Shown here: piece after piece, positions 1 through 42,169 of the stretch
How the letters are laid out: the number at the start of each line of letters is the position of its first letter
Position numbering within the stretch: the first letter of the stretch is position 1
IMG/VR virus record: IMGVR_UViG_2541047917_000006
Span: 1-42,169 of that record
Source of the DNA: a virus
Taxonomy: Duplodnaviria > Heunggongvirae > Uroviricota > Caudoviricetes
Strand: one strand, 5' to 3'
DNA: 42,169 nucleotides
Program-made: the position numbers and the translations under genes
The notes under the pieces: generated by a model
Databases searched by the model: none
Told to the model about the DNA's origin: nothing
The model's input: the letters and a program-made list of their open reading frames with translations, nothing else

Positions 1-1074
1 TCATTTGTCGATTTCAATTTTGTCCCATTCCCGTCCACGGCTGTCCCTATACCGCGCCGCCATTGAGTCTGATTTATGCCCGAGAAGACGTTGAGCAAAC
101 TTATCGCCAATCTGGTTCCGGTATAGCCTCGCTGACAGGCTACGCAGTTCATGGAATGTTGGCGGGTTTCCATCAAATGAGAGTCCAGATGCATTTCTCG
201 CCTTTGTAAAATACTTTGATACTGTTTTCGGGGAAAGCGGATCGTGATGCTTTGATGCGATTATAGTTTCACTGCTGCTGGCCTCCCTGCATTTCTGTAG
301 TGTATCAGCCAATGAGATATTGAGCGCGTCAATCGTTAGCGTTAGCGGAATGGCGAGTTTAGCCCCTGTTTTACTCTGTTCAATGTGAAGATGGTTGTCG
401 TTTATGTCTGACCATTTCATTCTGCACAAATCGCCGACTCTCTGCCCTGTAACGACGGCCAAATCCATCGCCAGCCTTAGGCAGATAGGGAGAGGTTCGG
501 CTGCATGGTAAATCTCGACATACTCATTAGCTGTCAGCCTTGAGCGCCTTACTTCTGACTTTGCTGTACGGGTTGCTGTTACCGGATTCGTTGCTACATG
601 CCCCTCGGCTATTGCCTCACGAAAAACGTCAACAAGGGTTGACCTGATTAATTTTGCGGAAGCCGCTTTACCTTCTGCTACGTAGGTGTTTAGCATTGCT
701 GCCACCTCTTTCGTTGATATGTCAGCGAGCGGTTTGTCCGGCAATTTTCTTCGGATTGCCCTGATTTTGCTGGCGTAGTCGAGTAGAGTTTTCGGTCTGA
801 TGCCCCTCTCGCTGAGAATTGTTTCATATCGGTCAAGCCACACATGAAGAGTGATTGAGTCAGCGCCTTTAATTCTGTCTATCAGTGATTTGCGTCCGCT
901 GTCTGAGAGTAACTCAATATTGGCCTGTATTGCTTCAGTGATTGCTATCCTCCTGTCTCGGCCTAATCCAAACTCTTTACCCGTCCTTGGGTCCCTGTAG
1001 CAGTAATATCCATTGTTTCTTATATAAAGGTTAGGGGGTAAATCCCGGCGCTCATGACTTCGCCTTCTTCCCAT
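1..1074 (-). CDS. int: Site-specific tyrosine integrase, lambda Int family
   Basis: 357-aa ORF starting MGRRRSHERRDLPPNLYIRNNGYYCYRDPRTGKEF, which matches lambda Int as I recall it; C-terminal HELRSLSARLY...LLGHKSD...YRD catalytic region; overlaps xis as in lambda. Confidence 0.95.
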   Translation of the reverse strand: MGRRRSHERRDLPPNLYIRNNGYYCYRDPRTGKEFGLGRDRRIAITEAIQANIELLSDSGRKSLIDRIKGADSITLHVWLDRYETILSERGIRPKTLLDYASKIRAIRRKLPDKPLADISTKEVAAMLNTYVAEGKAASAKLIRSTLVDVFREAIAEGHVATNPVTATRTAKSEVRRSRLTANEYVEIYHAAEPLPICLRLAMDLAVVTGQRVGDLCRMKWSDINDNHLHIEQSKTGAKLAIPLTLTIDALNISLADTLQKCREASSSETIIASKHHDPLSPKTVSKYFTKARNASGLSFDGNPPTFHELRSLSARLYRNQIGDKFAQRLLGHKSDSMAARYRDSRGREWDKIEIDK

Positions 1075-1270
1075 TTCTGATCCTCTTCAAAAGGCTACCT
1101 GTTACTGGTCGATTTAAGTCAACCTTTACCGCTGATTCGTGGAACAAATACTCTCTTCCATCCTTAACCGGAGGAGGGAATATCCTGCACTCGCGTACCC
1201 ATCGACGAACTGTTTCAAGGCTTCTTGGGCGTCGATGGCGTGCGTTCCACTCCTGAAGTGTCAAGTACAT
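1052..1270 (-). CDS. xis: Excisionase Xis
   Basis: Internal start MYLTLQEWNARHRRPRSLETVRRWVRECRIFPPPVKDGREYLF gives 72 aa, matching lambda Xis from memory; the ORF-track start lies 13 codons upstream. Confidence 0.9.
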   Translation of the reverse strand: MYLTLQEWNARHRRPRSLETVRRWVRECRIFPPPVKDGREYLFHESAVKVDLNRPVTGSLLKRIRNGKKAKS

Positions 1271-1376
1271 CGCAAAGTCTCCGCAATTACACGCAAGAAA
1301 AAGCCGCATTGATGCGGCGATGGTAGGTCTGGATATCTTGAGAAATTAACAGGCCTCATCGAGTGTGAGGCTGTAG

Positions 1377-1721
1377 TTAGTCCTTGCGTAGCTCGCTGAT
1401 TCTTCTGTAAGTCTCTGGCGCTTTGTTTCCGTGTATCTTCATTTCAGACTTCAACAGAGCAACGAGGGAATCCCATTCGTTGAGGATGCCTTTGAATGCC
1501 GGAATGCGCTTTGCAACCTTGTCGAATGAATCTCTGATTTCTGGAATCTGCTCAACAAGTGCAACGCATCGTCGGAAATCGGCTGCATCATGTGGAGCGC
1601 CGAAGTGATGACCATAGATATTCTTTTTCAGTCCACATGCGATTGAGGCAAGAGTTGCGCTACTGATGCCGACATCGCCAGTCGATTGCCATTTCAAAAC
1701 CTTCATAGCCAAATCTGACAT
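1377..1721 (-). CDS. Hypothetical early-left protein, 114 aa
   Basis: Intact ORF in the ea/delayed-early position downstream of xis; no family recognised. Confidence 0.55.
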   Translation of the reverse strand: MSDLAMKVLKWQSTGDVGISSATLASIACGLKKNIYGHHFGAPHDAADFRRCVALVEQIPEIRDSFDKVAKRIPAFKGILNEWDSLVALLKSEMKIHGNKAPETYRRISELRKD

Positions 1722-1821
1722 TTCTTGTCTCCATAAAACAAAACTCGCCGTAGCGAGTTCAGATAAAAGAAATACCCGCGAATGCGAGGATTGTTATTCA
1801 CCTTTGACGGCAAGTTGCAGG

Positions 1822-2736
1822 TTAGTCACGGTTAACTTCCTGCGGCGGTTCCGGTAGCGGCATCCAGTGGGTTACTCCATGCCATATACCAGTTAAGATT
1901 TCAAACCTTGGCTCTCTGCCTTTCTGTGTCTTGGCATATTCAGTTCTTGTATATACGCATTGTCTAACTGCATATCCATTCCATCCAATAACTGTTTGTC
2001 TGATTTCAGGCATTCGCTCACTACAGCTTATCCAACCATCCGGAGTTACCGGATAGTTGCCAGCCAGTCTACGCAAAACAGCCTTAACAGCCTCAATACG
2101 GTCATCATCGCAATTTTCCAGCGTATCTATGCGATCGAGCATGATGATGGCGTTATCAATATCAGGATTGCCGGTCCACTCATTACCGCGATTGGATTCG
2201 GCAGCCTGGTTGCCGCGTACTGGTTGATTCTCGGCTTTACCCTGTCTGTCGTCGCTGCATGAATGCCCTTCCAGCCAGACCAGTGCTTGTCGCATGAAAT
2301 ACGCAATATGCTTGCCGTGGTAATCGTCTTCATCGATGTGAAAAGCGATACTGCGGATATATTCAATTGCGTTTTCAATGGCCTCCGGCGTTATCGGAGT
2401 TGGTCCATCGAATTCTGGCATGTCAGGACCTTTTCTGATAGCTTTAGCCAGCTCCAGCGGGTCATCGTAAAGCCAGTCGCCAGTTTGTGGGTGATTTGCT
2501 TCTGCAAGCTGCGCAGCCCATTCAAGACCATCTTTTTGACCTTGGAGATAATCAAGCGGCAACTCTTCATGATTACTTGCAGGTTCGGCACTATCAGCTT
2601 CGCGCCGCTTCTGTAGCTCTGCTGCCATTGCTCTCACGACTTCAACTGGTGCCCTTGCAGCAAACTCTATGTTGGTGATTAGCTCATTAAGATATTGCTC
2701 GCCTGGATACTGTTTCTTATCGGTTATAGTGGTCAT
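1822..2736 (-). CDS. DUF551-domain protein (EaA-like), 304 aa
   Basis: Start reassigned to MTTITDKK, preceded by AAAGGAGAG. C-terminal WISCSERMPE...EILTGIWHGVTHWMPLPEPP resembles the DUF551 domain common in lambdoid ea regions. Confidence 0.7.
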   Translation of the reverse strand: MTTITDKKQYPGEQYLNELITNIEFAARAPVEVVRAMAAELQKRREADSAEPASNHEELPLDYLQGQKDGLEWAAQLAEANHPQTGDWLYDDPLELAKAIRKGPDMPEFDGPTPITPEAIENAIEYIRSIAFHIDEDDYHGKHIAYFMRQALVWLEGHSCSDDRQGKAENQPVRGNQAAESNRGNEWTGNPDIDNAIIMLDRIDTLENCDDDRIEAVKAVLRRLAGNYPVTPDGWISCSERMPEIRQTVIGWNGYAVRQCVYTRTEYAKTQKGREPRFEILTGIWHGVTHWMPLPEPPQEVNRD

Positions 2737-2737
2737 A

Positions 2738-3187
2738 TCACTCTCCTTTTCCCTGAAGCATAGCGGCACGGCAGGCGTTACATATTTCGGCAGCAATATC
2801 GCGCTCGCTATCGGTTAATTTGTACGTGGAAACATAGCCAGAGAGCATTTCTACGTTTTCCGGAGTTGCTTCTTCCGGCACTACCGGCGCTGGCGGGGCG
2901 ATGCGTCCAAGCAACTTATTTACCTCTTTCGCCATCGCGTCATATTTATCTAAATGGCGATTAGCTTCTAAGCAGACTCGGCGCATCTGATCTGAGTTAA
3001 CTCGTTTAACTGGATCTGCTTCCAGCGATGCCAGCGCAATCCGTGCCAGTTTTAGATCTCGTGCAACCATCTCAATAACAACTTTGCAGTCCGCACCTTC
3101 TTTGCTAACACGTCCTTTCAAGTTTTCCAGATAACTAACGCTTTCGCGTGCATGGGAGATTAACTGTTCTTTGGTAAAGGTGGTCAT
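2738..3187 (-). CDS. Hypothetical protein, 149 aa
   Basis: ORF tightly packed between neighbours; stop abuts the start of the downstream gene. Confidence 0.6.
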   Translation of the reverse strand: MTTFTKEQLISHARESVSYLENLKGRVSKEGADCKVVIEMVARDLKLARIALASLEADPVKRVNSDQMRRVCLEANRHLDKYDAMAKEVNKLLGRIAPPAPVVPEEATPENVEMLSGYVSTYKLTDSERDIAAEICNACRAAMLQGKGE

Positions 3188-3372
3188 TAGGCAGCTCTCT
3201 CAATAACAAGCAATTCGTCGTAGTCATAATCAGTTTCGGAACCATCCGTACCGAACAGAGTCACTTTGTCATTTTCCATCCAAAAAGATTTAACCGCACA
3301 TTGTTGACCTTTAGATGTTATGAGCACATCACCAGGGATTACGTCTTCAGCGCGAACCTCTAGTGTTCTCAT
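3187..3372 (-). CDS. Hypothetical small protein, 61 aa
   Basis: ORF overlapping both neighbours by 1-4 nt, consistent with translational coupling. Confidence 0.5.
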   Translation of the reverse strand: MRTLEVRAEDVIPGDVLITSKGQQCAVKSFWMENDKVTLFGTDGSETDYDYDELLVIERAA

Positions 3373-3899
3373 CGTGCTGCCCCCTCTTTGGTGAAAATGC
3401 CTGCTGCAATGCTGTTTATGATGCTGTCAGTGCATGGAGTAGAAAGCTGGGCATCTCCAGCAATTTTCATGACCTCAACATCCGCATATCGAATACCGAG
3501 GTGTATCAGACCGGCTATACCTGACTTAAGTCGAACATTTTCCATAAACAGATCTTTTTCCCGCTGTTTAGCGGCTTCCAACTCCATCGACAATTTTTCC
3601 AACTGCTCTTTATGCTTCTTGTATTCCTGATACGCGTGCCAAGACTGACCTTTGCGCACACTATCAGTGATATCAGCAACCTGCTCCGGTGTTAGCGTGG
3701 TCAGTGGCTGTGCTGGAAAAATCATCACTTTCCCGGCATCCCAATCAAAACCCGCCTGAATTGACTGAACCTCAACTGATGGTGTTGAACCGATGCGACC
3801 AGGCGAATGAACAACGATCGTTACATCCATATCGCGACGATGGCTGTGGTTGTTGGACAAAATACGATTCACCAACTCAGAAAATTTGGAAAATTTCAT
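3369..3899 (-). CDS. Hypothetical protein, 176 aa
   Basis: Start reassigned to internal [10 protein letters not shown], whose ATG overlaps the upstream stop (ATGA); coiled-coil middle section. Confidence 0.6.
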
Positions 3900-4219
3900 G
3901 CTGATCCCTCTTTCTCTCCCCGGATAATTCTGTTGCACACATCCACACACTCGTCGCAGATGAAAACGGCGTCCCCAGCAATTAACTTTTTGACGGCGTA
4001 CTGGGATTTGTTGCAGAAGCTGCAACAAAGTGTTCGCCTGACTGATAAGGATGGAGCGCCAGATGTCAGCCGCTCCATATCGTTCTTGCGACGCAATATC
4101 ACACGGCTGAACTCAACCAGTTTCTCCGGGGATATCTCCTCCTCCGTAGCAAGCGCCTCTAATCGTTCGAGTATGTGGAAGGCTTTTTTCTGGGTAATTG
4201 CAGAATGCGATGTGGTCAT
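3896..4219 (-). CDS. ClpX-type C4 zinc-finger protein, 107 aa
   Basis: Start reassigned to MTTSHS, preceded by AAAGGAGAG. C-terminus [36 protein letters not shown] closely resembles the E. coli ClpX N-terminal zinc-binding domain (CSFCGKSQ...KLIAG...YICDECVDLCNDII). Confidence 0.75.
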
Positions 4220-4220
4220 C

Positions 4221-4709
4221 TCACTCTCCTTTGATGCGAATGCCAGCGGCGCGGGAATCATTCCATCGCTTTACTTCTTCACGAATTACGTCAATGCATT
4301 CTTTCGAATCCATTAGGTAATCTTCATCAAAAAGACGTTCCTGTTCGTTTTCTATCGCAACAATGATTGCTTCAACTAACTTTTGTGCCTGAGAATCACT
4401 TTCTAACTCTGCTATGCGCTTACTTCCATCCGAGATAACGCCCTCGTAATACTCACGCTGCTCGTTGAGTTTTGATTTTGCCAACTCCAGTTGTTTTGTT
4501 AGTTCCGCAATACGGCAAACATCGTTGATACGCGTTTCCTCTAATGCGTTGATCTCATCCAACAATGCCAGCGCGATATCTGGCGAAAAGTGCTTCATAA
4601 AATCGTTAAGCGCATTAATTCGCTGATCGAAAGGCATTACAGGTGCTTCACCAGCAATTTTTGTTTTTTCAGCGATTTCACGAAGCTTTTGATAATCAAT
4701 CTTGCTCAC
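4221..4709 (-). CDS. Hypothetical coiled-coil protein, 162 aa
   Basis: GTG start (VSKIDYQKL) six nt after AAGGAGG; the GTG overlaps the upstream TGA stop. Confidence 0.6.
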
Positions 4710-5251
4710 TGGCTGCCTCCTTTGCGAATCTGTTCCGCCCATTCTTCAAGGGATTTCTCCGCATATTCACCAGACAGGCCATCAATCGGATGCGCTTCAT
4801 TAACCAACTCTTCTTTCGCTGACAAAATCATGAGTGTAACGTCGAAAACTTCACGCAAAGGCTTATTGATAAATCCGTGATTGAACGCAGCAGCAAGACG
4901 GCTTGCGGTGTAGTTAATCCCCTCGTTGCGTGCCTCCGCACGTATTTCAGCCAGGAAAGCGTCGGTGGCTGGCATATTTCCTGTTGCCTTCATTGCCTCC
5001 AAAATAACCAGAACGCCATCTCGCCCAACTACCTCAGCGATAACCTCGGTGTTGTCGCCAACAACATCGCAGAATGCCTGAACTGCCTTACGAGCCAGCG
5101 CACTCTCCGCCGCCAGCGCCGCGCACTTGGCCTCCGCTTCAGCAAATTTACGCACCAGATATTCAGCGTTTGTTTCGTTAACCTTTAAATCTCGGGGGAT
5201 GCATTTCCCTTTCAGAAATCCATCCATCTCAATTAGTGACATTTGTTTCAT
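4706..5251 (-). CDS. Hypothetical protein, 181 aa (possibly Ea22-like)
   Basis: Start reassigned to [15 protein letters not shown]-overlapped with the upstream stop; the Ea22-like label is from memory only. Confidence 0.55.
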
Positions 5252-5445
5252 TTCTTCCCACTCCGCCACATCGCATTCAGATATTTGTTTTGATTCACTG
5301 ATGGAAAAGAATTTCTCTTAAGTAATTCCTCTCTCGATGGCATTGGCTTTACGCGTTGGCGAATAATCATTTCTGCCGGAAGAATGCCGGGATTGTATGC
5401 AAGTCCTCTCATGGTAAATTCCTCAGTCATTACTGGTAGCGCCAT
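5248..5445 (-). CDS. Hypothetical small protein (start uncertain, 54-65 aa)
   Basis: ORF bridging two coupled genes; possible internal start MRGLAYNPG after GAGGAA. Confidence 0.35.
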
Positions 5446-5719
5446 AGCGTGAGCGGTAATTACGCAGGCGCGGGTCGATATATTCAGGGAGTTTGTCTAT
5501 TGTCGCTTTTCGCAACGGTCTCATTGCTGTTTCGTTTGTTCGGTCCTTCTCCTGTTTTAGCGCGAGTTGTATATCGCGTCGGTACATCCGTTCTGCTTTT
5601 GTTTCTGGTGTCAGAGCAAGAAACGCGTCGAAATTGTTTTTGATATTCTCCAGCACCTCCGCCTTGGAGCTACCGGAGCAGTTGCGCGGGTCATCCGCAC
5701 CATACAGAGGCGCTGGCAT
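5423..5719 (-). CDS. Hypothetical protein, 98 aa
   Basis: ORF immediately downstream of the ssb-like gene; no family recognised. Confidence 0.5.
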
Positions 5720-5742
5720 AATTAAATCCTTATTTTTCTAAA

Positions 5743-6126
5743 TCAGAATGGGATGGAATCGTCGTATTCAGGATTATTTTGATGATTGCTACTTTGCTGC
5801 TGTTGGCTGTTTCCTGAAGTTGCAAATCCAATCTTTGCATTCAGTAATTCAAGAGTGATTGATTGACCATTTTGCTCCTGATAAACATCAACCCTGATGT
5901 TTTCTCCGGTAATTTCCACAATGCAACCTTCAACAAGAACACTACGGTAGTAATCCACTTGCGCTCCCGGCTTGGCAAATACAACGGCGCTGTAGTTTGT
6001 CCATTCTTTCTTTTTTGTCTGGCGATCGTAATACTGAACGCCAGCACGGATGTTGAATCCGATATTTTCACCGGCCTGAAACTCTCTTGCAGGCTTGTTT
6101 AGTCTTACAGTAATCGAATGGGCCAT
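5743..6126 (-). CDS. SSB-like single-strand DNA-binding protein, 127 aa
   Basis: Start reassigned to MAHSITV (TAATG overlap with erf stop). C-terminal Gln/Asn-rich linker ending DDSIPF, the acidic SSB tip motif (E. coli SSB ends DDDIPF). Confidence 0.7.
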   Translation of the reverse strand: MAHSITVRLNKPAREFQAGENIGFNIRAGVQYYDRQTKKKEWTNYSAVVFAKPGAQVDYYRSVLVEGCIVEITGENIRVDVYQEQNGQSITLELLNAKIGFATSGNSQQQQSSNHQNNPEYDDSIPF

Positions 6127-6731
6127 TAAGCAGCCGCTCCTTCTAATTCGTCTCGTCTGATGTTGTAAACGTCCTGCGCTTTGTGCTGCTCCGGTGTGCC
6201 TTCGAGCATCTTCCACGCTTTGGCGAACGCCTGTTTAAGCTCTTCTACGGTGTTTTTCTGCATTGCTGCGTCAGTGAATGCTTTTAGAACCTGTTCAGGT
6301 GTAGGTGATGGTTTTGATTGCTTTACTGCTGCGTTCTGCTGATGTTTATGCTCGTCTGTATCTGCATCTTTCGCATCATCAATGCCGAACAAACCATTGA
6401 GGCAATACTTGCGTGCATAAGAGCTTGTAGCTCCCGTAACTTGTGCAGAATCCATTCCTTTCTTGCTTTCTTCCTCTCGTGCAAGAGCGGTTGCCGTATG
6501 ACTGTTTTCGCCATCGGTAATAGTTGCCGTGGCTTTCACGTAATACCGATCACCAATCAACACAACTTCATCGCTGATTGACAAAAACAGACCATTCAGT
6601 AACGGCTTAACGCCTTCAAGAATGTCTTCGCAGCTTCTGTATTTATATTTACCGAATGAGTTGTACTGATTCTTGGGCGCGTTCAGATTTTCCTGAATGG
6701 CTGCCAGTCTTGCATAAAATTCTTTGCTCAT
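6126..6731 (-). CDS. erf: Erf single-strand annealing recombinase
   Basis: Start reassigned to MSKEFYARLAAIQENLNAPKNQYNSFGKYKYRSCEDILEGVKPLL, which matches P22 Erf as I recall it. Confidence 0.9.
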   Translation of the reverse strand: MSKEFYARLAAIQENLNAPKNQYNSFGKYKYRSCEDILEGVKPLLNGLFLSISDEVVLIGDRYYVKATATITDGENSHTATALAREEESKKGMDSAQVTGATSSYARKYCLNGLFGIDDAKDADTDEHKHQQNAAVKQSKPSPTPEQVLKAFTDAAMQKNTVEELKQAFAKAWKMLEGTPEQHKAQDVYNIRRDELEGAAA

Positions 6732-6832
6732 ATGTTTGTTCTCAGAATGGACATTCCCCAAGGAAATAACGCTGATTTAATACTTCGACTCGGGACAAAT
6801 TAAGGCATACCCGCATTCCTTCGCGGTCACCA

Positions 6833-6991
6833 TTATGGCGATACCAGAGAGCTTTCTGCGTGTACATGCGTCTCTGTAACTTGCTCTCCTTCACTGTGGT
6901 TGCAAGTGACATGCATATCTCCTTCGTTACCGATTAATTCTTTCATCTGACGAATGAATTCTTCGTCTGACCAGTTATCTGTAAAACTCAT
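6833..6991 (-). CDS. Hypothetical small protein, 52 aa, in the kil position
   Basis: Start MSFTDNW with ATG overlapping the cIII-like stop (ATGA); function unknown. Confidence 0.45.
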   Translation of the reverse strand: MSFTDNWSDEEFIRQMKELIGNEGDMHVTCNHSEGEQVTETHVHAESSLVSP

Positions 6992-7158
6992 GGACGGCCT
7001 TGTTGTTTCAAAATATCCCAAAGCTTTTCGAGCAAACTTTTCATTCTTGGTTGTTTAAAGTCTGCTCCGGTTAAAATATTTTTTCGTGAATGCTGTACCG
7101 ATAAAATCGGGTTGAAAGGGCGAACCGATGCCGCCCCTGCAATAGCGAACTGTTGCAT
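6988..7158 (-). CDS. cIII: CIII-like FtsH inhibitor, 56 aa
   Basis: Start reassigned to MQQFAIAG six nt after AAGGAG; N-terminal MQ.AIAG and central SLLEKLWDIL...QQGRP resemble lambda CIII (MQYAIAGW...ESLLERI...LNQPGVP). Confidence 0.7.
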   Translation of the reverse strand: MQQFAIAGAASVRPFNPILSVQHSRKNILTGADFKQPRMKSLLEKLWDILKQQGRP

Positions 7159-7359
7159 AGGATGCTCCTTCTGTTTGATTGCATAACGAAAACGCCTCGA
7201 ATGAAGCGTTATTGGTATGCATATAAAAAGGCCCTCACACTGGAGGGCAAAGAAGATTTCCAATAATCAGAACAAGTCGGCTCCTGTTTAGTTACGAGCG
7301 ACATTGCTCCGTGTATTCACTCGTTGGAATGAATACACAGTGCTGTGTTTATTCTGTTG

Positions 7360-7395
7360 TTTATGCCAAAAATAAAGGCCGACTATGCGGCCTCG
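7360..7395 (-). terminator. Hairpin plus T-run at the 3-prime end of the 207-aa gene
   Basis: Inverted repeat aggccg...cggcct overlapping the stop codon, followed on the minus strand by a T-rich run; approximate coordinates. Confidence 0.4.
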
Positions 7396-8006
7396 GAAGG
7401 AAGTCCAATCATCTTATTCAAATCTTCTACCCGTAAAGCAGGAAGTGCTGTACTTGCTTTATCTGCTTCTTTTGGTAGTAACTCTTTGCTTTCAGGCCAA
7501 ACTTCAATAAGTCGCTTAACTGTTGTGACTGAGTTCAAAGCAGCCCATACATTTGATTCGATATCCTTTTTCTTGGCTTCAAGTTTTTTTTGCAATGCGC
7601 AGATTTCATCAAACCTTTTTGTTATTTCGTGTTCTGCGTCAAACATGCATTTATCTTTTTCTGGGGTGGGGAGCAATATATCTTCACCGTTGCCGCCTTT
7701 TCCGTATGAATGCCAGCCAACCCTTCTTCCAGATACAGTCAGATAAATCGAAGCAGAACGAACATCGTATGAGTAAAGTGAACATCCCATCTTTTCAAGT
7801 TCTTCACTTATAGCTGCCAACTTGGATGATAACTGATCCACTTCCTCAGTTTTCTTTTTACCGCCAAACGCAATAACTCTGGCGTCAAGTGCAAGCTGGT
7901 TCTTTAACTTTGTTACTTCTTCAAGTTCAGTGAAAACCCCAGACTTAATTAAAGCGTTACGAGCAATTTCCTCTTTCATTCTCGTAGTTAAGCGGATTGA
8001 TGACAT
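7383..8006 (-). CDS. Hypothetical protein, 207 aa, at the sieB/exclusion position
   Basis: Start reassigned to MSSIRLTTRMKEEI after GAGAGGAA; soluble, coiled-coil rich, no family recognised; sits between ral and cIII. Confidence 0.65.
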   Translation of the reverse strand: MSSIRLTTRMKEEIARNALIKSGVFTELEEVTKLKNQLALDARVIAFGGKKKTEEVDQLSSKLAAISEELEKMGCSLYSYDVRSASIYLTVSGRRVGWHSYGKGGNGEDILLPTPEKDKCMFDAEHEITKRFDEICALQKKLEAKKKDIESNVWAALNSVTTVKRLIEVWPESKELLPKEADKASTALPALRVEDLNKMIGLPSEAA

Positions 8007-8042
8007 ATTAATTCCTCTCAAATAAGAAAATAAAGGCCACCA

Positions 8043-8243
8043 TCAGGCAGCCTTGTTATTCTGTTTACCAAGTTCTCTGGCAATCATTGCCGTCGTTCGT
8101 ATTGCCCATTTATCGACATATTTCCCATCTTCCATTACAGGAAACATTTCTTCAGGCTTAACCATGCATTCCGATTGCAGCTTGCATCCATTGCATCGCT
8201 TGAATTGTCCACACCATTGATTTTTATCAATAGTCGTAGTCAT
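8043..8243 (-). CDS. ral: Restriction alleviation protein Ral
   Basis: 66-aa ORF MTTTIDKNQWCGQFKRCNGCKLQSECMVKPEEMF..., matches lambda Ral as I recall it. Confidence 0.85.
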   Translation of the reverse strand: MTTTIDKNQWCGQFKRCNGCKLQSECMVKPEEMFPVMEDGKYVDKWAIRTTAMIARELGKQNNKAA

Positions 8244-8313
8244 ACGGATAGTCCTGGTATTGTTCCATCACATCCTGAGGATGCTCTTCGAACTCTTCAA
8301 ATTCTTCTTCCAT
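8227..8313 (-). CDS. Candidate 28-aa highly acidic peptide (MEEEFEEFEEHPQDVMEQYQDYPYDYDY)
   Basis: ATG five nt after GAGGTGA; overlaps the ral start in another frame; below the ORF-track size cutoff. Confidence 0.25.
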   Translation of the reverse strand: MEEEFEEFEEHPQDVMEQYQDYPYDYDY

Positions 8314-8423
8314 ATATCACCTCAAATAAGTGGTTTGCTGCCTAATTTCATTTTCTGGCGACCAACACAAGTCACACCCATTTCACTGCGTGGCTTGCGG
8401 TAGTAAATTAGGTTTGTTCAGAC

Positions 8424-8447
8424 AATAAAAAACCCACCGAAGTGGGC
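8424..8447 (-). terminator. Rho-independent terminator (tL1-like)
   Basis: Hairpin cccac-cgaa-gtggg followed on the minus strand by a T-run, immediately after the stop of the 114-aa gene. Confidence 0.55.
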
Positions 8448-8791
8448 TATGACCATTTTTTATTTGGATTTCGTTGGTGAGCGTGATTAACAACTCTGTG
8501 CATTACATCCTCATATTTTTCATCTTCAATTTTTTCGACATCGCGAGGAAATGGTGTTGCTAATGCTTTGTCAACTTTGTCCATTGGGTCTTCATTAATC
8601 TTATATTCAGGGCCATCATCTATAGCATTAAATCCAGGTGTTACACCGTTTTTTAATGCATATGCTATCCTTTTTTCCCATCTCGCTATTCTCCTCCTGT
8701 CTCGAGATGTAAGACCTCTATCAGATACTTTTCTGTTTTGTCCGCGGTCAGGATTAACATAAATAGTCTTTTTCACCATAAGCATACTCAA
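8447..8791 (-). CDS. Hypothetical Arg-rich protein, 114 aa, low-GC
   Basis: ORF directly downstream of N and coupled to it (TTG or internal ATG/GTG start); AT-rich codon usage unlike its neighbours. Confidence 0.5.
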   Translation of the reverse strand: MSMLMVKKTIYVNPDRGQNRKVSDRGLTSRDRRRIARWEKRIAYALKNGVTPGFNAIDDGPEYKINEDPMDKVDKALATPFPRDVEKIEDEKYEDVMHRVVNHAHQRNPNKKWS

Positions 8792-9093
8792 TAAGCACCG
8801 TACGGTAGTTTACTGTACAATTTTATTTTTTGGACTGCATGTATTTTGTTTCCTAATGGGTTTGAATCTTTGTAATAAATACTTCTATTTTTTCGAACGA
8901 CTTCTTCTTTCTTCTTGCAGCAAAGGCTTCCTAGCGATGCTGCTTTGTCTGCTCTGACGCAACCAGAGAGCTTTAGCGCAATTTTTCGCGCCAGTGCTTC
9001 ATTACTGCGTCGCTCGGCAATAAGTTCTGCTCTGCGAGCTTTGTAGCGGCTTTTTGCCGTACCTTTGGATTCTTTCCAGACAGTGGTTACCAT
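8788..9093 (-). CDS. N: Antiterminator N, phage 21 type
   Basis: Start reassigned to MVTTVWKESKGTAKSRYKARRAELIAERRSNEALARKIALKLSG after AGGAGA; arginine-rich N-terminus matches phage 21 N as I recall it. Confidence 0.85.
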   Translation of the reverse strand: MVTTVWKESKGTAKSRYKARRAELIAERRSNEALARKIALKLSGCVRADKAASLGSLCCKKKEEVVRKNRSIYYKDSNPLGNKIHAVQKIKLYSKLPYGAY

Positions 9094-9203
9094 GATGGTC
9101 TCCTTTAAGTGGCTTTGGCGCATGACGCGTCGAGGTGCTTATCTTCTCGATCGCTGTCTTGCAGCTGCAATTCGCGCCATCCCCAAAACCACTCAAGTTC
9201 TGG

Positions 9204-9243
9204 TCTCAACGGTTAGGTTGAGAGTCCGTCGATGTTAAAGAGC
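9204..9243 (-). promoter_or_regulatory. nutL (boxA plus boxB)
   Basis: Minus-strand boxA GCTCTTTAA and boxB hairpin TCTCAAC-CTAACC-GTTGAGA between pL and N; approximate coordinates. Confidence 0.6.
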
Positions 9244-9284
9244 CTGCCAATCTGTTCCGTTTGGCTTCCAGCGTCCTGCTGATG

Positions 9285-9320
9285 GCTTAAATTTAAGACT
9301 TCTTAATTTATTGGTCAAGT
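9285..9320 (-). promoter_or_regulatory. oL operators and pL promoter region
   Basis: P22-type operator half-sites (ATTTAAGA...TCTTAAAT) and a minus-strand TTGACC -35 element; approximate. Confidence 0.5.
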
Positions 9321-9388
9321 GCATTTTTGAAGAAAACTTAATTTTATGGGCGTGAATTTAGTTTGTCTTTGATTTTTAACGGGAAATA

Positions 9389-9408
9389 AAAAAGGGGCGA
9401 AAGCCCCT
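9389..9408 (-). terminator. Terminator after c2
   Basis: GGGGC-GAAA-GCCCC hairpin with flanking A/T runs immediately after the c2 stop. Confidence 0.6.
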
Positions 9409-10058
9409 TAAGGAAGGTTTGCTAGCTTGGCATCAACGACAACGCCAATGATTTTACAGTTCCCATTGATTTCAATCATTGGGTATTGTGGATTGAGTGG
9501 TTTCAGGAATTTTCTACCGGCATCAATAACTAACTTTTTGAATGTCGCCTCGTTTTCTCCTTCAAGTTTGGCGACTACCAACTTTCCATTACGTGGTTCG
9601 ACTTCTGGGTCGACGAGAATAATCATCCCCTCAGGAATACTCAGTCCTGCCGGGGCAGTCATTGAATCGCCTTTAACGTCGAGCCAAAAAGAGTCTTCAG
9701 AACAATCTACCGTTGTGTCGTACCAGTTATCTATTGCACGCCTATGATATGGCTCTACAGCTTCCATCCAACATCCTGCGCTTACCCAACTAATTAGAGG
9801 ATACGAACCTCTTGGATCATGCCTGCTGTGATAGGCAATGTTTGAAAGACTATCCTCTCCTTTCAACAGGTAATCAGGGGAGCACTGCAAAGCCTTGGCT
9901 AAGGCCAATAGGTTTTCGCCATTGGGCTCAGTTTCAGATCGCTCCCATTGGGAAATAGCAACATTAGACACGCCAACCATCTTGCCAAGGGCAGCCTGCC
10001 TAATCTTGAGTTCTTTTCTGCGAGCGCGAATACGCTCACCCATCAGTTGTGTATTCAT
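9408..10058 (-). CDS. c2: Prophage repressor C2 (CI-type, LexA-like S24 autopeptidase)
   Basis: 216-aa ORF MNTQLMGERIRARRKELKIRQAALGKMVGVSNVAISQWERSETEPNGENLLALAKALQ...; matches P22 C2 as I recall it. Confidence 0.95.
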   Translation of the reverse strand: MNTQLMGERIRARRKELKIRQAALGKMVGVSNVAISQWERSETEPNGENLLALAKALQCSPDYLLKGEDSLSNIAYHSRHDPRGSYPLISWVSAGCWMEAVEPYHRRAIDNWYDTTVDCSEDSFWLDVKGDSMTAPAGLSIPEGMIILVDPEVEPRNGKLVVAKLEGENEATFKKLVIDAGRKFLKPLNPQYPMIEINGNCKIIGVVVDAKLANLP

Positions 10059-10138
10059 AGTTAAGACATCTTAAATAAACTTGACTTAAGATTCCTTTGG
10101 TGGATAATTTAAGTGTTCTTTAATTTCGGAGCGAGTCT
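10059..10138. promoter_or_regulatory. oR operators with divergent pRM and pR
   Basis: P22-type 18-bp operator repeats (ATTTAAGTGTTCTTTAAT and related), TTGACT -35 and GATAAT -10 upstream of cro. Confidence 0.7.
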
Positions 10139-10324
10139 ATGTACAAAAAAGATGTTATTGACCACTTCGGAACCCAGCGTGCTGTTGCTAAAGCACTAGG
10201 CATTAGCGATGCAGCAGTCTCTCAGTGGAAAGAAGTTATCCCAGAGAAAGACGCCTATCGATTGGAAATCGTTACAGCTGGCGCCCTGAAGTATCAAGAA
10301 AGTGCTTACCGCCAAGCGGCATAA
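10139..10324 (+). CDS. cro: Cro repressor
   Basis: 61-aa ORF MYKKDVIDHFGTQRAVAKALGISDAAVSQWKEVIPEKDAYRLEIVTAG; matches P22 Cro as I recall it. Confidence 0.95.
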   Translation: MYKKDVIDHFGTQRAVAKALGISDAAVSQWKEVIPEKDAYRLEIVTAGALKYQESAYRQAA

Positions 10325-10331
10325 GCAAATT

Positions 10332-10371
10332 GCTCTTTAACAGTTCTGGCCTTTCACCTCTAACCGGGTGA
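10332..10371 (+). promoter_or_regulatory. nutR (boxA plus boxB)
   Basis: boxA GCTCTTTAA followed by boxB hairpin TCACC-TCTAACCG-GGTGA, the phage-21-type boxB as I recall it. Confidence 0.65.
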
Positions 10372-10439
10372 GCAAACATCAGCGGCAAATCCATTGGGTG
10401 TGCCGCTATAACTCAATATCAATATAGGAAAATTAACAA

Positions 10440-10736
10440 ATGGCACAAGCAAGCTACAGCAAGCCAACACAGCGAGAAATTGATCGCGCTGAAACTGATT
10501 TACTCATCAACCTGTCAACGCTTACCCAGCGCGGTCTGGCAAAGATGATTGGCTGTCATGAATCGAAGATAAGCAGAACGGACTGGAGATTTATTGCTTC
10601 GGTCTTGTGTGCTTTCGGAATGGCATCAGACATCAGTCCGATTAGCAGGGCTTTTAAGTATGCGCTTGATGAAATCACAAAGAAAAAATCCCCGGCCGCC
10701 ACCGAGGATTTTAAGCAAATTGATATGCAATTCTGA
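10440..10736 (+). CDS. cII: CII-type transcriptional activator
   Basis: 98-aa ORF; C-terminus [19 protein letters not shown] parallels lambda CII (TNKKRPAATERSEQIQMEF); HTH region present. Confidence 0.85.
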
Positions 10737-10768
10737 GGGAATTACTGGATCAATCCACAGGAGTAATT

Positions 10769-10915
10769 ATGACAAAACAACTCAGTCCTTACCAGGACAA
10801 AATTCACAAACACATACTACGTGATCGCTTCCTGTCCAGCTTCAAGCAGCCTGGTCGATTCCGGGCTGAGTTGGAAAAAGTGAAGCTGATGCAGAAGGAG
10901 AAAGGTCATGAGTAA
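10769..10915 (+). CDS. Candidate 48-aa small protein between cII and O
   Basis: ATG after AGGAG; below the ORF-track cutoff; overlaps the O start by 8 nt. Confidence 0.3.
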
Positions 10916-11807
10916 CATATCTAATCTAGCCGAAGCCAGAGAGGCCAGAAGGCTACAACAACCGCATCAAAGCAGCGGTAAGGGGTATGCCTTGCTGCAC
11001 CGTAAAATTATGGATGTGCCGTTTTACAAGGATGCAGAAGCAGCGCATCTGTGGGTTCACTTAATCCTCAAAGCAAAGCATACGCCTGAGTATGTAATGA
11101 CTGACGCAGGAGAAATTCTGGTAGGCAGAGGGAAGCTACTTGGCGGTAGAAACTCTCTGGCGTTTGAAACAGGACTCAAACCAGATCGCGTTCAGTACCT
11201 GCTTAGAAAGTTCAAAAAACTCGGCATGATTGACTGGGTTTCACACGGTAAATTCTCAGTTTTCTCGGTAGAGAAATATGACGATTATCAGTCAAATTTT
11301 GTACCAGCAGATTACCAGCAAATTACCACCTCAAAGCCAGCAATACCAATGCCTGTAAGCAATGCTGTACCAGCAGATTACCAGCAAATTACCACAGATA
11401 AAGAATATAATAATATTATCTCTAATACTGACGTATTAGAGAGTGCCACAGCAGACAAAAAGTCTGACAAGAAAAAACCTTCCGTCAGCTGTCAGGATGT
11501 TGTCGATGCTTACCACGAAATCCTTCCCGAAGCTCCAAGAATCCGCGCACTGAATGACAAGCGTAAAAACCAGATCCGAACGTTCTGGCGCAAAGCCGGA
11601 GTGATAACCCGCCAGCTTGACGGGCATGGGTTCACGATGCAGGACTGGAGAAATTATTTGAGCTACGTTGGCGAAAATTGCCGATGGATGTTCGAAGAGC
11701 GCCCAAACCATCAACGCGGAACCGTCTGGCACAAAAAGGGATTTGATTTCCTGCTTAACGATAATACCTACCTGAAAGTTCGTGAGGGTGAACACGATGA
11801 CCGATAA
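10908..11807 (+). CDS. Replication initiator, O-like (P22 gene 18 type)
   Basis: 299-aa ORF in the O position with an internal iteron-like duplication encoding [10 protein letters not shown] twice. Confidence 0.8.
11301..11395 (+). repeat. Iteron-like direct repeats (candidate ori) inside the O-like gene
   Basis: 29-bp sequence gtaccagcagattaccagcaaattaccac occurs twice about 66 bp apart, with internal ATTACCA sub-repeats. Confidence 0.6.
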
Positions 11808-13233
11808 TTTTTATGCGCCGCCCCATAGCATCGAGGCAGAGCAGGCGGTGATTGGTGGATTGCTTCTGGATGATGACAGCAGTGAGCGCGTCCAGAAAGT
11901 TCTGGCGATGCTGAAGCCTGACTCATTTTACAGCCGGCCACACAAAATCCTTTTCGAAGAAATAACCAGAATGCACCGGGAGCAAAAGCCAGTAGATGGC
12001 CTGACGCTTTTCGATGAACTGGAGCGTAAATCGTTAACGGCGTCTGTTGGCGGTTTTGCTTATATCGCTGAGATCGCAAAGAACACGCCAAGCGCAGCAA
12101 ACATCGTTGCCTATGCAATGCAGGTTCGTGAAACCGCAATGGAACGCTACGCCATCAACCGCATGACTGAAGCGACGGAATTGCTCTATTCCCGCAACGG
12201 AATGACTGCAACGCAGAAGTACGAAGCTATTCAGGCGATTTTCACGCAACTGACAGACCATGCAAAAACCGGATCGCGTCGCGGCCTTCGCTCATTTGGT
12301 GAGGTCATGGAAGACTGGGTTAGCGACCTTGAGAAGCGATTTGACCCGTCAGGCGAACAACGAGGAATGAGCACAGGGATCCCATCGCTGGACAGGATGC
12401 TGTCACCGAAAGGTCTGGTGAAAGGCTCTCTGTTTGTCATTGGCGCTCGCCCTAAGATGGGGAAAACGACGCTATACAGCCAGATGGCAATCAACTGCGC
12501 AGTGCATGAGAAAAAGCCCGCTCTGATGTTCAGCCTTGAAATGCCCGGTGACCAGATACTGGAAAAACTGGTAGGGCAGAAGTCTGGTGTTAACCCGAAT
12601 ATTTTTTACCTTCCGGCGACAAATGACGCTGATGACGGCTATCAGGGTGATTACGATGGTGACTTCAACAGGGCGATCGAAACAGCCAATCGCTTGAGTG
12701 AAATCGACATGCTTTACATCGACGACACGCCGGGATTATCTCTGGCTCAAATCGTCAGCGAAAGCCGTCGAATCAAGCGAGAAAAAGGATATGTTGGCAT
12801 GATTCTGGTCGATTACCTGACACTAATGACCGCTGAGAAGGCCGATCGCAACGACCTTGCTTACGGCATGATCACCAAAGGACTGAAGAACCTTGCCAAA
12901 GAGCTTGATTGCGTTGTTGTGCTTCTGACACAGCTTAACCGCGCACTGGAAAGCCGAACCAATAAACGCCCATTACCAAGTGACTCACGAGATACAGGGC
13001 AGATTGAACAGGATTGCGATTATTGGGTCGGGATCCATCGTGAAGGCGCTTTTGATGACAGTGTTCCACCTGGTGAAACTGAACTAATCCTTCGTCTCAA
13101 TCGTCATGGCAATACCGGCACGGTGTATTGCATTCAGGCAAATGGCGCTATTTATGACACAGACCAACAGTCCGCTGAAATGCGCCGCCGTGAACGCGAG
13201 GAACCGCAATCCAAGAAGAAAGGAGGATTCTGA
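11797..13233 (+). CDS. Replicative DNA helicase, DnaB family (P22 gene 12 type)
   Basis: Start reassigned to [25 protein letters not shown] (DnaB N-terminal signature); Walker A GARPKMGKT; start overlaps the O stop. Confidence 0.9.
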   Translation: MTDNFYAPPHSIEAEQAVIGGLLLDDDSSERVQKVLAMLKPDSFYSRPHKILFEEITRMHREQKPVDGLTLFDELERKSLTASVGGFAYIAEIAKNTPSAANIVAYAMQVRETAMERYAINRMTEATELLYSRNGMTATQKYEAIQAIFTQLTDHAKTGSRRGLRSFGEVMEDWVSDLEKRFDPSGEQRGMSTGIPSLDRMLSPKGLVKGSLFVIGARPKMGKTTLYSQMAINCAVHEKKPALMFSLEMPGDQILEKLVGQKSGVNPNIFYLPATNDADDGYQGDYDGDFNRAIETANRLSEIDMLYIDDTPGLSLAQIVSESRRIKREKGYVGMILVDYLTLMTAEKADRNDLAYGMITKGLKNLAKELDCVVVLLTQLNRALESRTNKRPLPSDSRDTGQIEQDCDYWVGIHREGAFDDSVPPGETELILRLNRHGNTGTVYCIQANGAIYDTDQQSAEMRRREREEPQSKKKGGF

Positions 13234-13260
13234 TGACCATCTACATCACCGAGCTAATAA

Positions 13261-13292
13261 CAGGCCTGCTGGTAATCGCAGGCCTTTTTATT
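13261..13292 (+). terminator. Rho-independent terminator (tR2-like) after the helicase
   Basis: AGGCCTGC...GCAGGCCT hairpin followed by TTTTATTT. Confidence 0.6.
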
Positions 13293-13308
13293 TGGGGGAG
13301 AGTAAATC

Positions 13309-13515
13309 GTGGTTGAGTTAATTTTCTCTGCATTGAGGATTCTCGGTGCTATGTGGATGGTGGCGACGTTCATTGTTGTTGCCAGCAGTTTTGTCCGGTT
13401 GGTAGGCGAAGGTAAAGACCTGGTGGGTGTGCTTTTCGGTAGCATTTTCCTGTGGGTGATTATCGGTGTTGCGCCTGTCGCTGTAGCAAAAATGGCGTGG
13501 CGTTTTGTGAGTTGA
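13309..13515 (+). CDS. Small membrane protein, 68 aa
   Basis: GTG start after GGGGGAGAG; two predicted hydrophobic helices. Confidence 0.5.
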   Translation: MVELIFSALRILGAMWMVATFIVVASSFVRLVGEGKDLVGVLFGSIFLWVIIGVAPVAVAKMAWRFVS

Positions 13516-13532
13516 ACTGAGGGTAAGTATCG

Positions 13533-13796
13533 ATGGACGAATCAAGAAAGCAGTTTGAAGAATGGTTTGAAAATTACACCGGATGTGATCCTAAAAATAA
13601 AATATACGCCAATATGGTTGAGATGTATTGGCAAGCGTGGCAGGCATCGCGAGCAGCTATCGAGATTGAGCTGCAAAAGCCAAAGAAAGGCCCACTTCCC
13701 GGTGATTATCACATTGGCTATGACTCAGGTGCAGAATCGCAATACGAAAGCGATGTAGAGGCTATCCGCGCCGCTGGAATCAAAGTGAAGGAGTGA
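13533..13796 (+). CDS. Hypothetical nin-region protein, 87 aa
   Basis: Intact ORF; no family recognised. Confidence 0.55.
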   Translation: MDESRKQFEEWFENYTGCDPKNKIYANMVEMYWQAWQASRAAIEIELQKPKKGPLPGDYHIGYDSGAESQYESDVEAIRAAGIKVKE

Positions 13797-13798
13797 GC

Positions 13799-13984
13799 AT
13801 GAGTCGACGAAGTAGCTTTTTGGGGTTTGTAATATTCCTGTTCTGCACTGGTTACATCGTAATCTGGTCAATTTCGAACATTGACCGTGGCGGGGAATAT
13901 CTCATTGTAATGTTCTTTCCTTTGTTTCTTGGGTGGTACGCCGCAAGGTTGCTGGAAGAATGGGGTTACAGGCATAAAAAATAA
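13799..13984 (+). CDS. Small membrane protein, 61 aa
   Basis: ATG six nt after AAGGAG; hydrophobic. Confidence 0.5.
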   Translation: MSRRSSFLGFVIFLFCTGYIVIWSISNIDRGGEYLIVMFFPLFLGWYAARLLEEWGYRHKK

Positions 13985-13995
13985 AGGAGTGTTCA

Positions 13996-14406
13996 GTGAA
14001 GCAAACAATATTCCTCCGAACTAAGCAACAACAGCAAGCCGCAATCAACGCCATCCTCGCAACTCCTCTCGATAAAGACAAGCCAGTCACCATCCGCATT
14101 ACTGACTACAAGCGAAATCTTGACCAGAACGCAAAATTTCACGCGATGGTCGCAGATATCGCCAGGCAAGTTCAGTGGCGCGATAAATGGTTAAAACCAG
14201 AACAATGGAAGGTTTTGTTGATCAGCGGTCATGCAGTGGCAACAAAGCAGGAAGCTGATGTTTTGCCCGGGCTTGAAGGCGAATACGTCAACATTCGCGA
14301 AAGCAGCGCGCAGATGAGTGTGAAGCGTATGGCAAGTCTGATTGAGTACACGACAGCATGGGCTATTGGTCAGGGTGTCAGATTTACCGACAGGAGGTAC
14401 GAATGA
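13996..14406 (+). CDS. ninB: NinB (Orf-family recombination mediator)
   Basis: 136-aa ORF; motifs [27 protein letters not shown] parallel lambda NinB (RSLDQNRKLWACLGDVSRQVEWHGRWL). Confidence 0.85.
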
Positions 14407-14579
14407 GACGACAGCGACGAAGTATCACCGACATCATCTGCGAAAACTGCAAATACCTTCCAACGAAACGCTCCAGAAATAAACGCAAGCCAATCCCAAA
14501 AGAATCTGACGTAAAAACCTTCAACTACACGGCTCACCTGTGGGATATCCGGTGGCTAAGACATCGTGCGAGGAAATGA
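14403..14579 (+). CDS. ninE: NinE
   Basis: Internal start [51 protein letters not shown], matches lambda NinE as I recall it; ATGA overlap with ninB. Confidence 0.8.
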
Positions 14580-14983
14580 CAATGCTTTTAATTCAACCTG
14601 GATTTGGACTTAGCATCAAAAAAGGCCACATGTTTGGCGAGAAAGAGTCACAACGAAAAATGGTGTCTATCCGGTTGCCATTTATCAGTATTTATTGGCT
14701 AAACAGGGAGGCAACAAATTATTGGTATACATGCGCCAGAGCAGCATTTAACGACCCTGACTGGTTTGTGAAAAACCACCACGCAGTTCGTCAGGCAAAG
14801 AGAAAGGCCAACCTGACATACATGAAGGCGTATCAAAAAGCATGGAAAGAACACCGCGATCGATACCAACAAGACATGGAAAAGCTTGAATCAGAAAACA
14901 TGGAATTAAGACGAAAGCTCGGTGAAGCAAAACGAGACATTGATGCTTACAAGCGACTTTTTAATGGTGAAAGCCATGCTTAG
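14576..14983 (+). CDS. Hypothetical nin-region protein, 135 aa
   Basis: Start MTMLLIQPG after GAGGAA, ATGA-coupled to ninE; C-terminal coiled coil; not recognised as a lambda nin protein. Confidence 0.55.
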
Positions 14984-15152
14984 CCCATCCCAATCCATTC
15001 AATACCAGAAAGAAAGCGTCGAGCGGGCTTTAACGTGCGCTAACTGCGGTCAGAAGCTGCATGTGCTGGAAGTTCACGTGTGTGAGCACTGCTGTACAGA
15101 ACTGATGAGCGATCCGAATAGCTCAATGTACGAGGAAGAAGACGATGGCTAA
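14976..15152 (+). CDS. ninF: NinF
   Basis: Internal start [40 protein letters not shown], matches lambda NinF from memory. Confidence 0.8.
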
Positions 15153-15756
15153 ACCAGCGCGAAGACGATGTAAAAACGATGAATGTCGGGAATGGTTTCA
15201 CCCTGCATTCGCTAATCAGTGGTGGTGCTCTCCAGAGGGTGGAACCAAGATAGCACTCGAACGACGAAGTAAAGAACGCGAAAAAGCGGAAAAAGCAGCA
15301 GAGAAGAAACGACGACGAGAGGAGCAGAAACAGAAAGATAAACTTAAGATTCGAAAACTCGCCTTAAAACCCCGCAGTTACTGGATTAAACAAGCCCAAC
15401 AAGCCGTAAACGCCTTCATCAGAGAAAGAGACCGCGACTTACCATGTATCTCGTGCGGAACGCTCACGTCTGCTCAGTGGGATGCCGGACATTACCGGAC
15501 AACTGCTGCGGCACCTCAACTCCGATTTGATGAACGCAATATTCACAAGCAATGCGTGGTGTGCAACCAGCACAAAAGCGGAAATCTCGTTCCGTATCGC
15601 GTCGAACTGATTAACCGCATCGGGCAGGAAGCAGTAGACGAAATCGAATCAAACCATAGCCGCCATCGCTGGACTATCGAAGAGTGCAAGGCGATCAAGG
15701 CAGAGTACCAACAGAAACTCAAAGACCTGCGAAATAGCAGAAGTGAGGCCGCATGA
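15145..15756 (+). CDS. ninG: NinG (Rap recombination-promoting nuclease)
   Basis: 203-aa ORF with Cys-rich [20 protein letters not shown]... and CISCGT...CVVCNQHK, matching lambda NinG size and motifs. Confidence 0.85.
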
Positions 15757-15959
15757 CGTTCTCAGTAAAAACCATTCCAGACATGCTCGTTGAAGCATAC
15801 GGAAACCAGACAGAAGTAGCACGCAGACTGAAATGTAGTCGTGGCACGGTAAGAAAATACGTTGATGATAAAGACGGGAAAATGCACGCCATCGTCAACG
15901 ACGTTCTCATGGTTCATCGCGGATGGAGTGAAAGAGATGCGCTATTACGAAAGAATTGA
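15753..15959 (+). CDS. ninH: NinH
   Basis: 68-aa [40 protein letters not shown] (HTH); lambda NinH-like. Confidence 0.8.
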
Positions 15960-16608
15960 TGGCAGCAAATACCGAAATGTTTGGGTAGTTGGCGATCTGC
16001 ACGGATGCTACACGAACCTGATGAAAAAACTGGAGACGATAGGATTCGACACCAAAAAAGACCTGCTTATCTCGGTGGGCGATTTGGTTGATCGCGGTAC
16101 AGAGAACGTCGAATGTCTGGAATTAATCACATTCCCCTGGTTCCGAGCTGTACGTGGAAACCATGAGCAAATGATGATTGATGGCTTATCAGAGCGTGGA
16201 AACGTCAATCACTGGCTGTTTAATGGCGGTGGCTGGTTCTTTAATCTCGATTACGACAAAGAAATTCTGGCTAAAGCTCTTGCCCATAAAGCAGATGAAC
16301 TTCCGTTAATCATCGAACTGGTGAGCGAAGGTAAAAAATATGTCATCTGCCACGCCGATTATCCCTGTGACGAATACGAGTTTGGAAAGCCAGTTGATCA
16401 TCAGCAGGTAATCTGGAACCGCGAACGAATCAGCAACTCACAAGACGGGATCGTGAAAGAAATCAAAGGCGCGGACACGCTCATCTTTGGTCATACGCCA
16501 GCAGTGAAACCACTCAAATTTGCCAACCAGATGTATATCGATACCGGCGCAGTGTTCTGCGGAAACCTCACATTGATTCAGGTACAGGGAGAAGGCGCAT
16601 GGGCATAA
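15937..16608 (+). CDS. ninI: Ser/Thr protein phosphatase (lambda PPase, NinI-like)
   Basis: Start reassigned to [28 protein letters not shown]; metallophosphatase motifs GDLHG, GDLVDRG, GNHE. Confidence 0.9.
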
Positions 16609-17117
16609 GAGAACTAAACCTCACCAAAGAGCAGCACGAGTGGCTGAATGGCTGGCTTGAACTGTGGGGAGCATGGGTTTATTCAGGTCGTCTGGAAAAG
16701 CGCATGAGCAGCGTAATAGCTAAGTTCATGGAGAGCGTAGAGCCGGGAAGAGTTATGACAAGGCCAATGTGTAATGATGATGATGGAATGTTGATTTCTC
16801 AGGTCGTCGATTCCGTCATGTACATTGACAAGAAAGCCTTTGGCATCCTCCTCAGCTACTACGCTCATGGTTCATCTAAGCGAGCAATTGCATCCTACTA
16901 TCACGCGACTGCAAAGCCACGCAAGATGTGTGGGCGTGGTGGCGAGGGATGGAGAAAACCTTCACTGGCAACCTGTAGAAACGAAATTGACGATATCCTG
17001 AAAGCGTCATTATTTGTTTTGTACCAACCAATGCAAAATGCTTTCAAAATACGTAAACGTGTTGAGAAAGTTAAGCATATTGCTGTTAAAAGCCTTGACA
17101 TGCAATTAGCCATTTAG
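16599..17117 (+). CDS. Q: Late antiterminator Q (phage 21/82/933W type)
   Basis: 172-aa [41 protein letters not shown] in the Q position; matches that Q family as I recall it. Confidence 0.8.
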
Positions 17118-17125
17118 CCATAATT
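17096..17125 (+). promoter_or_regulatory. Candidate late promoter pR-prime
   Basis: TTGACA, 18-nt spacer, CATAAT, overlapping the end of Q; approximate. Confidence 0.4.
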
Positions 17126-17134
17126 AGAGGGTAA

Positions 17135-17180
17135 GCTGCCGTTAGTGACTCTTAAGTTGCAACGGTGGCTTTTTTTATTT
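17135..17180 (+). terminator. Candidate tR-prime (hairpin plus T7 run)
   Basis: ccgtt...aacgg stem enclosing a GTTGCAAC palindrome, followed by ttttttt; weak stem. Confidence 0.35.
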
Positions 17181-17255
17181 GGGTCAGTCGTATAAAGGTC
17201 ATTACGGAAGGCTGTTAACCTTCTTATCGTGGTTCGAGTCCACGCTGTCCCGCCA
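17181..17255 (+). tRNA. tRNA-Asn-like, predicted anticodon GUU
   Basis: Manual fold: acceptor GGGTCAG/CTGTCCC (one mismatch), anticodon arm GAAGG-CTGTTAA-CCTTC, T-arm CGTGG-TTCGAGT-CCACG, discriminator G plus CCA; D-stem is imperfect. Confidence 0.5.
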
Positions 17256-17260
17256 AACAT

Positions 17261-17336
17261 GCTGGTTTAGCTCCAATGGTAGAGCAGTCGCCTTGTAAGC
17301 GAATGGGTAGCGGTTCAAGTCCGTTAACCAGCACCA
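17261..17336 (+). tRNA. tRNA-Thr, predicted anticodon UGU
   Basis: Manual fold: acceptor GCTGGTT/AACCAGC, D-arm GCTC-CAATGGTA-GAGC, anticodon loop CTTGTAA, T-loop TTCAAGT, 3-prime ACCA; resembles E. coli tRNA-Thr ends. Confidence 0.6.
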
Positions 17337-17423
17337 TAACTGAGCCGTAGCCACTGGCTATCCTGAATTCATCAGTGATAGTTACGCTGCGGCCTTCTAC
17401 ACATGATCTTCGTGAAAGCGGGT

Positions 17424-17458
17424 GGCATGAGGTTGCGCTAACAACCTCATGCCGTTTT
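17424..17458 (+). terminator. Strong rho-independent terminator downstream of the tRNAs
   Basis: Perfect 12-bp stem GGCATGAGGTTG / CAACCTCATGCC, loop CGCTAA, then GTTTT. Confidence 0.7.
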
Positions 17459-17578
17459 GCCCGTGCATATCGGTCACGAACAAATCTGATTACTAAACAC
17501 AGTAGCCTGGATTTGTTCTATCAGTAACCGACCTTATTCCTAATTAAATAGAGCAAATCCCCTTATTGGGGGTAAGAC

Positions 17579-17902
17579 ATGAAGATGCCAGAAAAAAATG
17601 ACCTGTTAGCCGCCATTCTCGCGGCAAAGGAACAAGGCATCGGGGCAATCCTTGCGTTTGCAATGGCGTACCTTCGCGGCAGATATAATGGCGGTGCGTT
17701 TACAAAAACAGTAATCGACGCAACGATGTGCGCCATTATCGCCTGGTTCATTCGTGACCTTCTCGACTTCGCCGGACTAAGTAGCAATCTCGCTTATATA
17801 ACGAGCGTGTTTATCGGCTACATCGGTACTGACTCGATTGGTTCGCTTATCAAACGCTTCGCTGCTAAAAAAGCCGGAGTAGAAGATGGTGGAAATCAAT
17901 AA
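17579..17902 (+). CDS. S: Holin, class I (lambda S type)
   Basis: 107-aa [53 protein letters not shown], matches lambda S from memory, including the MKM dual-start motif. Confidence 0.95.
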
Positions 17903-18362
17903 TCAACGTAAGGCGTTCCTCGATATGCTGGCGTGGTCAGAGGGAACTGATAACGGACGTCAGAAAACCAGAAATCATGGTTATGACGTCATTGTAGGCG
18001 GAGAGCTATTCACTGATTACTCCGATCACCCTCGCAAACTTGTCACGCTAAACCCCAAACTCAAATCAACAGCAGCCGGACGTTACCAGCTTCTTTCCCG
18101 TTGGTGGGATGCCTATCGTAAGCAGCTTGGCCTGAAAGACTTCTCTCCGAAAAGCCAGGACGCTGTGGCACTGCAACAGATTAAAGAGCGTGGCGCTTTA
18201 CCGATGATTGATCGCGGTGATATCCGTCAGGCAATCGACCGTTGCAGCAATATCTGGGCTTCACTGCCGGGCGCTGGTTATGGTCAGTTCGAGCATAAGG
18301 CTGACAACCTGATTGCAAAATTCAAAGAAGCTGGCGGAACGGTCAGAGAGATTGAGGTATGA
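17886..18362 (+). CDS. R: Endolysin (lambda R-type lytic transglycosylase)
   Basis: 158-aa [45 protein letters not shown], matches lambda R from memory. Confidence 0.95.
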
Positions 18363-18796
18363 GCAGAGTAACCGCGATTATCTCCGCTCTGGTTATCTGC
18401 ATCATCGTCTGCCTGTCATGGGCGGTCAATCATTACCGTGATAACGCCATCGCCTATAAAGAACAGCGCGATAAAGCCACGTACATCATCGCTGATATGC
18501 AGAAGCGTCAACGTGATGTAGCAGAACTCGACGCCAGATACACAAAGGAGCTTGCTGATGCTAACGCGACTATCGAAAGTCTCCGTGCTGATGTTTCTGC
18601 TGGGCGTAAGCGCCTGCAAGTCGCCGCCACCTGTGCAAAGTCAACGACCGGAGCCAGCAGCATGGGCGATGGAGAAAGCCCAAGACTTACAGCAGATGCT
18701 GAACTCAATTATTACCGTCTCCGAAGTGGAATCGACAAGATAACCGCGCAGGTTAACTACCTGCAGGAATACATCAGGACGCAATGCCTGAAATAA
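18359..18796 (+). CDS. Rz: Inner-membrane spanin Rz
   Basis: 145-aa [34 protein letters not shown], lambda Rz-like N-terminal TMD and coiled coil. Confidence 0.9.
18555..18743 (+). CDS. Rz1: Outer-membrane lipoprotein spanin Rz1 (embedded in Rz, +1 frame)
   Basis: Embedded ORF with lipobox LLGVSAC and Pro-rich mature region; ATG after AAGGAG. Confidence 0.8.
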
Positions 18797-18829
18797 TTTT
18801 TTTTGCAAATCACAAAGTCCATTTAATGA

Positions 18830-18853
18830 GCCTCGCGATGCGGGGCTTTTTTA
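18830..18853 (+). terminator. Terminator after the lysis cassette
   Basis: CCTCGC-GAT-GCGGGG hairpin followed by CTTTTTT. Confidence 0.5.
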
Positions 18854-18999
18854 TGTCCGCAGTAAACGCGCTTCACACGCGCGAGTTATGAACACAGAAC
18901 CTTTCAGGATGACCCTTGAGGATGCCGGTTTGGTAATCGGTGCCTTTCTGTGGGCCGGAATCCTGTGTGACAAGGTTCATCACTAAAAGGTGATCACTG

Positions 19000-19542
19000 A
19001 TGAAGTACCCAACTATCGTTAACGGCATCGATTTCCGAGATCTGATTTTTGTGGCAAACAACGATCCGGTTACAGATTCTTTTATGGTGGCAAAAGCATT
19101 TGGAAAGCTGCCGAAGAACGTAGTTCGTGACATTGAACGGACCATAGAAGCTTGCCCTCCTGAGTTTGATACAAAGCTCAACTTTGAGCTTTGCTATAAA
19201 AACAATGAGTTACAGAATGGTAAGCCGCAAAAATTCTACCGTCTCCGCAAGGATGGGTTGATGCTTTTGGTTATGTCCTACACCAAAAAAGAAGCAATGC
19301 GTATCAAAATTGCTTACATCAACGCATTCAACTGGATGTACGCCATGCTTCAGGTTGGTCATCGTCAATTTGAAGAAGAGAGAAATGCCGTAATGCTGGA
19401 GTACATGAAAGAGAAGGATGTTGCCAGCATGTCAGGCCGCCTGCTTAATCGCTGGGGAAAAATTAAGAAGCCTCAGCTACTGGCGAGAATTGAACGCCTT
19501 GAACAGCACGGGCAAACCGTAATCCCCGGACTCACCAATTAA
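19000..19542 (+). CDS. rha: Rha-family phage regulatory protein
   Basis: N-terminal FMVAKAFGKLPKNVVRDIERTI resembles the Rha-family signature (FGKRHDNVLRDI). Confidence 0.7.
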   Translation: MKYPTIVNGIDFRDLIFVANNDPVTDSFMVAKAFGKLPKNVVRDIERTIEACPPEFDTKLNFELCYKNNELQNGKPQKFYRLRKDGLMLLVMSYTKKEAMRIKIAYINAFNWMYAMLQVGHRQFEEERNAVMLEYMKEKDVASMSGRLLNRWGKIKKPQLLARIERLEQHGQTVIPGLTN

Positions 19543-19700
19543 CGGCAGTACAGCGAAACAACCCAAGCCAGAAAGTGGGGAAATAACACTGGCAGCCACT
19601 GAAAGATGAACCTCCAGCCTTATGGCAAAAAAGATTCTTTGTGGTGGCGGACTGATGGAAAGACATCCTAATCAAGCAACCACTCCACAGGGTCATAATT

Positions 19701-20072
19701 ATGAACGACCAGCAAATCGAAAAAGAAATCGATGAGAAAGGCAAAACGGCACCGCGCGTTACGCCAGACCATATCGAAGGCATTATTGCTCAGGAGGCAT
19801 ATTTCACAGCAGAGGATGGTGCCTTTGGCAAAGCCATAAAAGCGAAACATACTGGCGGAGAGGTAAACTACCAGCCGCACGAATCACTTTCTCTGCTGAC
19901 GTTCTGCGTCCTGGTGCTGCGCAACGGCTTCACCGTCACCGGAGAGAGTGCCTGTGCAAGCCCTGAAAACTTTGATGCAGAAATTGGTCGGAAGATTGCC
20001 CGGCAGAATGCTGTAAACAAAATCTGGATGCTCGAAGGTTACTTGCTGAAGCAGAAGCTAAGCGAACAGTAG
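19701..20072 (+). CDS. Gp49-like phage protein (N4 gp49 / Sf6 gp66 family), 123 aa
   Basis: Position between lysis and terminase genes in a P22/Sf6-like phage; family assignment from memory, moderate. Confidence 0.5.
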   Translation: MNDQQIEKEIDEKGKTAPRVTPDHIEGIIAQEAYFTAEDGAFGKAIKAKHTGGEVNYQPHESLSLLTFCVLVLRNGFTVTGESACASPENFDAEIGRKIARQNAVNKIWMLEGYLLKQKLSEQ

Positions 20073-20175
20073 TTATTACAAAAGCCATTCCCTACAGAGT
20101 GGCTTTGATAATGGCTTATACCCTACACGGGATAACTTAACTGATATCCCTTTTAACGGATAAACGGAGCCAACA

Positions 20176-20418
20176 ATGGCAGAGATTATTCCCATGACTG
20201 AAGAACAGAAATTCCAGTTAGAGATTTACAAACTGGTCATGAACCAGAACGCAGCCGCAGAGGAAGCATTTCAGTTCATTGGCACTGACGAGCTGAAGCT
20301 TGAGCTATTCAAAATTCACTTCCAGTCAGGCGGCGCTAATTCGGATATCACGATCCGCACATTCGAAGCGGTGCGTAAATCGAAGGAAGCGTTAGACCTG
20401 TTCACTACCGGAGCATAA
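20176..20418 (+). CDS. Hypothetical protein, 80 aa
   Basis: Intact ORF immediately upstream of terS. Confidence 0.5.
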   Translation: MAEIIPMTEEQKFQLEIYKLVMNQNAAAEEAFQFIGTDELKLELFKIHFQSGGANSDITIRTFEAVRKSKEALDLFTTGA

Positions 20419-20420
20419 AC

Positions 20421-20861
20421 ATGGCGCGCCCAACGAAGTATCAAGAGGCGTATGCCGAACAGGCACGCAAACTGTGCTTGCTGGGCTATACAGACGCCGA
20501 ACTCGCGGACTTCTTTGAAGTGAGCGAGGCAACAATCAACAATTGGAAATTGGAATATCCGGAGTTTTTAGAGTCCATAAAAAAGGGTAAGGCCGTCGCT
20601 GATGCAGAAGTTAGTGATCGTCTTTATCAACGCGCTATGGGCTTCGTGGCTCCAGACATCGATATTCGTGTTATTGAAAACAGAATTGTCGAAACTCCGC
20701 TTGAGAAGTATTACCCGCCTGATACAACCGCCGCCATCTTCTGGCTTAAGAACCGACAGAAGGATAAATGGCGCGACAAGGTTGATCACGAGCTAACAGG
20801 CAAAGACGGCGGCGCAATTCAGATTGAAACATCACCGATGAGCACTCTATTCGGAAAATGA
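20421..20861 (+). CDS. Terminase small subunit (Sf6 gp1-like C-terminus, distinct N-terminal DNA-binding domain)
   Basis: C-terminus ELTGKDGGAIQIETSPMSTLFGK matches the Sf6-type TerS C-terminus as I recall it; N-terminal HTH differs; ATGA-coupled to terL. Confidence 0.8.
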   Translation: MARPTKYQEAYAEQARKLCLLGYTDAELADFFEVSEATINNWKLEYPEFLESIKKGKAVADAEVSDRLYQRAMGFVAPDIDIRVIENRIVETPLEKYYPPDTTAAIFWLKNRQKDKWRDKVDHELTGKDGGAIQIETSPMSTLFGK

Positions 20862-22270
20862 CCTCGATTAATCCTATCTTTGAACCGTTCATTGAGGCGC
20901 ATCGCTACAAAGTCGCCAAAGGCGGTCGAGGTAGCGGTAAATCATGGGCAATTGCGAGGCTGCTTGTTGAAGCGGCGCGCCGACAGCCTGTGCGTATTCT
21001 CTGCGCTCGTGAACTGCAAAACAGTATCAGCGATTCGGTAATCAGGTTGCTTGAAGACACCATCGAGCGTGAAGGATATTCGGCTGAGTTTGAAATTCAG
21101 CGTTCAATGATTCGTCATCTCGGAACGAATGCTGAATTCATGTTCTACGGAATAAAAAACAACCCGACGAAGATTAAATCGCTCGAAGGTATTGATATCT
21201 GCTGGGTGGAAGAAGCGGAGGCGGTAACGAAGGAATCATGGGATATCCTGATACCAACCATCCGTAAGCCGTTCTCTGAAATATGGGTGAGCTTTAACCC
21301 GAAGAACATCCTCGACGATACCTATCAGCGATTCGTCGTAAATCCTCCTGATGATATTTGTCTGCTGACGGTGAACTACACCGACAACCCGCACTTTCCT
21401 GAAGTTCTCCGTCTGGAGATGGAAGAGTGTAAACGCAGAAATCCGACACTGTATCGTCACATCTGGCTTGGTGAGCCAGTAAGCGCAAGTGATATGGCAA
21501 TCATCAAACGTGAATGGCTTGAAGCCGCAACCGATGCGCACAAGAAACTAGGATGGAAAGCGAAAGGCGCTGTTGTTTCTGCACATGACCCGTCAGATAC
21601 AGGACCAGATGCTAAAGGTTATGCATCGCGTCACGGTTCGGTAGTTAAGCGCATTGCCGAAGGTCTGCTGATGGACATCAACGAGGGGGCTGACTGGGCT
21701 ACTTCGCTGGCGATTGAAGACGGCGCCGACCATTACCTGTGGGATGGTGATGGTGTTGGTGCGGGTCTACGCAGACAGACAACGGAAGCATTCTCCGGTA
21801 AGAAAATCACCGCCACGATGTTCAAGGGCAGCGAATCGCCATTCGATGAAGATGCACCGTATCAGGCCGGAGCATGGGCTGATGAAGTAGTACAGGGCGA
21901 CAACGTTCGCACTATTGGCGATGTATTCCGCAATAAGCGAGCGCAGTTCTATTACACGCTGGCTGACAGGCTTTATCGAACATACCGGGCGGTAGAGCAT
22001 GGTGAATACGCCGACCCTGATGAAATGCTTAGCTTTGACAAAGAGGCTATTGGAGAGAATATCCTCAACAAGCTATTCGCAGAGCTAACGCAGATCCAAC
22101 GCAAATTCAACGGCAACGGAAAGCTTGAGCTGATGACCAAAGTCGAAATGAGGCAGAAGCTCGGTATTCCATCTCCTAACCTGGCTGATGCGCTGATGAT
22201 GTGTATGCATTGCCCGGCATTGGTCCGCGAAGAAACAGAAATATACGTTCCCTCATCCTCCGGTTGGTAA
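20858..22270 (+). CDS. Terminase large subunit (Sf6 gp2-like)
   Basis: 470-aa ORF MTSINPIFEPFIEAHRYKVAKGGRGSGKSWAIARLL (Walker A); matches Sf6 TerL from memory. Confidence 0.95.
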   Translation: MTSINPIFEPFIEAHRYKVAKGGRGSGKSWAIARLLVEAARRQPVRILCARELQNSISDSVIRLLEDTIEREGYSAEFEIQRSMIRHLGTNAEFMFYGIKNNPTKIKSLEGIDICWVEEAEAVTKESWDILIPTIRKPFSEIWVSFNPKNILDDTYQRFVVNPPDDICLLTVNYTDNPHFPEVLRLEMEECKRRNPTLYRHIWLGEPVSASDMAIIKREWLEAATDAHKKLGWKAKGAVVSAHDPSDTGPDAKGYASRHGSVVKRIAEGLLMDINEGADWATSLAIEDGADHYLWDGDGVGAGLRRQTTEAFSGKKITATMFKGSESPFDEDAPYQAGAWADEVVQGDNVRTIGDVFRNKRAQFYYTLADRLYRTYRAVEHGEYADPDEMLSFDKEAIGENILNKLFAELTQIQRKFNGNGKLELMTKVEMRQKLGIPSPNLADALMMCMHCPALVREETEIYVPSSSGW

Positions 22271-22272
22271 AC

Positions 22273-24399
22273 ATGGCAGAGACATTAGAGAAAAAACATG
22301 AGCGGATCATGCTCAGGTTTGACCGCGCCTATTCTCCACAGCAGGAAGTGCGCGAAAAGTGCATTGAAGCTACGAGGTTTGCTCGTGTCCCCGGAGGTCA
22401 ATGGGAAGGAGCAACGGCGGCTGGAACTAAGCTTGATGAGCAGTTCGAGAAGTATCCTAAGTTTGAAATCAATAAGGTAGCAACTGAACTTAACCGCATC
22501 ATTGCAGAATACCGCAATAACAGAATCACCGTTAAGTTTCGTCCTGGTGACAGAGAGGCAAGCGAAGAGTTAGCCAATAAATTAAATGGTCTGTTCCGTG
22601 CTGACTACGAAGAAACTGATGGCGGTGAGGCTTGCGATAATGCATTTGACGACGCTGCTACTGGTGGTTTCGGTTGCTTCCGTTTGACGTCTATGCTGGT
22701 CAATGAATACGACCCCATGGACGATCGTCAGCGCATTGCTATTGAACCAATATACGACCCGTCGCGCTCTGTGTGGTTTGACCCTGACGCTAAGAAGTAC
22801 GACAAATCAGACGCGTTGTGGGCGTTCTGCATGTATTCGTTGTCACCTGAAAAATATGAGGCTGAATACGGAAAGAAACCTCCTGCTTCTCTGGATGTAA
22901 CGTCTATGACCAGTTGGGAATATGACTGGTTTGATGAAGATGTTATTTACATAGCGAAGTATTACGAAGTTCGTAAAGAGTCTGTTGACGTCATCAGTTA
23001 TCGACATCCAATCACTGGAGAGATTGCAACATACGATAGTGATCAGGTTGAAGATATTGAAGATGAACTGGCAATAGCTGGATTTCAGGAAGTGGCAAGG
23101 CGCTCAGTGAAGCGCCGTCGTGTGTATGTATCCGTAGTGGATGGTGATGGTTTCCTTGAGAAACCTCGACGTATTCCTGGTGAGCATATCCCCCTCATTC
23201 CGGTTTATGGAAAACGCTGGTTCATTGATGACATTGAGCGTGTCGAAGGGCACATTGCAAAAGCAATGGATCCACAGCGTTTGTACAACGTTCAGGTTTC
23301 AATGCTGGCTGATACTGCAACGCAAGAACCCGGTCAGATCCCTATAGTTGGCATGGAGCAAATTCGTGGACTTGAGAAGCACTGGGAGGCTCGCAACAAG
23401 AAACGACCAGCGTTCTTGCCGTTGCGCGAAGTGAGAGATAAATATGGCAACATCATCGCTGGAGCTACCCCAGCAGGATATACACAGCCTGCGGTTATGA
23501 ATCAGGCATTGGCTGTATTACTACAGCAAACCAGTGCTGATATTCAGGAGGTTACAGGCGGCAGTCAGGCCATGCAGCAGATGCCAAGTAATATTGCTCA
23601 GGAAACGGTTAACAACTTGATGAACAGAGCAGATATGGCTTCGTTTATCTATCTGGACAATATGGCGAAAAGTCTTAAACGCGCTGGTGAAGTATGGCTG
23701 TCAATGGCGCGTGAAGTGTACGGTTCAGAACGTGAAGTGCGCATCGTTAACGAAGATGGAAGTGATGATATCGCTGTCCTGAGCGCACAGGTTGTTGACA
23801 GGCAAACAGGGGCTGTTGTTGCGTTAAATGACCTTTCTGTCGGTCGATACGATGTGAAAGTTGATGTTGGACCAAGCTACACAGCACGACGTGATGCAAC
23901 GGTTTCTGTACTGACAAATGTCCTTAGCTCTATGCTTCCAACGGACCCAATGCGCCCGGCAATTCAGGGTATTATTCTGGACAATATCGATGGCGAAGGC
24001 CTTGATGACTTCAAAGAGTACAACCGAAACCAACTGCTGATATCTGGTATTGCAAAACCACGCAATGAGAAAGAGCAGCAGATTGTTCAACAGGCGCAAA
24101 TGGCAGCACAAAGCCAGCCAAATCCTGAAATGGTTCTCGCTCAGGCGCAAATGGTAGCAGCGCAGGCAGAAGCGCAAAAAGCAACTAACGAAACTGCTCA
24201 AACTCAAATCAAAGCATTTACTGCCCAGCAGGATGCGATGGAGAGTCAGGCAAACACTGTCTATAAATTGGCTCAAGCCAGAAACATCGATGACAAAGCA
24301 GTGATGGAGGCAATACGCCTTCTGAAAGATGTCGCCGAGTCACAACAACAGCAATTCCAGTCACCACCACAGTCACCGGCAGACTTAATGCCGAGTTAA
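22273..24399 (+). CDS. Portal protein (Sf6 gp3-like, 708 aa)
   Basis: Start reassigned to MAETLEKKHERIMLRF just after the terL stop; size and position fit the Sf6/P22 portal. Confidence 0.9.
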   Translation: MAETLEKKHERIMLRFDRAYSPQQEVREKCIEATRFARVPGGQWEGATAAGTKLDEQFEKYPKFEINKVATELNRIIAEYRNNRITVKFRPGDREASEELANKLNGLFRADYEETDGGEACDNAFDDAATGGFGCFRLTSMLVNEYDPMDDRQRIAIEPIYDPSRSVWFDPDAKKYDKSDALWAFCMYSLSPEKYEAEYGKKPPASLDVTSMTSWEYDWFDEDVIYIAKYYEVRKESVDVISYRHPITGEIATYDSDQVEDIEDELAIAGFQEVARRSVKRRRVYVSVVDGDGFLEKPRRIPGEHIPLIPVYGKRWFIDDIERVEGHIAKAMDPQRLYNVQVSMLADTATQEPGQIPIVGMEQIRGLEKHWEARNKKRPAFLPLREVRDKYGNIIAGATPAGYTQPAVMNQALAVLLQQTSADIQEVTGGSQAMQQMPSNIAQETVNNLMNRADMASFIYLDNMAKSLKRAGEVWLSMAREVYGSEREVRIVNEDGSDDIAVLSAQVVDRQTGAVVALNDLSVGRYDVKVDVGPSYTARRDATVSVLTNVLSSMLPTDPMRPAIQGIILDNIDGEGLDDFKEYNRNQLLISGIAKPRNEKEQQIVQQAQMAAQSQPNPEMVLAQAQMVAAQAEAQKATNETAQTQIKAFTAQQDAMESQANTVYKLAQARNIDDKAVMEAIRLLKDVAESQQQQFQSPPQSPADLMPS

Positions 24400-24412
24400 C
24401 CAGGAGTAATCA

Positions 24413-25297
24413 ATGGAAAACGAACTGATCATCGACGGTCAGGTTATTGGCCTGTCTGAAACACAGGAAAATGCAGAAGAAACCATCATCCAAACAGAGT
24501 CACAGCCTGAGAATGAAAGCCAGGATGACAACGGTAAAGAGGTGGCAACTGAGCCTGAAAAAACCGAAGAGACACCAGAAGATTACGCCTTGCGTATTGG
24601 TGATGAAGAAATTCAGCTTAACGCTGACGATGATGATCACATTGACGGGCAACCTGCACCGCAATGGGTGAAAGATCTTCGCAAAGGCTTCAAAGAAACA
24701 CAGAAAGAAAACCGTGAGTTGCGCCGCCAGCTTGAGGAAGCATTAGCCAAGCCTGCGGAACATCAGCAACCACAACCAGACGCTATTCCACCAAAACCGA
24801 CTCTTGAGTCGTGTGATTATGACGAACAGGCGTTTGAACAGGCATTGACTGATTGGCATGAGAAAAAAGGCCGTGTCGAACAGCAGCAGCAACAAAAACT
24901 ACGTCAGCAACAGGAATACCAACAGCGTTTCCAGCAAAGGGTAGAAGCGCATAAACAACGGGCAGCCAAACTTCCTGTGAAAGATTATCAGGAAATGGAG
25001 GCCATTGTTCTTAGTGAGCTACCACCAATTCAGCAGGAAATCATCATTCACTGTGCAGACGAAGGCTCTGAACTACTCGCCTATGGCTTAGGTAAGAGCC
25101 AGCAATTACGCCAGCGTGTAGCCGCTGAGACAGATCCAATTCGCGCAGCATTCCTCTTGGGGCAGATTAGCAAACAGGTAAGCCTTGCTCCAAAACCAAA
25201 GAAAGCCATCAAGCCAGAGCCGGAAGTACGTGGTGGCGGTGCTGATGCGAAACAAGACGAATTCAACAAATTATGCCCCGGCGCAAAAATCGAATAA
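24413..25297 (+). CDS. Scaffolding protein
   Basis: 294-aa acidic, Gln-rich, helical protein between portal and coat. Confidence 0.85.
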   Translation: MENELIIDGQVIGLSETQENAEETIIQTESQPENESQDDNGKEVATEPEKTEETPEDYALRIGDEEIQLNADDDDHIDGQPAPQWVKDLRKGFKETQKENRELRRQLEEALAKPAEHQQPQPDAIPPKPTLESCDYDEQAFEQALTDWHEKKGRVEQQQQQKLRQQQEYQQRFQQRVEAHKQRAAKLPVKDYQEMEAIVLSELPPIQQEIIIHCADEGSELLAYGLGKSQQLRQRVAAETDPIRAAFLLGQISKQVSLAPKPKKAIKPEPEVRGGGADAKQDEFNKLCPGAKIE

Positions 25298-25308
25298 GGA
25301 AAAGATAA

Positions 25309-26580
25309 ATGCCTAACAATCTCGACAGTAACGTCAGTCAAATCGTTCTGAAAAAATTCCTTCCGGGTTTTATGTCAGATTTAGTTCTGGCGAAAACCGT
25401 AGACCGTCAGTTGCTGGCAGGTGAAATCAACTCCAGCACTGGCGATAGCGTTAGCTTTAAACGTCCGCATCAATTCTCATCCCTCCGTACTCCCACTGGT
25501 GATATTTCAGGGAAAAATAAAAACAACCTGATCTCAGGTAAAGCTACGGGGCGTGTAGGTAACTACATCACTGTTGCTGTTGAATATCAGCAACTGGAGG
25601 AAGCTATCAAGCTTAACCAACTGGAGAAAATTCTCGCGCCGGTTCGCCAGCGAATCGTTACCGACCTTGAAACAGAGCTTGCTCACTTCATGATGAATAA
25701 CGGTGCGTTGTCACTTGGTAGCCCCAATACTCCAATCACCAAATGGTCTGATGTTGCGCAGACGGCATCTTTCCTGAAAGACCTCGGCGTTAATGAAGGT
25801 GAAAACTATGCTGTAATGGATCCATGGTCTGCACAGCGACTTGCTGATGCGCAGACTGGTTTGCACGCTTCAGATCAATTGGTTCGTACTGCATGGGAGA
25901 ATGCACAGATCCCAACCAATTTTGGCGGCATTCGCGCACTGATGTCTAATGGGCTTGCCTCTCGTACGCAGGGGGCATTTGGCGGAACACTGACAGTCAA
26001 AACACAGCCAACTGTTACCTATAACGCAGTTAAAGACTCATACCAGTTCACTGTAACATTGACCGGAGCGACAGCCAGCGTTACAGGTTTTCTGAAAGCT
26101 GGTGATCAGGTTAAATTCACCAATACCTACTGGCTGCAACAGCAGACCAAACAGGCGTTGTATAACGGAGCCACACCAATTAGCTTCACTGCAACGGTTA
26201 CTGCTGATGCTAATTCAGACAGCAGTGGCAATGTGACGGTTACGCTTTCTGGTGTTCCGATTTATGACACTACAAACCCGCAGTACAACTCTGTAAGTCG
26301 TCAGGTAGCGGCAAACGATGCCGTATCTGTAGTAGGCACTGCTAGCCAGACAATGAAGCCAAACCTGTTCTATAACAAGTTCTTCTGTGGACTTGGCTCT
26401 ATCCCACTGCCGAAACTGCACAGTATTGATTCTGCTGTTGCAACATATGAAGGTTTCTCCATCCGCGTACATAAATACGCAGATGGCGATGCCAACGTGC
26501 AAAAAATGCGCTTTGACTTACTGCCTGCATATGTGTGCTTTAACCCTCACATGGGCGGTCAGTTCTTCGGTAATCCGTAA
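25309..26580 (+). CDS. Major capsid (coat) protein, Sf6/P22 type
   Basis: 423-aa ORF after scaffold, followed by a strong terminator. Confidence 0.9.
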   Translation: MPNNLDSNVSQIVLKKFLPGFMSDLVLAKTVDRQLLAGEINSSTGDSVSFKRPHQFSSLRTPTGDISGKNKNNLISGKATGRVGNYITVAVEYQQLEEAIKLNQLEKILAPVRQRIVTDLETELAHFMMNNGALSLGSPNTPITKWSDVAQTASFLKDLGVNEGENYAVMDPWSAQRLADAQTGLHASDQLVRTAWENAQIPTNFGGIRALMSNGLASRTQGAFGGTLTVKTQPTVTYNAVKDSYQFTVTLTGATASVTGFLKAGDQVKFTNTYWLQQQTKQALYNGATPISFTATVTADANSDSSGNVTVTLSGVPIYDTTNPQYNSVSRQVAANDAVSVVGTASQTMKPNLFYNKFFCGLGSIPLPKLHSIDSAVATYEGFSIRVHKYADGDANVQKMRFDLLPAYVCFNPHMGGQFFGNP

Positions 26581-26584
26581 TAAC

Positions 26585-26606
26585 AAGGGGCTTACGCCCC
26601 TTTTAT
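26585..26606 (+). terminator. Rho-independent terminator after coat
   Basis: AAGGGGC-TTAC-GCCCCTT hairpin plus TTT. Confidence 0.65.
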
Positions 26607-26622
26607 GTTTTAAGGAAACAAT

Positions 26623-26808
26623 ATGGATCGCATGAGTGTATTCCTTGCCGCAGATAACGAACCCGGGCATGTACAGGCCGTTATCGCAGAAAAAGACTTC
26701 CAGTTTTTCGAAAAGTTGGGCTTTGTTGCCTCAGTTGATGAATTGAAACCGACCAGTAAGCGAGGTCGTAAGGCGGCAGACAATGGCAACAGTACTGACA
26801 AAGGGTGA
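26623..26808 (+). CDS. Hypothetical small protein, 61 aa
   Basis: ORF between coat and gp4-like gene. Confidence 0.45.
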   Translation: MDRMSVFLAADNEPGHVQAVIAEKDFQFFEKLGFVASVDELKPTSKRGRKAADNGNSTDKG

Positions 26809-27265
26809 GATCGTCCTTTTTGCGCTTCGTAAGTTTGCTATTGCTTCTAACGCATCGCTGACTGATGTTGAGCCGCAATCAATTGAAGATGGTGTAAATG
26901 ATCTGGAAGATATGATGTCCGAGTGGATGATTAACCCCGGCGACATTGGTTACGCTTTCGCAACTGGAGATGAGCAGCCATTACCAGATGATGAGTCAGG
27001 TCTTCCAAGAAAATACAAACACGCAGTAGGCTATCAGTTATTGCTGAGAATGCTATCTGATTACAGCCTTGAACCAACTCCGCAAGTTCTCAGTAACGCC
27101 CAACGCTCATATGATGCCTTGATGACCGACACTCTGGTTGTTCCTTCAATACGACGACGTGGAGATTTTCCTGTAGGACAGGGTAATAAATATGACGTGT
27201 TCACATCTGACCGATATTATCCAGGCGATCTCCCTCTGATTGATGGCGATATCCCAAACGCATAG
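26783..27265 (+). CDS. Tail accessory / head completion protein (P22 gp4-like)
   Basis: 160 aa; [34 protein letters not shown] parallels P22 gp4 ([34 protein letters not shown]). Confidence 0.85.
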   Translation: [160 protein letters not shown]

Positions 27266-27273
27266 GTGAATAA

Positions 27274-28692
27274 ATGCCTATTCAGCAACTTCCGCTTATG
27301 AAAGGTGTCGGCAAAGACTTCCGAAACGCCGACTATATCGACTATCTGCCAGTGAATATGCTGGCTACACCCAAAGAAATCCTGAACAGCAGCGGATATC
27401 TTCGCTCATTCCCGGGCATTGCCAAACGTTCTGATGTGAACGGTGTATCGCGGGGCGTCGAGTACAACATGGCGCAGAATGCTGTTTATCGTGTGTGTGG
27501 TGGCAAGCTCTACAAAGGAGAAAGTGAAGTCGGTGATGTTGCCGGAAGTGGTCGCGTATCAATGGCGCATGGTCGGACATCACAGGCGGTAGGCGTTAAT
27601 GGTCAACTGGTCGAGTATCGTTATGATGGCACGGTTAAAACCGTCTCAAACTGGCCTACAGACAGCGGATTCACGCAGTATGAATTAGGATCAGTCCGTG
27701 ACATTACGCGCTTACGTGGGCGTTATGCGTGGTCAAAAGACGGAACTGATTCATGGTTTATCACTGACCTTGAAGACGAATCGCATCCTGACCGTTACAG
27801 CGCACAATATCGCGCAGAATCGCAGCCGGATGGCATCATCGGTATCGGAACATGGCGAGACTTCATCGTCTGCTTTGGTTCATCGACGATTGAATATTTT
27901 TCCCTGACTGGGGCAACCACCGTTGGTGCTGCTTTGTATGTCGCCCAGCCATCGTTAATGGTGCAGAAAGGCATTGCCGGAACCTACTGCAAAACGCAGT
28001 TTGCTGATTCGTATGCGTTCATCAGCAATCCGGCAACGGGTGCGCCGTCTGTATACATCATCGGCTCCGGTCAGGTATCACCAATCGCCAGCGCGAGTAT
28101 TGAGAAAATACTACGCTCCTACACTGCTGATGAACTGGCTGATGGTGTGATGGAATCGTTGCGGTTTGATGCGCATGAGCTGCTGATTATTCACCTGCCG
28201 CGCCACGTCCTCGTATACGACGCATCTTCAAGCTCCAATGGTCCGCAATGGTGTGTACTGAAAACAGGCCTGTATGACGATGTGTACCGCGCTATCGACT
28301 TCATTTACGAAGGCAATCAGATAACGTGCGGCGATAAGCTGGAGTCCGTGACCGGGAAATTGCAATTCGATATATCTTCACAATACGAAAAACAACAAGA
28401 GCATATTTTATATTCCCCTCTAATAAAGGCTGATAACGTTTTAATAAATGACCTTGAATTAGAAACATCTGGCGGCGTGTGTGATAGAATAGATAGAATA
28501 TTTATATCAGCCACTACAGACGGAATTAATTACGGTCATGAGCAAATGGTTGTATTACAAAAACCATTTGTATATGACAATCGCGTTTTATGGCGAAAAG
28601 TTGGTCGAGTTAGACGCCTCATTGGATTTAAATTCAGAGTTATTGCAAAAGGTCCTGTTACATTATCAGGCCTTTCTATTCGTGTAACATAA
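27274..28692 (+). CDS. Tail accessory protein (P22 gp10-like), 472 aa
   Basis: Size and position match P22 gp10; the last ~100 codons are AT-rich. Confidence 0.8.
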   Translation: MPIQQLPLMKGVGKDFRNADYIDYLPVNMLATPKEILNSSGYLRSFPGIAKRSDVNGVSRGVEYNMAQNAVYRVCGGKLYKGESEVGDVAGSGRVSMAHGRTSQAVGVNGQLVEYRYDGTVKTVSNWPTDSGFTQYELGSVRDITRLRGRYAWSKDGTDSWFITDLEDESHPDRYSAQYRAESQPDGIIGIGTWRDFIVCFGSSTIEYFSLTGATTVGAALYVAQPSLMVQKGIAGTYCKTQFADSYAFISNPATGAPSVYIIGSGQVSPIASASIEKILRSYTADELADGVMESLRFDAHELLIIHLPRHVLVYDASSSSNGPQWCVLKTGLYDDVYRAIDFIYEGNQITCGDKLESVTGKLQFDISSQYEKQQEHILYSPLIKADNVLINDLELETSGGVCDRIDRIFISATTDGINYGHEQMVVLQKPFVYDNRVLWRKVGRVRRLIGFKFRVIAKGPVTLSGLSIRVT

Positions 28693-28713
28693 ATCGAAAC
28701 TAAAGGAGTAGAT

Positions 28714-29259
28714 ATGTTGAGTGAAAACGCAAAAGATATTCCTGGATATGAAGGTTTATATGCCGTAACAGAGGATGGGCGAGTATATTCTCACTCACGT
28801 GTTGTTAAGGCTGCGCATGGCAGCACGCAACTCAGAAAGGGGCGCTGGTTAAAACAACACGAGAATAATAAAGGTTATCTATATTTGCCACTTAGTGTTG
28901 ATGGAGTTAAAGTAAAATGGCTTGTGCATAGACTTGTCGCTCTTGCTTTCGTCCCCAATCCAGAAGGCAAGCCGTTCATAAATCACATAGATAACAACCG
29001 AAAAAATAATAATGCTTCTAATTTAGAGTGGTGTACTCAAAAGGAGAATATGAAGCATTGCTCATCTCAAGGCAGGGTGAAGTTTCCGGCTTTAAAAGGA
29101 GAAAATAATCCAATTTCAAAGCTCTCATATGAGCAAGTAATAGAAATAAAGAAATCAAAGGGAGTTAATCAAAGAGAGCTTGCTAAAAAATACTGTGTCA
29201 GTCAGACGGTGATTCACAATATCCAGTCTGGTAAATCGTGGAGGCATGTTAATGGCTGA
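28714..29259 (+). CDS. HNH homing endonuclease (NUMOD4 + HNH + HTH)
   Basis: [18 protein letters not shown] (NUMOD4-like), [24 protein letters not shown] (HNH), C-terminal [21 protein letters not shown]-rich insert between gp10 and gp26. Confidence 0.85.
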
Positions 29260-29953
29260 TTCGAATCTCAATACACCTGTTGTGGTTCAGGCTACGCGGC
29301 TTGATGCTTCAATTTTGCCACGCAATATATTCAGCCAGTCTTACCTGCTGTATGTCATAAATCAGGGAGCTGATGTCGGTGCAATTGCTGGGAAGGCAAA
29401 TCAGGCTGGTCAGGGCGCTTACGATGCTCAGGTGAAAAACGATGAACAGGACGTCGAACTGGCTGACCACGATGCAAGAATCACCGCAAACACAAAAGCG
29501 ATAAATCTCCTTGAGGTCAGGTTAACAACCGCCGAAGGGAAGATAGTCGTACTGCGTAGCGATGTTGATTACTTGCTGGATGAGGTTATCGATATTCAGG
29601 CGCATCTGGTCACTGTTGACAAAAGACTGGATGGCGTAGAAAGCGATGTATCTGACATTAAGAGTGATTACGTATCGAAAACCGTAACAGAATCGCAGTC
29701 TCTTGCGTCACCGCTGGATGTAAAAACATCATATTCAGTTGATGGAATTCAGGTTGTTGGAGCAAGAAATACCGGATGGACTGCAGCCACGGGTACGCCA
29801 CTTCTTGGCTCATTCAACGCTAACCAGTCATACGCTGTCGGCAATACGTACACACAATCCGAAGTCGCAGCACTCGCTACAGGTTTGCAGCAGGCGCGGC
29901 AGCGTATTCTGGCGCTTGAAACGGCACTTAGATTACATGGGCTGATTGACTGA
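29252..29953 (+). CDS. Tail needle protein (P22 gp26-like), 233 aa
   Basis: [36 protein letters not shown]... and C-terminal [23 protein letters not shown] parallel P22 gp26. Confidence 0.9.
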
Positions 29954-30408
29954 TGATTACATTCAAACCAACGCGAAACATCGACCTGATAGAAGCTGTC
30001 GGAAATCACCCTGACATTATTGCCGGGAGCAACAACGGTGATGGATACGACTACAAGCCTGAATGCCGTTACTTTGAGGTTAACGTGCACGGTCAGTTTG
30101 GCGGCATTGTTTACTATCAGGAGATTCAGCCGCTTACATTCGATTGCCACGCCATGTACCTGCCAGAGGTTCGCGGATTCAGCAAGGAAATCGGGCTGGC
30201 GTTCTGGCGATACATTCTGACTAACACCACCGTTCAGTGCGTCACATCGTTCGCTGCACGCAAATTCCGCCACGGGCAGATGTACTGCGCAATGATTGGC
30301 CTTAAGCGTGTCGGAACCATCAAGAAATACTTCAAGGGCGTGGATGACGTGACGTTTTACAGCGCCACACGTGAAGAACTAATCGACTTCCTGAATCACG
30401 GGAGATAG
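29953..30408 (+). CDS. Tail accessory / ejection-associated protein (P22 gp14-like)
   Basis: 151-aa ORF in the gp14 position. Confidence 0.75.
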   Translation: MITFKPTRNIDLIEAVGNHPDIIAGSNNGDGYDYKPECRYFEVNVHGQFGGIVYYQEIQPLTFDCHAMYLPEVRGFSKEIGLAFWRYILTNTTVQCVTSFAARKFRHGQMYCAMIGLKRVGTIKKYFKGVDDVTFYSATREELIDFLNHGR

Positions 30409-30410
30409 CC

Positions 30411-31100
30411 ATGTTATATGCATTTAAGCTGGGCAGAAAACTGCGCGGCGAGGAACCTTATTGCCCTGAAAAAGGCGGGAAAGGTGGCTCTGATAAAAGT
30501 GCAAAGTATGCCGCAGAAGCTCAGAAGTATGCCGCAGACCTGCAAAATCAGCAGTTCAACACCATCATGAACAACCTGAAGCCGTTTACTCCTCTGGCTG
30601 ATAAGTATGTCGGCAGCCTCGAGAACTTATCGTCTCTGGAAGGGCAAGGTCAGGCACTTAACCAGTATTACAACTCTCAGCAGTACAAAGATCTTGCTGG
30701 TCAGGCTCGCTATCAGAGTCTGGCGGCAGCGGAAGCAACAGGTGGATTGGGTTCCACTGCAACCGGTAATCAGTTAGCAACAATCGCACCAACGCTTGGT
30801 CAGCAATGGCTATCTGGTCAGATGAACAACTACCAGAATCTGGCAAATATTGGTCTTGGTGCGCTTCAGGGGCAGGCAAATGCCGAGCAAACATATGCCA
30901 ACAACATGAGTCAGATTTCACAGCAAAGCGCGGCGCTGGCTGCGGCAAACGCCAACCGACCGTCAGCATTGCAGCAGGGGGTTAGTGGTGCTGCATCCGG
31001 TGCGCTTTTGGGTGGTGGCATAGCCAGTGCTCTCGAGCTATCAACTCCGTGGGGTGCTGGTATCGGTGCTGGTCTTGGTCTGCTTGGCTCGTTGTTTTAA
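30411..31100 (+). CDS. Ejection protein (P22 gp7-like), 229 aa
   Basis: Size and position match P22 gp7; Gln/Ala/Gly-rich. Confidence 0.75.
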   Translation: MLYAFKLGRKLRGEEPYCPEKGGKGGSDKSAKYAAEAQKYAADLQNQQFNTIMNNLKPFTPLADKYVGSLENLSSLEGQGQALNQYYNSQQYKDLAGQARYQSLAAAEATGGLGSTATGNQLATIAPTLGQQWLSGQMNNYQNLANIGLGALQGQANAEQTYANNMSQISQQSAALAAANANRPSALQQGVSGAASGALLGGGIASALELSTPWGAGIGAGLGLLGSLF

Positions 31101-31110
31101 GGGGTAATCA

Positions 31111-32454
31111 ATGGCTACGTGGCAACAGGGTATTAATTCTGGTGGGTTTCTTGCTGGCATCGGTGCGCAAAATGAGAATGCGCCAAAGGCAAGCGACATT
31201 AATGCAACGCTTGGTCTGATCCGCGAAAACAATGAACTGGCTCGCTCAGGTGCAAATAACGTTGGTCTGACCGCGTTACGTGGTCTGGCTGGAGTTGCTG
31301 ATATTTACAATCAGGAACAGCAACAGAAAGCGATTAGTGCGTTCAATAAGGTTCATGCTGATGCATGGGCTTCTGGTGATCCATCGGGACTATTTAAGTT
31401 TGCCAAGGAAAATCCAGCGTTTGTTGCGCAGGCACAACAGGCATTTTCCGGTCTTAATGAGCAGCAACGCAACGATATGGGCGATTTAGCCATGAGAGCT
31501 AACGTCGCTCTTTCTCAGGGACCGGAAGCCTACAGTAAATTCATTACTGACAACAAGGACAGGTTAAATCGCGTTGGTGCTAATGCTGACTGGATGATTC
31601 AGACAGGTATCCAGAATCCAGAGCAGCTATCACACATGCTGACTACTATGACGCTAGGGGCTGTTGGTCCGGATAAAATGCTGGATTATCAGGATAAGAT
31701 GGTTGGTCGCCAACTAGAGAAAGGGCGATTGGATGAAAGCATCCGTCAGGCTGATATGGAGAATGCGAGAGGATGGGCAAATATCCAGAACGCTCAACTA
31801 GACAGGGCTCAGCGGGCACAAATGCACTCAGATGAGATGGGATTGAAGCTAATGGAGCTGGGGCAAAAAGGTAAGCCGTCAGCAGACTTAATTAAGGGAT
31901 TAAATTCTGATATTACCAATTTTGGCAAAAATTATAACTCTGTCAGAGCGGCGGCAAACTCTCTGCAAGCCCTTAGCAAGGTAAATACTGGCGCTGCCCA
32001 ACTTGGGATTATCTTTAATTACATGAAGTCTCTCGACCCTCAGTCAGTTGTTCGCGAAGGTGAACAGGTTCAGGTCATGCGCTCTGATGGCATATGGGGG
32101 CAGATAAAAGGATATGTAGACCAGCTTAATGCAGGGAATGGCTTGTCACAGGAAGCGAGGGATAACATTGTTAACGCAGCCAAAATTAACGCCAACGCTA
32201 TGGGGCAGCAGTTTAACCAGCAGGTAGACGAATATCTGGATACGTATGGAGATACTATTCCTCAAGGGCTGAAAAAAAGCTTAGGGAGAAGGAAGGCCAA
32301 GCTATTTGACGATGTCCCAGCGCAGCCTACACCACAAGGTGGTAATGGGCAGACAAAAGCTGCGCCAAGTGGGATATCAGAAGGCGCGACGGCAACGAAC
32401 CCTAAAACTGGTCAGAAACTCATTTATAGGAACGGACAATGGCAACCGATGTAG
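31111..32454 (+). CDS. Ejection protein (P22 gp20-like), 447 aa
   Basis: Position and size. Confidence 0.75.
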
Positions 32455-34562
32455 GTTTACCCGAAGGATTTGTTCTCGATAATCAGCCTGATAACTCACA
32501 GCTTCCTGATGGTTTTGTGCTTGATTCCCAACCAGAGCAGCAGCAATCACCTTTGGTTTCACCAGAGGAAAACTCCAGACAGGAAAATGTTGTTAATAAT
32601 GCTAACGGCTTCGACCGTTTTATGTATGGCGTTCTCAGTGGATTGATGGATGTTGGTAAAGGTGTTGGTCTATTTCAGGATATGACACCAGAAGAGCAAG
32701 CCGCAATTCAGTCTCTACAGCAGAAGTTAGCGGCAAAACCATCAACCGCACAAGATGTTGGTGAGTTCGTTGGACAAGCAGCACCATTTGTTAGTGGTGG
32801 TGGGATTATTTCTCAGGTTCCGAAAGGGGCGGCAAGGCTGGCTGCCGCCGCAGGGCTTGGTGCTGGAGAAGGGGCTATTGTAGCCAATGGAACAAATAGC
32901 GATGTTGCTTCTGGAGCTGCTATTGGCGCTGTGGCTGGCCCTGTAGCAGAGATTGTTGGTCCAGCGCTTGGGAAGATTGCAGGAAAAATTAAAAATAGTG
33001 CCGGAGATATTTATCGCTCATCCGTAGGGATGGGTAGTAAATCATCTAAAGCAACGTTAAAGAAAGCTGCTGGCGCAATGGACAATAAATTTATCGGCGG
33101 GCAACGAGCTATTCAAGATTTCGCCGATGAAGTTAATCCTGATTTTAACGCGATAAATGCTATTCGTGAGCTAGAACTGGAAAATTATGCCACTCCAGGC
33201 ATGATCTCTAATAATCCTGCTGTCAGGGCTCTTGATAATGCAGTGGCAAGTCTCCCTGGAACAGAGATTAGTGAGGCGCATAAGCGTTTTATTACTGAAT
33301 TAGGAAGAAAAGCTGATGAAATGATAACTTCATTTGGGGGAAGCCTTGATAAGCAACTGGTTTCTGACAGGCTTGCAGATAATTTTGATAAAACCATTTC
33401 ATCATTACAAAATCAGTCAGATAACATCTACAACAAAATTGCCGAAAAGGTTCCTGTAAGAGACCGGATTGAGGCAACTAATACATTGAATTTTTTAGAG
33501 GATTTTGCTGATGATATAGGTGGAATTGATGAATTATCTCCAATAATGAAGCGGACATTGAACCGACTTGATCCAAACACCTTGCCAACGTATGGGCGTT
33601 TAGATCTCGCTAGAAAGCAGGTTGGACAAGCTATTGGCAAAGGCTCTGGTCCATTCAAGGATGAAGAAACAGGTGTTCTTAAAAAGTTATATGCAGCCAT
33701 AACAGATGACCAACAGGCTGTCGCAGAAAAATATGGCGCAGGGGAATTATGGACGCTTGGTAAGGAGTTGGTAAAAAAACGAAAATCCATTGAAGATGAT
33801 GCTGTAACCGTCTTGGGTAGAAAACTTCAGCAATCAGCAATTCCAAAAGTTGAAAGTGCTGTTGTTAATATGGCAAAAGGAAACGGTGGCGACTTTAGGC
33901 AATTAATGAAGTCGATTCCAAAGGATATGCGGCAGGAAGTTGCGCTCACCTCAATGAATAAAGCATTTACCAGCTATGCCAAATCACCTGGTCAGCAATT
34001 AGGAGTTGATGGATTTGTAAAATGGTATAACGGAATGTCACGCAATGGGGCCAATATGAAGGCTCTCCGTGATGCTATTGGCACAGATGCATCAAAGCGC
34101 CTTGATACGATTTATCAAGCAGCTAAGGCTATGAATAGACTCAATACTGGTAAGCAGTATGCTAGTAGTCTTGTGGATCAGCAAGTTAATAACTTTCTGA
34201 AAGAAAAGGGTAGTCTCGCAAAAATTTATGGAATAGCCTCAAAAGCTGCTGCGGCGGAAGGTATTACAAGCTTATCTGGTCTTCCTGGTGTAGGTGCAAC
34301 AGGGGTGATAACGTCAGCATTGATGTCAGGGAAAACAAGCAGGATAAAGGCTGCTGATGCTCTACTGTCTTCTCCTGAGTTTAAATCAATGCTATTTCGC
34401 CTGCAAAACGCACCAGTAGACAGAGCAGAAGTGAGACGCGTAATAGAAAGGAAACTGATGCAATCTGGGGCATTTAAGAGATGGGAGAAAACCTTATCAA
34501 CAGATGAAGCAAAAACCATTGCCCGCACGGGGATTATTACATGGCTCGCTAGTGACAGTTAG
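32439..34562 (+). CDS. Ejection protein (P22 gp16-like), 707 aa
   Basis: Position and size; last gene of the ejection-protein block. Confidence 0.75.
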
Positions 34563-34786
34563 TCAACTTTGGTTATTTTGCCTTCTTTTTCTTGATGAAC
34601 TTTGCATCCATCGTCTTTTGATAGCCAAACTAAAAACTTTAAAACCTTAAACACAAGTACGGCTACTGCAATGAAAGCACCAATTGCAATTATTGCAAGC
34701 GAAATTATTTGCATTGGTGCTTTTAATGCAGGGAAAATAGTGTAAATGATCGCGAAAACAGTAATTATGAGGAACCATCGCTTCAC
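34559..34786 (-). CDS. Small two-helix membrane protein, 75 aa, low-GC moron
   Basis: GTG start five nt after AAGGAGG; strongly hydrophobic with AT-rich codons; convergent with and overlapping the gp16 stop. Confidence 0.6.
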   Translation of the reverse strand: MKRWFLIITVFAIIYTIFPALKAPMQIISLAIIAIGAFIAVAVLVFKVLKFLVWLSKDDGCKVHQEKEGKITKVD

Positions 34787-35160
34787 ACCAACCTCCTTAG
34801 TTTTGAGCAGGATACCAGATGATACTGTATTGGTGGAGTGGTGTGTGAAAACGTGTCAACGACAAACCATCCACAACTTGGACGAATGATTTAGCAAAAA
34901 GTGCTATTTTTGGTGTTTAGTGTCATAGAAAAGTGAATAGCTCACTTTTCAACATTGCATGAAACTTGCAGGAAATGTGACATTACCTTATAGGTAACTT
35001 CGGCGAAAATGCAGTAAATGTGAAACGTAATGGTTTAAACATGTCGCTAAAGTGGTTGTAAGTTAGCCTCCGAAGGATTGCTGATAGCTTTGTTATAGTA
35101 TTAAATGACATTTGACATAGTTGGATACTTAGCTGTGGCTATCAAGATGGAGGTGTGTTC

Positions 35161-35604
35161 ATGCTTACTTGTTTTGATGTCGCCGACTACTTCCTGTCGC
35201 GGTGTGACGAGGATAGCGGTGACACAATCTCTAATTTAAAATTACAAAAGCTTGTTTACTATGCTCAGGGTTTTTCATTGGCGTTGCTTGGCGAGCCTCT
35301 TTTTCAGAATAAGATGGAAGCTTGGATGCATGGCCCTGTTGTCCCTGAGCTTTATCGCCGTTATAAACAATATGGTAATGGCGCTATCCCTTCTCCAGAG
35401 TCTTTTGATGCTGAAAAATTCAGCGAAGAACAGTTAGAGCTATTAGAAGAAGTCTGGGATGTTTTTGGGCAATTTTCTGCCTGGAAACTGAGGAACATGA
35501 CACACGAAGAGTCACCATGGAGATCAAACTATATTGAGGGTGTTGGTGGTTCTGAAATTAGCTCTAAGGAGATGGCAGAGTACTTTGCAACTCGGATTAA
35601 CTAA
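35161..35604 (+). CDS. Panacea-domain (DUF4065) protein, PanA/SocA-like antitoxin candidate
   Basis: ATG after GGAGGTG; CFDVADYFL...ISNLKLQKLVYYAQGFSLALLGEPLF...EAWMHGPVVPELYRRYK fits the DUF4065 consensus as I recall it. Confidence 0.7.
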   Translation: MLTCFDVADYFLSRCDEDSGDTISNLKLQKLVYYAQGFSLALLGEPLFQNKMEAWMHGPVVPELYRRYKQYGNGAIPSPESFDAEKFSEEQLELLEEVWDVFGQFSAWKLRNMTHEESPWRSNYIEGVGGSEISSKEMAEYFATRIN

Positions 35605-35608
35605 CGAG

Positions 35609-36028
35609 ATGGCAAGAAAATCTAAAAGGATTATCCCCCCTGCTGAATCTACAGGTAAGTTAAAGTTAGGGCCGCAGTCAGGGGGGAATTCAGATCAAAA
35701 GAAACCGAAATTTTCATTCTGTTACATCCAAAGCTCTCACTGCATAACGAAATGCCAAAAAGATGAGAAAGCTGGCTTAGCTGATAAATTATACAGATTA
35801 AGTCAACTAACATGGGCAGAGATTAAGCAGCAAGGTAGGCATAAGCTTGGATTTGAGAAGATTGCAAGGGGTGCGATTAAAGCAGGTATCCCCAGTCATA
35901 TAACGGAAGACGTAGATCATTTCTTGGCTTTTAGATTTGATGATTTGAAAGCCATGGTTGGTTATCGTCTTGGATCGACATTTTTTGTTATATGGCTTGA
36001 TAGAGAGTTCAACCTATACAAGCACTAA
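35609..36028 (+). CDS. Unrecognised 139-aa partner of the Panacea-domain gene (toxin candidate)
   Basis: Start MARKSKR five nt after the upstream stop; Lys-rich N-terminus with C-x5-C-x3-C; beta-rich C-terminus ...GSTFFVIWLDREFNLYKH; followed by a strong terminator. Confidence 0.6.
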   Translation: MARKSKRIIPPAESTGKLKLGPQSGGNSDQKKPKFSFCYIQSSHCITKCQKDEKAGLADKLYRLSQLTWAEIKQQGRHKLGFEKIARGAIKAGIPSHITEDVDHFLAFRFDDLKAMVGYRLGSTFFVIWLDREFNLYKH

Positions 36029-36031
36029 TAA

Positions 36032-36057
36032 AACCCACCGTCAGGTGGGTTTTTTAT
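36032..36057. terminator. Bidirectional rho-independent terminator between convergent operons
   Basis: AACCCACC-GTCA-GGTGGGTT hairpin flanked by an A-run on the left and a T-run on the right. Confidence 0.75.
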
Positions 36058-36080
36058 AAGGAGTAATCATGATTTACCCA

Positions 36081-36617
36081 TCAAACAACCCACCAGTTTG
36101 CCTGATTGGATGCCAGCCTTGCAGTTTTTATGGAATTAATTATGCCATGCTCAAGAGCCTTGTTAGCATCCAAAATGGTCGAGTCTGCTATCAGGGATGC
36201 CCACCTAATATGGGTTCCGATGTCGATATTGAACGTCTCAACGAAGCGATCAAGATCGTTATCGAGGCATTTCCCGTACTCTCTCAATCTGGCATGGTCG
36301 GCGGCTGGGGTGGCAAAGCCCCATAATAGAGGATGTAACAGGAATCTTGATAATGGGTTTGCGAAACGTTCTGAGCCAGCCAGGAAAACGATATTAGCTA
36401 TGGATTCAACATTGCTTATGTTGTGAGTTCTAACGGTAACAGGGAGTGACTTAAGAAAGTTATACGCAGTAAAGCCAGCGGCAGTTTCCCCTCCCTGACT
36501 TGATATATGGATATTTAATTCAGTTGCGCCCTGAGATAATGCGGTGAGACAGTGGTTCTGAAGTTGCCCAACAGTGGCAGTGTTAACGGGGCATAAGAAA
36601 TGAATTGTGTGCAGCAT
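36081..36617 (-). CDS. ClpP-fold serine protease-like protein, 178 aa
   Basis: ELNIHISSQGGETAAGFTAYNFLKSLPVTVRTHNISNVESIANIVFLAGSERFANPLSRFLLHPL aligns by eye with E. coli ClpP ([67 protein letters not shown]), including the Ser and His positions; start ATG overlaps the Mnt-like stop (TAATG). Confidence 0.65.
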   Translation of the reverse strand: MLHTIHFLCPVNTATVGQLQNHCLTALSQGATELNIHISSQGGETAAGFTAYNFLKSLPVTVRTHNISNVESIANIVFLAGSERFANPLSRFLLHPLLWGFATPAADHARLREYGKCLDNDLDRFVETFNIDIGTHIRWASLIADSTILDANKALEHGIINSIKTARLASNQANWWVV

Positions 36618-36865
36618 TATTTTTCATCCTTACCATACATGGTCTTTAGCGTCTCAAGCAGCGCCTCTTTGAATTTGTCAGCTTCTTGCTGAGCAAATGA
36701 CTCAACTGACTTTGGCGACCTATCTTCATCAATCGCGGCTTGCAAAATCATGACGATCTCGGAGTTAACAGAGCGACCATTTTTTGATGCTCTGACAGAA
36801 AGAGCCTCGCGTAAAGATTCAGGGATTCTTACCGTAGTTGGAGAAATTGACACACCCTTTGCCAT
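36617..36865 (-). CDS. mnt: Mnt-like ribbon-helix-helix repressor, 82 aa
   Basis: NGRSVNSEI motif and overall similarity to P22 Mnt (...ANGRSMNSEL...); same size as P22 Mnt; divergent from the arc-ant operon. Confidence 0.8.
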   Translation of the reverse strand: MAKGVSISPTTVRIPESLREALSVRASKNGRSVNSEIVMILQAAIDEDRSPKSVESFAQQEADKFKEALLETLKTMYGKDEK

Positions 36866-36979
36866 ATCACACCTTTGGTATTCAATTTGATATCAAAGTG
36901 TATGCAAAAAAATTTTGACTAGATATACTCACTTTGCTATCTTTTGTATTCGGAAAGAGTTGTTTGTGGGGAGGGTAAC

Positions 36980-37132
36980 ATGGAGAAAGAAATAAGTAAG
37001 ATTTTGGTAAGGATGCCGCAGTCGTTAAAGGATGCTATCGGTAGCAGGGCAAAGGAAGAGTGCAGGTCGTTTAACTCAGAGGTTATCAAGCGCCTGATAG
37101 ACAGCCTGAAGAGAGAGGGGGTAGTGGTATGA
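36980..37132 (+). CDS. arc: Arc-like ribbon-helix-helix repressor, 50 aa
   Basis: Start reassigned to MEKEISKILVRMPQSLKDAIGSRAKEECRSFNSEV, parallels P22 Arc (FNLRWPREVLDLVRKVAEENGRSVNSEI). Confidence 0.75.
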   Translation: MEKEISKILVRMPQSLKDAIGSRAKEECRSFNSEVIKRLIDSLKREGVVV

Positions 37133-37320
37133 AAAACCGCAGATGTTGTTTTTGTGGGTGTAGTAAAGAAACGACTGGAAGGGGCTTTGTTGTGTCAAAA
37201 AATACCGAAGAAGCAATTTGTGACTCATGCGTTACAGATATTGTTATTTTCATGCATGGCGAGAAGGGGTTAGATGAAAAGCTAGAGAGTATTCCAGTTG
37301 AAGGCGCTGATAAAAGTTGA
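37129..37320 (+). CDS. Small Cys-rich protein with ClpX-zinc-finger-like motif, 63 aa
   Basis: ATG overlaps the arc stop (ATGA) after [17 protein letters not shown]...AICDSCV resembles the ClpX zinc-binding domain C-x2-C...C-x2-C pattern. Confidence 0.6.
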
Positions 37321-37382
37321 AGCCCCAACTGCTGGAACAGTCAGGGCTTCGGTTGTCGGTAAATCCGTGGAGAAAAACCAAC

Positions 37383-38285
37383 ATGAATAGTATAGCAATT
37401 TTAGAAGCAGTGAACACCTCTTACGTGCCTTTCAATGGTCAGCATATTTTAACCGCTGTGGCTGCCGGAGTGACTTATGTAGCGATGCGTCAAATTGTGG
37501 AAAACATTGGTATAGACTGGACTGGTCAATCTGTTAAGTTGCGTAAAATGAAGGACAAATTCAACTGTAGAGATATCTCTATGGTTGCCGCTGATGGCAA
37601 GTTACGTAAGCTTTTATGCATACCGCTGAAGAAACTCAATGGATGGCTGTTCAGCATCAACCCTGAGAAAGTTCGAGCTGACATCCGCGATAAACTGATT
37701 CAGTACCAGGAAGAATGCTTTACTGTGCTGCATGACTACTGGACGAAGGGAAAGGCAGAAAATGCACGTAAGAAAACATCTGTTGATGACAGGACTCCGC
37801 TTCGTGATGCTGTAAATATGCTGGTCAGCAAAAAGCATCTAATGTACCCAGAAGCTTATGCAATGATTCATCAGCGTTTCAATGTGGAAAGTATTGAAGA
37901 GCTTGATGCATCTCAGATACCGCAAGCAGTAGAGTACATCCACAGGGTAGTGCTTGAAGGTGAGTTCATCGGCAAACAAGAGAAGAAAGCAAACGAGCTT
38001 TCTGCAAAAGAAGCAAACAGCCTTGTATGGTTATGGGATTATGCCAACCGTTCACAGGCATTATTCCGCGAACTGTATCCGGCGCTGAAACAAATTCAAT
38101 CGAACTATTCCGGCAGATGCTACGACTACGGTCATGAATTCTCGTATGTTATCGGAATGGCGAGAGACGTTTTAATAAACCACACACGAGATGTTGATAT
38201 TAATGAGCCAGACGGACCAACGAATCTTTCCGCATGGATGAGACTTAAGAATAAAGAATTACCTCCTTCAGTACATAACTACTGA
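37383..38285 (+). CDS. ant: Antirepressor Ant, 300 aa
   Basis: Start reassigned to [30 protein letters not shown]; size and position match P22 Ant downstream of arc. Confidence 0.8.
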
Positions 38286-38378
38286 TAGATAACCAACGCA
38301 ACGACCGAGCCTGTACATAGATTTGTGTAATTGCCTGATTTTGATATGTTCAATCCAGCATCAAATGAAGGTTAATTT

Positions 38379-42169: not shown

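Follow-up and report, generated by a model that had tools for sequence, protein, structure and literature searches.

The window analysed here, i.e. the whole stretch of 42,169 nucleotides, represents a temperate podophage of E. coli of the HK620/P22-like type. The integrase and Xis genes are at its left end; a chain of ea-region genes and then the genes for Abc2, Erf, an Nmad5-domain protein and Ral come next, followed by a cI-like S24 repressor, CII, an initiator with a DnaB-like helicase, and the Nin genes; the P22-type portal, terminase, ejection proteins and tailspike come after the Nin genes. [quoted passage not shown] It is located within the pL "ea" chain, and the gene order of the window therefore places it in the delayed-early leftward operon.

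The coding sequence was identified from the ORF list, and its ATG start (4219..4217) and TGA stop (3898..3896) codons were read directly from the sequence of the minus strand. A Shine-Dalgarno motif AGGAG (4226..4230, minus strand) precedes the start codon with a 6-nt spacer, which includes the TGA (4223..4221) of the upstream gene, situated 1 nt ahead of the ATG. At the other end, an ATGA overlap (3899..3896) joins the stop codon to the start of the downstream gene. The upstream gene (4221..4742, minus strand) is Ead/Ea22-like (Pfam Ead_Ea22, E 8.4e-14), and the downstream gene (3369..3899, minus strand) encodes a 176-aa protein composed of a PHROG 6026 N-domain, an Ea22-like coiled coil and a mosaic C-terminus. 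Consensus scans of the window and of one P2-like locus revealed no promoter-like site near the ZBD gene, and moron-like expression from an internal promoter was accordingly rejected. The position, strand and length of the gene, its early-left location and the chain of stop/start-overlapped genes all agree with the preliminary description of this DNA.

A longer, 121-aa ORF beginning at 4261 overlaps the upstream gene and gains no support from PHROG 6797 or RefSeq: the PHROG 6797 profile (E 4.5e-58) covers residues 15–120 of the 121-aa form, and the RefSeq CDS is 107 aa long. The RefSeq protein WP_000213528.1, named 'ClpX C4-type zinc finger protein' by PGAP, is identical to the 107-aa protein, and the identical CDS is annotated in E. 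coli chromosomes and phage-plasmids. The label 'carboxylate--amine ligase', found in older records, is a mis-annotation. The protein is thus already known to databases by its RefSeq name and as PHROG 6797, and it is the function that would be the new part; full-text searches of the literature returned no paper on the hairpin-ZBD protein or on any free-standing phage ZBD.

The ClpX-type ZBD comprises residues 64–100 (3920..4030, minus strand). The Pfam family zf-C4_ClpX (PF06689, curated gathering threshold 27 bits) was matched at 57.4 bits with an E-value of 1.3e-15, residues 65–100 aligning to profile positions 2–38 of 39, and in phmmer the best PDB sequence matches were 2ds5 and 1ovx (E 1e-14), both of them structures of the ZBD from E. 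coli ClpX. In a column table against E. coli ClpX, 28 of the 41 positions were identical, and identity to the E. coli ZBD ranged overall from 68 to 71%. An AF2 model built from 27 family members (mean pLDDT 74, ZBD pLDDT 77–86) contains the predicted ZBD fold, i.e. beta-hairpins and a C-terminal helix around the zinc. By Foldseek, this domain overlays the crystal structures 2ds5, 2ds6, 2ds7 and 2ds8, the last being the ZBD-XB complex, at 0.5–0.6 Å over 38 residues with 71% identity. Judged by these profile and structure matches, residues 64–100 are a genuine ClpX-type ZBD, and the C-terminal assignment made in the preliminary description was borne out by the Pfam search and the structural overlay.

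The protein terminates 7 residues past the ZBD, and the AAA+ module is absent, as had been noted earlier. With the ClpX equivalog profiles, the scores remained far below the cut-offs, at 41.6 bits (cut-off 359) for TIGR00382 and 39.3 bits (cut-off 371) for PRK05342, and the alignment covered positions 4–48 only; by these profiles the 107-aa protein is not a ClpX. The Ead_Ea22 signature (PF13935) was not found on the ZBD protein by Pfam and is carried by its neighbours only.

The zinc ligands predicted from the ZBD alignment are C66 (4022..4024), C69 (4013..4015), C88 (3956..3958) and C91 (3947..3949), all on the minus strand, and this CxxC-x18-CxxC pattern was invariant in 27/27 family members and in three P2-like homologues. 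In the numbering of the ClpX literature, the positions C14, F16, C17, G30, I35, C36, C39, V40 and C43 were likewise invariant in all 27 members. The comparison of the docking pocket concerned the residues F16 and I46 only, taken from PMC7804408; the I46 position is occupied by V, I or L in 25 members and by A or G in the other two. Elsewhere the ZBD surface drifts within the family, with P31 replaced by D or E, position 42 occupied by V, A, L or D, and position 45 free; in the lambdoid branch, the P31 conserved in enterobacterial ClpX is replaced by D/E, and Y34 by F/C. For the phage protein, the binding of zinc and of ligands, dimerisation and any influence on ClpXP are putative.

The N-terminal part consists of a two-helix hairpin (residues 10–52, with helices at 10–26 and 31–52; 4064..4192, minus strand), predicted at a pLDDT of about 80–86 in the AF2 model. 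Its invariant residues are R19, L20, E21, L23, T25, E26, E27, I29, L34, R44, K45, D47 and L51. The hairpin is followed by a linker of 11 residues (53–63; 4031..4063, minus strand) predicted as flexible, with pLDDT below 50 at residues 56–61, and both the length and the sequence of the linker differ across the family. Median dN/dS was 0.24 for the hairpin, 0.92 for the fast-evolving linker and 0.58 for the ZBD, values which are indicative only, as they derive from pairwise Nei-Gojobori estimates on 16 distinct coding sequences with short segments and few substitutions. By this measure the hairpin is the most constrained part of the protein, and the ratios argue for a real gene under purifying selection in which the hairpin would be at least as important as the ZBD.

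No Pfam family was found for the hairpin (residues 10–52), the sole Pfam match on the whole protein being the ZBD. In that sense the N-terminal region may be called novel, as proposed in the preliminary description; the conserved hairpin had, however, already been clustered as PHROG 6797. An exhaustive hairpin-only phmmer search against 1.84 billion representatives returned essentially only further hairpin-ZBD proteins, with 40–46% identity in the hairpin, and the distant hairpin relatives were fused to a ZBD in every case. A eukaryote-like Ubl/BAG-repeat protein (E 5.8e-5) was rejected as a hairpin relative and taken as a helical-composition artefact, because Pfam shows no BAG match.

A second, highly conserved module on a flexible linker would be accounted for if the phage ZBD docked on ClpX itself, for example as a mixed dimer with its N-domain. 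The hairpin would thereby be placed at the entrance of the unfoldase, where it would direct a particular protein of host or phage to degradation, in the manner of an adaptor, or block the pore. In ClpX, the ZBD dimerises constitutively (PMC7226468, PMC7804408), the core positions common to ClpX are invariant in the phage family, and CLIPPERs, synthetic peptides bridging a target to the ZBD, suffice for degradation by ClpXP (PMC12373786). Such hijacking nevertheless appears rather unlikely to us, and the replacement of P31 and Y34 in the lambdoid branch could favour self-pairing over mixed pairing.

Near-identical full-length DNA was present in 110 of 5426 complete E. coli genomes (~2%), located on chromosomes and on plasmids of about 106–111 kb. 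Full-length relatives were limited to mobile elements of Escherichia and Salmonella, all of them temperate, and the hairpin-ZBD architecture was common to four unrelated temperate phage types. These include lambdoid and P22-like prophages (35 IMG/VR loci), SSU5-like phage-plasmids (PhiR41_1, CMS-2020a, and p09EL50 of O104:H4), the P1-like phage D6 with a relative at 86% identity, and P2-like prophages with relatives at about 50% identity (P88 gp19, P0121 and P0127). Only eight of 50,697 phage records contained a full-length copy. A scan of GTDB with one representative genome per species found no relative, and the family is therefore sporadic and of strain-level occurrence.

Compared with E. 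coli K-12 clpX, the ZBD coding sequence displayed 63% nucleotide identity and 46% identity at third codon positions, which rules out a recent capture from the host clpX, and 68% identity at the protein level. As the synonymous sites are near-saturated, this degree of protein identity indicates that selection has preserved the ClpX-like sequence for a long time after the capture.

The PHROG 6026 N-domain (~120 aa) was encoded directly downstream of the ZBD gene, via an ATGA overlap, in 32 of 39 loci, and there it runs on into an Ea22-like coiled coil and a mosaic C-terminus. A two-gene module was, however, rejected in favour of a frequent neighbour without obligate partnership, because the N-domain family is much larger (at least 364 clusters), because its commonest member has an unrelated 136-aa signal-peptide-like protein upstream, and because D6, the P2-like phages and the IMG/VR loci L024, L028 and L032 carry other downstream genes. 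Overall, N-domain genes greatly outnumber ZBD genes, and as a rule no ZBD gene precedes them; the linkage between the two reflects a shared insertion site. Ead/Ea22-like genes, in turn, are the consistent company of the ZBD gene.

In three independent P2-like prophages, the ZBD gene was flanked by gpA (replication) and gpQ (portal), an interval known as a hotspot for anti-phage systems (PMC9122126, PMC13586616), and in one of the three (L042/L043) it was almost the sole cargo of the interval. This location would suit a protein that protects the lysogen or the infected cell from other phages by exclusion or defence, e.g. via the stability of a ClpXP-controlled factor. We regard this as improbable, for several reasons. 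A search of PADLOC-DB v2 returned no match at E ≤0.1 for the ZBD protein or its two neighbours, so that membership in a known defence system was rejected; the gene is oriented like the early replication genes, with no promoter-like site ahead of it. Moreover, hotspots also contain non-defence cargo, and the early pL chain that houses the gene in lambdoid phages is silent in the lysogen. By location, the gene occupies a defence hotspot in P2-like prophages and the pL ea chain in the window.

A second gene of the window deserves description in this connection. At 37129..37320, chained between Arc-like and Ant genes, a 63-aa protein is encoded whose only Pfam match was zf-C4_ClpX, below threshold (E 0.2), and whose top PDB sequence match was the N-terminus of Neisseria meningitidis ClpX (E 0.028). 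The protein aligns to the ZBD columns of the main family (hhalign E 7e-4, probability 26%), and the best Foldseek match of its AF2 model was 2ds5_A (probability 0.98, TM 0.75, 1.5 Å over 41 columns). Five further P22-like prophage contexts have the gene in the corresponding place between arc and ant. Taken together, these four weak lines make the 63-aa protein look like a second, divergent ZBD.

The accessory region additionally contains a ClpP-family protein (36081..36617) chained behind a Mnt-like repressor, a Panacea/SocA-type antitoxin with a probable toxin, and a Mutator-family IS. No support emerged for a functional connection of the ZBD genes with the ClpP-like gene, the latter being absent from other loci with either ZBD gene.

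The genomic company of the main gene raises the question of whether its product has anything to do with ClpX. The ZBD could instead be a zinc-stabilised dimerisation or peptide-binding module in a regulator of the exo-xis or ea region, acting for example jointly with Ea22-like proteins on the choice between lysis and lysogeny. Ead/Ea22-like genes surround the gene in nearly all cases, even in the hotspot of P2-like phages, and Ea22 has been reported as pro-lysogenic and oligomeric, with its host ligand unknown (PMC7093339, PMC10834534). The stronger constraint on the hairpin than on the ZBD would fit this explanation, as would the divergent ZBD-like protein fixed between arc and ant, which suggests reuse of the fold in regulatory contexts. 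On the other hand, 68–71% identity of the ZBD despite near-saturated synonymous sites is beyond the needs of a generic zinc scaffold, the F16 pocket is conserved, and partnership with the Ea22-like downstream gene is not obligatory. A function independent of ClpX is conceivable, and in our judgement doubtful.

UmuD is one of the proteins that dock on the ZBD of ClpX. The domain is also the dimeric docking platform for SspB, RssB, trigger factor and substrates of the lambda-O type, and F16 and I46 form a hydrophobic side pocket that overlaps the sites for lambda O, trigger factor and SspB/RssB (PMC7804408). [quoted passage not shown]

Against this background, the best reading of the phage protein, which we hold tentatively and at somewhat less than an even chance, is that of a decoy of the ClpX N-domain that sequesters ZBD-docking adaptors and substrates. 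[quoted passage not shown] Expression would be early: in lambdoid phages from the leftward operon, once the cell is infected or the prophage induced, and in P2-like phages downstream of the replication genes. The phage ZBD would then bind the proteins and tails that normally dock on the ClpX N-domain, and N-domain-dependent degradation by ClpXP would be selectively blocked early in lytic development, whereas substrates recognised at the pore, such as bare ssrA tags, would largely be spared. The hairpin may contribute avidity by further oligomerisation, or make the protein specific for a particular target. Titration of ClpX adaptors or substrates, or inhibition of ClpX, as suggested in the preliminary description, is plausible.

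Several observations favour the decoy. The domain is a true ZBD, complete in its zinc ligands and with the same core as in ClpX; of the docking pocket, F16 is invariant and I46 aliphatic in 25/27 members; and the contrast between 68% protein and 46% third-position identity points to a ClpX-like sequence under long-term selection. The isolated ZBD provides an in vitro precedent (PMC7226468, PMC12373786), the dN/dS values indicate a selected gene with its architecture kept across the four phage types, and translational chaining in the early-left operon, where no internal promoter was detected, is consistent with early expression.

There are also arguments against it. A plain decoy needs the ZBD only, yet the hairpin is the more constrained half of the protein, and the ZBD surface has drifted at P31, at positions 42 and 45, and at I46 in two members. 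The excess of ZBD over ClpXP required for inhibition in trans implies that a decoy must be abundant or of higher avidity. Furthermore, the phage has no recognisable lambda O that could benefit: the 299-aa replication initiator of the window (10908..11807) gave no lambda-O Pfam match and is accompanied by a DnaB-like helicase. Protection of a lambda-O-type substrate, a class that the preliminary description had named for an assay, therefore has no footing in the present phage and was abandoned as a rationale.

A wider proposal, put forward with considerable reserve, is that temperate enterobacterial phages have captured and kept the ClpX docking domain as a mobile 'domain mimic', with the hairpin-ZBD protein as a natural and targeted anti-adaptor or retargeting factor for ClpXP in early lytic growth. 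ZBD mimicry would then be a strategy used repeatedly by viruses to rewire the regulated proteolysis of the host, with the diverged protein in the arc-ant immunity operon of this phage as a further case. Such a mimic could shield a phage protein, or block the protease-triggered activation of a toxin or defence.

ClpXP controls sigma-S, SOS proteins, replication initiators, antitoxins and restriction alleviation, processes which all bear on phage development and abortive-infection defences. If the decoy reading is true, the protein would represent a new type of viral interference with a host protease, by mimicry of the recognition domain and not by a pseudo-substrate or an active-site blocker, and it could directly be used in vivo as a selective tool with which to tell N-domain-dependent ClpXP degradation apart from the pore-dependent kind. 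If the protein is unrelated to ClpX in function, the ZBD fold would have been reused as a generic module in phage regulators, and a defined member would be added to the poorly understood exo-xis or ea region. In either case the gene is fairly common, being present in full length in about 2% of complete E. coli genomes and on a phage-plasmid of O104:H4 strains.

Phages are known to modulate the AAA+ proteases of their hosts through lambda RexB (Clp), lambda CIII (FtsH), and T4 PinA and T7 Gp4.5 (Lon). These are small early or accessory proteins proposed or shown to blunt the host protease, with the effect that phage proteins are stabilised or the protease-triggered activation of toxins is prevented. 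The ZBD protein, whose only Pfam match is the ZBD, has no sequence relationship to any of them, and to our knowledge none of the four copies the recognition domain of the protease itself. Analogous in their logic are the stand-alone Clp N-domain paralogues, i.e. the mycobacterial ClpC2, a decoy for antibiotics targeting ClpC1, and the plastid ClpT, in which a detached N-terminal recognition domain of an unfoldase serves as a sponge or regulator in trans. These, however, contain the Clp_N repeat rather than a ZBD, are cellular and not viral, and have other ligands.

Other free-standing PF06689 proteins without an AAA+ module were found in metagenomes and genomes, in the combinations of ZBD with a second C4 ribbon, ZBD with a C-terminal extension, and a TM segment with ZBD; many of the short free-standing matches were truncated or frameshifted clpX genes. 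Unlike in the phage protein, the ZBD in these is usually N-terminal and the hairpin is missing, and we know of no characterised member among them. The RssB anti-adaptors IraD, IraM and IraP would share the outcome of a decoy, as delivery to ClpXP is blocked, but they have no homology to the ZBD protein, and the folds with which they contact the adaptor are unrelated. On RssB, the site at which the ZBD docks has been proposed to overlap that of IraD (PMC7226468).

The closest known counterpart is the ZBD of E. coli ClpX itself, which is homologous, with 68–71% identity, the four zinc cysteines, F16 kept and a predicted fold that agrees at 0.5 Å. The phage copy differs from it in lacking the AAA+ ring, in its C-terminal position behind a hairpin within 107 aa, and, in the lambdoid branch, in the replacement of P31 by D/E and of Y34 by F/C. 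The isolated recombinant ClpX ZBD is in turn motor-free like the phage protein (Wojtyra et al. 2003, as cited in PMC7804408; PMC7226468; PMC12373786), and its dimers bind XB peptides as well as RssB and act as competitive inhibitors of adaptor-mediated degradation (PMC7226468, PMC12373786). That ZBD is a laboratory fragment, whereas the phage gene is natural, under selection and equipped with a further conserved module; it is this laboratory fragment that the ZBD protein would most resemble in function.

A second gene resembling the ClpX-type zinc-binding domain (ZBD) was found in the window, encoding a 63-aa protein at 37129..37320 (+) and start/stop-chained with both neighbours, an Arc-like gene (36944..37132) on one side and the antirepressor gene ant (37317..38285) on the other. 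The protein carries a CxxC-x21-CxxC arrangement (C6, C9, C31 and C34), and its sole Pfam match was a weak one to zf-C4_ClpX (E 0.2). A PDB sequence search gave a ClpX N-terminus as the best, again weak, match (E 0.028), and hhalign against the main ZBD family, i.e. the relatives of the 107-aa hairpin-ZBD protein, was likewise weak (E 7e-4); Foldseek with the AF2 model placed the E. coli ClpX ZBD structure 2ds5_A first (probability 0.98, TM 0.75). With these four weak lines in concordance, the 63-aa protein appears to be another ClpX-ZBD-like protein of the phage, and a divergent one. Its family is a rare one, with 3 clusters, and the arc-to-ant slot of the gene was kept in five other P22-like prophage contexts.

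A 178-aa ClpP-family protein is encoded at 36081..36617 (−), chained directly behind the Mnt-like RHH repressor gene (36617..36865). It matched Pfam CLP_protease (E 4.3e-12) and PHROG 94, "head maturation protease", and contains, by eye, Ser and His motifs similar to those of ClpP. The gene is placed in the immunity/accessory region, outside the phage's head module; this P22-type phage should have no need for a prohead protease. At other loci, the ClpP-family gene was not kept beside the 63-aa ZBD-like gene.

The region 35155..36028 (+), which lies between immI and the genes for the ejection proteins, likely holds a PanA-type toxin-antitoxin pair. Its first gene (35155..35604; PF13274, E 1.9e-24) encodes a protein with a Panacea/SocA-type antitoxin domain; the second, overlapping gene (35534..36028) codes for 164 aa, with assignment to PHROG 8366 and a weak PADLOC match to NsnC (9.5e-6). 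SocA of Caulobacter is a ClpXP adaptor for its toxin. A Mutator-family transposase (38379..39587, +; PF00872, E 1.2e-118) marks an insertion sequence, which has ant on one side and the tailspike gene on the other.

The ZBD gene itself (3896..4219, minus strand) is entirely covered by a 169-aa antisense ORF from the ORF list (3807..4316, +). Because of the conservation and dN/dS pattern of the minus-strand gene, the minus strand is the coding strand here; the antisense ORF is without support as a gene and is best taken as its shadow. The hairpin alone (4034..4219) matched, over three stretches (E 5.8e-5), P0122, a eukaryote-like protein of 650 aa that has a ubiquitin-like region at its N-terminus and, in repeats, BAG-like helical units. 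No BAG match was seen in a Pfam search of the phage hairpin-ZBD protein, and the similarity probably reflects helical composition.

In many GenBank and older RefSeq records (P0004, P0005, P0007 and others; phages P88 and D6), the main family is labelled "carboxylate--amine ligase", a name for which no support was found anywhere in the main-family sequence; the current PGAP name is "ClpX C4-type zinc finger protein".

The pL (early-left) operon, which holds the ZBD gene, also includes genes for an Nmad5 (nucleotide-modification-associated domain 5) protein (7383..8021, −; E 8.5e-71) and, adjoining it, the antirestriction protein Ral (8043..8243, −; E 1.6e-48). ClpXP is described as the route of EcoKI restriction alleviation (PMC11109961), and this may be a link to a putative ClpX-directed factor of the same operon.

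Follow-up and report, generated by a model that had tools for sequence, protein, structure and literature searches.

An Nmad5-family gene carried as a cassette in the early-left operon of a lambdoid phage genome

Nmad5 proteins and the lambdoid early-left region

Nmad5 (nucleotide modification associated domain 5) is a family of more than 2000 clusters at 50% identity that occurs in many phage types and has neither a biochemical assignment nor a solved or similar structure. The sole experiments on the family were carried out in Dhillonvirus and tie it to the Tmn defence system (PMC11846954). The substitutions K216E in Nmad5 of SM_A8 and K296E in Nmad5 of SM_S22 conferred escape from Tmn, and reversion of the mutation brought Tmn sensitivity back (PMC11846954). 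Deletion of Dhillonvirus nmad5 was viable, did not sensitise the phage and gave no escape from Tmn; the wild-type gene proved uncloneable, apparently owing to toxicity (PMC11846954). Since the deletion had no effect on Tmn, the link may be a gain of function of the mutants that is unrelated to the normal role of the protein. A 2026 preprint reports that Tmn recognises RIIB of phage T2 and apparently makes no mention of Nmad5.

Here we analyse an Nmad5 gene located between ral and cIII of a lambdoid phage genome (IMG/VR record IMGVR_UViG_2541047917_000006; the whole stretch of 42,169 nucleotides is referred to as the window). The N-to-cIII stretch of lambdoid phages is a multi-slot accessory region that collects conflict-related genes; in related genomes it contains nun, orf28-ral, ea10, P22 gene-17-like genes and several small unknown genes. 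For a gene found in such company, a role in phage–host or phage–phage conflict is a fair prior. The initial annotation of the window, made from its sequence alone, had assigned sieB/esc to the ral–cIII interval of lambda and P22, and the records of both phages place the gene elsewhere. In lambda, sieB is an opposite-strand gene located between N and ral, and the ral–cIII interval is occupied by ea10. In P22, sieB/esc lies between gene 24 and ral, again on the opposite strand and with its own annotated promoter, and the genes of the ral–c3 interval are orf78, orf87 and gene 17. According to the P22 annotation, gene 17 permits growth on Fels-2 lysogens, which shows that counter-exclusion genes transcribed from pL can reside in this interval.

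Family membership, coding sequence and predicted structure

The gene (Table 1) is an ORF of 207 codons on the minus strand that starts with ATG at 8006 and ends with TAG at 7385-7383. It is preceded by the ribosome-binding site GAGAGG at 8019-8014, and 6 nt separate the end of the AGGA from the ATG. The start at 8006 is common to all homologues, which begin M-S/T-x-x-R-L-T. An alternative TTG start at 8021, giving a longer ORF, was rejected because it sits within the T-run of the upstream terminator and because homologues start at 8006. Internal stops were absent from 79 of the 80 related copies, and dN/dS was ~0.27 across 65 distinct alleles from the 80 related prophages and the window. The ORF is thus real, as the initial annotation had claimed, and is conserved by purifying selection.

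The initial annotation had recognised no family for the product. In a Pfam search, residues 4-203 matched positions 1-206 of the 206-position model PF18757 (Nmad5; E=7.8e-71), with a score of 238.8 bits against a curated gathering threshold of 27, and the protein also matched PHROG 1965 ('unknown function'; E=8e-83). RefSeq names an identical protein (WP_021566238.1) 'Nmad5 family putative nucleotide modification protein'. The gene therefore encodes a full-length member of a family that was already catalogued and named in RefSeq. Neither NCBIfam nor PADLOC gave a match. The 'NMAD' domain of a validated DefensePredictor system was considered as a relative and discarded, as it is Nmad2 and not Nmad5.

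An annotated prophage gene with 100% nucleotide identity is present on an E. coli chromosome, and the gene was found in 211 of 5426 complete E. coli genomes (3.9%). Genes annotated as 'hypothetical protein' in mEp235, HK542, PhiR12 and Stx-converting phages are 95-96% identical; the literature on mEp235, PhiR12 and PF18757 yielded nothing functional. A profile search (E<=1e-3) returned 2272 representatives of 50%-identity clusters, and the top matches listed among them are nearly all 190-220 aa long. Domain fusions were not seen among 120 listed homologues, each of which carries PF18757 alone. The window protein shares this form, a single-domain protein of ~200 residues from phages and prophages, and the window is a lambdoid phage genome. 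It also contains all of R5, R43, G48-G49, G93, T162, L166, W170-P171-E172, L176, P178, L196-N197 and G201-L202-P203, each of which is 83-100% conserved in an alignment of 146 sequences (median identity 30%); a 145-sequence alignment gave nearly the same set. I14, A18, G23, E175 and L188-P189 are also conserved in the 146 sequences.

Hydropathy analysis agrees with the initial description of the protein as soluble: the maximum over a 19-residue Kyte-Doolittle window is 0.61, GRAVY is -0.37, the pI is 6.8 and no membrane or hydrophobic segment was found. The same description as coiled-coil-rich was not upheld. An AF2 model built from 145 sequences (pLDDT 92.1, pTM 0.83) is mostly helical, with helices at 8-22, 24-47 and 50-72, a beta insert at ~73-126, a long helix at 127-158 and a C-terminus of small helices with a packed tail, and all coiled-coil Pfam matches were insignificant. 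Judged from the order of secondary-structure elements, the four long helices probably form a bundle. A first AF2 model had almost the same secondary structure. With that first model, no structure resembling the protein was found outside the family, whether solved or predicted, and PDB-sequence profile searches with 21- and 145-sequence profiles gave no match.

The conserved polar residues in the 146 sequences are limited to two Arg, two Glu, one Asn and one Thr, and no His, Cys, Asp, Lys, Ser or Tyr is conserved, which favours a binding surface over an active site. We infer from the helix topology of the model, rather than from coordinates, that nearly all conserved residues lie at one end of the bundle, where the N-terminus, the turn between helices 2 and 3 and the C-terminal subdomain would meet. 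The two Arg and two Glu at this end could also form a small active site or bind a nucleotide or metal. A role as DNA mimic was considered, and the pI of 6.8 argues against it.

A cassette inserted downstream of ral

The leftward operon of the window runs in the order repressor, candidate pL, N, Nun homologue, orf28-ral, Nmad5 gene and cIII, followed by kil-region ORFs, erf (6126-6761), an SSB-like ORF and abc2 (5423-5719). The Nmad5 gene shares its strand with N, nun, ral, cIII and erf. Downstream, cIII is of the HK022/HK97 type, by its sequence and by 95-97% DNA identity to the stretch of mEp235 annotated as CIII. The initial placement between ral and cIII was therefore correct.

Table 1. Coordinates of features in the early-left region of the window
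Feature	Position	Strand	Basis or remark
Repressor gene	9408-10058		
Candidate pL promoter region	9290-9369	minus	two 9/12 sigma-70-like matches; placement after P22/lambda annotations
N antiterminator	8788-9093	minus	~99% DNA identity to mEp235 (annotated N)
HK022-type Nun homologue	8447-8791	minus	~99% DNA identity to mEp235 (annotated Nun)
orf28	8227-8313	minus	read from sequence, matched to lambda annotation
ral	8043-8243	minus	Pfam Ral E=1.6e-48
Terminator-like hairpin after ral	8027-8054	minus	9 pairs (stem 8054-8033) then T-run
Left cassette junction and ribosome-binding site	8013-8026	minus	CTTATTTGAG (8026-8017) then AGGA (8016-8013)
Nmad5-family CDS, 207 aa	7383-8006	minus	ORF list, sequence, Pfam PF18757, PHROG 1965
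Terminator-like hairpin GAGGCCG-CATAGT-CGGCCTT and T-run	7366-7394	minus	terminator scan, fold; right cassette end
Inverted repeat, 14-bp hairpin	7309-7343	minus	fold, lambda alignment; backbone element

As relatives of the window locus we used 80 IMG/VR prophage loci, each encoding a 94-98% identical protein. The gene is carried as a cassette of ~0.67 kb, consisting of ribosome-binding site, ORF and terminator. In 70 of the 80 loci, homology to the window begins at 8026 (20 nt from the ATG), and the DNA that adjoins this joint on its upstream side matches window positions 8321-8402. Most relatives therefore lack the 294-bp orf28-ral cassette (8027-8320). The 10-mer CTTATTTGAG at the left junction recurs at 8330-8321, upstream of orf28-ral, and is common to both joints. 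Ral is missing from 70 of the 80 loci, and orf28-ral is a separate accessory cassette. On the right side, the breaks in homology cluster at 7353/7338, 7225/7221, 7165 and 7135.

Alignment with lambda located the insertion. In lambda, the ral stop is followed without a break by the terminator hairpin GGCCTTTATTTT(T), by GGCATAAA... and then by the inverted repeat; the window splits this run exactly after GGCCTTTATTTT, where the Nmad5 cassette is inserted. Its own hairpin, with the same GGCCTTTATTTTT, closes the right end. Relative to lambda, the cassette is thus a precise insertion. The joints, a 10-bp ribosome-binding-site repeat and a 12-bp terminator repeat, exemplify the shuffling of accessory genes in the early-left region of lambdoid phages.

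The neighbours vary accordingly with the locus. By ORF clustering, the upstream neighbour is N in 52 of the 80 loci, where the Nmad5 gene is the first after N, ral in nine and nun in six. Downstream neighbours are highly variable and include ea10, two types of cIII, a 354-aa coiled-coil protein and unknown proteins of 98, 104, 156 and 170 aa. PGAP names a gene in the interval of one prophage 'superinfection exclusion protein', which we take to be the gene-17-like 104-aa cluster.

The hairpin and T-run that the initial annotation had described at the 3' end of the gene were confirmed by the terminator scan. The stem (7394-7375, followed by TTTATTTTT) overlaps the stop codon; its 3' half, GGCCTTTATTTT, is the same as that of the ral terminator, and the fold of -11 kcal/mol is only modestly better than that of shuffles (z = -1.35). 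Directly upstream of the Nmad5 ribosome-binding site, the hairpin after ral folds at -13.9 kcal/mol (z = -3.85), and lambda has the same element after ral. Further terminator-like hairpins follow nun (8448-8431) and, in two cases, precede cIII. The inverted repeat beyond the gene, GTGTATTCA...TGAATACAC at 7311-7338, extends to a 14-bp stem with a fold of -23 kcal/mol (z = -7.1); none of 200 shuffles folded as well, and 0.00 chance occurrences of the pattern are expected in the window. The repeat that the initial annotation had noted is therefore real. It does not belong to the module, however, since lambda retains the same element (34013-34040, between ral and ea10) in the run that the cassette splits, and we regard it as a backbone element outside the cassette. 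It is also present in 72 related loci, in some of which inserts of 0.5-1.3 kb separate it from Nmad5. Rfam gave no match on 6900-9400.

The initial annotation had proposed an independently regulated module with lysogen-expressed exclusion functions as precedent. A consensus scan of the coding strand from 8006 to 8440 found no sigma-70-like promoter; a laxer scan of the region to 8460 found a single weak 9/12 match, TTGATA-15-GACAAT inside ral, with a poor 15-nt spacer. Terminator-like hairpins stand upstream, one of them directly so, and together with the lack of an own promoter they leave independent regulation and expression in the lysogen without support. Consensus scans miss weak or activator-dependent promoters, and lysogenic expression from a promoter of that kind is conceivable. 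Of the features of a moron, a downstream terminator was present and a consensus promoter was not found by these scans, with the same limit as to weak or activated promoters. On the simplest reading, the gene would be read from pL by N-modified polymerase and would be off in the lysogen and delayed-early. Expression in lytic development under N control is well supported by these indirect lines, and the protein is probably made during lytic growth.

These data bear on the possibility that the prophage expresses the gene, under separate regulation, as a superinfection-exclusion or defence function by which the lysogen is protected against other phages. Exclusion genes expressed in the lysogen do occur in the N–cIII stretch (sieB of lambda and P22, nun in the window), terminators bracket the Nmad5 gene as they do in morons, and the opposite-strand inserts among late genes of some virulent-type phages suggest that an independent transcription unit is possible. 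The protein, however, lacks a membrane segment and resembles neither SieB/Esc nor a catalogued defence protein in sequence (no PADLOC match; Nmad5 is the sole significant Pfam match), and homology to lambda Ea10 and P22 gp17 was not detected (hhalign probability 0.1% for both). Moreover, Dhillonvirus, N4-like and Yuavirus phages commonly carry the family; to our knowledge these phages are virulent and form no lysogens, and its frequency among them argues for a job in lytic growth. The occurrence in these phages, the absence of a promoter and the absence of a membrane segment weigh most against an exclusion gene expressed from the prophage, which we regard as very improbable.

Genomic contexts and candidate functions

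In one Stx2a phage examined, a 1310-bp insertion with a 4-bp duplication, taken to be an IS element, splits the Nmad5 gene after ~codon 35. A total of 48 records of Stx2a-converting phages match, and all five of those listed show the same truncated match. On the basis of this insertion and of the viable Dhillonvirus deletion, the gene is dispensable, and its non-essential nature is well supported, if indirectly.

The family name suggests a function in nucleotide modification, and the protein could be an accessory factor that helps to install or target a modification of phage DNA, perhaps with host enzymes. NCBI calls the family a 'putative nucleotide modification protein', and several homologues occur in a matching context. 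In Yuavirus SN1 the homologue lies inside a thymidine hypermodification cluster, between aGPT-Pplase1 and a dUMP hydroxymethylase. In ZRG1, and likewise in a similar metagenomic contig, it lies between terminase and portal near a ParB-N protein and a SAM decarboxylase. Other copies adjoin MT-A70 and DUF4406 genes, and one adjoins a dGTP diphosphohydrolase-like gene and DUF4326. Such partners are missing from the window, where 17 ORFs of the early-left and nin regions were scanned with Pfam and gave no hydroxymethylase, DNA kinase, pyrophosphorylase, glycosyltransferase, methyltransferase or other modification enzyme, no ParB-like partner and none of the Yuavirus-type hypermodification genes. 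The 80 close relatives likewise have only small accessory genes around Nmad5 and no modification enzyme. The window gene is in this sense an orphan Nmad5, and the lack of such partners is the strongest argument against a modification role in this genome. The protein also has no catalytic signature and no fusion to enzymatic domains, and we know of no hypermodified lambdoid phage DNA. We consider a part in base modification improbable here.

Many members are located in replication/recombination operons or by genes of nucleotide metabolism, which would fit a role in DNA metabolism equally well. The protein might assist or protect phage DNA metabolism as an accessory to replication or recombination, for example by modulating a host nuclease, helicase or single-strand-binding function at intermediates of these processes, with no dedicated anti-immune role. 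Family members adjoin Sak4-type AAA_24 and DUF669 genes. Others are flanked by a DUF2800 nuclease and DNA polymerase A, precede an Rv2179c-like exonuclease with DNA polymerase A, follow an SNF2 helicase near AAA_24 and SSB, lie between ThyX and primase (an N4-like Salmonella phage), follow a helicase/primase, or are found near RecE and a replication initiator. The window gene itself precedes kil, erf, ssb and abc2. However, the gene co-occurs with every recombinase type seen (Erf, Rad52-like, RecT and Bet) and thus shows no fixed partner. It is also patchy, in 3.9% of E. coli genomes, and dispensable, and the protein does not resemble known recombination or replication folds. Homologues are found in early replication/recombination operons and also just before lysis genes, between terminase and portal, and, in Dhillonvirus and one metagenomic phage, as opposite-strand inserts in head or tail modules. 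In our judgement, an accessory role in replication or recombination is a rather unlikely explanation. A role as RecBCD inhibitor is unlikely, too, since the gene is accompanied by Abc2 in the window and by Gam-type modules elsewhere.

We tentatively favour an accessory protein that binds a partner in phage–host conflict, is made as an N-dependent delayed-early product and possibly serves counter-defence. The gene would be silent in the repressed prophage. Upon pL transcription, N would allow read-through of the upstream terminators, and the polymerase would reach the Nmad5 gene, giving a delayed-early protein of the lytic cycle. The protein would be a dispensable accessory factor and not a core protein of replication, recombination or morphogenesis. 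It would most likely act by binding a partner and not by catalysis, against which we count the few conserved polar residues and the lack of domain fusions. The conserved end would comprise R5, R43, the turn at G48-G49, T162, K164-R165, L166, W170-P171-E172, E175, P178, L196-N197 and G201-L202-P203, and this surface may engage a host or phage component that is watched by host immunity, so that a defence is evaded or blunted. The protein would have no part in a DNA base-modification pathway in this genome.

Such a role would retain part of what the initial annotation had called an exclusion or anti-defence module: the accessory slot stands, as does one tie of the family to defence through Tmn (PMC11846954), while the sieB position and sieB-like features do not. 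In both Dhillonvirus genes, the Tmn-escape lysine is the second K of T-D-K-K-L-I-K-A-W-P-E, and it aligns with R165 of the window protein, whose motif is T-V-K-R-L-I-E-V-W-P-E. The shared T-x-K-[KR]-L-I-x-x-W-P-E is the most conserved motif of the family. The K-to-E change in Dhillonvirus Nmad5 is a charge reversal within this motif. Orphan Nmad5 proteins might be widespread counter-defence (or defence-sensed) factors in which the K164-R165/W170-P171-E172 surface contacts a component of host immunity, for instance a Tmn-like membrane NTPase or its trigger; we regard this extension as doubtful. If it were true, the label 'nucleotide modification' would be a by-product of where some Nmad5 copies sit. 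The coliphages mEp235 and HK542 have been isolated and are a possible system for the role of an orphan Nmad5 and for the generality of the Tmn link. Taken together, and speculatively, we would rank the partner-binding role in conflict first, followed by a replication or recombination accessory, base modification and, as the least likely, a lysogen exclusion gene.

Comparison with described systems

For the most part our results are a correction: the gene belongs to a catalogued family that is named in RefSeq, and it lies in a known hypervariable stretch of lambdoid genomes. The window protein has the same length, single-domain architecture and conserved motifs as PF18757 and PHROG 1965, with no structural difference. 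The functional label of PF18757 derives from gene neighbourhoods of other phages, which are missing here. This is most apparent in comparison with Nmad5 of Yuavirus (M6/SN1-type), which is of the same family (Pfam E=3.4e-33) and has the conserved C-terminal motif in common with the window protein, but sits among genes for aGPT-Pplase, 5-hmdU DNA kinase, radical-SAM and PLP proteins and hydroxymethylase.

Dhillonvirus Nmad5 (SM_S22 CDS6 and SM_A8 CDS7) belongs to the same Pfam family over the full model, with ~30% identity to the window protein, and both are non-essential. It differs by an insertion of ~50 residues in the beta region, which the window protein does not have, and its gene is on the opposite strand inside the head module, whereas the window gene belongs to the pL operon of a temperate phage. 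ORF35, the anti-Tmn protein of SM_S22, has, by description, an architecture different from that of Nmad5.

Within the lambdoid phages, SieB/Esc and Nmad5 share the same variable part of the early-left region. The sieB gene occupies the opposite strand between N/24 and ral and in P22 has its own annotated promoter, whereas the Nmad5 gene is on the pL strand downstream of ral. Lambda Ea10 and P22 gp17 are likewise products of small, dispensable, pL-transcribed accessory genes of the same interval, and Ea10 and gp17-like genes often adjoin Nmad5 instead of replacing it.

Joints and inverted repeat around the Nmad5 cassette

The Nmad5 cassette (ribosome-binding site, ORF and terminator) lies directly downstream of the orf28-ral cassette, and the two share short repeats at their ends. 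The sequence CTTATTTGAG occurs at the 5′ ends of both the orf28-ral and Nmad5 cassettes (window 8321-8330 and 8017-8026, respectively), and GGCCTTTATTTT is repeated at the 3′ terminators of Nmad5 and orf28-ral (7366-7377 and 8027-8038). These joint repeats look like micro-homologies for the exchange of early-left accessory genes. The 28-codon ORF that overlaps the ral start is the counterpart of lambda orf28, and orf28 and ral move together as a single cassette.

The inverted repeat at 7309-7343 was also detected in 72 related loci. In lambda (NC_001416) the same repeat is located between ral and ea10, at 34013-34040 (3014-3041 of the lambda stretch L001). It has no T-run on its 3′ side and no match in Rfam; that the pL transcript undergoes RNA processing there is no more than a guess.

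Features in the window and in related phage sequences
Feature	Position	Strand	Remarks
357-aa ORF	window 1-1074	leftward	possibly integrase
121-aa early-left ORF	window 3896-4261	minus	C-terminal ClpX-type C4 zinc finger
Inverted repeat	window 7309-7343		14-bp stem; -23 kcal/mol, z = -7.1
28-codon ORF (MEEEFEEFEEHPQDVMEQYQDYPYDYDY)	window 8227-8313	minus	overlaps ral start
Nun homologue	window 8447-8791	minus	homologue of HK022 termination/exclusion factor; directly downstream of N
N antiterminator	window 8788-9093	minus	leftward operon shared with Nmad5 gene
712-aa ORF	window 39709-41847		possibly tailspike
Insertion in Nmad5 ORF	L093 1696-3004		equivalent point: window 7900-7903
Distant Nmad5 homologue	L096 10401-10760		metagenomic phage contig

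Nmad5 copies in other phages

In the Stx2a-converting phage LC616075 (L093), the Nmad5 ORF is interrupted after approximately codon 35 by 1310 bp of inserted DNA, accompanied by a 4-bp duplication, and is thereby reduced to a pseudogene. The insertion looks like an insertion sequence. The remaining Stx2a records among the matches listed had the same truncation of the Nmad5 match. The metagenomic contig L096, which carries the distant homologue, also codes for a dGTP diphosphohydrolase-like domain (PF18909) adjoining DNA polymerase A, which hints at a non-canonical base in this phage.

Genome organization and the early-left operon

The window appears to represent the whole, or almost the whole, genome of a lambdoid phage or prophage, in which the leftward 357-aa ORF is followed by the early-left, immunity, replication and nin regions, Q, the lysis and head genes and the 712-aa ORF. 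Complete E. coli genomes cover at most 62% of its first 25 kb, which makes the window a new mosaic of known modules.

The 121-aa ORF matched Pfam zf-C4_ClpX (E=1.7e-15) and could encode a phage mimic of the ClpX N-domain or a factor targeting it. N and the Nun homologue are both present in one leftward operon (8447-9093, minus strand). This pair merits attention because in HK022 nun reportedly replaces N; phage mEp235 has the same arrangement of N and nun as the window.

Follow-up and report, generated by a model that had tools for sequence, protein, structure and literature searches.

A putative free-standing HNH homing endonuclease and the foreign gp10 3′ end that accompanies it in the late operon of a P22-like phage

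Introduction

What is a gene of 181 codons doing in the structural operon of a P22-like coliphage, between the genes for the tail hub (gp10) and the tail needle (gp26), and why does base composition fall within gp10 on the way to it? The locus lies in a 42,169-nt stretch of viral DNA (positions 1 to 42,169 of IMG/VR record IMGVR_UViG_2541047917_000006), referred to below as the window; the parts of the locus described here are on its plus strand. The initial annotation of the locus had proposed that the gene encodes a homing endonuclease which arrived by homing and replaced the 3′ end of its neighbor, leaving an AT-rich, co-converted flank. Free-standing phage endonucleases are often carried as promoter-less cassettes, cut their targets hundreds to thousands of base pairs away and co-convert the interval (PMC2988022).

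Results

The gp10–gp26 junction carries an additional gene

The endonuclease gene (28714–29259) is a separate ATG-initiated ORF of 181 amino acids, with the gp10 stop ahead of it at 28692 and gp26 beginning at 29252. Upstream of it, gp10 (27274–28692, 472 codons) matches the Pfam family Phage_stabilise over its full length (3.7e-282); downstream, gp26 (29252–29953) matches the tail needle family phrog_1219 (3e-113), and by homology its start is the ATG at 29252, where the ORF list had the ATG at 29246. Direct reading of the sequence showed that the 21-nt spacer after gp10 (28693–28713) contains a Shine-Dalgarno motif, AAGGAG (28703–28708), for the endonuclease gene, and this gap is present in each locus with a related HNH gene. 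At the right junction (29240–29259), the last nucleotides of the endonuclease ORF supply a GGAGG Shine-Dalgarno motif (29240–29244) for gp26, and the TGA stop (29257–29259) overlaps gp26 codons 2–3. Three HNH alleles that diverge from one another retain both this overlap and the C-terminal peptide WRHVNG. No site resembling a promoter or a terminator was found to flank the ORF, and the promoter-like matches inside it (28885 and 28982) were weak and at chance level (three in the region vs. 5.5 expected). Since its own promoter and terminator signals did not go beyond chance, we treated the gene as a promoter-less cassette of the late operon. An intron or intein context was rejected, as Rfam matches at the locus were at chance level (E ≥ 0.64, the best being 0.64) with no intron family among them, and gp10 and gp26 are complete, separate ORFs. 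A transposon or insertion sequence was likewise rejected: there are no terminal repeats and no target duplication, and the sole ORF of the insert is that of the HNH protein.

That P22 has no gene at this position, as initially annotated, was confirmed by comparison of the junctions. Genes 10 and 26 of P22 are separated by 3 nt, and in HK620 the stop of the first overlaps the start of the second; in neither phage is there an intervening gene. The same empty junction, with gp26 abutting gp10, was observed in Sf6, 611R6 and 15 of 15 GTDB representative enterobacterial loci, and the 8.3 kb upstream in the window are 97–98% identical to phages in which the junction is empty. An HNH gene sits at the junction in about 56 of the approximately 915 E. 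coli genomes having the locus. Homologs of the endonuclease gene (61–85% identical) all begin 21 nt past the gp10 stop, and in the gene clusters that bear them, one of which comes from Providencia, the gp10 body is just 55–80% identical to that of the window. Taking all backgrounds, HNH genes occupy the same junction beside gp10 bodies of 55% to 99% identity, and the same cassette is found beside needle genes of two types and gp4 genes of two types. HNH genes were found at both ends of gp10 and have their N-terminal module in common; at least four different ones have colonized the two ends, each with its own recoded gp10 terminus. Public labels for the endonuclease gene vary between "NUMOD4 domain-containing protein", "HNH endonuclease" and none at all, and a related HNH-AP2 gene carries the label "endolysin".

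The gene encodes a putative I-HmuI-like HNH endonuclease

Pfam searches with the 181-aa protein gave matches above the cut-off for NUMOD4 (E = 2.4e-11; 44.1 bits vs. a cut-off of 23.4) and HNH_3 (E = 1.7e-10), while that to HTH_3 was weak and fell below it (E = 0.0048). The protein also matched PHROG 59, "HNH endonuclease" (3e-58). In the AlphaFold model (pLDDT 92), beta strands occupy residues 6–70 and three helices lie at residues 139–171. The NUMOD4/HNH/HTH composition given in the initial annotation is borne out: the NUMOD4 module spans aa 7–60, the HNH motif aa 70–113 (catalytic H91 with N99, N103 and N112) and the C-terminal helix-turn-helix, supported by the helices of the model, aa ~139–174. 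I-HmuI (PDB 1U3E) was the sole significant relative of solved structure (sequence E = 2.3e-12), and Foldseek aligned the model with it over the full length (182 columns, E = 4.7e-9, probability 1.0, TM 0.52–0.54). Residues H91, N99, N103 and N112 align with I-HmuI His75, Asn83, Asn87 and Asn96, and N90, H91, N103 and N112 do not vary across 60 homologs. Asn90 stands at the place of the metal-binding Asp74 of I-HmuI; as it is unvarying in the family, the substitution is likely to be tolerated. The ORF can be described as a putative free-standing HNH homing endonuclease of the I-HmuI type.

The endonuclease gene is under strong purifying selection, with dN/dS of 0.04–0.07 across lineages. Such constraint would also be seen in a domesticated nuclease, maintained because it benefits the phage either as a marker exclusion weapon against the gp10 of competitors or as an accessory of DNA packaging or processing. 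The late operon position and the good translation signals agree with a function of this sort, T-even homing endonucleases are known to cause marker exclusion of competitors (PMC2988022), and HEG-related domains act in phage-satellite conflicts (PMC10448857). Yet, growth does not require the gene, given that ~94% of the related E. coli prophages lack it, as do all P22-like phages that have been studied well, and exclusion of competitors follows from homing itself and is no true alternative to it. With regard to packaging, which in P22-like phages is of the headful type (PMC9728967), the gene is not beside the terminase genes but about 6.4 kb downstream of the terminase/portal ORFs (20858–24399, named by BLAST-hit annotations), and its I-HmuI architecture is unlike that of the small packaging-associated HNH proteins. 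We therefore regard domestication as improbable. A packaging-type HNH protein (HK97 gp74 type, small and encoded beside the terminase or portal genes of cos phages) was rejected on position and on domain architecture, NUMOD4 and the helix-turn-helix being present.

Base composition and identity to HK620 break within gp10

A fall in GC content had been noted from about the last 100 codons of gp10 onwards. Our measurements agree: GC is 0.33–0.43 from ~28300 to 29250 and 0.46–0.55 on both sides. In the interval 28374–29251, GC amounts to 0.374, whereas intervals of equal length average 0.460 (sd 0.035; z = −2.45) and reach so low a value in only 2.6% of cases; one other GC island in the window is lower still. 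The dip is genuine, although it has a counterpart elsewhere and is modest on its own. It is more than a fluctuation in composition, since a sharp breakpoint in identity coincides with it. Alignment of gp10 with HK620 located this breakpoint at 28374, which leaves 106 sense codons ahead of the stop; there, DNA identity drops from 94% to 58%, protein identity from 99% to 65%, and GC from 0.51 to 0.35. Upstream of it, the gp10 body (27274–28373) is native to the Sf6/HK620-like backbone and 94–95% identical to HK620 in nucleotides and 99% in amino acids; codons 1–363 differ from HK620 in 3 residues and in 56 of 1089 nt, nearly all of these changes being synonymous. In codons 364–472 there are 38 residue differences and 137 of 327 nt differ. 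The heterologous 3′ end, below called the tail (28374–28692, the last 106 codons and the stop), keeps the frame and length of gp10, and its GC of 0.35 compares with 0.49–0.50 in HNH-free alleles. The C-terminus of gp10 is hence not uniformly similar to relatives free of the endonuclease.

Column-by-column alignment placed the left junction within a zone at 28366–28404, in which breaks of two kinds were distinguished. The first lies at gene position ~1101 in the window (28374), MMC-J, O111 and 30602, and the second at ~1131 (~28404) in HZ41, SBF22, SCU-124, SMN013 and the HNH3 loci. On the right side, the first 21 nt of gp26 show no difference between HNH-bearing and empty loci, and alignment of the gp26 5′ end revealed no HNH-linked tract.

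The gp10 tail class follows the presence of the HNH gene

The AT-rich tail was found in 52 complete E. coli genomes, which are exactly the 16 with the HNH allele of the window plus the 36 with a second allele, although many of the 52 are clonal (swine ETEC, O111:H8) and the independent observations are fewer than these raw counts. The tail class follows HNH presence rather than the phylogeny of gp10, as HNH-bearing phages with distant bodies match in the tail (83–84% aa identity to that of the window) and HNH-free relatives never do. The body, over 1089 nt, has 0 near-fixed differences between HNH-bearing and HNH-free alleles, whereas the tail has 26 over 330 nt. In each enterobacterial lineage with the HNH gene, tail GC is ~0.15 below body GC. 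Fixed differences between the classes peak at 28464–28500 and conservation among HNH-free alleles is flat across the tail; from these two measures no target site could be named.

Comparison of the window with the prophage MMC-J-0105 revealed a block of 907 bp (28366–29272) that is perfectly identical in the two, while its flanks are 6.9% and 31% diverged. At a divergence of 6.9%, the probability of such identity by chance is about 7e-29. The block forms a patch, and both of its crossovers lie close to heterology, within 9 nt and 21 nt. This block, the genome counts and the near-fixed differences are three independent comparisons that support the proposed replacement of the gp10 3′ end. The notion of a co-converted flank was also right, with one refinement: in many phage lineages the flank appears from these comparisons to belong to the cassette as a stable and obligatory component, rather than being a one-off conversion tract.

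A passive process, without a nuclease, would likewise keep tail and HNH gene tightly linked, as the tail is 42% diverged and cannot recombine with HNH-free alleles, so that a transfer must cross over to the left of it. The same observations have to be weighed against ordinary mosaic recombination, in which the tail and the HNH gene came as one module, by general homologous recombination, from a distant low-GC P22-like phage. In that case the HNH gene would be carried along passively or be inactive, and its linkage to the tail would come simply from their being neighbors with no homology within the tail. Virion genes of P22-like phages are mosaic in general, the polymorphism at the gp26 5′ end is patchy and unrelated to HNH presence, and a tail of 58% identity is too diverged for internal crossovers, so that linkage needs no nuclease activity. 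In Providencia, two loci (L011 and L012) have a tail of the HNH type with native-like GC (0.43 in the tail and 0.44 in the body of the Providencia locus), which fits a source lineage of low GC. On the other hand, a decaying passenger would not be expected to show an intact ORF, unvarying catalytic residues and the low dN/dS given above. The filling of one and the same junction in such diverse gp10 backgrounds, and the recoded terminus that goes with each of the HNH genes at the ends of gp10, also speak against it, and crossovers that hug heterology, as in MMC-J-0105, are predicted by break repair and unlikely for two independent random events. Passive transfer of this kind is in our assessment unlikely.

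L011 and L012 were rejected as a direct donor, their tails being just 63–64% identical in nucleotides to that of the window. A Citrobacter locus without the HNH gene (L030; tail GC 0.43 vs. body GC 0.57) was rejected as a footprint of HNH loss, as its tail protein is clearly of the HNH-free class and resembles that of L032. The tail of L031 is a true hybrid.

Discussion

The question raised by the extra gene and the altered end of gp10 is best answered, with a probability of roughly 0.75, by a free-standing homing endonuclease cassette that would have spread by gene conversion and always carried the gp10 3′ end along. We infer that transfer is driven by the endonuclease itself, i.e., that this is homing in the strict sense. 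Mobile elements of this kind are already known, and the cassette is a well documented natural case of one rather than a new kind. Our literature searches found no published description of this cassette in P22-like phages; one may be contained in Casjens and Grose (2016) or Casjens and Thuman-Commike (2011).

In the model that we propose, 28374–29251 would constitute a mobile cassette of ~880 bp which an Sf6/HK620-like phage of the P22 type carries in its late (virion) operon and which is made up of two linked parts: the promoter-less I-HmuI-like HNH gene and the foreign, low-GC last 106 codons of the essential gp10. The position in the late operon suggests that late transcription during lytic growth supplies the mRNA of the endonuclease. 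An endonuclease-free relative, either a co-infecting phage or a resident prophage, would then be nicked or cut in the ~320 nt at the gp10 3′ end or at the gp10/gp26 junction. The break would be resected to sequence matching the donor, with the gp10 body upstream of ~28374 acting as left homology arm and the start of gp26 as right arm, and repair would copy the whole interval between both points, as the shape of the shared blocks suggests. As the donor tail is just 58% identical to the target allele, the donor allele is probably immune to cutting; for the same reason recombination would be blocked in the interval from the cut site to the endonuclease gene, and tail and gene would always be co-inherited. 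The insertion would be cheap for the phage because the length and frame of gp10 are kept, the endonuclease has its own ribosome binding site, and gp26 receives a new one together with an overlapping stop/start.

A wider and more tentative reading, which we consider possible but rather doubtful, is that the foreign tail is not a hitchhiker but a functional second component of the cassette, an "immunity exon". It would shield its carrier from cutting, and it would also prevent crossovers by which the endonuclease gene might lose this protection. By the same reading, at least four endonuclease lineages would have colonized gp10 from its two ends. On the 3′ side these are three NUMOD4 alleles and an HNH-AP2 gene, the latter in phage 683R2, and on the 5′ side, at the gp4/gp10 junction, a single NUMOD4 gene; the lineages would swap modules mutually and replace one another behind the same tail. 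As the N- and C-terminal extensions of the hub form one adaptor-binding domain, endonucleases would, if this is true, drive the evolution of a virion assembly interface.

To our knowledge, research on phage homing endonucleases has dealt almost exclusively with virulent phages, among them T4, SPO1 and ICP1. The present locus would show the same homing biology in a temperate P22-like phage, within a packed structural operon and beside a highly conserved virion gene. It offers a testable case of a selfish nuclease forcing a partial swap of an essential structural protein, since 35% of the residues differ in the swapped gp10 segment, which must still fit the tail machine. The public genomes provide an unusually clean natural data set, with empty sites, several alleles at one site, variable tract ends and the identical 907-bp patch in unrelated backbones. 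P22, Sf6 and HK620 are amenable to genetics and their tails have been solved at high resolution, which opens homing itself, and the degree to which the tail structure tolerates the exchanged domain, to direct tests.

Among known systems, I-HmuI of phage SPO1 has the same architecture, with a NUMOD4 beta-sheet module, an HNH nuclease of the beta-beta-alpha-metal type and a C-terminal helix-turn-helix, yet it is 27% identical to the protein described here and has Asp74 in place of Asn90. It nicks near its own insertion site. I-HmuI is encoded by an intron of the SPO1 DNA polymerase gene, whereas the present gene is free-standing between two genes, with no intron RNA found at the locus. T4 MobA and MobE are free-standing promoter-less HNH genes between conserved phage genes as here; they target the adjoining essential gene, are co-inherited with flanking DNA and nick one strand (PMC2988022; PMC2790892), single-strand nicking being general for the T4 Mob HNH enzymes (PMC2988022). 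Their hosts are virulent T-even phages and their targets are genes of nucleotide metabolism or replication, whereas the present host is a temperate P22-like phage and the putative target a structural gene of the tail hub. The "HEG islands" of ICP1 (Barth, Dunham and Seed, 2023) also have endonuclease genes beside or inside essential genes and at the boundaries of exchange, with shuffling of domains (PMC10448857); the exchanges described there exceed 10 kb, in contrast to the unit of <1 kb found here, and the endonuclease families and the phages differ. The closest mechanistic analogue is that of the GIY-YIG free-standing endonucleases (PMC2988022, citing Liu et al., 2003 and Belle et al., 2002). 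In these, cleavage takes place in the neighboring gene, hundreds of base pairs off, so that the whole interval must be co-converted, and the donor allele is diverged, as here. They belong to another nuclease family and make a double-strand cut, and the tract they convert varies between near-identical phages, whereas the segment at the end of gp10 is a stable one, 42% diverged in nucleotides, across many phage lineages.

A free-standing HNH endonuclease gene at the gp10/gp26 junction

The window phage belongs to the P22 group (Lederbergvirus), is Sf6/HK620-like and shows 97-98% identity over 20000-28360 to vB_EcoP-611R6, 683R2, HK620, N7 and Sf6. Locally, the gp5 coat gene is followed by a small ORF, gp4 (26783-27265), the gp10 tail hub gene (27274-28692, 472 aa), a 181-aa ORF (28714-29259), the gp26 needle gene, gp14 (29953-30408) and gp7. 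As genes 10 and 26 adjoin in P22 (3 nt apart) and in HK620 (gene 26 start overlapped by the gene 10 stop), the 181-aa ORF is a gene added where the junction is normally closed. A mechanical ORF listing puts the gp26 start at an ATG at 29246 (MLMADS..., 29246-29254); judged by homology and by how RefSeq annotates related loci, the true start is 29252 (MADSNLN...).

The 181-aa protein matched NUMOD4 (2.4e-11), HNH_3 (1.7e-10), weakly HTH, and PHROG 59 'HNH endonuclease' (3e-58). Both the NUMOD4/HNH/HTH identity proposed in the initial annotation and its statement that P22 has no gene here were thus confirmed. The only significant solved relative was I-HmuI, the SPO1 intron endonuclease (1U3E; sequence E=2.3e-12), whose H75, N83, N87 and N96 pair with H91, N99, N103 and N112 of the 181-aa protein. 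An AlphaFold model built with 60 homologs as input (mean pLDDT 92) was aligned with I-HmuI by Foldseek over 182 columns (E=4.7e-9). N90, H91, N103 and N112 are invariant among homologs down to 40% identity; I-HmuI has Asp74 in place of Asn90.

A good Shine-Dalgarno sequence, AAGGAG, precedes the ATG of the gene by 5 nt. The gene is not flanked by any promoter-like or terminator-like site, and two weak promoter-like matches within the ORF were not above chance expectation. Its 3′ end (WRHVNG + stop) overlaps gp26 by 8 nt and carries GGAGG 7 nt upstream of the gp26 ATG, an arrangement kept in three divergent alleles. Searches for intron RNA at the locus and for terminal repeats around the insert detected none.

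The gp10 3′ end is linked to the endonuclease gene

GC content is 0.33-0.43 across ~28300 to 29250. The segment 28374-29251, comprising the foreign gp10 3′ end and the endonuclease gene (hereafter the cassette), has a GC of 0.374 (z=-2.45 vs. all equal-length windows) and ranks second-lowest among the GC islands of the window. Other low-GC islands are 41016-41893, 40131-41008, 8016-8893 and 34442-35319 (GC 0.345, 0.376, 0.383 and 0.390), the first being lower than the cassette. Alignment of gp10 located a sharp identity break that coincides with the GC dip: vs. HK620, codons 1-363 carry 3 aa changes (56/1089 nt, nearly all synonymous) and codons 364-472 carry 38 (137/327 nt). Despite the swapped tail, gp10 keeps its frame and 472-codon length. 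The right edge is exact, with ATGGCTGATTCGAATCTCAAT opening gp26 in both occupied and empty loci.

In all loci compared, gp10 tails fall into two classes. Those preceding an HNH gene end in ...FKFRVIAKGPVTLSGLSIRxT and have a GC of 0.35-0.43; those of empty loci end in ...FKLRVITKSPVTLSGCQIRIE, mostly with a GC of 0.49-0.52 (0.43 and 0.46 in two Citrobacter loci). Distant HNH-bearing lineages share 76-80% aa identity with the window in the gp10 body and 83-84% in the tail, vs. 74-78% and 63-67% for equally distant empty lineages and 99% and 64-65% for empty close relatives. Between 9 HNH-bearing and 13 HNH-free gp10 alleles, there were 26 near-fixed differences in the 330-nt tail and none in the 1089-nt body, and in three distant HNH-bearing lineages the GC drop covers the same last ~300-330 nt of gp10. 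These sequences indicate that the gp10 tail travels with the endonuclease gene. The initially proposed fall in base composition from the gp10 3′ part through the endonuclease was confirmed, and replacement of that gp10 end was supported. General recombination of an adjacent tail and HNH module would also account, passively, for this linkage, but it explains less well the purifying selection on the endonuclease (dN/dS = 0.04-0.07 where synonymous divergence is measurable; pN far below pS in every pair).

An endonuclease-free locus of Citrobacter sp. NCU1 (L031:5090-5419) has a hybrid tail of normal GC (0.50) with HNH-type motifs (PLIKADNAL, FKFRVI, LSGLSIRA) and the final residue of the HNH-free type. 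This tail may have been left behind when an endonuclease gene was lost, or may be recombinant.

The Sf6 tail hub, homologous to P22 gp10, is a six-bladed beta-propeller. Its N- and C-terminal extensions form an apical domain that is inserted between two subunits of the adaptor (gp4/gp7), and P22-like phages of Salmonella, Escherichia and Shigella share ~90% identity in the hub (PMC9728967). Given this domain layout, the replaced stretch of 106-109 residues should cover the last blade region together with the C-terminal portion of the adaptor-binding domain. The HNH-type tail functions with two different gp4 alleles.

Cassette movement and allele replacement

A prophage of strain MMC-J-0105 is identical to the window over 28366-29272 (907 bp), while divergence is 6.9% in the gp10 body and 31% in the 249 nt of gp26 that follow; under 6.9% divergence the chance of such a run is ~7e-29. 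The needle type (Sf6-like knob) and the gp4 allele of this prophage both differ from those of the window. Around the heterologous segment, mismatches resume 9 nt to the left and 21 nt to the right, which marks the shared block as a minimal gene-conversion patch rather than the product of one crossover. Such a double-crossover patch, and the site fidelity across very different backbones, are again less well explained by passive recombination. On its left side, the foreign tract begins at 28374 in the window, MMC-J-0105, O111 and 30602, and at ~28404 in HZ41, SBF22, SCU-124, SMN013 and the HNH3 loci.

A different NUMOD4-HNH allele, HNH2 (WP_000947776, 177 aa), occupies the same place in E. coli O111:H- 11128 (L010:2215-2748) and, likewise, 35 other genomes. 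The tail in front of it is 96-97% identical to that of the window, while the HNH2 gene has only its first ~105 nt in common with that of the window (HNH1); thus, one endonuclease allele apparently replaced another in the same cassette.

Distribution of the cassette

The P22-like gp10-gp26 locus is present in 915/5426 complete E. coli genomes, with HNH1 in 16, HNH2 in 36 and a third allele, HNH3, in 4. The AT-rich gp10 tail of the window occurs in exactly 52 genomes, matched by name to the 16 HNH1 and 36 HNH2 carriers. Since many genomes are clonal (swine ETEC, O111:H8), independent cases are fewer than these counts. Every junction was empty in 15 gp10 loci of GTDB species representatives (Escherichia, Shigella, Pseudescherichia, Citrobacter, Buttiauxella, Atlantibacter and others). 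Outside E. coli, the nearest homologs (61-85% identical) belong to divergent P22-like clusters, among them a Providencia rettgeri prophage, and every one starts 21 nt past the gp10 stop. Of the records in the phage collection, Escherichia phage HZ41 (OM022251.1) alone shares the element, and as this record lacks annotation (and is flagged UNVERIFIED), the cassette is effectively invisible in annotated phage genomes.

Two occupied loci are apparently interrupted: E. coli M160133 (NZ_CP022164.1 ~1922717-1924968) has IS1A inside the matched region, and in ETEC6334 (NZ_CP122604.1 ~1546655-1548850) ~1.4 kb, vs. ~0.1 kb elsewhere, separate the gp10 tail from HNH2. They may represent decay stages of the cassette.

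Other endonuclease genes at the gp10 ends

At the opposite end of gp10, the gp4/gp10 junction harbours a second NUMOD4-HNH gene (194 aa), as in E. coli 30602_1#64 (L009:1384-2149) and Salmonella phage UPF_BP1 (L004:1501-2300); about 18 E. coli genomes have it. As a mirror of the 3′ cassette, a truncated remnant upstream, 96% identical to the window, preserves the native first 93 nt of gp10, and the functional downstream gp10 begins with ~120 recoded nt (GC 0.39, 65% identical to native) that overlap the HNH 3′ end by 53 nt. The first ~46 residues of this endonuclease and that of the window are almost identical (28722-28853 vs. L009:1533-1664, ~92% nt over 132 nt) and the remainder differs, which suggests module shuffling between endonuclease genes at both gp10 ends.

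At the gp10/gp26 junction of vB_EcoP-683R2 (L003:2196-2690), the 'endolysin' annotation is wrong; the protein is HNH_3 (4e-16) + AP2 (8e-5), a different endonuclease family. Here gp10 is recoded in its last ~35 nt only, and the native end AGGATTGAGTAA is duplicated directly upstream of the gp26 ATG. Repeated nuclease colonisation of gp10 ends is likewise less well explained by passive recombination than by homing.

Proposed homing mechanism and related systems

In T4, the cuts made by free-standing endonucleases are hundreds to thousands of bp distant from the genes encoding them. Resection has to extend into homology flanking the donor's endonuclease gene on either side, and the interval from the cut site to the gene is co-converted; many of these genes are promoter-less cassettes, and the Mob HNH enzymes nick one strand (PMC2988022). 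The cassette anatomy fits this model. The target would likely lie within the last ~320 nt of an HNH-free gp10 gene or at the gp10/gp26 junction; the diverged donor tail would confer immunity and preclude crossing-over in the interval from the cut site to the endonuclease gene.

In the searchable literature, one key review lying outside the search, we found no P22-like phage for which this cassette had been described. Support for the cassette is good and it provides a useful natural data set, though a specialist would not find it surprising. The enzyme is, in architecture and fold, a member of the I-HmuI-like NUMOD4-HNH-HTH group, while in genomic behaviour its gene matches the T4 mob/seg-type free-standing homing endonuclease genes. 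SegG/SegF co-conversion from a distant site is the closest mechanistic analogue, and the cassette fits the pattern of homing endonuclease genes bordering essential genes (PMC10448857).

What the first reader, a model, noticed from the sequence alone, without database searches (positions are those of the whole stretch)
34559..34786. Low-GC two-helix membrane mini-protein convergent with the ejection-protein operon
A 75-aa strongly hydrophobic ORF with a GTG start behind a perfect AAGGAGG site lies on the opposite strand at the end of the gp16-like gene, with its stop overlapping the gp16 stop. Position and membrane character resemble superinfection-exclusion or injection-blocking proteins such as SieA, but the protein is much smaller.
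Basis: inference. Interest (0 to 1): 0.45.

Follow-up and report, generated by a model that had tools for sequence, protein, structure and literature searches.

The report
Small membrane protein in sieA slot
A real, conserved 75-residue inner-membrane hairpin protein of unknown function sits exactly where phage P22 keeps its injection-blocking gene sieA, using the same leader sequence, so it is a plausible but untested new type of superinfection-exclusion protein.

Summary
ORF 34559-34786(-) is 75 aa with a GTG start 5 nt after AAGGAGG. It has 35% GC against 46% for the window, two hydrophobic helices and a charged tail, and its stop overlaps the stop of the 707-aa gp16-like gene.

It is a real gene. 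A 57%-identical homolog in a diverged P22-like contig keeps the length, start and overlap, with dN/dS 0.28 overall and 0.07 in the tail.

It is not a SieA homolog: BLASTP and hhalign find nothing and the SieA motif is absent. It does occupy the sieA slot. The 30 nt before its start codon match the P22 sieA leader, which lies just downstream of the annotated PsieA promoter.

In IMG/VR this leader precedes 12 unrelated ORF families, SieA among them. Eleven have a hydrophobic N-terminus or TM segments.

Slot alleles are tightly linked to the gp16 C-terminal type but recombine freely with upstream DNA. ORF75 always accompanies the 707-type gp16. In nine E. coli genomes a variant closes an Arc/Mnt-led operon.

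Best reading, at about 0.4: a prophage-expressed inner-membrane blocker of DNA delivery by P22-like phages. Function is untested. The family is narrow: E. coli and Salmonella prophages, phrog_7294, no literature.

The parts
34559..34786 (-). ORF75: a 75-aa protein. Predicted layout: N-in/C-in two-helix inner-membrane hairpin (TM1 about residues 4-21, turn K22-Q26, TM2 about residues 26-46), an amphipathic juxtamembrane stretch K47-S56, and a conserved charged cytoplasmic tail at residues 57-75 with an invariant Cys61.
   Evidence: sequence and hydropathy; phrog_7294, full length; homologs; dN/dS 0.28 overall, 0.07 in the tail. Topology follows from the positive-inside rule and is an inference.
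34784..34816 (-). Conserved 33-bp 'sieA leader' plus start codon: GGTATCCTGCTCAAAACTAAGGAGGTTGGT-GTG. The Shine-Dalgarno AAGGAGG lies at 34792-34798. It acts as the upstream junction of the exchangeable slot cassette.
   Evidence: about 97% identical to P22 L008 2829-2862, directly downstream of the annotated PsieA promoter; at least 119 IMG/VR contigs, 12 ORF families behind it; no RNA structure, z = 0.39.
34824..34851 (-). Weak candidate sigma-70 promoter for ORF75: TTTTCA (34846-34851), 16-nt spacer, TACAGT (34824-34829). The -10 hexamer ends 7 nt upstream of the leader.
   Evidence: Read by eye. It matches 8 of 12 positions, so the tool scan, which needs 9, did not list it. Inference only. 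In other prophages the leader is preceded by the P22 PsieA sequence or by other sequences.
32439..34562 (+). 707-aa gp16-type ejection (DNA transfer) protein. It is convergent with ORF75 and its stop overlaps ORF75's stop. Its C-terminal type (ending ...[13 protein letters not shown]) is the only one found next to ORF75.
   Evidence: phrog_6704 and phrog_770 DNA transfer protein; always adjacent; linkage; only about 23% identical to P22 gp16; closest cultured relative is Kapi1, 52%.
34817..35154 (.). Variable intergenic region between ORF75's leader and the divergent Panacea/SocA gene. It is shared with phage Emek, where the same region drives a different slot ORF.

Best explanation
ORF75 is a genuine moron gene of a P22-like (Lederbergvirus) temperate phage. 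It occupies the sieA slot between gene 16 and the immI (mnt/arc/ant) region.

How it is expressed. It is transcribed leftward, against the late operon. Transcription starts either from a weak promoter just upstream of the conserved sieA leader or, in variant B, from an Arc/Mnt-led operon. It should therefore be made in the lysogen.

What the product looks like. It inserts into the inner membrane as a tight helical hairpin with both ends in the cytoplasm and at most about 6 residues exposed to the periplasm. It displays a strongly conserved charged tail (LKFLxxLSKxDxCKVxQExxGKITKVD).

Proposed action. Like SieA, it blocks the last, inner-membrane step of DNA delivery by superinfecting P22-like phages. 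It would do so by interfering within the membrane, or at its cytoplasmic face, with insertion or opening of the gp16 part of the ejection conduit. Alternatively it could act on a host inner-membrane factor that the conduit needs. Phages carrying the 707-type gp16 are the most likely targets.

Shown: the gene is real, its hydropathy profile and charge distribution are those of a two-helix membrane hairpin (membrane insertion itself is predicted, not demonstrated), it sits in the sieA slot with the sieA leader, and it is linked to the gp16 type.

Inferred: expression in lysogens, topology, and the exclusion function with its target.
For: 1. Real coding gene. Against the diverged L018 copy, dN/dS is 0.28 overall and 0.07 for the tail. 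Length, start and stop overlap are all conserved. The annotated frame is the only one free of internal stops in both copies. No disrupted copy was seen among the 10 fetched loci that carry ORF75 (L001, L002, L004-L007, L009-L012).

2. Exact sieA position, orientation and leader. No sieA is present elsewhere in the window.

3. What P22 SieA does. It is an inner-membrane protein, sufficient when expressed from 85 bp of upstream DNA, that blocks injection. Escape mutations map to the C-terminal regions of gp16 and gp20 (PMC10883804).

4. The leader precedes 12 unrelated ORF families in at least 119 viral contigs. Eleven of the 12 have an N-terminal hydrophobic segment, a signal peptide or TM segments, so the slot specialises in envelope proteins.

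5. Linkage. Slot alleles predict the gp16 C-terminal type (residual entropy 0.22 of 2.13 bits) but not the upstream sequence (1.82 of 2.77 bits). ORF75 is found with the 707-type in 9 of 9 IMG/VR contigs that carry it and in all 10 fetched loci that carry it (8 E. coli chromosomes, phages EC.P3 and E212).

6. In 9 E. coli genomes variant B is the last gene of an operon headed by an Arc/Mnt-family repressor. In L018 the ORF follows the ClpP-like gene on the same strand. By analogy with P22, where mnt is expressed from the prophage, this places ORF75 in a unit expressed from the prophage.

7. A canonical lysis cassette lies elsewhere in the window, at 17579-18796. A lysis role is therefore not needed.
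Against: - No sequence or profile similarity to SieA or to any other slot family.
- No hit in Pfam, which by my recollection includes a T4 Imm-type superinfection-immunity family and holin families, nor in NCBIfam. The only PADLOC match (a 4TM effector model) is not significant at E = 0.052.
- No experimental or expression data.
- The slot also holds a cytoplasmic 140-aa allele and secreted proteins, so occupying the slot does not imply exclusion.
- SieA types A and B were found to be broad rather than specific to a gp16 type. This weakens the reading of the allele-gp16 linkage as functional matching. Plain physical linkage explains it equally well.
- The hairpin exposes almost nothing to the periplasm, so it cannot contact the gp20 tube.
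- One E. coli genome (EC5931) has two places for ORF75 and for the 707-type gp16, and PSJ-36 has two places for gp16. This argues against absolute self-exclusion, although the second copies were not inspected.
- dN/dS among the close E. coli copies is noisy, from 0 to 1.3 on 1-12 substitutions.
- The AF2 model was uninformative.
Confidence: 0.4

Rival explanations
1. ORF75 is an envelope moron with a different job. It would be a prophage-expressed small inner-membrane protein that modulates a host membrane protein or acts as a membrane-disrupting effector or sensor of an abortive-infection type defence. In that case it would act on phages other than P22-like ones, or on host physiology, and not on the gp16 conduit.
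For: - The ant moron carries many unrelated accessory genes, including toxin-antitoxin and defence-like pairs. Examples are Panacea/SocA plus an NsnC-like ORF right next door, and YafO in L015.
- The slot holds 12 unrelated families, so its functions are probably heterogeneous.
- The most conserved part is the cytoplasmic tail, which fits a cytoplasmic partner rather than an incoming periplasmic conduit.
- There is a faint, non-significant PADLOC match to a 4TM effector model (E = 0.052).
Against: - No significant match to any defence or toxin family.
- ORF75 has no conserved partner gene on its upstream side; at least 6 different neighbours occur there. The only constant neighbour is gp16.
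- The one characterised occupant of the slot is an injection blocker.
Confidence: 0.33
2. ORF75 is a lytic-cycle accessory tied to the phage's own gp16. It would be a self-immunity or chaperone-like membrane protein that protects the producer cell's inner membrane from the newly made membrane-active gp16. Alternatively it would be a holin, antiholin or pinholin-like timing factor, which shares the two-TM, N-in/C-in, charged C-tail layout.
For: - Strict adjacency and an overlapping stop with one gp16 type, retained over deep divergence (gp16 78% aa identical, dS saturated).
- The size and predicted topology match class II holins. This is established knowledge about holins, not something tested here.
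- P22 sieA is reported to be up-regulated during induction.
Against: - ORF75 is antisense to the late operon, which reads through this region.
- The window has a complete holin, endolysin and Rz cassette elsewhere.
- 11 of 45 E. coli genomes with the same gp16 3' end lack ORF75 and carry other alleles, so gp16 does not need it.
- No holin family hit.
Confidence: 0.12
3. ORF75 is not a functional gene. It would be a chance open frame in AT-rich DNA at the end of gene 16, kept only by hitch-hiking.
For: - The ORF is short, low in GC, has no family annotation and has a narrow distribution.
- dN/dS among close E. coli copies is sometimes about 1, on very few substitutions.
Against: - dN/dS is 0.28 (tail 0.07) at 68% nucleotide identity. 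Substitutions by codon position are 22, 16 and 34.
- The length is identical at 75 codons. The start and Shine-Dalgarno are conserved in three contexts. All other frames contain internal stops in both copies (2-9 stops per frame).
- Substitutions in the TM segments are conservative hydrophobic swaps.
Confidence: 0.03

Closest known systems
P22 SieA (superinfection exclusion A; types A, B and C)
   Same: - Same locus, immediately downstream of and convergent with gene 16, inside the ant moron.
- Same orientation.
- Nearly identical 30-nt leader, Shine-Dalgarno and GTG start.
- Low GC (34-35%).
- Integral inner-membrane character.
- Mutually exclusive with sieA in the genomes seen.
   Different: - No detectable homology.
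- 75 aa with 2 TM segments, against 162-164 aa with 3 TM segments.
- Lacks the cytoplasmic FxRYPxEAxxFNK motif.
- Almost no extramembrane loop.
- Associated with a different gp16 type, about 23% identical to P22 gp16.
- Its function is untested.
T4 Imm (83-aa membrane protein that blocks T-even DNA injection)
   Same: A very small phage-encoded cytoplasmic-membrane protein with two predicted hydrophobic segments, thought to act at the DNA-entry site. It shows that about 80 residues can suffice for an injection block. The function is stated in PMC11436027; the size and topology are from my own knowledge of Lu and Henning 1989 and 1993.
   Different: - The Pfam scan returned no family for ORF75. 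By my recollection Pfam includes a T4 Imm-type superinfection-immunity family.
- T4 Imm is an early gene of a virulent phage, not a prophage moron.
- The target phages are different.
- No direct sequence comparison was made here.
Pore-forming colicin immunity genes (for example ColE1, ColIa, ColA imm)
   Same: An architectural analogy only, from my own knowledge of colicin biology. A small inner-membrane protein gene lies immediately downstream of, and convergent with, the 3' end of a gene whose C-terminal part acts in the inner membrane. It is expressed from its own weak promoter, and allele pairs are tightly linked. Here the slot allele predicts the gp16 C-terminal type.
   Different: - No homology.
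- gp16 pore formation and its specific neutralisation by ORF75 are hypothetical.
- SieA types tested so far are broad rather than pair-specific.
Other uncharacterised 'ant moron' slot alleles (109-aa, 129-aa Sf6 gp38-like / Emek orf129, 62-aa two-TM, 116-aa three-TM, YobH-like 68-aa and others)
   Same: They share the leader, position and orientation. They are mostly envelope-targeted, low in GC and of unknown function. The region is already described as hypervariable (PMC2629481).
   Different: They are unrelated in sequence. Each is linked to its own gp16 C-terminal type(s).

Membership tests
SieA (P22-type superinfection exclusion protein, types A-C) | Detectable sequence homology to SieA type A, B or C | tested here: not met
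   BLASTP against P22 SieA gives a best E of 3.5. hhalign of the ORF75 profile against a type A SieA alignment gives probability 0.2%. Types B and C were not compared directly.
SieA (P22-type superinfection exclusion protein, types A-C) | Conserved cytoplasmic motif FxRYPxEAxxFNK near the C-terminus (PMC10883804) | tested here: not met
   A regular-expression search finds it absent in ORF75, present in P22 SieA at residues 145-157, and absent from all six frames of the window.
SieA (P22-type superinfection exclusion protein, types A-C) | About 160-200 aa with three or four predicted TM segments | tested here: not met
   ORF75 has 75 aa and two hydrophobic segments. With the same method P22 SieA shows three.
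SieA (P22-type superinfection exclusion protein, types A-C) | Located between the gene 16 and gene 9 homologs of a P22-like prophage, transcribed against the late operon | tested here: met
   The leader is also shared with P22 sieA.
SieA (P22-type superinfection exclusion protein, types A-C) | Blocks DNA injection of P22-like phages when expressed alone; inner-membrane localisation shown biochemically | not testable with these tools
   Needs plating, K+ efflux, DNA-entry and fractionation experiments.
T4 Imm-type superinfection-immunity family in Pfam | Match to the Pfam family model | tested here: not met
   The Pfam-A scan at E <= 0.01 returned no family for ORF75. That Pfam contains such a family is my recollection, not checked here.
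Holins (class II / pinholin) | Match to a holin family model and location in a lysis cassette next to an endolysin | tested here: not met
   No Pfam, NCBIfam or PHROG holin hit. The lysis cassette is at 17579-18796, 16 kb away.
Known anti-phage defence proteins (PADLOC-DB) | Significant match to a PADLOC model | tested here: not met
   The only match is the 4TM effector model at E = 0.052, 10.9 bits.
phrog_7294 (uncharacterised phage protein family) | Full-length match to the family profile | tested here: met
   E = 3e-49, residues 1-75 on profile positions 1-75 of 75. The family is labelled 'unknown function'.

The most novel reading that the evidence does not exclude
The sieA slot of P22-like phages is a cassette-exchange hotspot. 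It is bounded upstream by a conserved 33-bp leader and downstream by the end of gene 16. It holds a dozen or more unrelated, mostly membrane or periplasmic 'immunity' proteins, each co-inherited with a particular C-terminal type of the membrane-acting ejection protein gp16. This would be an arms-race arrangement like pore-forming colicin and immunity pairs. ORF75 would be the minimal member: a 75-residue hairpin that neutralises the 707-type gp16 inside the inner membrane or through its conserved cytoplasmic tail.
Probability: 0.2. Interest if true: 0.7.

Novelty: new variant of a known kind. Interest (0 to 1): 0.42.

Why it matters
[quoted passage not shown] Its mechanism and its relation to the hypervariable ejection proteins are unresolved (PMC10883804).

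If ORF75 excludes phages, it would give a second, unrelated and much simpler inhibitor acting on the same step. It has two helices and a 19-residue tail, which makes it a tractable handle for mapping how gp16 crosses the inner membrane. It would also have practical relevance, because about 0.6% of complete E. coli genomes, and Salmonella isolates as well, carry it.

The shared leader and the allele-gp16 linkage turn 'the ant moron is variable' into a testable hypothesis. That hypothesis is that most P22-like prophages without sieA carry an alternative exclusion gene at the same site.

If ORF75 has no exclusion phenotype, the finding remains an ordinary uncharacterised moron.

Tried and rejected
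- AF2 with the shallow 22-sequence alignment gave one continuous helix (residues 2-71, pLDDT 76, pTM 0.37). It says nothing about the hairpin, so no fold search was run.
- The HMM scan of 1.84 billion representatives found only two true clusters. The two other hits are repetitive hydrophobic artefacts.
- The genome-contig scan (one genome per GTDB species) found no copy.
- The simple promoter scan found no minus-strand promoter at 9 of 12 or better upstream of the ORF. Only a weak 8 of 12 candidate was found by eye.
- The minus-strand terminator-like sites are weak and not obviously relevant.
- The leader RNA has no significant structure (z = 0.39). A riboswitch or attenuator reading was dropped.
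- Pairwise dN/dS among close E. coli copies was too noisy to use. The L018 comparison was used instead.
- I tried to locate the second ORF75 copy in E. coli EC5931, to judge double lysogeny. It was not within 25 kb either side of the first copy, and the search tool lists only one place per record.
- A literature search by protein accession and by topic found nothing on this protein.
- One bioRxiv preprint on the P22 channel was not held.
- I rejected a holin reading (separate lysis cassette), a SieA fragment or truncation (no similarity), and a spurious ORF.
Full report
**1. The observation**

- The minus-strand ORF 34559..34786 encodes 75 residues: [75 protein letters not shown], with GTG read as Met.
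- On the minus strand the upstream sequence is TAAGGAGGTTGGT-GTG. The AAGGAGG at 34792-34798 lies 5 nt before the start.
- Its TAA (34559-34561) overlaps the TAG (34560-34562) of the convergent 707-aa gene 32439..34562(+).
- That gene matches PHROG 'DNA transfer protein' profiles. It follows gp7-like and gp20-like genes in related prophages, so it is the gene 16 equivalent.
- GC is 35% against 46% for the window.
- Hydropathy shows two segments (about residues 4-21 and 26-46) joined by a 4-5 residue turn rich in Pro (FPALKAPMQ). An amphipathic stretch and a charged tail follow.
- Lys/Arg residues lie at the N-terminus (K2, R3) and after TM2 (K47, K50, K57), with only K22 in the turn. By the positive-inside rule this points to an N-in/C-in hairpin with almost no periplasmic exposure. 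This is an inference.

**2. It is a real gene**

The family is very narrow.
- The word-indexed search of 5.8 billion proteins found only copies 84-97% identical (21 clusters), named in E. coli and Salmonella enterica.
- A full HMMER scan of 1.84 billion representatives found only one further true cluster, P0022, which is 57% identical and also 75 aa.

P0022 lies on a 7.3-kb assembled contig (L018, 52% GC) with the same architecture: gp7, gp20, a 732-aa gp16 (78% identical), then the convergent 75-codon ORF. That ORF has a GTG start, a Shine-Dalgarno and overlapping stops.

Window against L018:

| Measure | Value |
|---|---|
| Nucleotide identity | 68% |
| Substitutions by codon position 1 / 2 / 3 | 22 / 16 / 34 |
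| dN/dS, whole ORF | 0.28 |
| dN/dS, TM part | 0.47 |
| dN/dS, residues 47-75 | 0.07 |

The annotated frame is the only one free of internal stops in both sequences. The conserved pattern is MKRW...IY.I.P.LKA...[20 protein letters not shown]. The cytoplasmic tail, with its single Cys, is therefore the most constrained part.

Comparisons among the close E. coli copies carry too few substitutions to be informative.

Pfam, NCBIfam and PADLOC give no significant hit. PHROGs gives a full-length match to phrog_7294, labelled unknown function.

**3. Where it sits: the sieA slot**

The window is a P22-like (Lederbergvirus-type) genome.
- Phages EC.P3 and E212 are 99.7% identical across this region.
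- To the right lie Arc/Mnt-like repressors and a P22-type antirepressor. This is the immI region, or 'ant moron'.
- In P22 itself the gene immediately downstream of and convergent with gene 16 is sieA. Its promoter is annotated 30 nt upstream of the start.

The 30 nt before the ORF75 start, together with the GTG (window 34784-34816, GGTATCCTGCTCAAAACTAAGGAGGTTGGTGTG), are about 97% identical to the P22 sieA leader (L008 2829-2862). No other part of the two genes is similar. In E. coli 55989 and another strain the whole P22 PsieA region precedes ORF75 (L006, L011).

The window has no sieA homolog and no SieA motif. ORF75 is therefore an alternative occupant of the sieA slot, not a relative of SieA. 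hhalign gives probability 0.2%.

**4. The slot is a cassette site**

Translating from the GTG gives 12 unrelated families:

| Family | Contigs |
|---|---|
| 109 aa, N-terminal anchor plus coiled coil | 29 |
| 129 aa, signal peptide (Emek orf129 / Sf6 gp38-like) | 24 |
| SieA | 12 |
| 62 aa, two TM | 10 |
| ORF75 | 9 |
| A second 109-aa family | 8 |
| 149 aa, one TM | 6 |
| 116 aa, three TM | 6 |
| 140 aa, cytoplasmic | 5 |
| 106 aa | 4 |
| 99 aa, signal peptide | 4 |
| 68 aa, YobH-like | 3 |

- Eleven of the twelve begin with a hydrophobic segment or contain TM segments.
- None except SieA has a known function.
- The leader RNA has no significant structure. It looks like a shared translation-initiation region that doubles as the upstream recombination junction.
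- In some alleles the junction extends into the first four codons (VKRW is shared by the 75-, 99- and 68-aa families).

**5. Linkage**

- Each slot family is found with 3-12 different upstream sequences, and the same upstream sequences recur with different families.
- In contrast, each family is almost confined to one gp16 C-terminal type.
- Given the slot allele, the residual entropy of the gp16 C-terminal type is 0.22 of 2.13 bits. For the upstream type it is 1.82 of 2.77 bits.
- ORF75 is found with the 707-type C-terminus in 9 of 9 IMG/VR contigs, always with the 4-nt stop overlap. The same holds in all 10 fetched loci that carry it: 8 E. coli chromosomes and phages EC.P3 and E212.
- 34 complete E. 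coli genomes carry the ORF, and 45 carry the same gp16 3' end. The other 11 carry different alleles: YobH-like 68 aa plus 122 aa, or the 140-aa ORF.
- gp16 therefore does not require ORF75.
- The samples are not phylogenetically independent, and plain physical linkage could produce the pattern.

**6. Expression context**

- In 25 of the 34 E. coli genomes, and in the window, ORF75 has the sieA leader, preceded by varied sequences.
- In the window a weak candidate promoter (TTTTCA-16-TACAGT, 34824-34851) can be read by eye. The scan tool did not call it.
- In 9 genomes a recombinant form occurs (variant B: ATG start, MKQWLIIIAVFLL..., different Shine-Dalgarno). It is the last gene of a leftward operon: Arc/Mnt-like repressor, a 92-aa ORF, a 186-aa tail-anchored protein, then ORF75.
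- In L018 the ORF follows the ClpP-like gene on the same strand.
- In P22 the leftward mnt and sieA units are the prophage-expressed ones, and late transcription reads through them in the antisense direction.
- No transcript or proteomic data for ORF75 were found.

**7. What it most likely does**

The published work on SieA shows the following:
- It is an inner-membrane protein, sufficient on its own.
- It blocks DNA entry of P22-like phages only.
- Only 22 of 66 sequenced P22-like phages have sieA.

ORF75 has the identical locus, leader and orientation, and a predicted two-helix membrane hairpin. The slot shows an envelope theme. ORF75 is also constantly associated with one gp16 type.

From this I consider a SieA-like role the single most likely function, at about 0.4. 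In that role a prophage-made inner-membrane hairpin interferes with the gp16 step of DNA delivery. Because the hairpin has no periplasmic domain, any contact must be within the membrane or through the conserved cytoplasmic tail.

Points against:
- There is no homology to any exclusion protein.
- The slot's contents are heterogeneous.
- The SieA types tested were broad in specificity, which weakens the 'matched pair' idea.
- Two genomes appear to hold two 707-type prophages.

Rivals:
- Another envelope, defence or host-modulating moron function (about 0.33).
- A lytic-cycle role tied to the phage's own gp16, or a holin-like role (about 0.12). Against this, the late operon runs antisense to ORF75, a complete lysis cassette lies at 17579-18796, and gp16 occurs without the ORF.
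- A non-functional ORF (about 0.03, contradicted).

**8. Comparison with what is known, and novelty**

- The hypervariability of the ant moron is published (PMC2629481), and so is SieA (PMC10883804).
- ORF75 itself is annotated only as a hypothetical protein and as phrog_7294.
- It fails the defining sequence features of SieA: homology, motif, size and TM count.
- The Pfam scan returned no family of any kind, so it matched neither a T4 Imm-type nor a holin family.
- It should therefore not be filed in any of these families. It may still work like SieA.
- If it does, it is a new, minimal variant of a known kind of system.
- I did not find the leader-as-junction observation or the allele-gp16 linkage described in the papers I read. 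They make the idea directly testable.

**9. Verdict**

- Interest is moderate at 0.42.

Noticed in passing
window 35155-36028 (+): A SocA/Panacea antitoxin-domain protein (149 aa, Pfam E = 1.9e-24) is followed by an overlapping ORF (phrog_8366; PADLOC NsnC-like, E = 9.5e-6). This is probably a PanA-type toxin-antitoxin or defence pair inserted in the ant moron. The same pair occurs in Salmonella phage Emek (orf149/orf161).
   Followed up: partly
window 36081-36865 (-) and 37129-37320 (+): A ClpP-fold serine protease gene (178 aa) is translationally coupled to an Arc/Mnt-like repressor (82 aa) in the immI region. In a relative (L010) the ORF after arc is annotated 'ClpX C4-type zinc finger'. 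The window's 63-aa ORF with CCFCGC...CDSC looks similar, but Pfam gave no hit. This may be a proteolytic layer on antirepressor control.
   Followed up: partly
window 34784-34816 (-); loci L021-L139: The 33-bp sieA leader plus GTG is conserved exactly in at least 119 IMG/VR contigs, while both flanks vary. Twelve unrelated ORF families lie downstream and about 11 upstream sequence types lie upstream. It behaves as a module junction for cassette exchange.
   Followed up: yes
L004, L005, L012 at 5001-6354 (E. coli prophages): Variant B of ORF75 (ATG start, a different Shine-Dalgarno, N-terminal 17 residues replaced by MKQWLIIIAVFLLIYTV/I) is a recombinant within TM1. It closes an Arc-led operon after a 92-aa ORF and a 186-aa coiled-coil protein with a C-terminal TM anchor, annotated 'CCDC90 family' in some genomes. 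This variant is the commonest in public assemblies (cluster P0006, 619 contigs).
   Followed up: partly
E. coli EC5931 (NZ_CP104592.1) and PSJ-36 (NZ_AP027648.1): EC5931 has two places matching ORF75 and two matching the 707-type gp16 3' end. PSJ-36 has two gp16 places but one ORF75. This suggests possible polylysogeny with the same ejection-protein type, which bears on self-exclusion. The second copies were not located.
   Followed up: partly
L014 3954-4160 (-), L013 about 5254-5463 (-), L140 2629-3171 (-): With the same or a related gp16 type, other prophages carry a YobH-family small secreted or anchored protein (68-69 aa, two Cys) or, in phage Kapi1, two signal-peptide proteins in the same slot. 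In these prophages the gp16 C-terminus is 11-16 residues longer.
   Followed up: partly
window 32439-34562 (+): The gp16-type ejection protein is a distinct 707-aa type. It is about 23% identical to P22 gp16 over a partial alignment. The closest cultured phage is Kapi1 at 52%. Weaker relatives (26-33%) occur in Kosakonia, Klebsiella, Pseudomonas, Ralstonia and Roseobacter podophages, where they are annotated 'transglycosylase'. Pfam gave no hit.
   Followed up: partly

Follow-up and report, generated by a model that had tools for sequence, protein, structure and literature searches.

A truncated ClpP isoform translationally coupled to the Mnt repressor in a mobile cassette of a P22-type immI locus

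The window analysed here, a 42,169-nucleotide stretch of caudoviral DNA from a P22-like E. coli prophage, contains a true P22-type immI locus in which the gene of the repressor Mnt is joined by a stop/start overlap to the gene of a truncated, PpClpP1-type ClpP isoform, the latter carried on a mobile, accessory cassette (Table 1). Among bacterial proteases ClpP is a central one, and it serves as a drug target; to our knowledge, additional ClpP isoforms active solely in mixed barrels have been described in a few bacteria and always as cellular genes, whereas here a clpP-like gene of E. coli is directly coupled to that of the repressor responsible for maintaining lysogeny. We propose that the encoded protein is an accessory ClpP isoform that would be made in lysogens from its position between mnt and the terminator, pair with the host ClpP ring and alter proteolysis, a reading to which we give about an even chance. 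Should the protein indeed enter the host barrel, prophages would have a new route to altering host proteolysis, with consequences that might extend to stress responses, the turnover of toxin-antitoxin systems and what becomes of superinfecting phages. What is established at this point is the identity of the gene and the anatomy of its locus; exclusion, tighter lysogeny and host fitness are retained as candidate benefits to the lysogen.

Table 1. Features of the immI locus and its clpP-like cassette (window coordinates)
Feature	Position	Strand	Description
bidirectional intrinsic-terminator hairpin	36033-36056		serves the mnt-clpP operon and, from the other side, the convergent gene pair on the plus strand
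insertion/deletion cassette, 582 bp	36056-36637		clpP-like gene and the final 6-7 mnt codons
clpP-like gene	36081-36617	-	178 aa; N-terminally truncated ClpP isoform; Ser72, His95, Ser146
translational-coupling junction	36615-36632	-	TAAGGA Shine-Dalgarno, 9-nt spacer, TAATG; from sequence
mnt	36617-36865	-	82-aa ribbon-helix-helix repressor; P22 Mnt homologue along full length
divergent control region	36866-36979		Pant-like promoter and imperfect palindrome
imperfect palindrome 18+18 nt, candidate operator	36874-36909		palindrome search
Pant-like promoter TTGACT-17-TATCTT	36915-36943	+	consensus promoter scan
arc	36980-37132	+	50-aa Arc repressor; Pfam Arc E 5e-12
ClpX zinc-finger-like ORF	37129-37320	+	63 aa; ATGA overlap couples the ORF to arc
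sar antisense RNA	37315-37382	-	Rfam RF00262, 91.8 bits vs gathering score 43, E 2e-19
ant	37383-38285	+	300-aa antirepressor; Pfam P22_AR_N E 2e-42, P22_AR_C E 4e-29; phrog_245 'anti-repressor Ant'

The immI locus is complete, with divergent mnt and arc-ant units, a sar antisense RNA and the gene order of P22. Its leftward arm holds the gene that the original prediction had called Mnt-like and that proves to encode a true Mnt orthologue: the protein aligns with P22 Mnt along its full length (36% identity over 74 aa, E 6e-14, BLASTP), matches the Pfam Arc/RHH family (PF03869, E 3e-10) and carries the PGAP product name 'Arc family DNA-binding protein'. On the rightward side, a CDS equivalent to arc is also called by PGAP in a related locus. 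The overlap and the size of the second ORF are likewise as predicted, in that two minus-strand ORFs of 82 and 178 aa share base 36617, which is common to the TAA of mnt and the ATG of the clpP-like gene and thus creates TAATG, and an AAGGA Shine-Dalgarno motif can be read 9 nt 5' of that ATG. Furthermore, the pair does end at a bidirectional terminator. The hairpin, AAAACCCACC-GTCA-GGTGGGTTTTTT, is flanked on both sides by A and T runs, lies 24 nt past the clpP-like stop and 4 nt past the stop of the convergent plus-strand gene, and folds on both strands, with energies of -15.8 kcal/mol on the plus and -19.1 kcal/mol on the minus strand; a simple terminator scan did not pick it up, probably because the A/T runs pair and lengthen the stem, and it was folding that confirmed it. 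A consensus promoter scan returned no convincing Pmnt site upstream of mnt, where only the Pant-like site and the palindrome stand out. The low GC content attributed to the locus is real and mild (0.41-0.44 at 33-38 kb against mostly 0.46-0.51 at 12-33 kb), and a Panacea-type toxin-antitoxin pair adjoins the clpP-like gene.

The minus-strand clpP-like ORF is a real gene under purifying selection, as its sense-frame dN/dS is 0.05-0.08 and it is intact in every homologue, from 42% to 99% identity. The competing candidate, a plus-strand antisense ORF at 36069-36326 that had been named as a possible true gene, matches a PHROG (phrog_7758) along its full length, but we reject it, because dN/dS exceeds 1 in its frame and stops break it up in homologues: the longest stretches left open in two homologous loci (L016 and L009) measure 30-38 codons. 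Indeed, as a codon-aligned reverse frame, it remains open as long as the sense gene does without TTA, CTA and TCA codons. We find it hardly credible that either this antisense ORF is the true gene or the clpP-like protein is a prohead (head-maturation) protease. Prohead proteases (NF045542, PHROG 94) do share the ClpP fold and provide the best PHROG matches of the protein, named 'head maturation protease' (phrog_94, E 5e-21), and the GenBank record of phiv205-1 (MN340231) annotates the clpP-like gene in this way; the score against the NCBIfam model Clp_rel_HeadMat (NF045542), however, is 49.7 bits against a cut-off of 120, and the gene stands away from any scaffold or capsid gene, outside the head-gene cluster, on the strand opposite to the virion genes and inside immI. 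P22-type capsids, moreover, mature without a protease. Score and context together lead us to reject the head-protease annotation.

The predicted ClpP fold is borne out by both profile and structure comparisons. Pfam CLP_protease (PF00574) matches the protein at 46.7 bits, above the gathering score of 20.2 (E 4.3e-12), over profile positions 37-180 of 182, and the AF2 model (pLDDT 92.7, pTM 0.88) adopts the ClpP alpha/beta head and handle fold. Foldseek comparison of this model returned 1,467 PDB matches at E<=0.001, the best 50 of which are all ClpP chains (TM 0.75-0.94), with 9UXT_A at a TM of 0.94 (rmsd 1.5 Å) and canonical ClpPs at 0.75-0.83; Listeria ClpP1/2 are among the structural matches. 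RefSeq names the protein 'ATP-dependent Clp protease proteolytic subunit', and its scores of 22-41 bits against the NCBIfam ClpP equivalog models are all far under their cut-offs of 228-361, which makes it a member of the S14 family rather than a housekeeping ClpP orthologue. It belongs to the PpClpP1-type truncated ClpP family, characterized by a length of ~180 aa, a Ser-His pair and a non-acidic third residue, and aligns with 9UXT itself, the nearest of its relatives with a solved structure, over residues 3-175 at 38% identity (phmmer, E 4e-35). Sixty-five clusters (50% identity) from a library of 1.84 billion proteins match at E<=1e-30, and most among the 150 matches listed are ~180-195 aa long, with the match starting near residue 3-15.

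The catalytic residues follow the ClpP pattern only in part. Ser72 and His95 are in place as predicted, aligned with ClpP Ser97 and His122 (E. coli mature numbering) and invariant among 64 enteric-type and 118 Pseudomonas-type sequences (n=182), but the Asp of the third position is replaced, here by Ser146 and elsewhere throughout the family: none of the 182 relatives has Asp at the position of Asp171, which in the enteric type is Ala in 36, Ser in 21 and Gly in 4 of the 64 sequences and in the Pseudomonas type is Pro in 106 of the 118. The N-terminal axial loops that form the gate and contact the unfoldase are absent, as the protein starts at the E. coli ClpP strand 'RVIFL'. The hydrophobic pocket for ClpX/ClpA is also heavily altered. 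In what we take to be the E. coli ClpP residues that dock the IGF/LGF loops of the unfoldases, a list drawn from ClpP-ADEP and ClpXP structures, Y60, Y62, F82, I90, L114 and F49 correspond to N35, H37, S57, H65, N87 and T25, and L48 and F112 are unchanged, with I as a conservative counterpart of M92. Judging from these alignments, all three elements, the triad Asp, axial loops and docking pocket, have been lost throughout the short-ClpP family.

Biochemical data are available for one homologue, PpClpP1 of Pseudomonas plecoglossicida (PDB 9UXT), which forms a homotetradecamer with a 42.7 Å pore, has a peptidase activity ~13-fold below that of ClpP2, requires Ser and His with the third residue being dispensable, and does not bind ClpX (PMC12900304). 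Together with ClpP2 it forms a stable ClpP1P2 hetero-14-mer, whose activity is above that of either homo-oligomer and which ClpX drives via the ClpP2 ring, and the authors liken PpClpP1 to PaClpP2 (PMC12900304, PLoS Pathog 2026). The likeness to the protein described here extends to size (183 vs 178 aa), the N-terminal truncation, the retention of Ser and His, and the lack of Asp at the triad's third position, and in a rough neighbour-joining tree both fall into one clade, apart from canonical ClpP. The two differ at the third position, which is Pro in PpClpP1 and Ser here (nearly always Ala, Ser or Gly in the enteric type), and in a set of signatures that separate the Pseudomonas from the enteric type: AT against SS before GG (ATxGG vs SSxGG), T against N69, R against T147, and a conserved C-terminal WWV in the enteric proteins. 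Given these differences, the biochemistry of the enteric type could depart from that of the Pseudomonas type. Furthermore, genes of the PpClpP1 type reside on chromosomes, with KGG and DUF6555 genes as neighbours, whereas the clpP-like gene belongs to a phage and is coupled to that of a repressor, and the physiology of the chromosomal Pseudomonas homologues, next to genes for KGG stress proteins, may not transfer.

A comparable logic is found in the second ClpP isoforms of P. aeruginosa (ClpP2), Listeria (ClpP1) and Mycobacterium (ClpP1P2), which are extra paralogues, weak or inactive alone and impaired in unfoldase docking, and which act by pairing with the canonical ring. Those isoforms are, however, cellular, of near-normal length and mostly equipped with a complete or Asn-variant triad, whereas the gene described here resides in a mobile prophage cassette and encodes a shorter protein with a third residue that is neither acidic nor an amide. 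In our model, insertion of the clpP-like gene as a discrete cassette between mnt and the terminator of mnt would place it on the mnt transcript, and the common transcript and translational coupling imply that its product should be made whenever Mnt is made; by analogy with Pmnt of P22, this would be in established lysogens. As a ClpP core with handle and the Ser72-His95 pair, devoid of the Asp, the axial gating loops and, seemingly, the ClpX/ClpA pocket, the protein would most likely assemble into heptameric ClpP-type rings whose pore is wide open and whose own peptidase activity is weak, and would be unable to recruit an unfoldase by itself. Most probably it would then exert its effect by joining the host ClpP ring, either stacked on it or mixed into it, and so alter ClpXP/ClpAP proteolysis in the lysogen. 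For the oligomeric state, the failure to bind ClpX and the formation of hetero-complexes, we extrapolate from the biochemistry of a homologue that is 38% identical and comes from another genus.

The same features can be read in the opposite direction, with the protein as a dominant-negative 'poison' subunit that caps or mixes with host ClpP rings, lowers ClpXP/ClpAP output and stabilises Clp substrates useful to the prophage. The family-wide loss of the catalytic Asp, axial loops and docking pocket would suit such a role, as would the homologue's ~13-fold lower activity relative to canonical ClpP and its lack of ClpX binding (PMC12900304), and the free ClpX zinc-finger-like domains of the prophage could act in the same way. 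We nevertheless consider it distinctly improbable, because the mixed complex of the only tested homologue is more active, not less (PMC12900304), and because Ser72 and His95 are strictly invariant under strong purifying selection, which argues that the catalytic residues are needed.

The gene is found in ~2.4% of complete E. coli genomes, among them that of the type strain (ATCC 11775 / DSM 30083), and in PhiR12_1, whose record gives E. coli K-12 MG1655 as the host and which shares positions 36034-36709 of the window at 98% identity. In line with an accessory role, the 582-bp cassette is missing from the prophage of E. coli NCCP12480, which is otherwise 97-99.5% identical and in which alignment and BLAST match 34784-36055 and 36638-37136 only, and the hairpin at the cassette edge is kept in Emek, PhiR12_1 and NCCP12480. 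The proposal is thus readily testable, with the gene at hand in the type strain and PhiR12_1 and a near-identical, cassette-free prophage for comparison. The junction itself is highly conserved: an identical AAATAATG occurs in 30 IMG/VR loci that comprise ~six Mnt N-terminal (DNA-binding) types and 14 distinct Mnt sequences, and the coupling is kept both in an allele of 80% identity (locus L064) and where a lambda-like phage has the entire immI cassette between its tail genes L and K.

Such a tight stop/start overlap, conserved with many Mnt alleles, and the fact that the cassette always includes the codons of the Mnt C-terminal tail could point to a toxin-antitoxin-like or self-regulating arrangement, with Mnt as the dedicated partner or substrate of the clpP-like protein. 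We regard this as very improbable, as Mnt occurs without the clpP-like gene in P22, Emek and NCCP12480, relatives of the clpP-like protein at <=75% identity have no adjacent Mnt/Arc-like gene, and the target of the repressor to which Mnt is orthologous along its full length is known. An obligate type II toxin-antitoxin pair is largely refuted by co-occurrence, each gene being found without the other in many loci.

The adjacency itself was determined by phmmer, with Mnt and Arc as queries and every ORF from 100+ loci as targets; a Mnt/Arc neighbour was absent from all relatives at <=75% identity (>40 viral loci as well as genome loci) and Mnt adjacency was confined to clpP-like alleles of >=80% identity. 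The more distant relatives are solitary, most of them in convergent or opposite orientation relative to their neighbours, and occupy the lysis-terminase gap, gaps between tail genes, the early region or a prophage end. That they are lone accessory genes argues against a function specifically tied to Ant or Arc, and with it against the regulation of Ant/Arc stability that the original prediction had suggested. No gene partner recurs beside the clpP-like relatives across these accessory sites, which is in keeping with a protein whose partner is a host component present everywhere. We conclude that a distinct clade of the short-ClpP family is phage cargo in prophage accessory slots of several genera.

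The position of the gene recalls the accessory genes of the P22 immI region, sieA and ORF59 beside mnt, which are likewise leftward and placed between a DNA-transfer gene and the mnt/arc/ant switch, and the cargo of this slot varies among P22-like phages, as with orf77/orf69 of Emek and the membrane proteins of locus L064. In contrast to sieA-type genes, which encode membrane exclusion proteins and have their own expression signals, the cargo here would be a cytoplasmic protease subunit coupled to mnt translation. This neighbourhood bears on another of the predicted functions, a stand-alone exclusion or abortive-infection effector, in which a gate-less peptidase of lysogens would act independently of any unfoldase, and with host ClpP uninvolved, to degrade unstructured proteins of superinfecting phages (e.g., ejection proteins or replication initiators) or kill the cell upon infection. 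Consistent with such a role are the location of the gene in the presumably lysogen-expressed arm, beside the Panacea-type toxin-antitoxin pair; the occurrence of relatives in classical accessory or defence slots, including a related prophage that also has a TIR-TM defence gene in the Q-holin slot; the small membrane proteins, of a kind often encoded by exclusion genes, downstream of mnt in Emek and L064; and the wide open pore of the homologue (PMC12900304). Against it, the homologue's intrinsic activity is low (PMC12900304), chromosomal orthologues in Pseudomonas and Massilia are in non-defence contexts, and neither a sensor nor a partner gene recurs. In PADLOC-DB 2.0, moreover, neither the clpP-like protein nor Mnt matches any model at E<=1, and a scan that covered these two, Arc, the zinc-finger ORF and several neighbours from related loci yielded only a weak NsnC-like match (the Panacea partner) and the TIR-TM gene elsewhere in the related prophage. 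The effector function is therefore not supported, and we judge it unlikely, if still worth keeping in view, next to the proposed pairing with the host ClpP ring.

The original prediction had also held that the module could not be placed among described ones. This stands for the arrangement, as searches of the accessible literature for prophage or immI ClpP, PhiR12 and phiv205-1 returned no account of an mnt-clpP module, but not for the protein, which RefSeq names and whose homologue PpClpP1 has been solved and assayed. Papers on a Staphylococcus prophage 'clpP homologue' and on the LfgB prophage protease are unrelated.

Finally, free-standing ClpX zinc-finger-like domains add a second Clp-related element to the prophage. 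In a broader and speculative extension, temperate phages of Enterobacterales would carry a ClpP subunit that infiltrates the host barrel in lysogens and that, in this prophage, may make up a toolkit with two free-standing ClpX zinc-finger domains and reprogram the substrate choice and turnover of host ClpXP; such rewiring might shut out competing phages with replication or antirepressor proteins subject to Clp degradation, or else fix the lysogenic state, and we consider the extension improbable as a whole. A linkage between the zinc-finger ORF and the clpP-like gene is rejected in both directions, as the NCCP12480 prophage has the ORF without the ClpP and PhiR12_1 and most viral loci carry the ClpP without a detectable zinc-finger ORF. 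The 63-aa ORF coupled to arc resembles Pfam zf-C4_ClpX weakly (E 0.2) and the ClpX N-terminus at E 0.002 by BLASTP, and its allele at the same position in NCCP12480 scores 37.7 bits against zf-C4_ClpX, above the gathering score of 27. The second such domain, encoded in the early-left region, is 68% identical to that of ClpX.

The clpP-like gene lies in the mnt operon and is translationally coupled to mnt, with base 36617 shared by the mnt TAA and the clpP-like ATG in the TAATG overlap that the original prediction had claimed, and with an AAGGA Shine-Dalgarno sequence readable 9 nt upstream of that ATG. The proposed Mnt identity likewise holds, the repressor being a full-length homologue of P22 Mnt with 36% identity (E 6e-14). 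The suggested bidirectional terminator corresponds to a hairpin, AAAACCCACC-GTCA-GGTGGGTTTTTT, which lies 24 nt past the clpP-like stop and 4 nt past that of the plus-strand gene converging on it, has folding energies of -15.8 (plus strand) and -19.1 kcal/mol (minus strand) and, given its proximity to the stops of both convergent units, can act in either direction; a consensus terminator scan did not pick it up, probably because its flanking A and T runs pair together. The low GC content noted for the locus is mild (0.41-0.44 versus mostly 0.46-0.51 in virion genes). The pair is embedded in a genuine P22-type immI that keeps the gene order of P22. In the window, sar overlaps the end of a zinc-finger-like ORF and stops directly before the start codon of ant. 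By analogy with P22 biology, we infer that the clpP-like gene would be expressed in lysogens.

Coordinates of features in the window and in related loci
Feature	Sequence	Coordinates	Strand	Basis or remark
Membrane protein, 75 aa	window	34559-34786	-	predicted; phrog_7294
Panacea/SocA-like antitoxin gene	window	35155-35604	+	Pfam E 2e-24
Partner gene, 139 aa	window	35609-36028	+	weak PADLOC NsnC match (6e-6); phrog_8366 match
Hairpin	window	36033-36056	both	folding
Antisense ORF inside clpP-like gene	window	36069-36326	+	phrog_7758 match, full length, E 1e-61
clpP-like ORF, 178 aa	window	36081-36617	-	ClpP fold
mnt, 82-aa ORF	window	36617-36865	-	full-length homologue of P22 Mnt
arc	window	36980-37132	+	part of P22-type immI
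Zinc-finger-like ORF, 63 aa, between arc and ant	window	37129-37320	+	CxxC...CxxC like ClpX zinc finger; ATGA overlap with arc stop
sar antisense RNA	window	37315-37382	-	Rfam RF00262, 91.8 bits
ant	window	37383-38285	+	both P22_AR domains
Transposase, 402 aa	window	38379-39587	+	insertion sequence, putatively mutator/IS256-like
Tailspike gene, 712 aa	window	39709-41847		intact
Early-left ORF, 121 aa	window	3896-4261	-	C-terminal half is ClpX N-terminal zinc-finger domain; phrog_6797
mnt-clpP/arc-ant cassette	phage PhiR12_1	2525-4537		between tail genes L and K
Post-mnt cargo	phage Emek (L002)	3230-3669
Post-mnt cargo	80%-identity allele (L064)	4232-4837
ORF similar to the 121-aa ORF	Proteus prophage (L016)	3421-3768		2.2 kb from short clpP
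TIR-TM, clpP-like and 182-aa genes	E. coli GN06156 prophage (L032)	1358-2173 and 3823-5010

The clpP-like frame is a genuine gene under selection, and its product has the core fold of ClpP. That the true gene might instead be the antisense ORF within it is effectively excluded: this ORF is the codon-aligned reverse frame, open wherever the sense frame avoids TTA, CTA and TCA, is interrupted in homologues (longest open runs of 30-38 codons in the Proteus prophage L016 and the related locus L009), and carries no coding signature, with a dN/dS above 1. The sense frame gives a dN/dS of 0.05-0.08 in comparisons with unsaturated synonymous sites and is unbroken in every relative from 99% to about 42% identity, which together establish the minus-strand gene as real; phrog_7758 appears to be a family built from mis-called ORFs. 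Pfam CLP_protease matches the 178-aa product at 46.7 bits (gathering score 20.2) over profile positions 37-180 of 182, indicating that its N-terminus is missing, and the NCBIfam ClpP equivalogs and head-maturation model score it far below all cut-offs. The head protease identity given in one GenBank record is effectively excluded, and the RefSeq annotation is generic. Among solved structures, 9UXT_A ranks first as a relative (E 4e-35), and an AlphaFold2 model from a 30-sequence alignment (pLDDT 92.7) superposes on it with a TM of 0.94 and an rmsd of 1.5 Å, followed by canonical ClpPs at TM 0.75-0.83, so that the predicted structure bears out the ClpP fold originally proposed. The short-ClpP family typified by PpClpP1 thereby gains a new member. 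The view that it fits no described phage module therefore stands in part: our literature search found no description of a phage-borne short-ClpP clade or of its coupling to Mnt, but the protein itself can be placed.

Alignment to the ClpP encoded in the E. coli K-12 genome record reveals that the predicted catalytic Ser and His are present (Ser72 and His95, equivalent to Ser97 and His122) but that the triad is incomplete, with Ser146 at the Asp171 position. Both retained residues are invariant among 64 enteric-type and 118 Pseudomonas-type sequences, and the third position is never Asp in either set, being nearly always Ala, Ser or Gly in the former and Pro in 106 of the 118 latter. The family signature around the serine is THNxSNxES, and a C-terminal WWV is conserved in the enteric clade. 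The pocket that receives the IGF loop in E. coli ClpP is lined by Y60, Y62, F82, I90, L114 and F49, at whose positions the 178-aa protein has N, H, S, H, N and T. It lacks three features that define housekeeping ClpP, namely the Asp, the gating axial loops and the docking pocket, and would not be expected to dock an unfoldase by itself. This prediction agrees with the pull-down result for PpClpP1 of Pseudomonas plecoglossicida, which does not bind ClpX (PMC12900304). PpClpP1 (9UXT), an N-truncated ClpP of 183 aa, has a 'Ser-His-Pro' triad in which Ser and His are essential but the third residue can be dispensed with. Its homotetradecamer encloses a pore of 42.7 Å and has a peptidase activity ~13-fold weaker than that of canonical ClpP2, and together with ClpP2 it assembles into a stable, more active hetero-tetradecamer driven by ClpX through the ClpP2 ring (PMC12900304).

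The clpP-like gene behaves as a mobile accessory cassette: in the E. coli NCCP12480 prophage, the flanks are 97-99.5% identical and exactly 36056-36637 is absent, a segment comprising the gene and the final 6-7 codons of mnt. At ≥99% identity the allele occurs in 128 of 5,426 complete E. coli genomes, the type strain included, adjoining an 'Arc family' (Mnt) gene among the listed matches that span the whole gene, and it is carried by six sequenced phages. One of these, the lambda-like siphovirus PhiR12_1, bears the whole mnt-clpP/arc-ant cassette between its tail genes L and K, so that the immI module moves as a unit between phage morphotypes. Relatives occur on 112 IMG/VR contigs, and among 80 loci fetched from these, Mnt lies immediately upstream in all 32 alleles at ≥80% identity, so that coupling of the clpP-like cargo to mnt is conserved. 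The junction AAATAATG is identical in 30 of these 32, joined to 14 distinct Mnt sequences with about six DNA-binding N-terminal types, one presumably close to P22 Mnt. L064, the 80%-identity allele, keeps the junction with its own Mnt (58% identical to P22 Mnt), and after its clpP-like gene comes one for a small membrane protein, a homologue of Emek orf77; in Emek itself, orf77 and orf69 fill the place after mnt otherwise taken by ClpP. The variety of these genes marks the position after mnt as a cargo slot. Examples of such cargo in Emek and L064 are membrane proteins of 73-77 aa (phrog_32536) and 125 aa and a further protein of 69 aa, all of which may serve in exclusion; in L064 the genes lie downstream of the clpP-like gene in the same orientation and may share its operon.

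The Mnt pairing does not extend to alleles at ≤75% identity, none of which has a Mnt- or Arc-like neighbour, and a toxin-antitoxin-like pairing of the two proteins is thereby effectively excluded. These alleles stand alone, for the most part convergent with or opposite to the genes beside them, and occur between the lysis genes and terminase (Klebsiella, E. coli, Leclercia-like, Rahnella and Enterobacter), in gaps between tail genes (Pantoea and Chromobacterium), in the early region (Proteus) or at a prophage end; in one Klebsiella example, a promoter-like site (10/12) precedes the gene and a hairpin resembling a terminator lies 22 nt past its stop. The E. coli GN06156 prophage, whose lysis-terminase gap holds a divergent short clpP, has in its Q-holin slot a TIR-TM defence gene (PADLOC E 2e-57) and, just upstream of the clpP-like gene and in the same direction, a 182-aa gene (phrog_5483, weak Abi_2 match). 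Short clpP genes of the Pseudomonas type are chromosomal, as are those of Massilia, and adjoin KGG-repeat stress-protein and DUF6555 genes consistently in the Pseudomonas chromosomes L027-L030, which hints at a stress-response role absent from the discussion in PMC12900304. In a rough neighbour-joining tree built without bootstrap, the phage-borne enteric sequences form one clade, sister to the chromosomal ones, and all short ClpPs lie well apart from canonical ClpP. When 1.84 billion representative proteins were searched with a profile, 65 clusters matched at E≤1e-30, and the best 150 matches listed are mostly about 180-195 aa with match starts near residue 3-15, which makes the short ClpPs a sizeable, mostly unstudied family.

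No partner gene recurs across the prophage sites of the distant relatives, and its absence from five kinds of prophage slot fits action with a universal host factor. Extrapolating from PpClpP1 biochemistry, the protein would form wide-pore, weakly active rings that are blind to unfoldases and could stack with a host canonical ClpP ring, acting as second ClpP isoforms do in Pseudomonas, Listeria and mycobacteria. We favour action through such mixed complexes with host ClpP, a reading that, with its identity claims included, we regard as about evenly balanced between right and wrong. A stand-alone exclusion or abortive-infection peptidase is considerably less probable. A dominant-negative subunit seems more doubtful still, and a purely inert decoy is hard to reconcile with a Ser and a His that never vary.

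The prophage also encodes two free ClpX zinc-finger-like ORFs. The 121-aa ORF scores 57.1 bits against Pfam zf-C4_ClpX (gathering score 27), is 68% identical to residues 11-51 of E. coli K-12 ClpX (E 7e-20), and may have been captured by the phage as a decoy for substrates or adaptors of ClpX; the Proteus prophage has a similar ORF. The 63-aa ORF matches the Pfam ClpX zinc finger weakly (E 0.2), and its NCCP12480 positional equivalent exceeds the Pfam threshold and is named 'ClpX C4-type zinc finger protein' by PGAP. A functional link between these ORFs and the clpP-like protein is improbable, since they occur independently of its gene, the 63-aa ORF being found both with and without it.

Beyond the shared terminator, on which it converges with the mnt-clpP operon, lies what is probably a PanA-type toxin-antitoxin pair. 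The small membrane protein gene just after the DNA-transfer gene occupies the position of sieA in P22. The transposase gene lies between ant and the tailspike gene; in related prophages (L001), an IS66 element inside the tailspike gene is found in place of this insertion.
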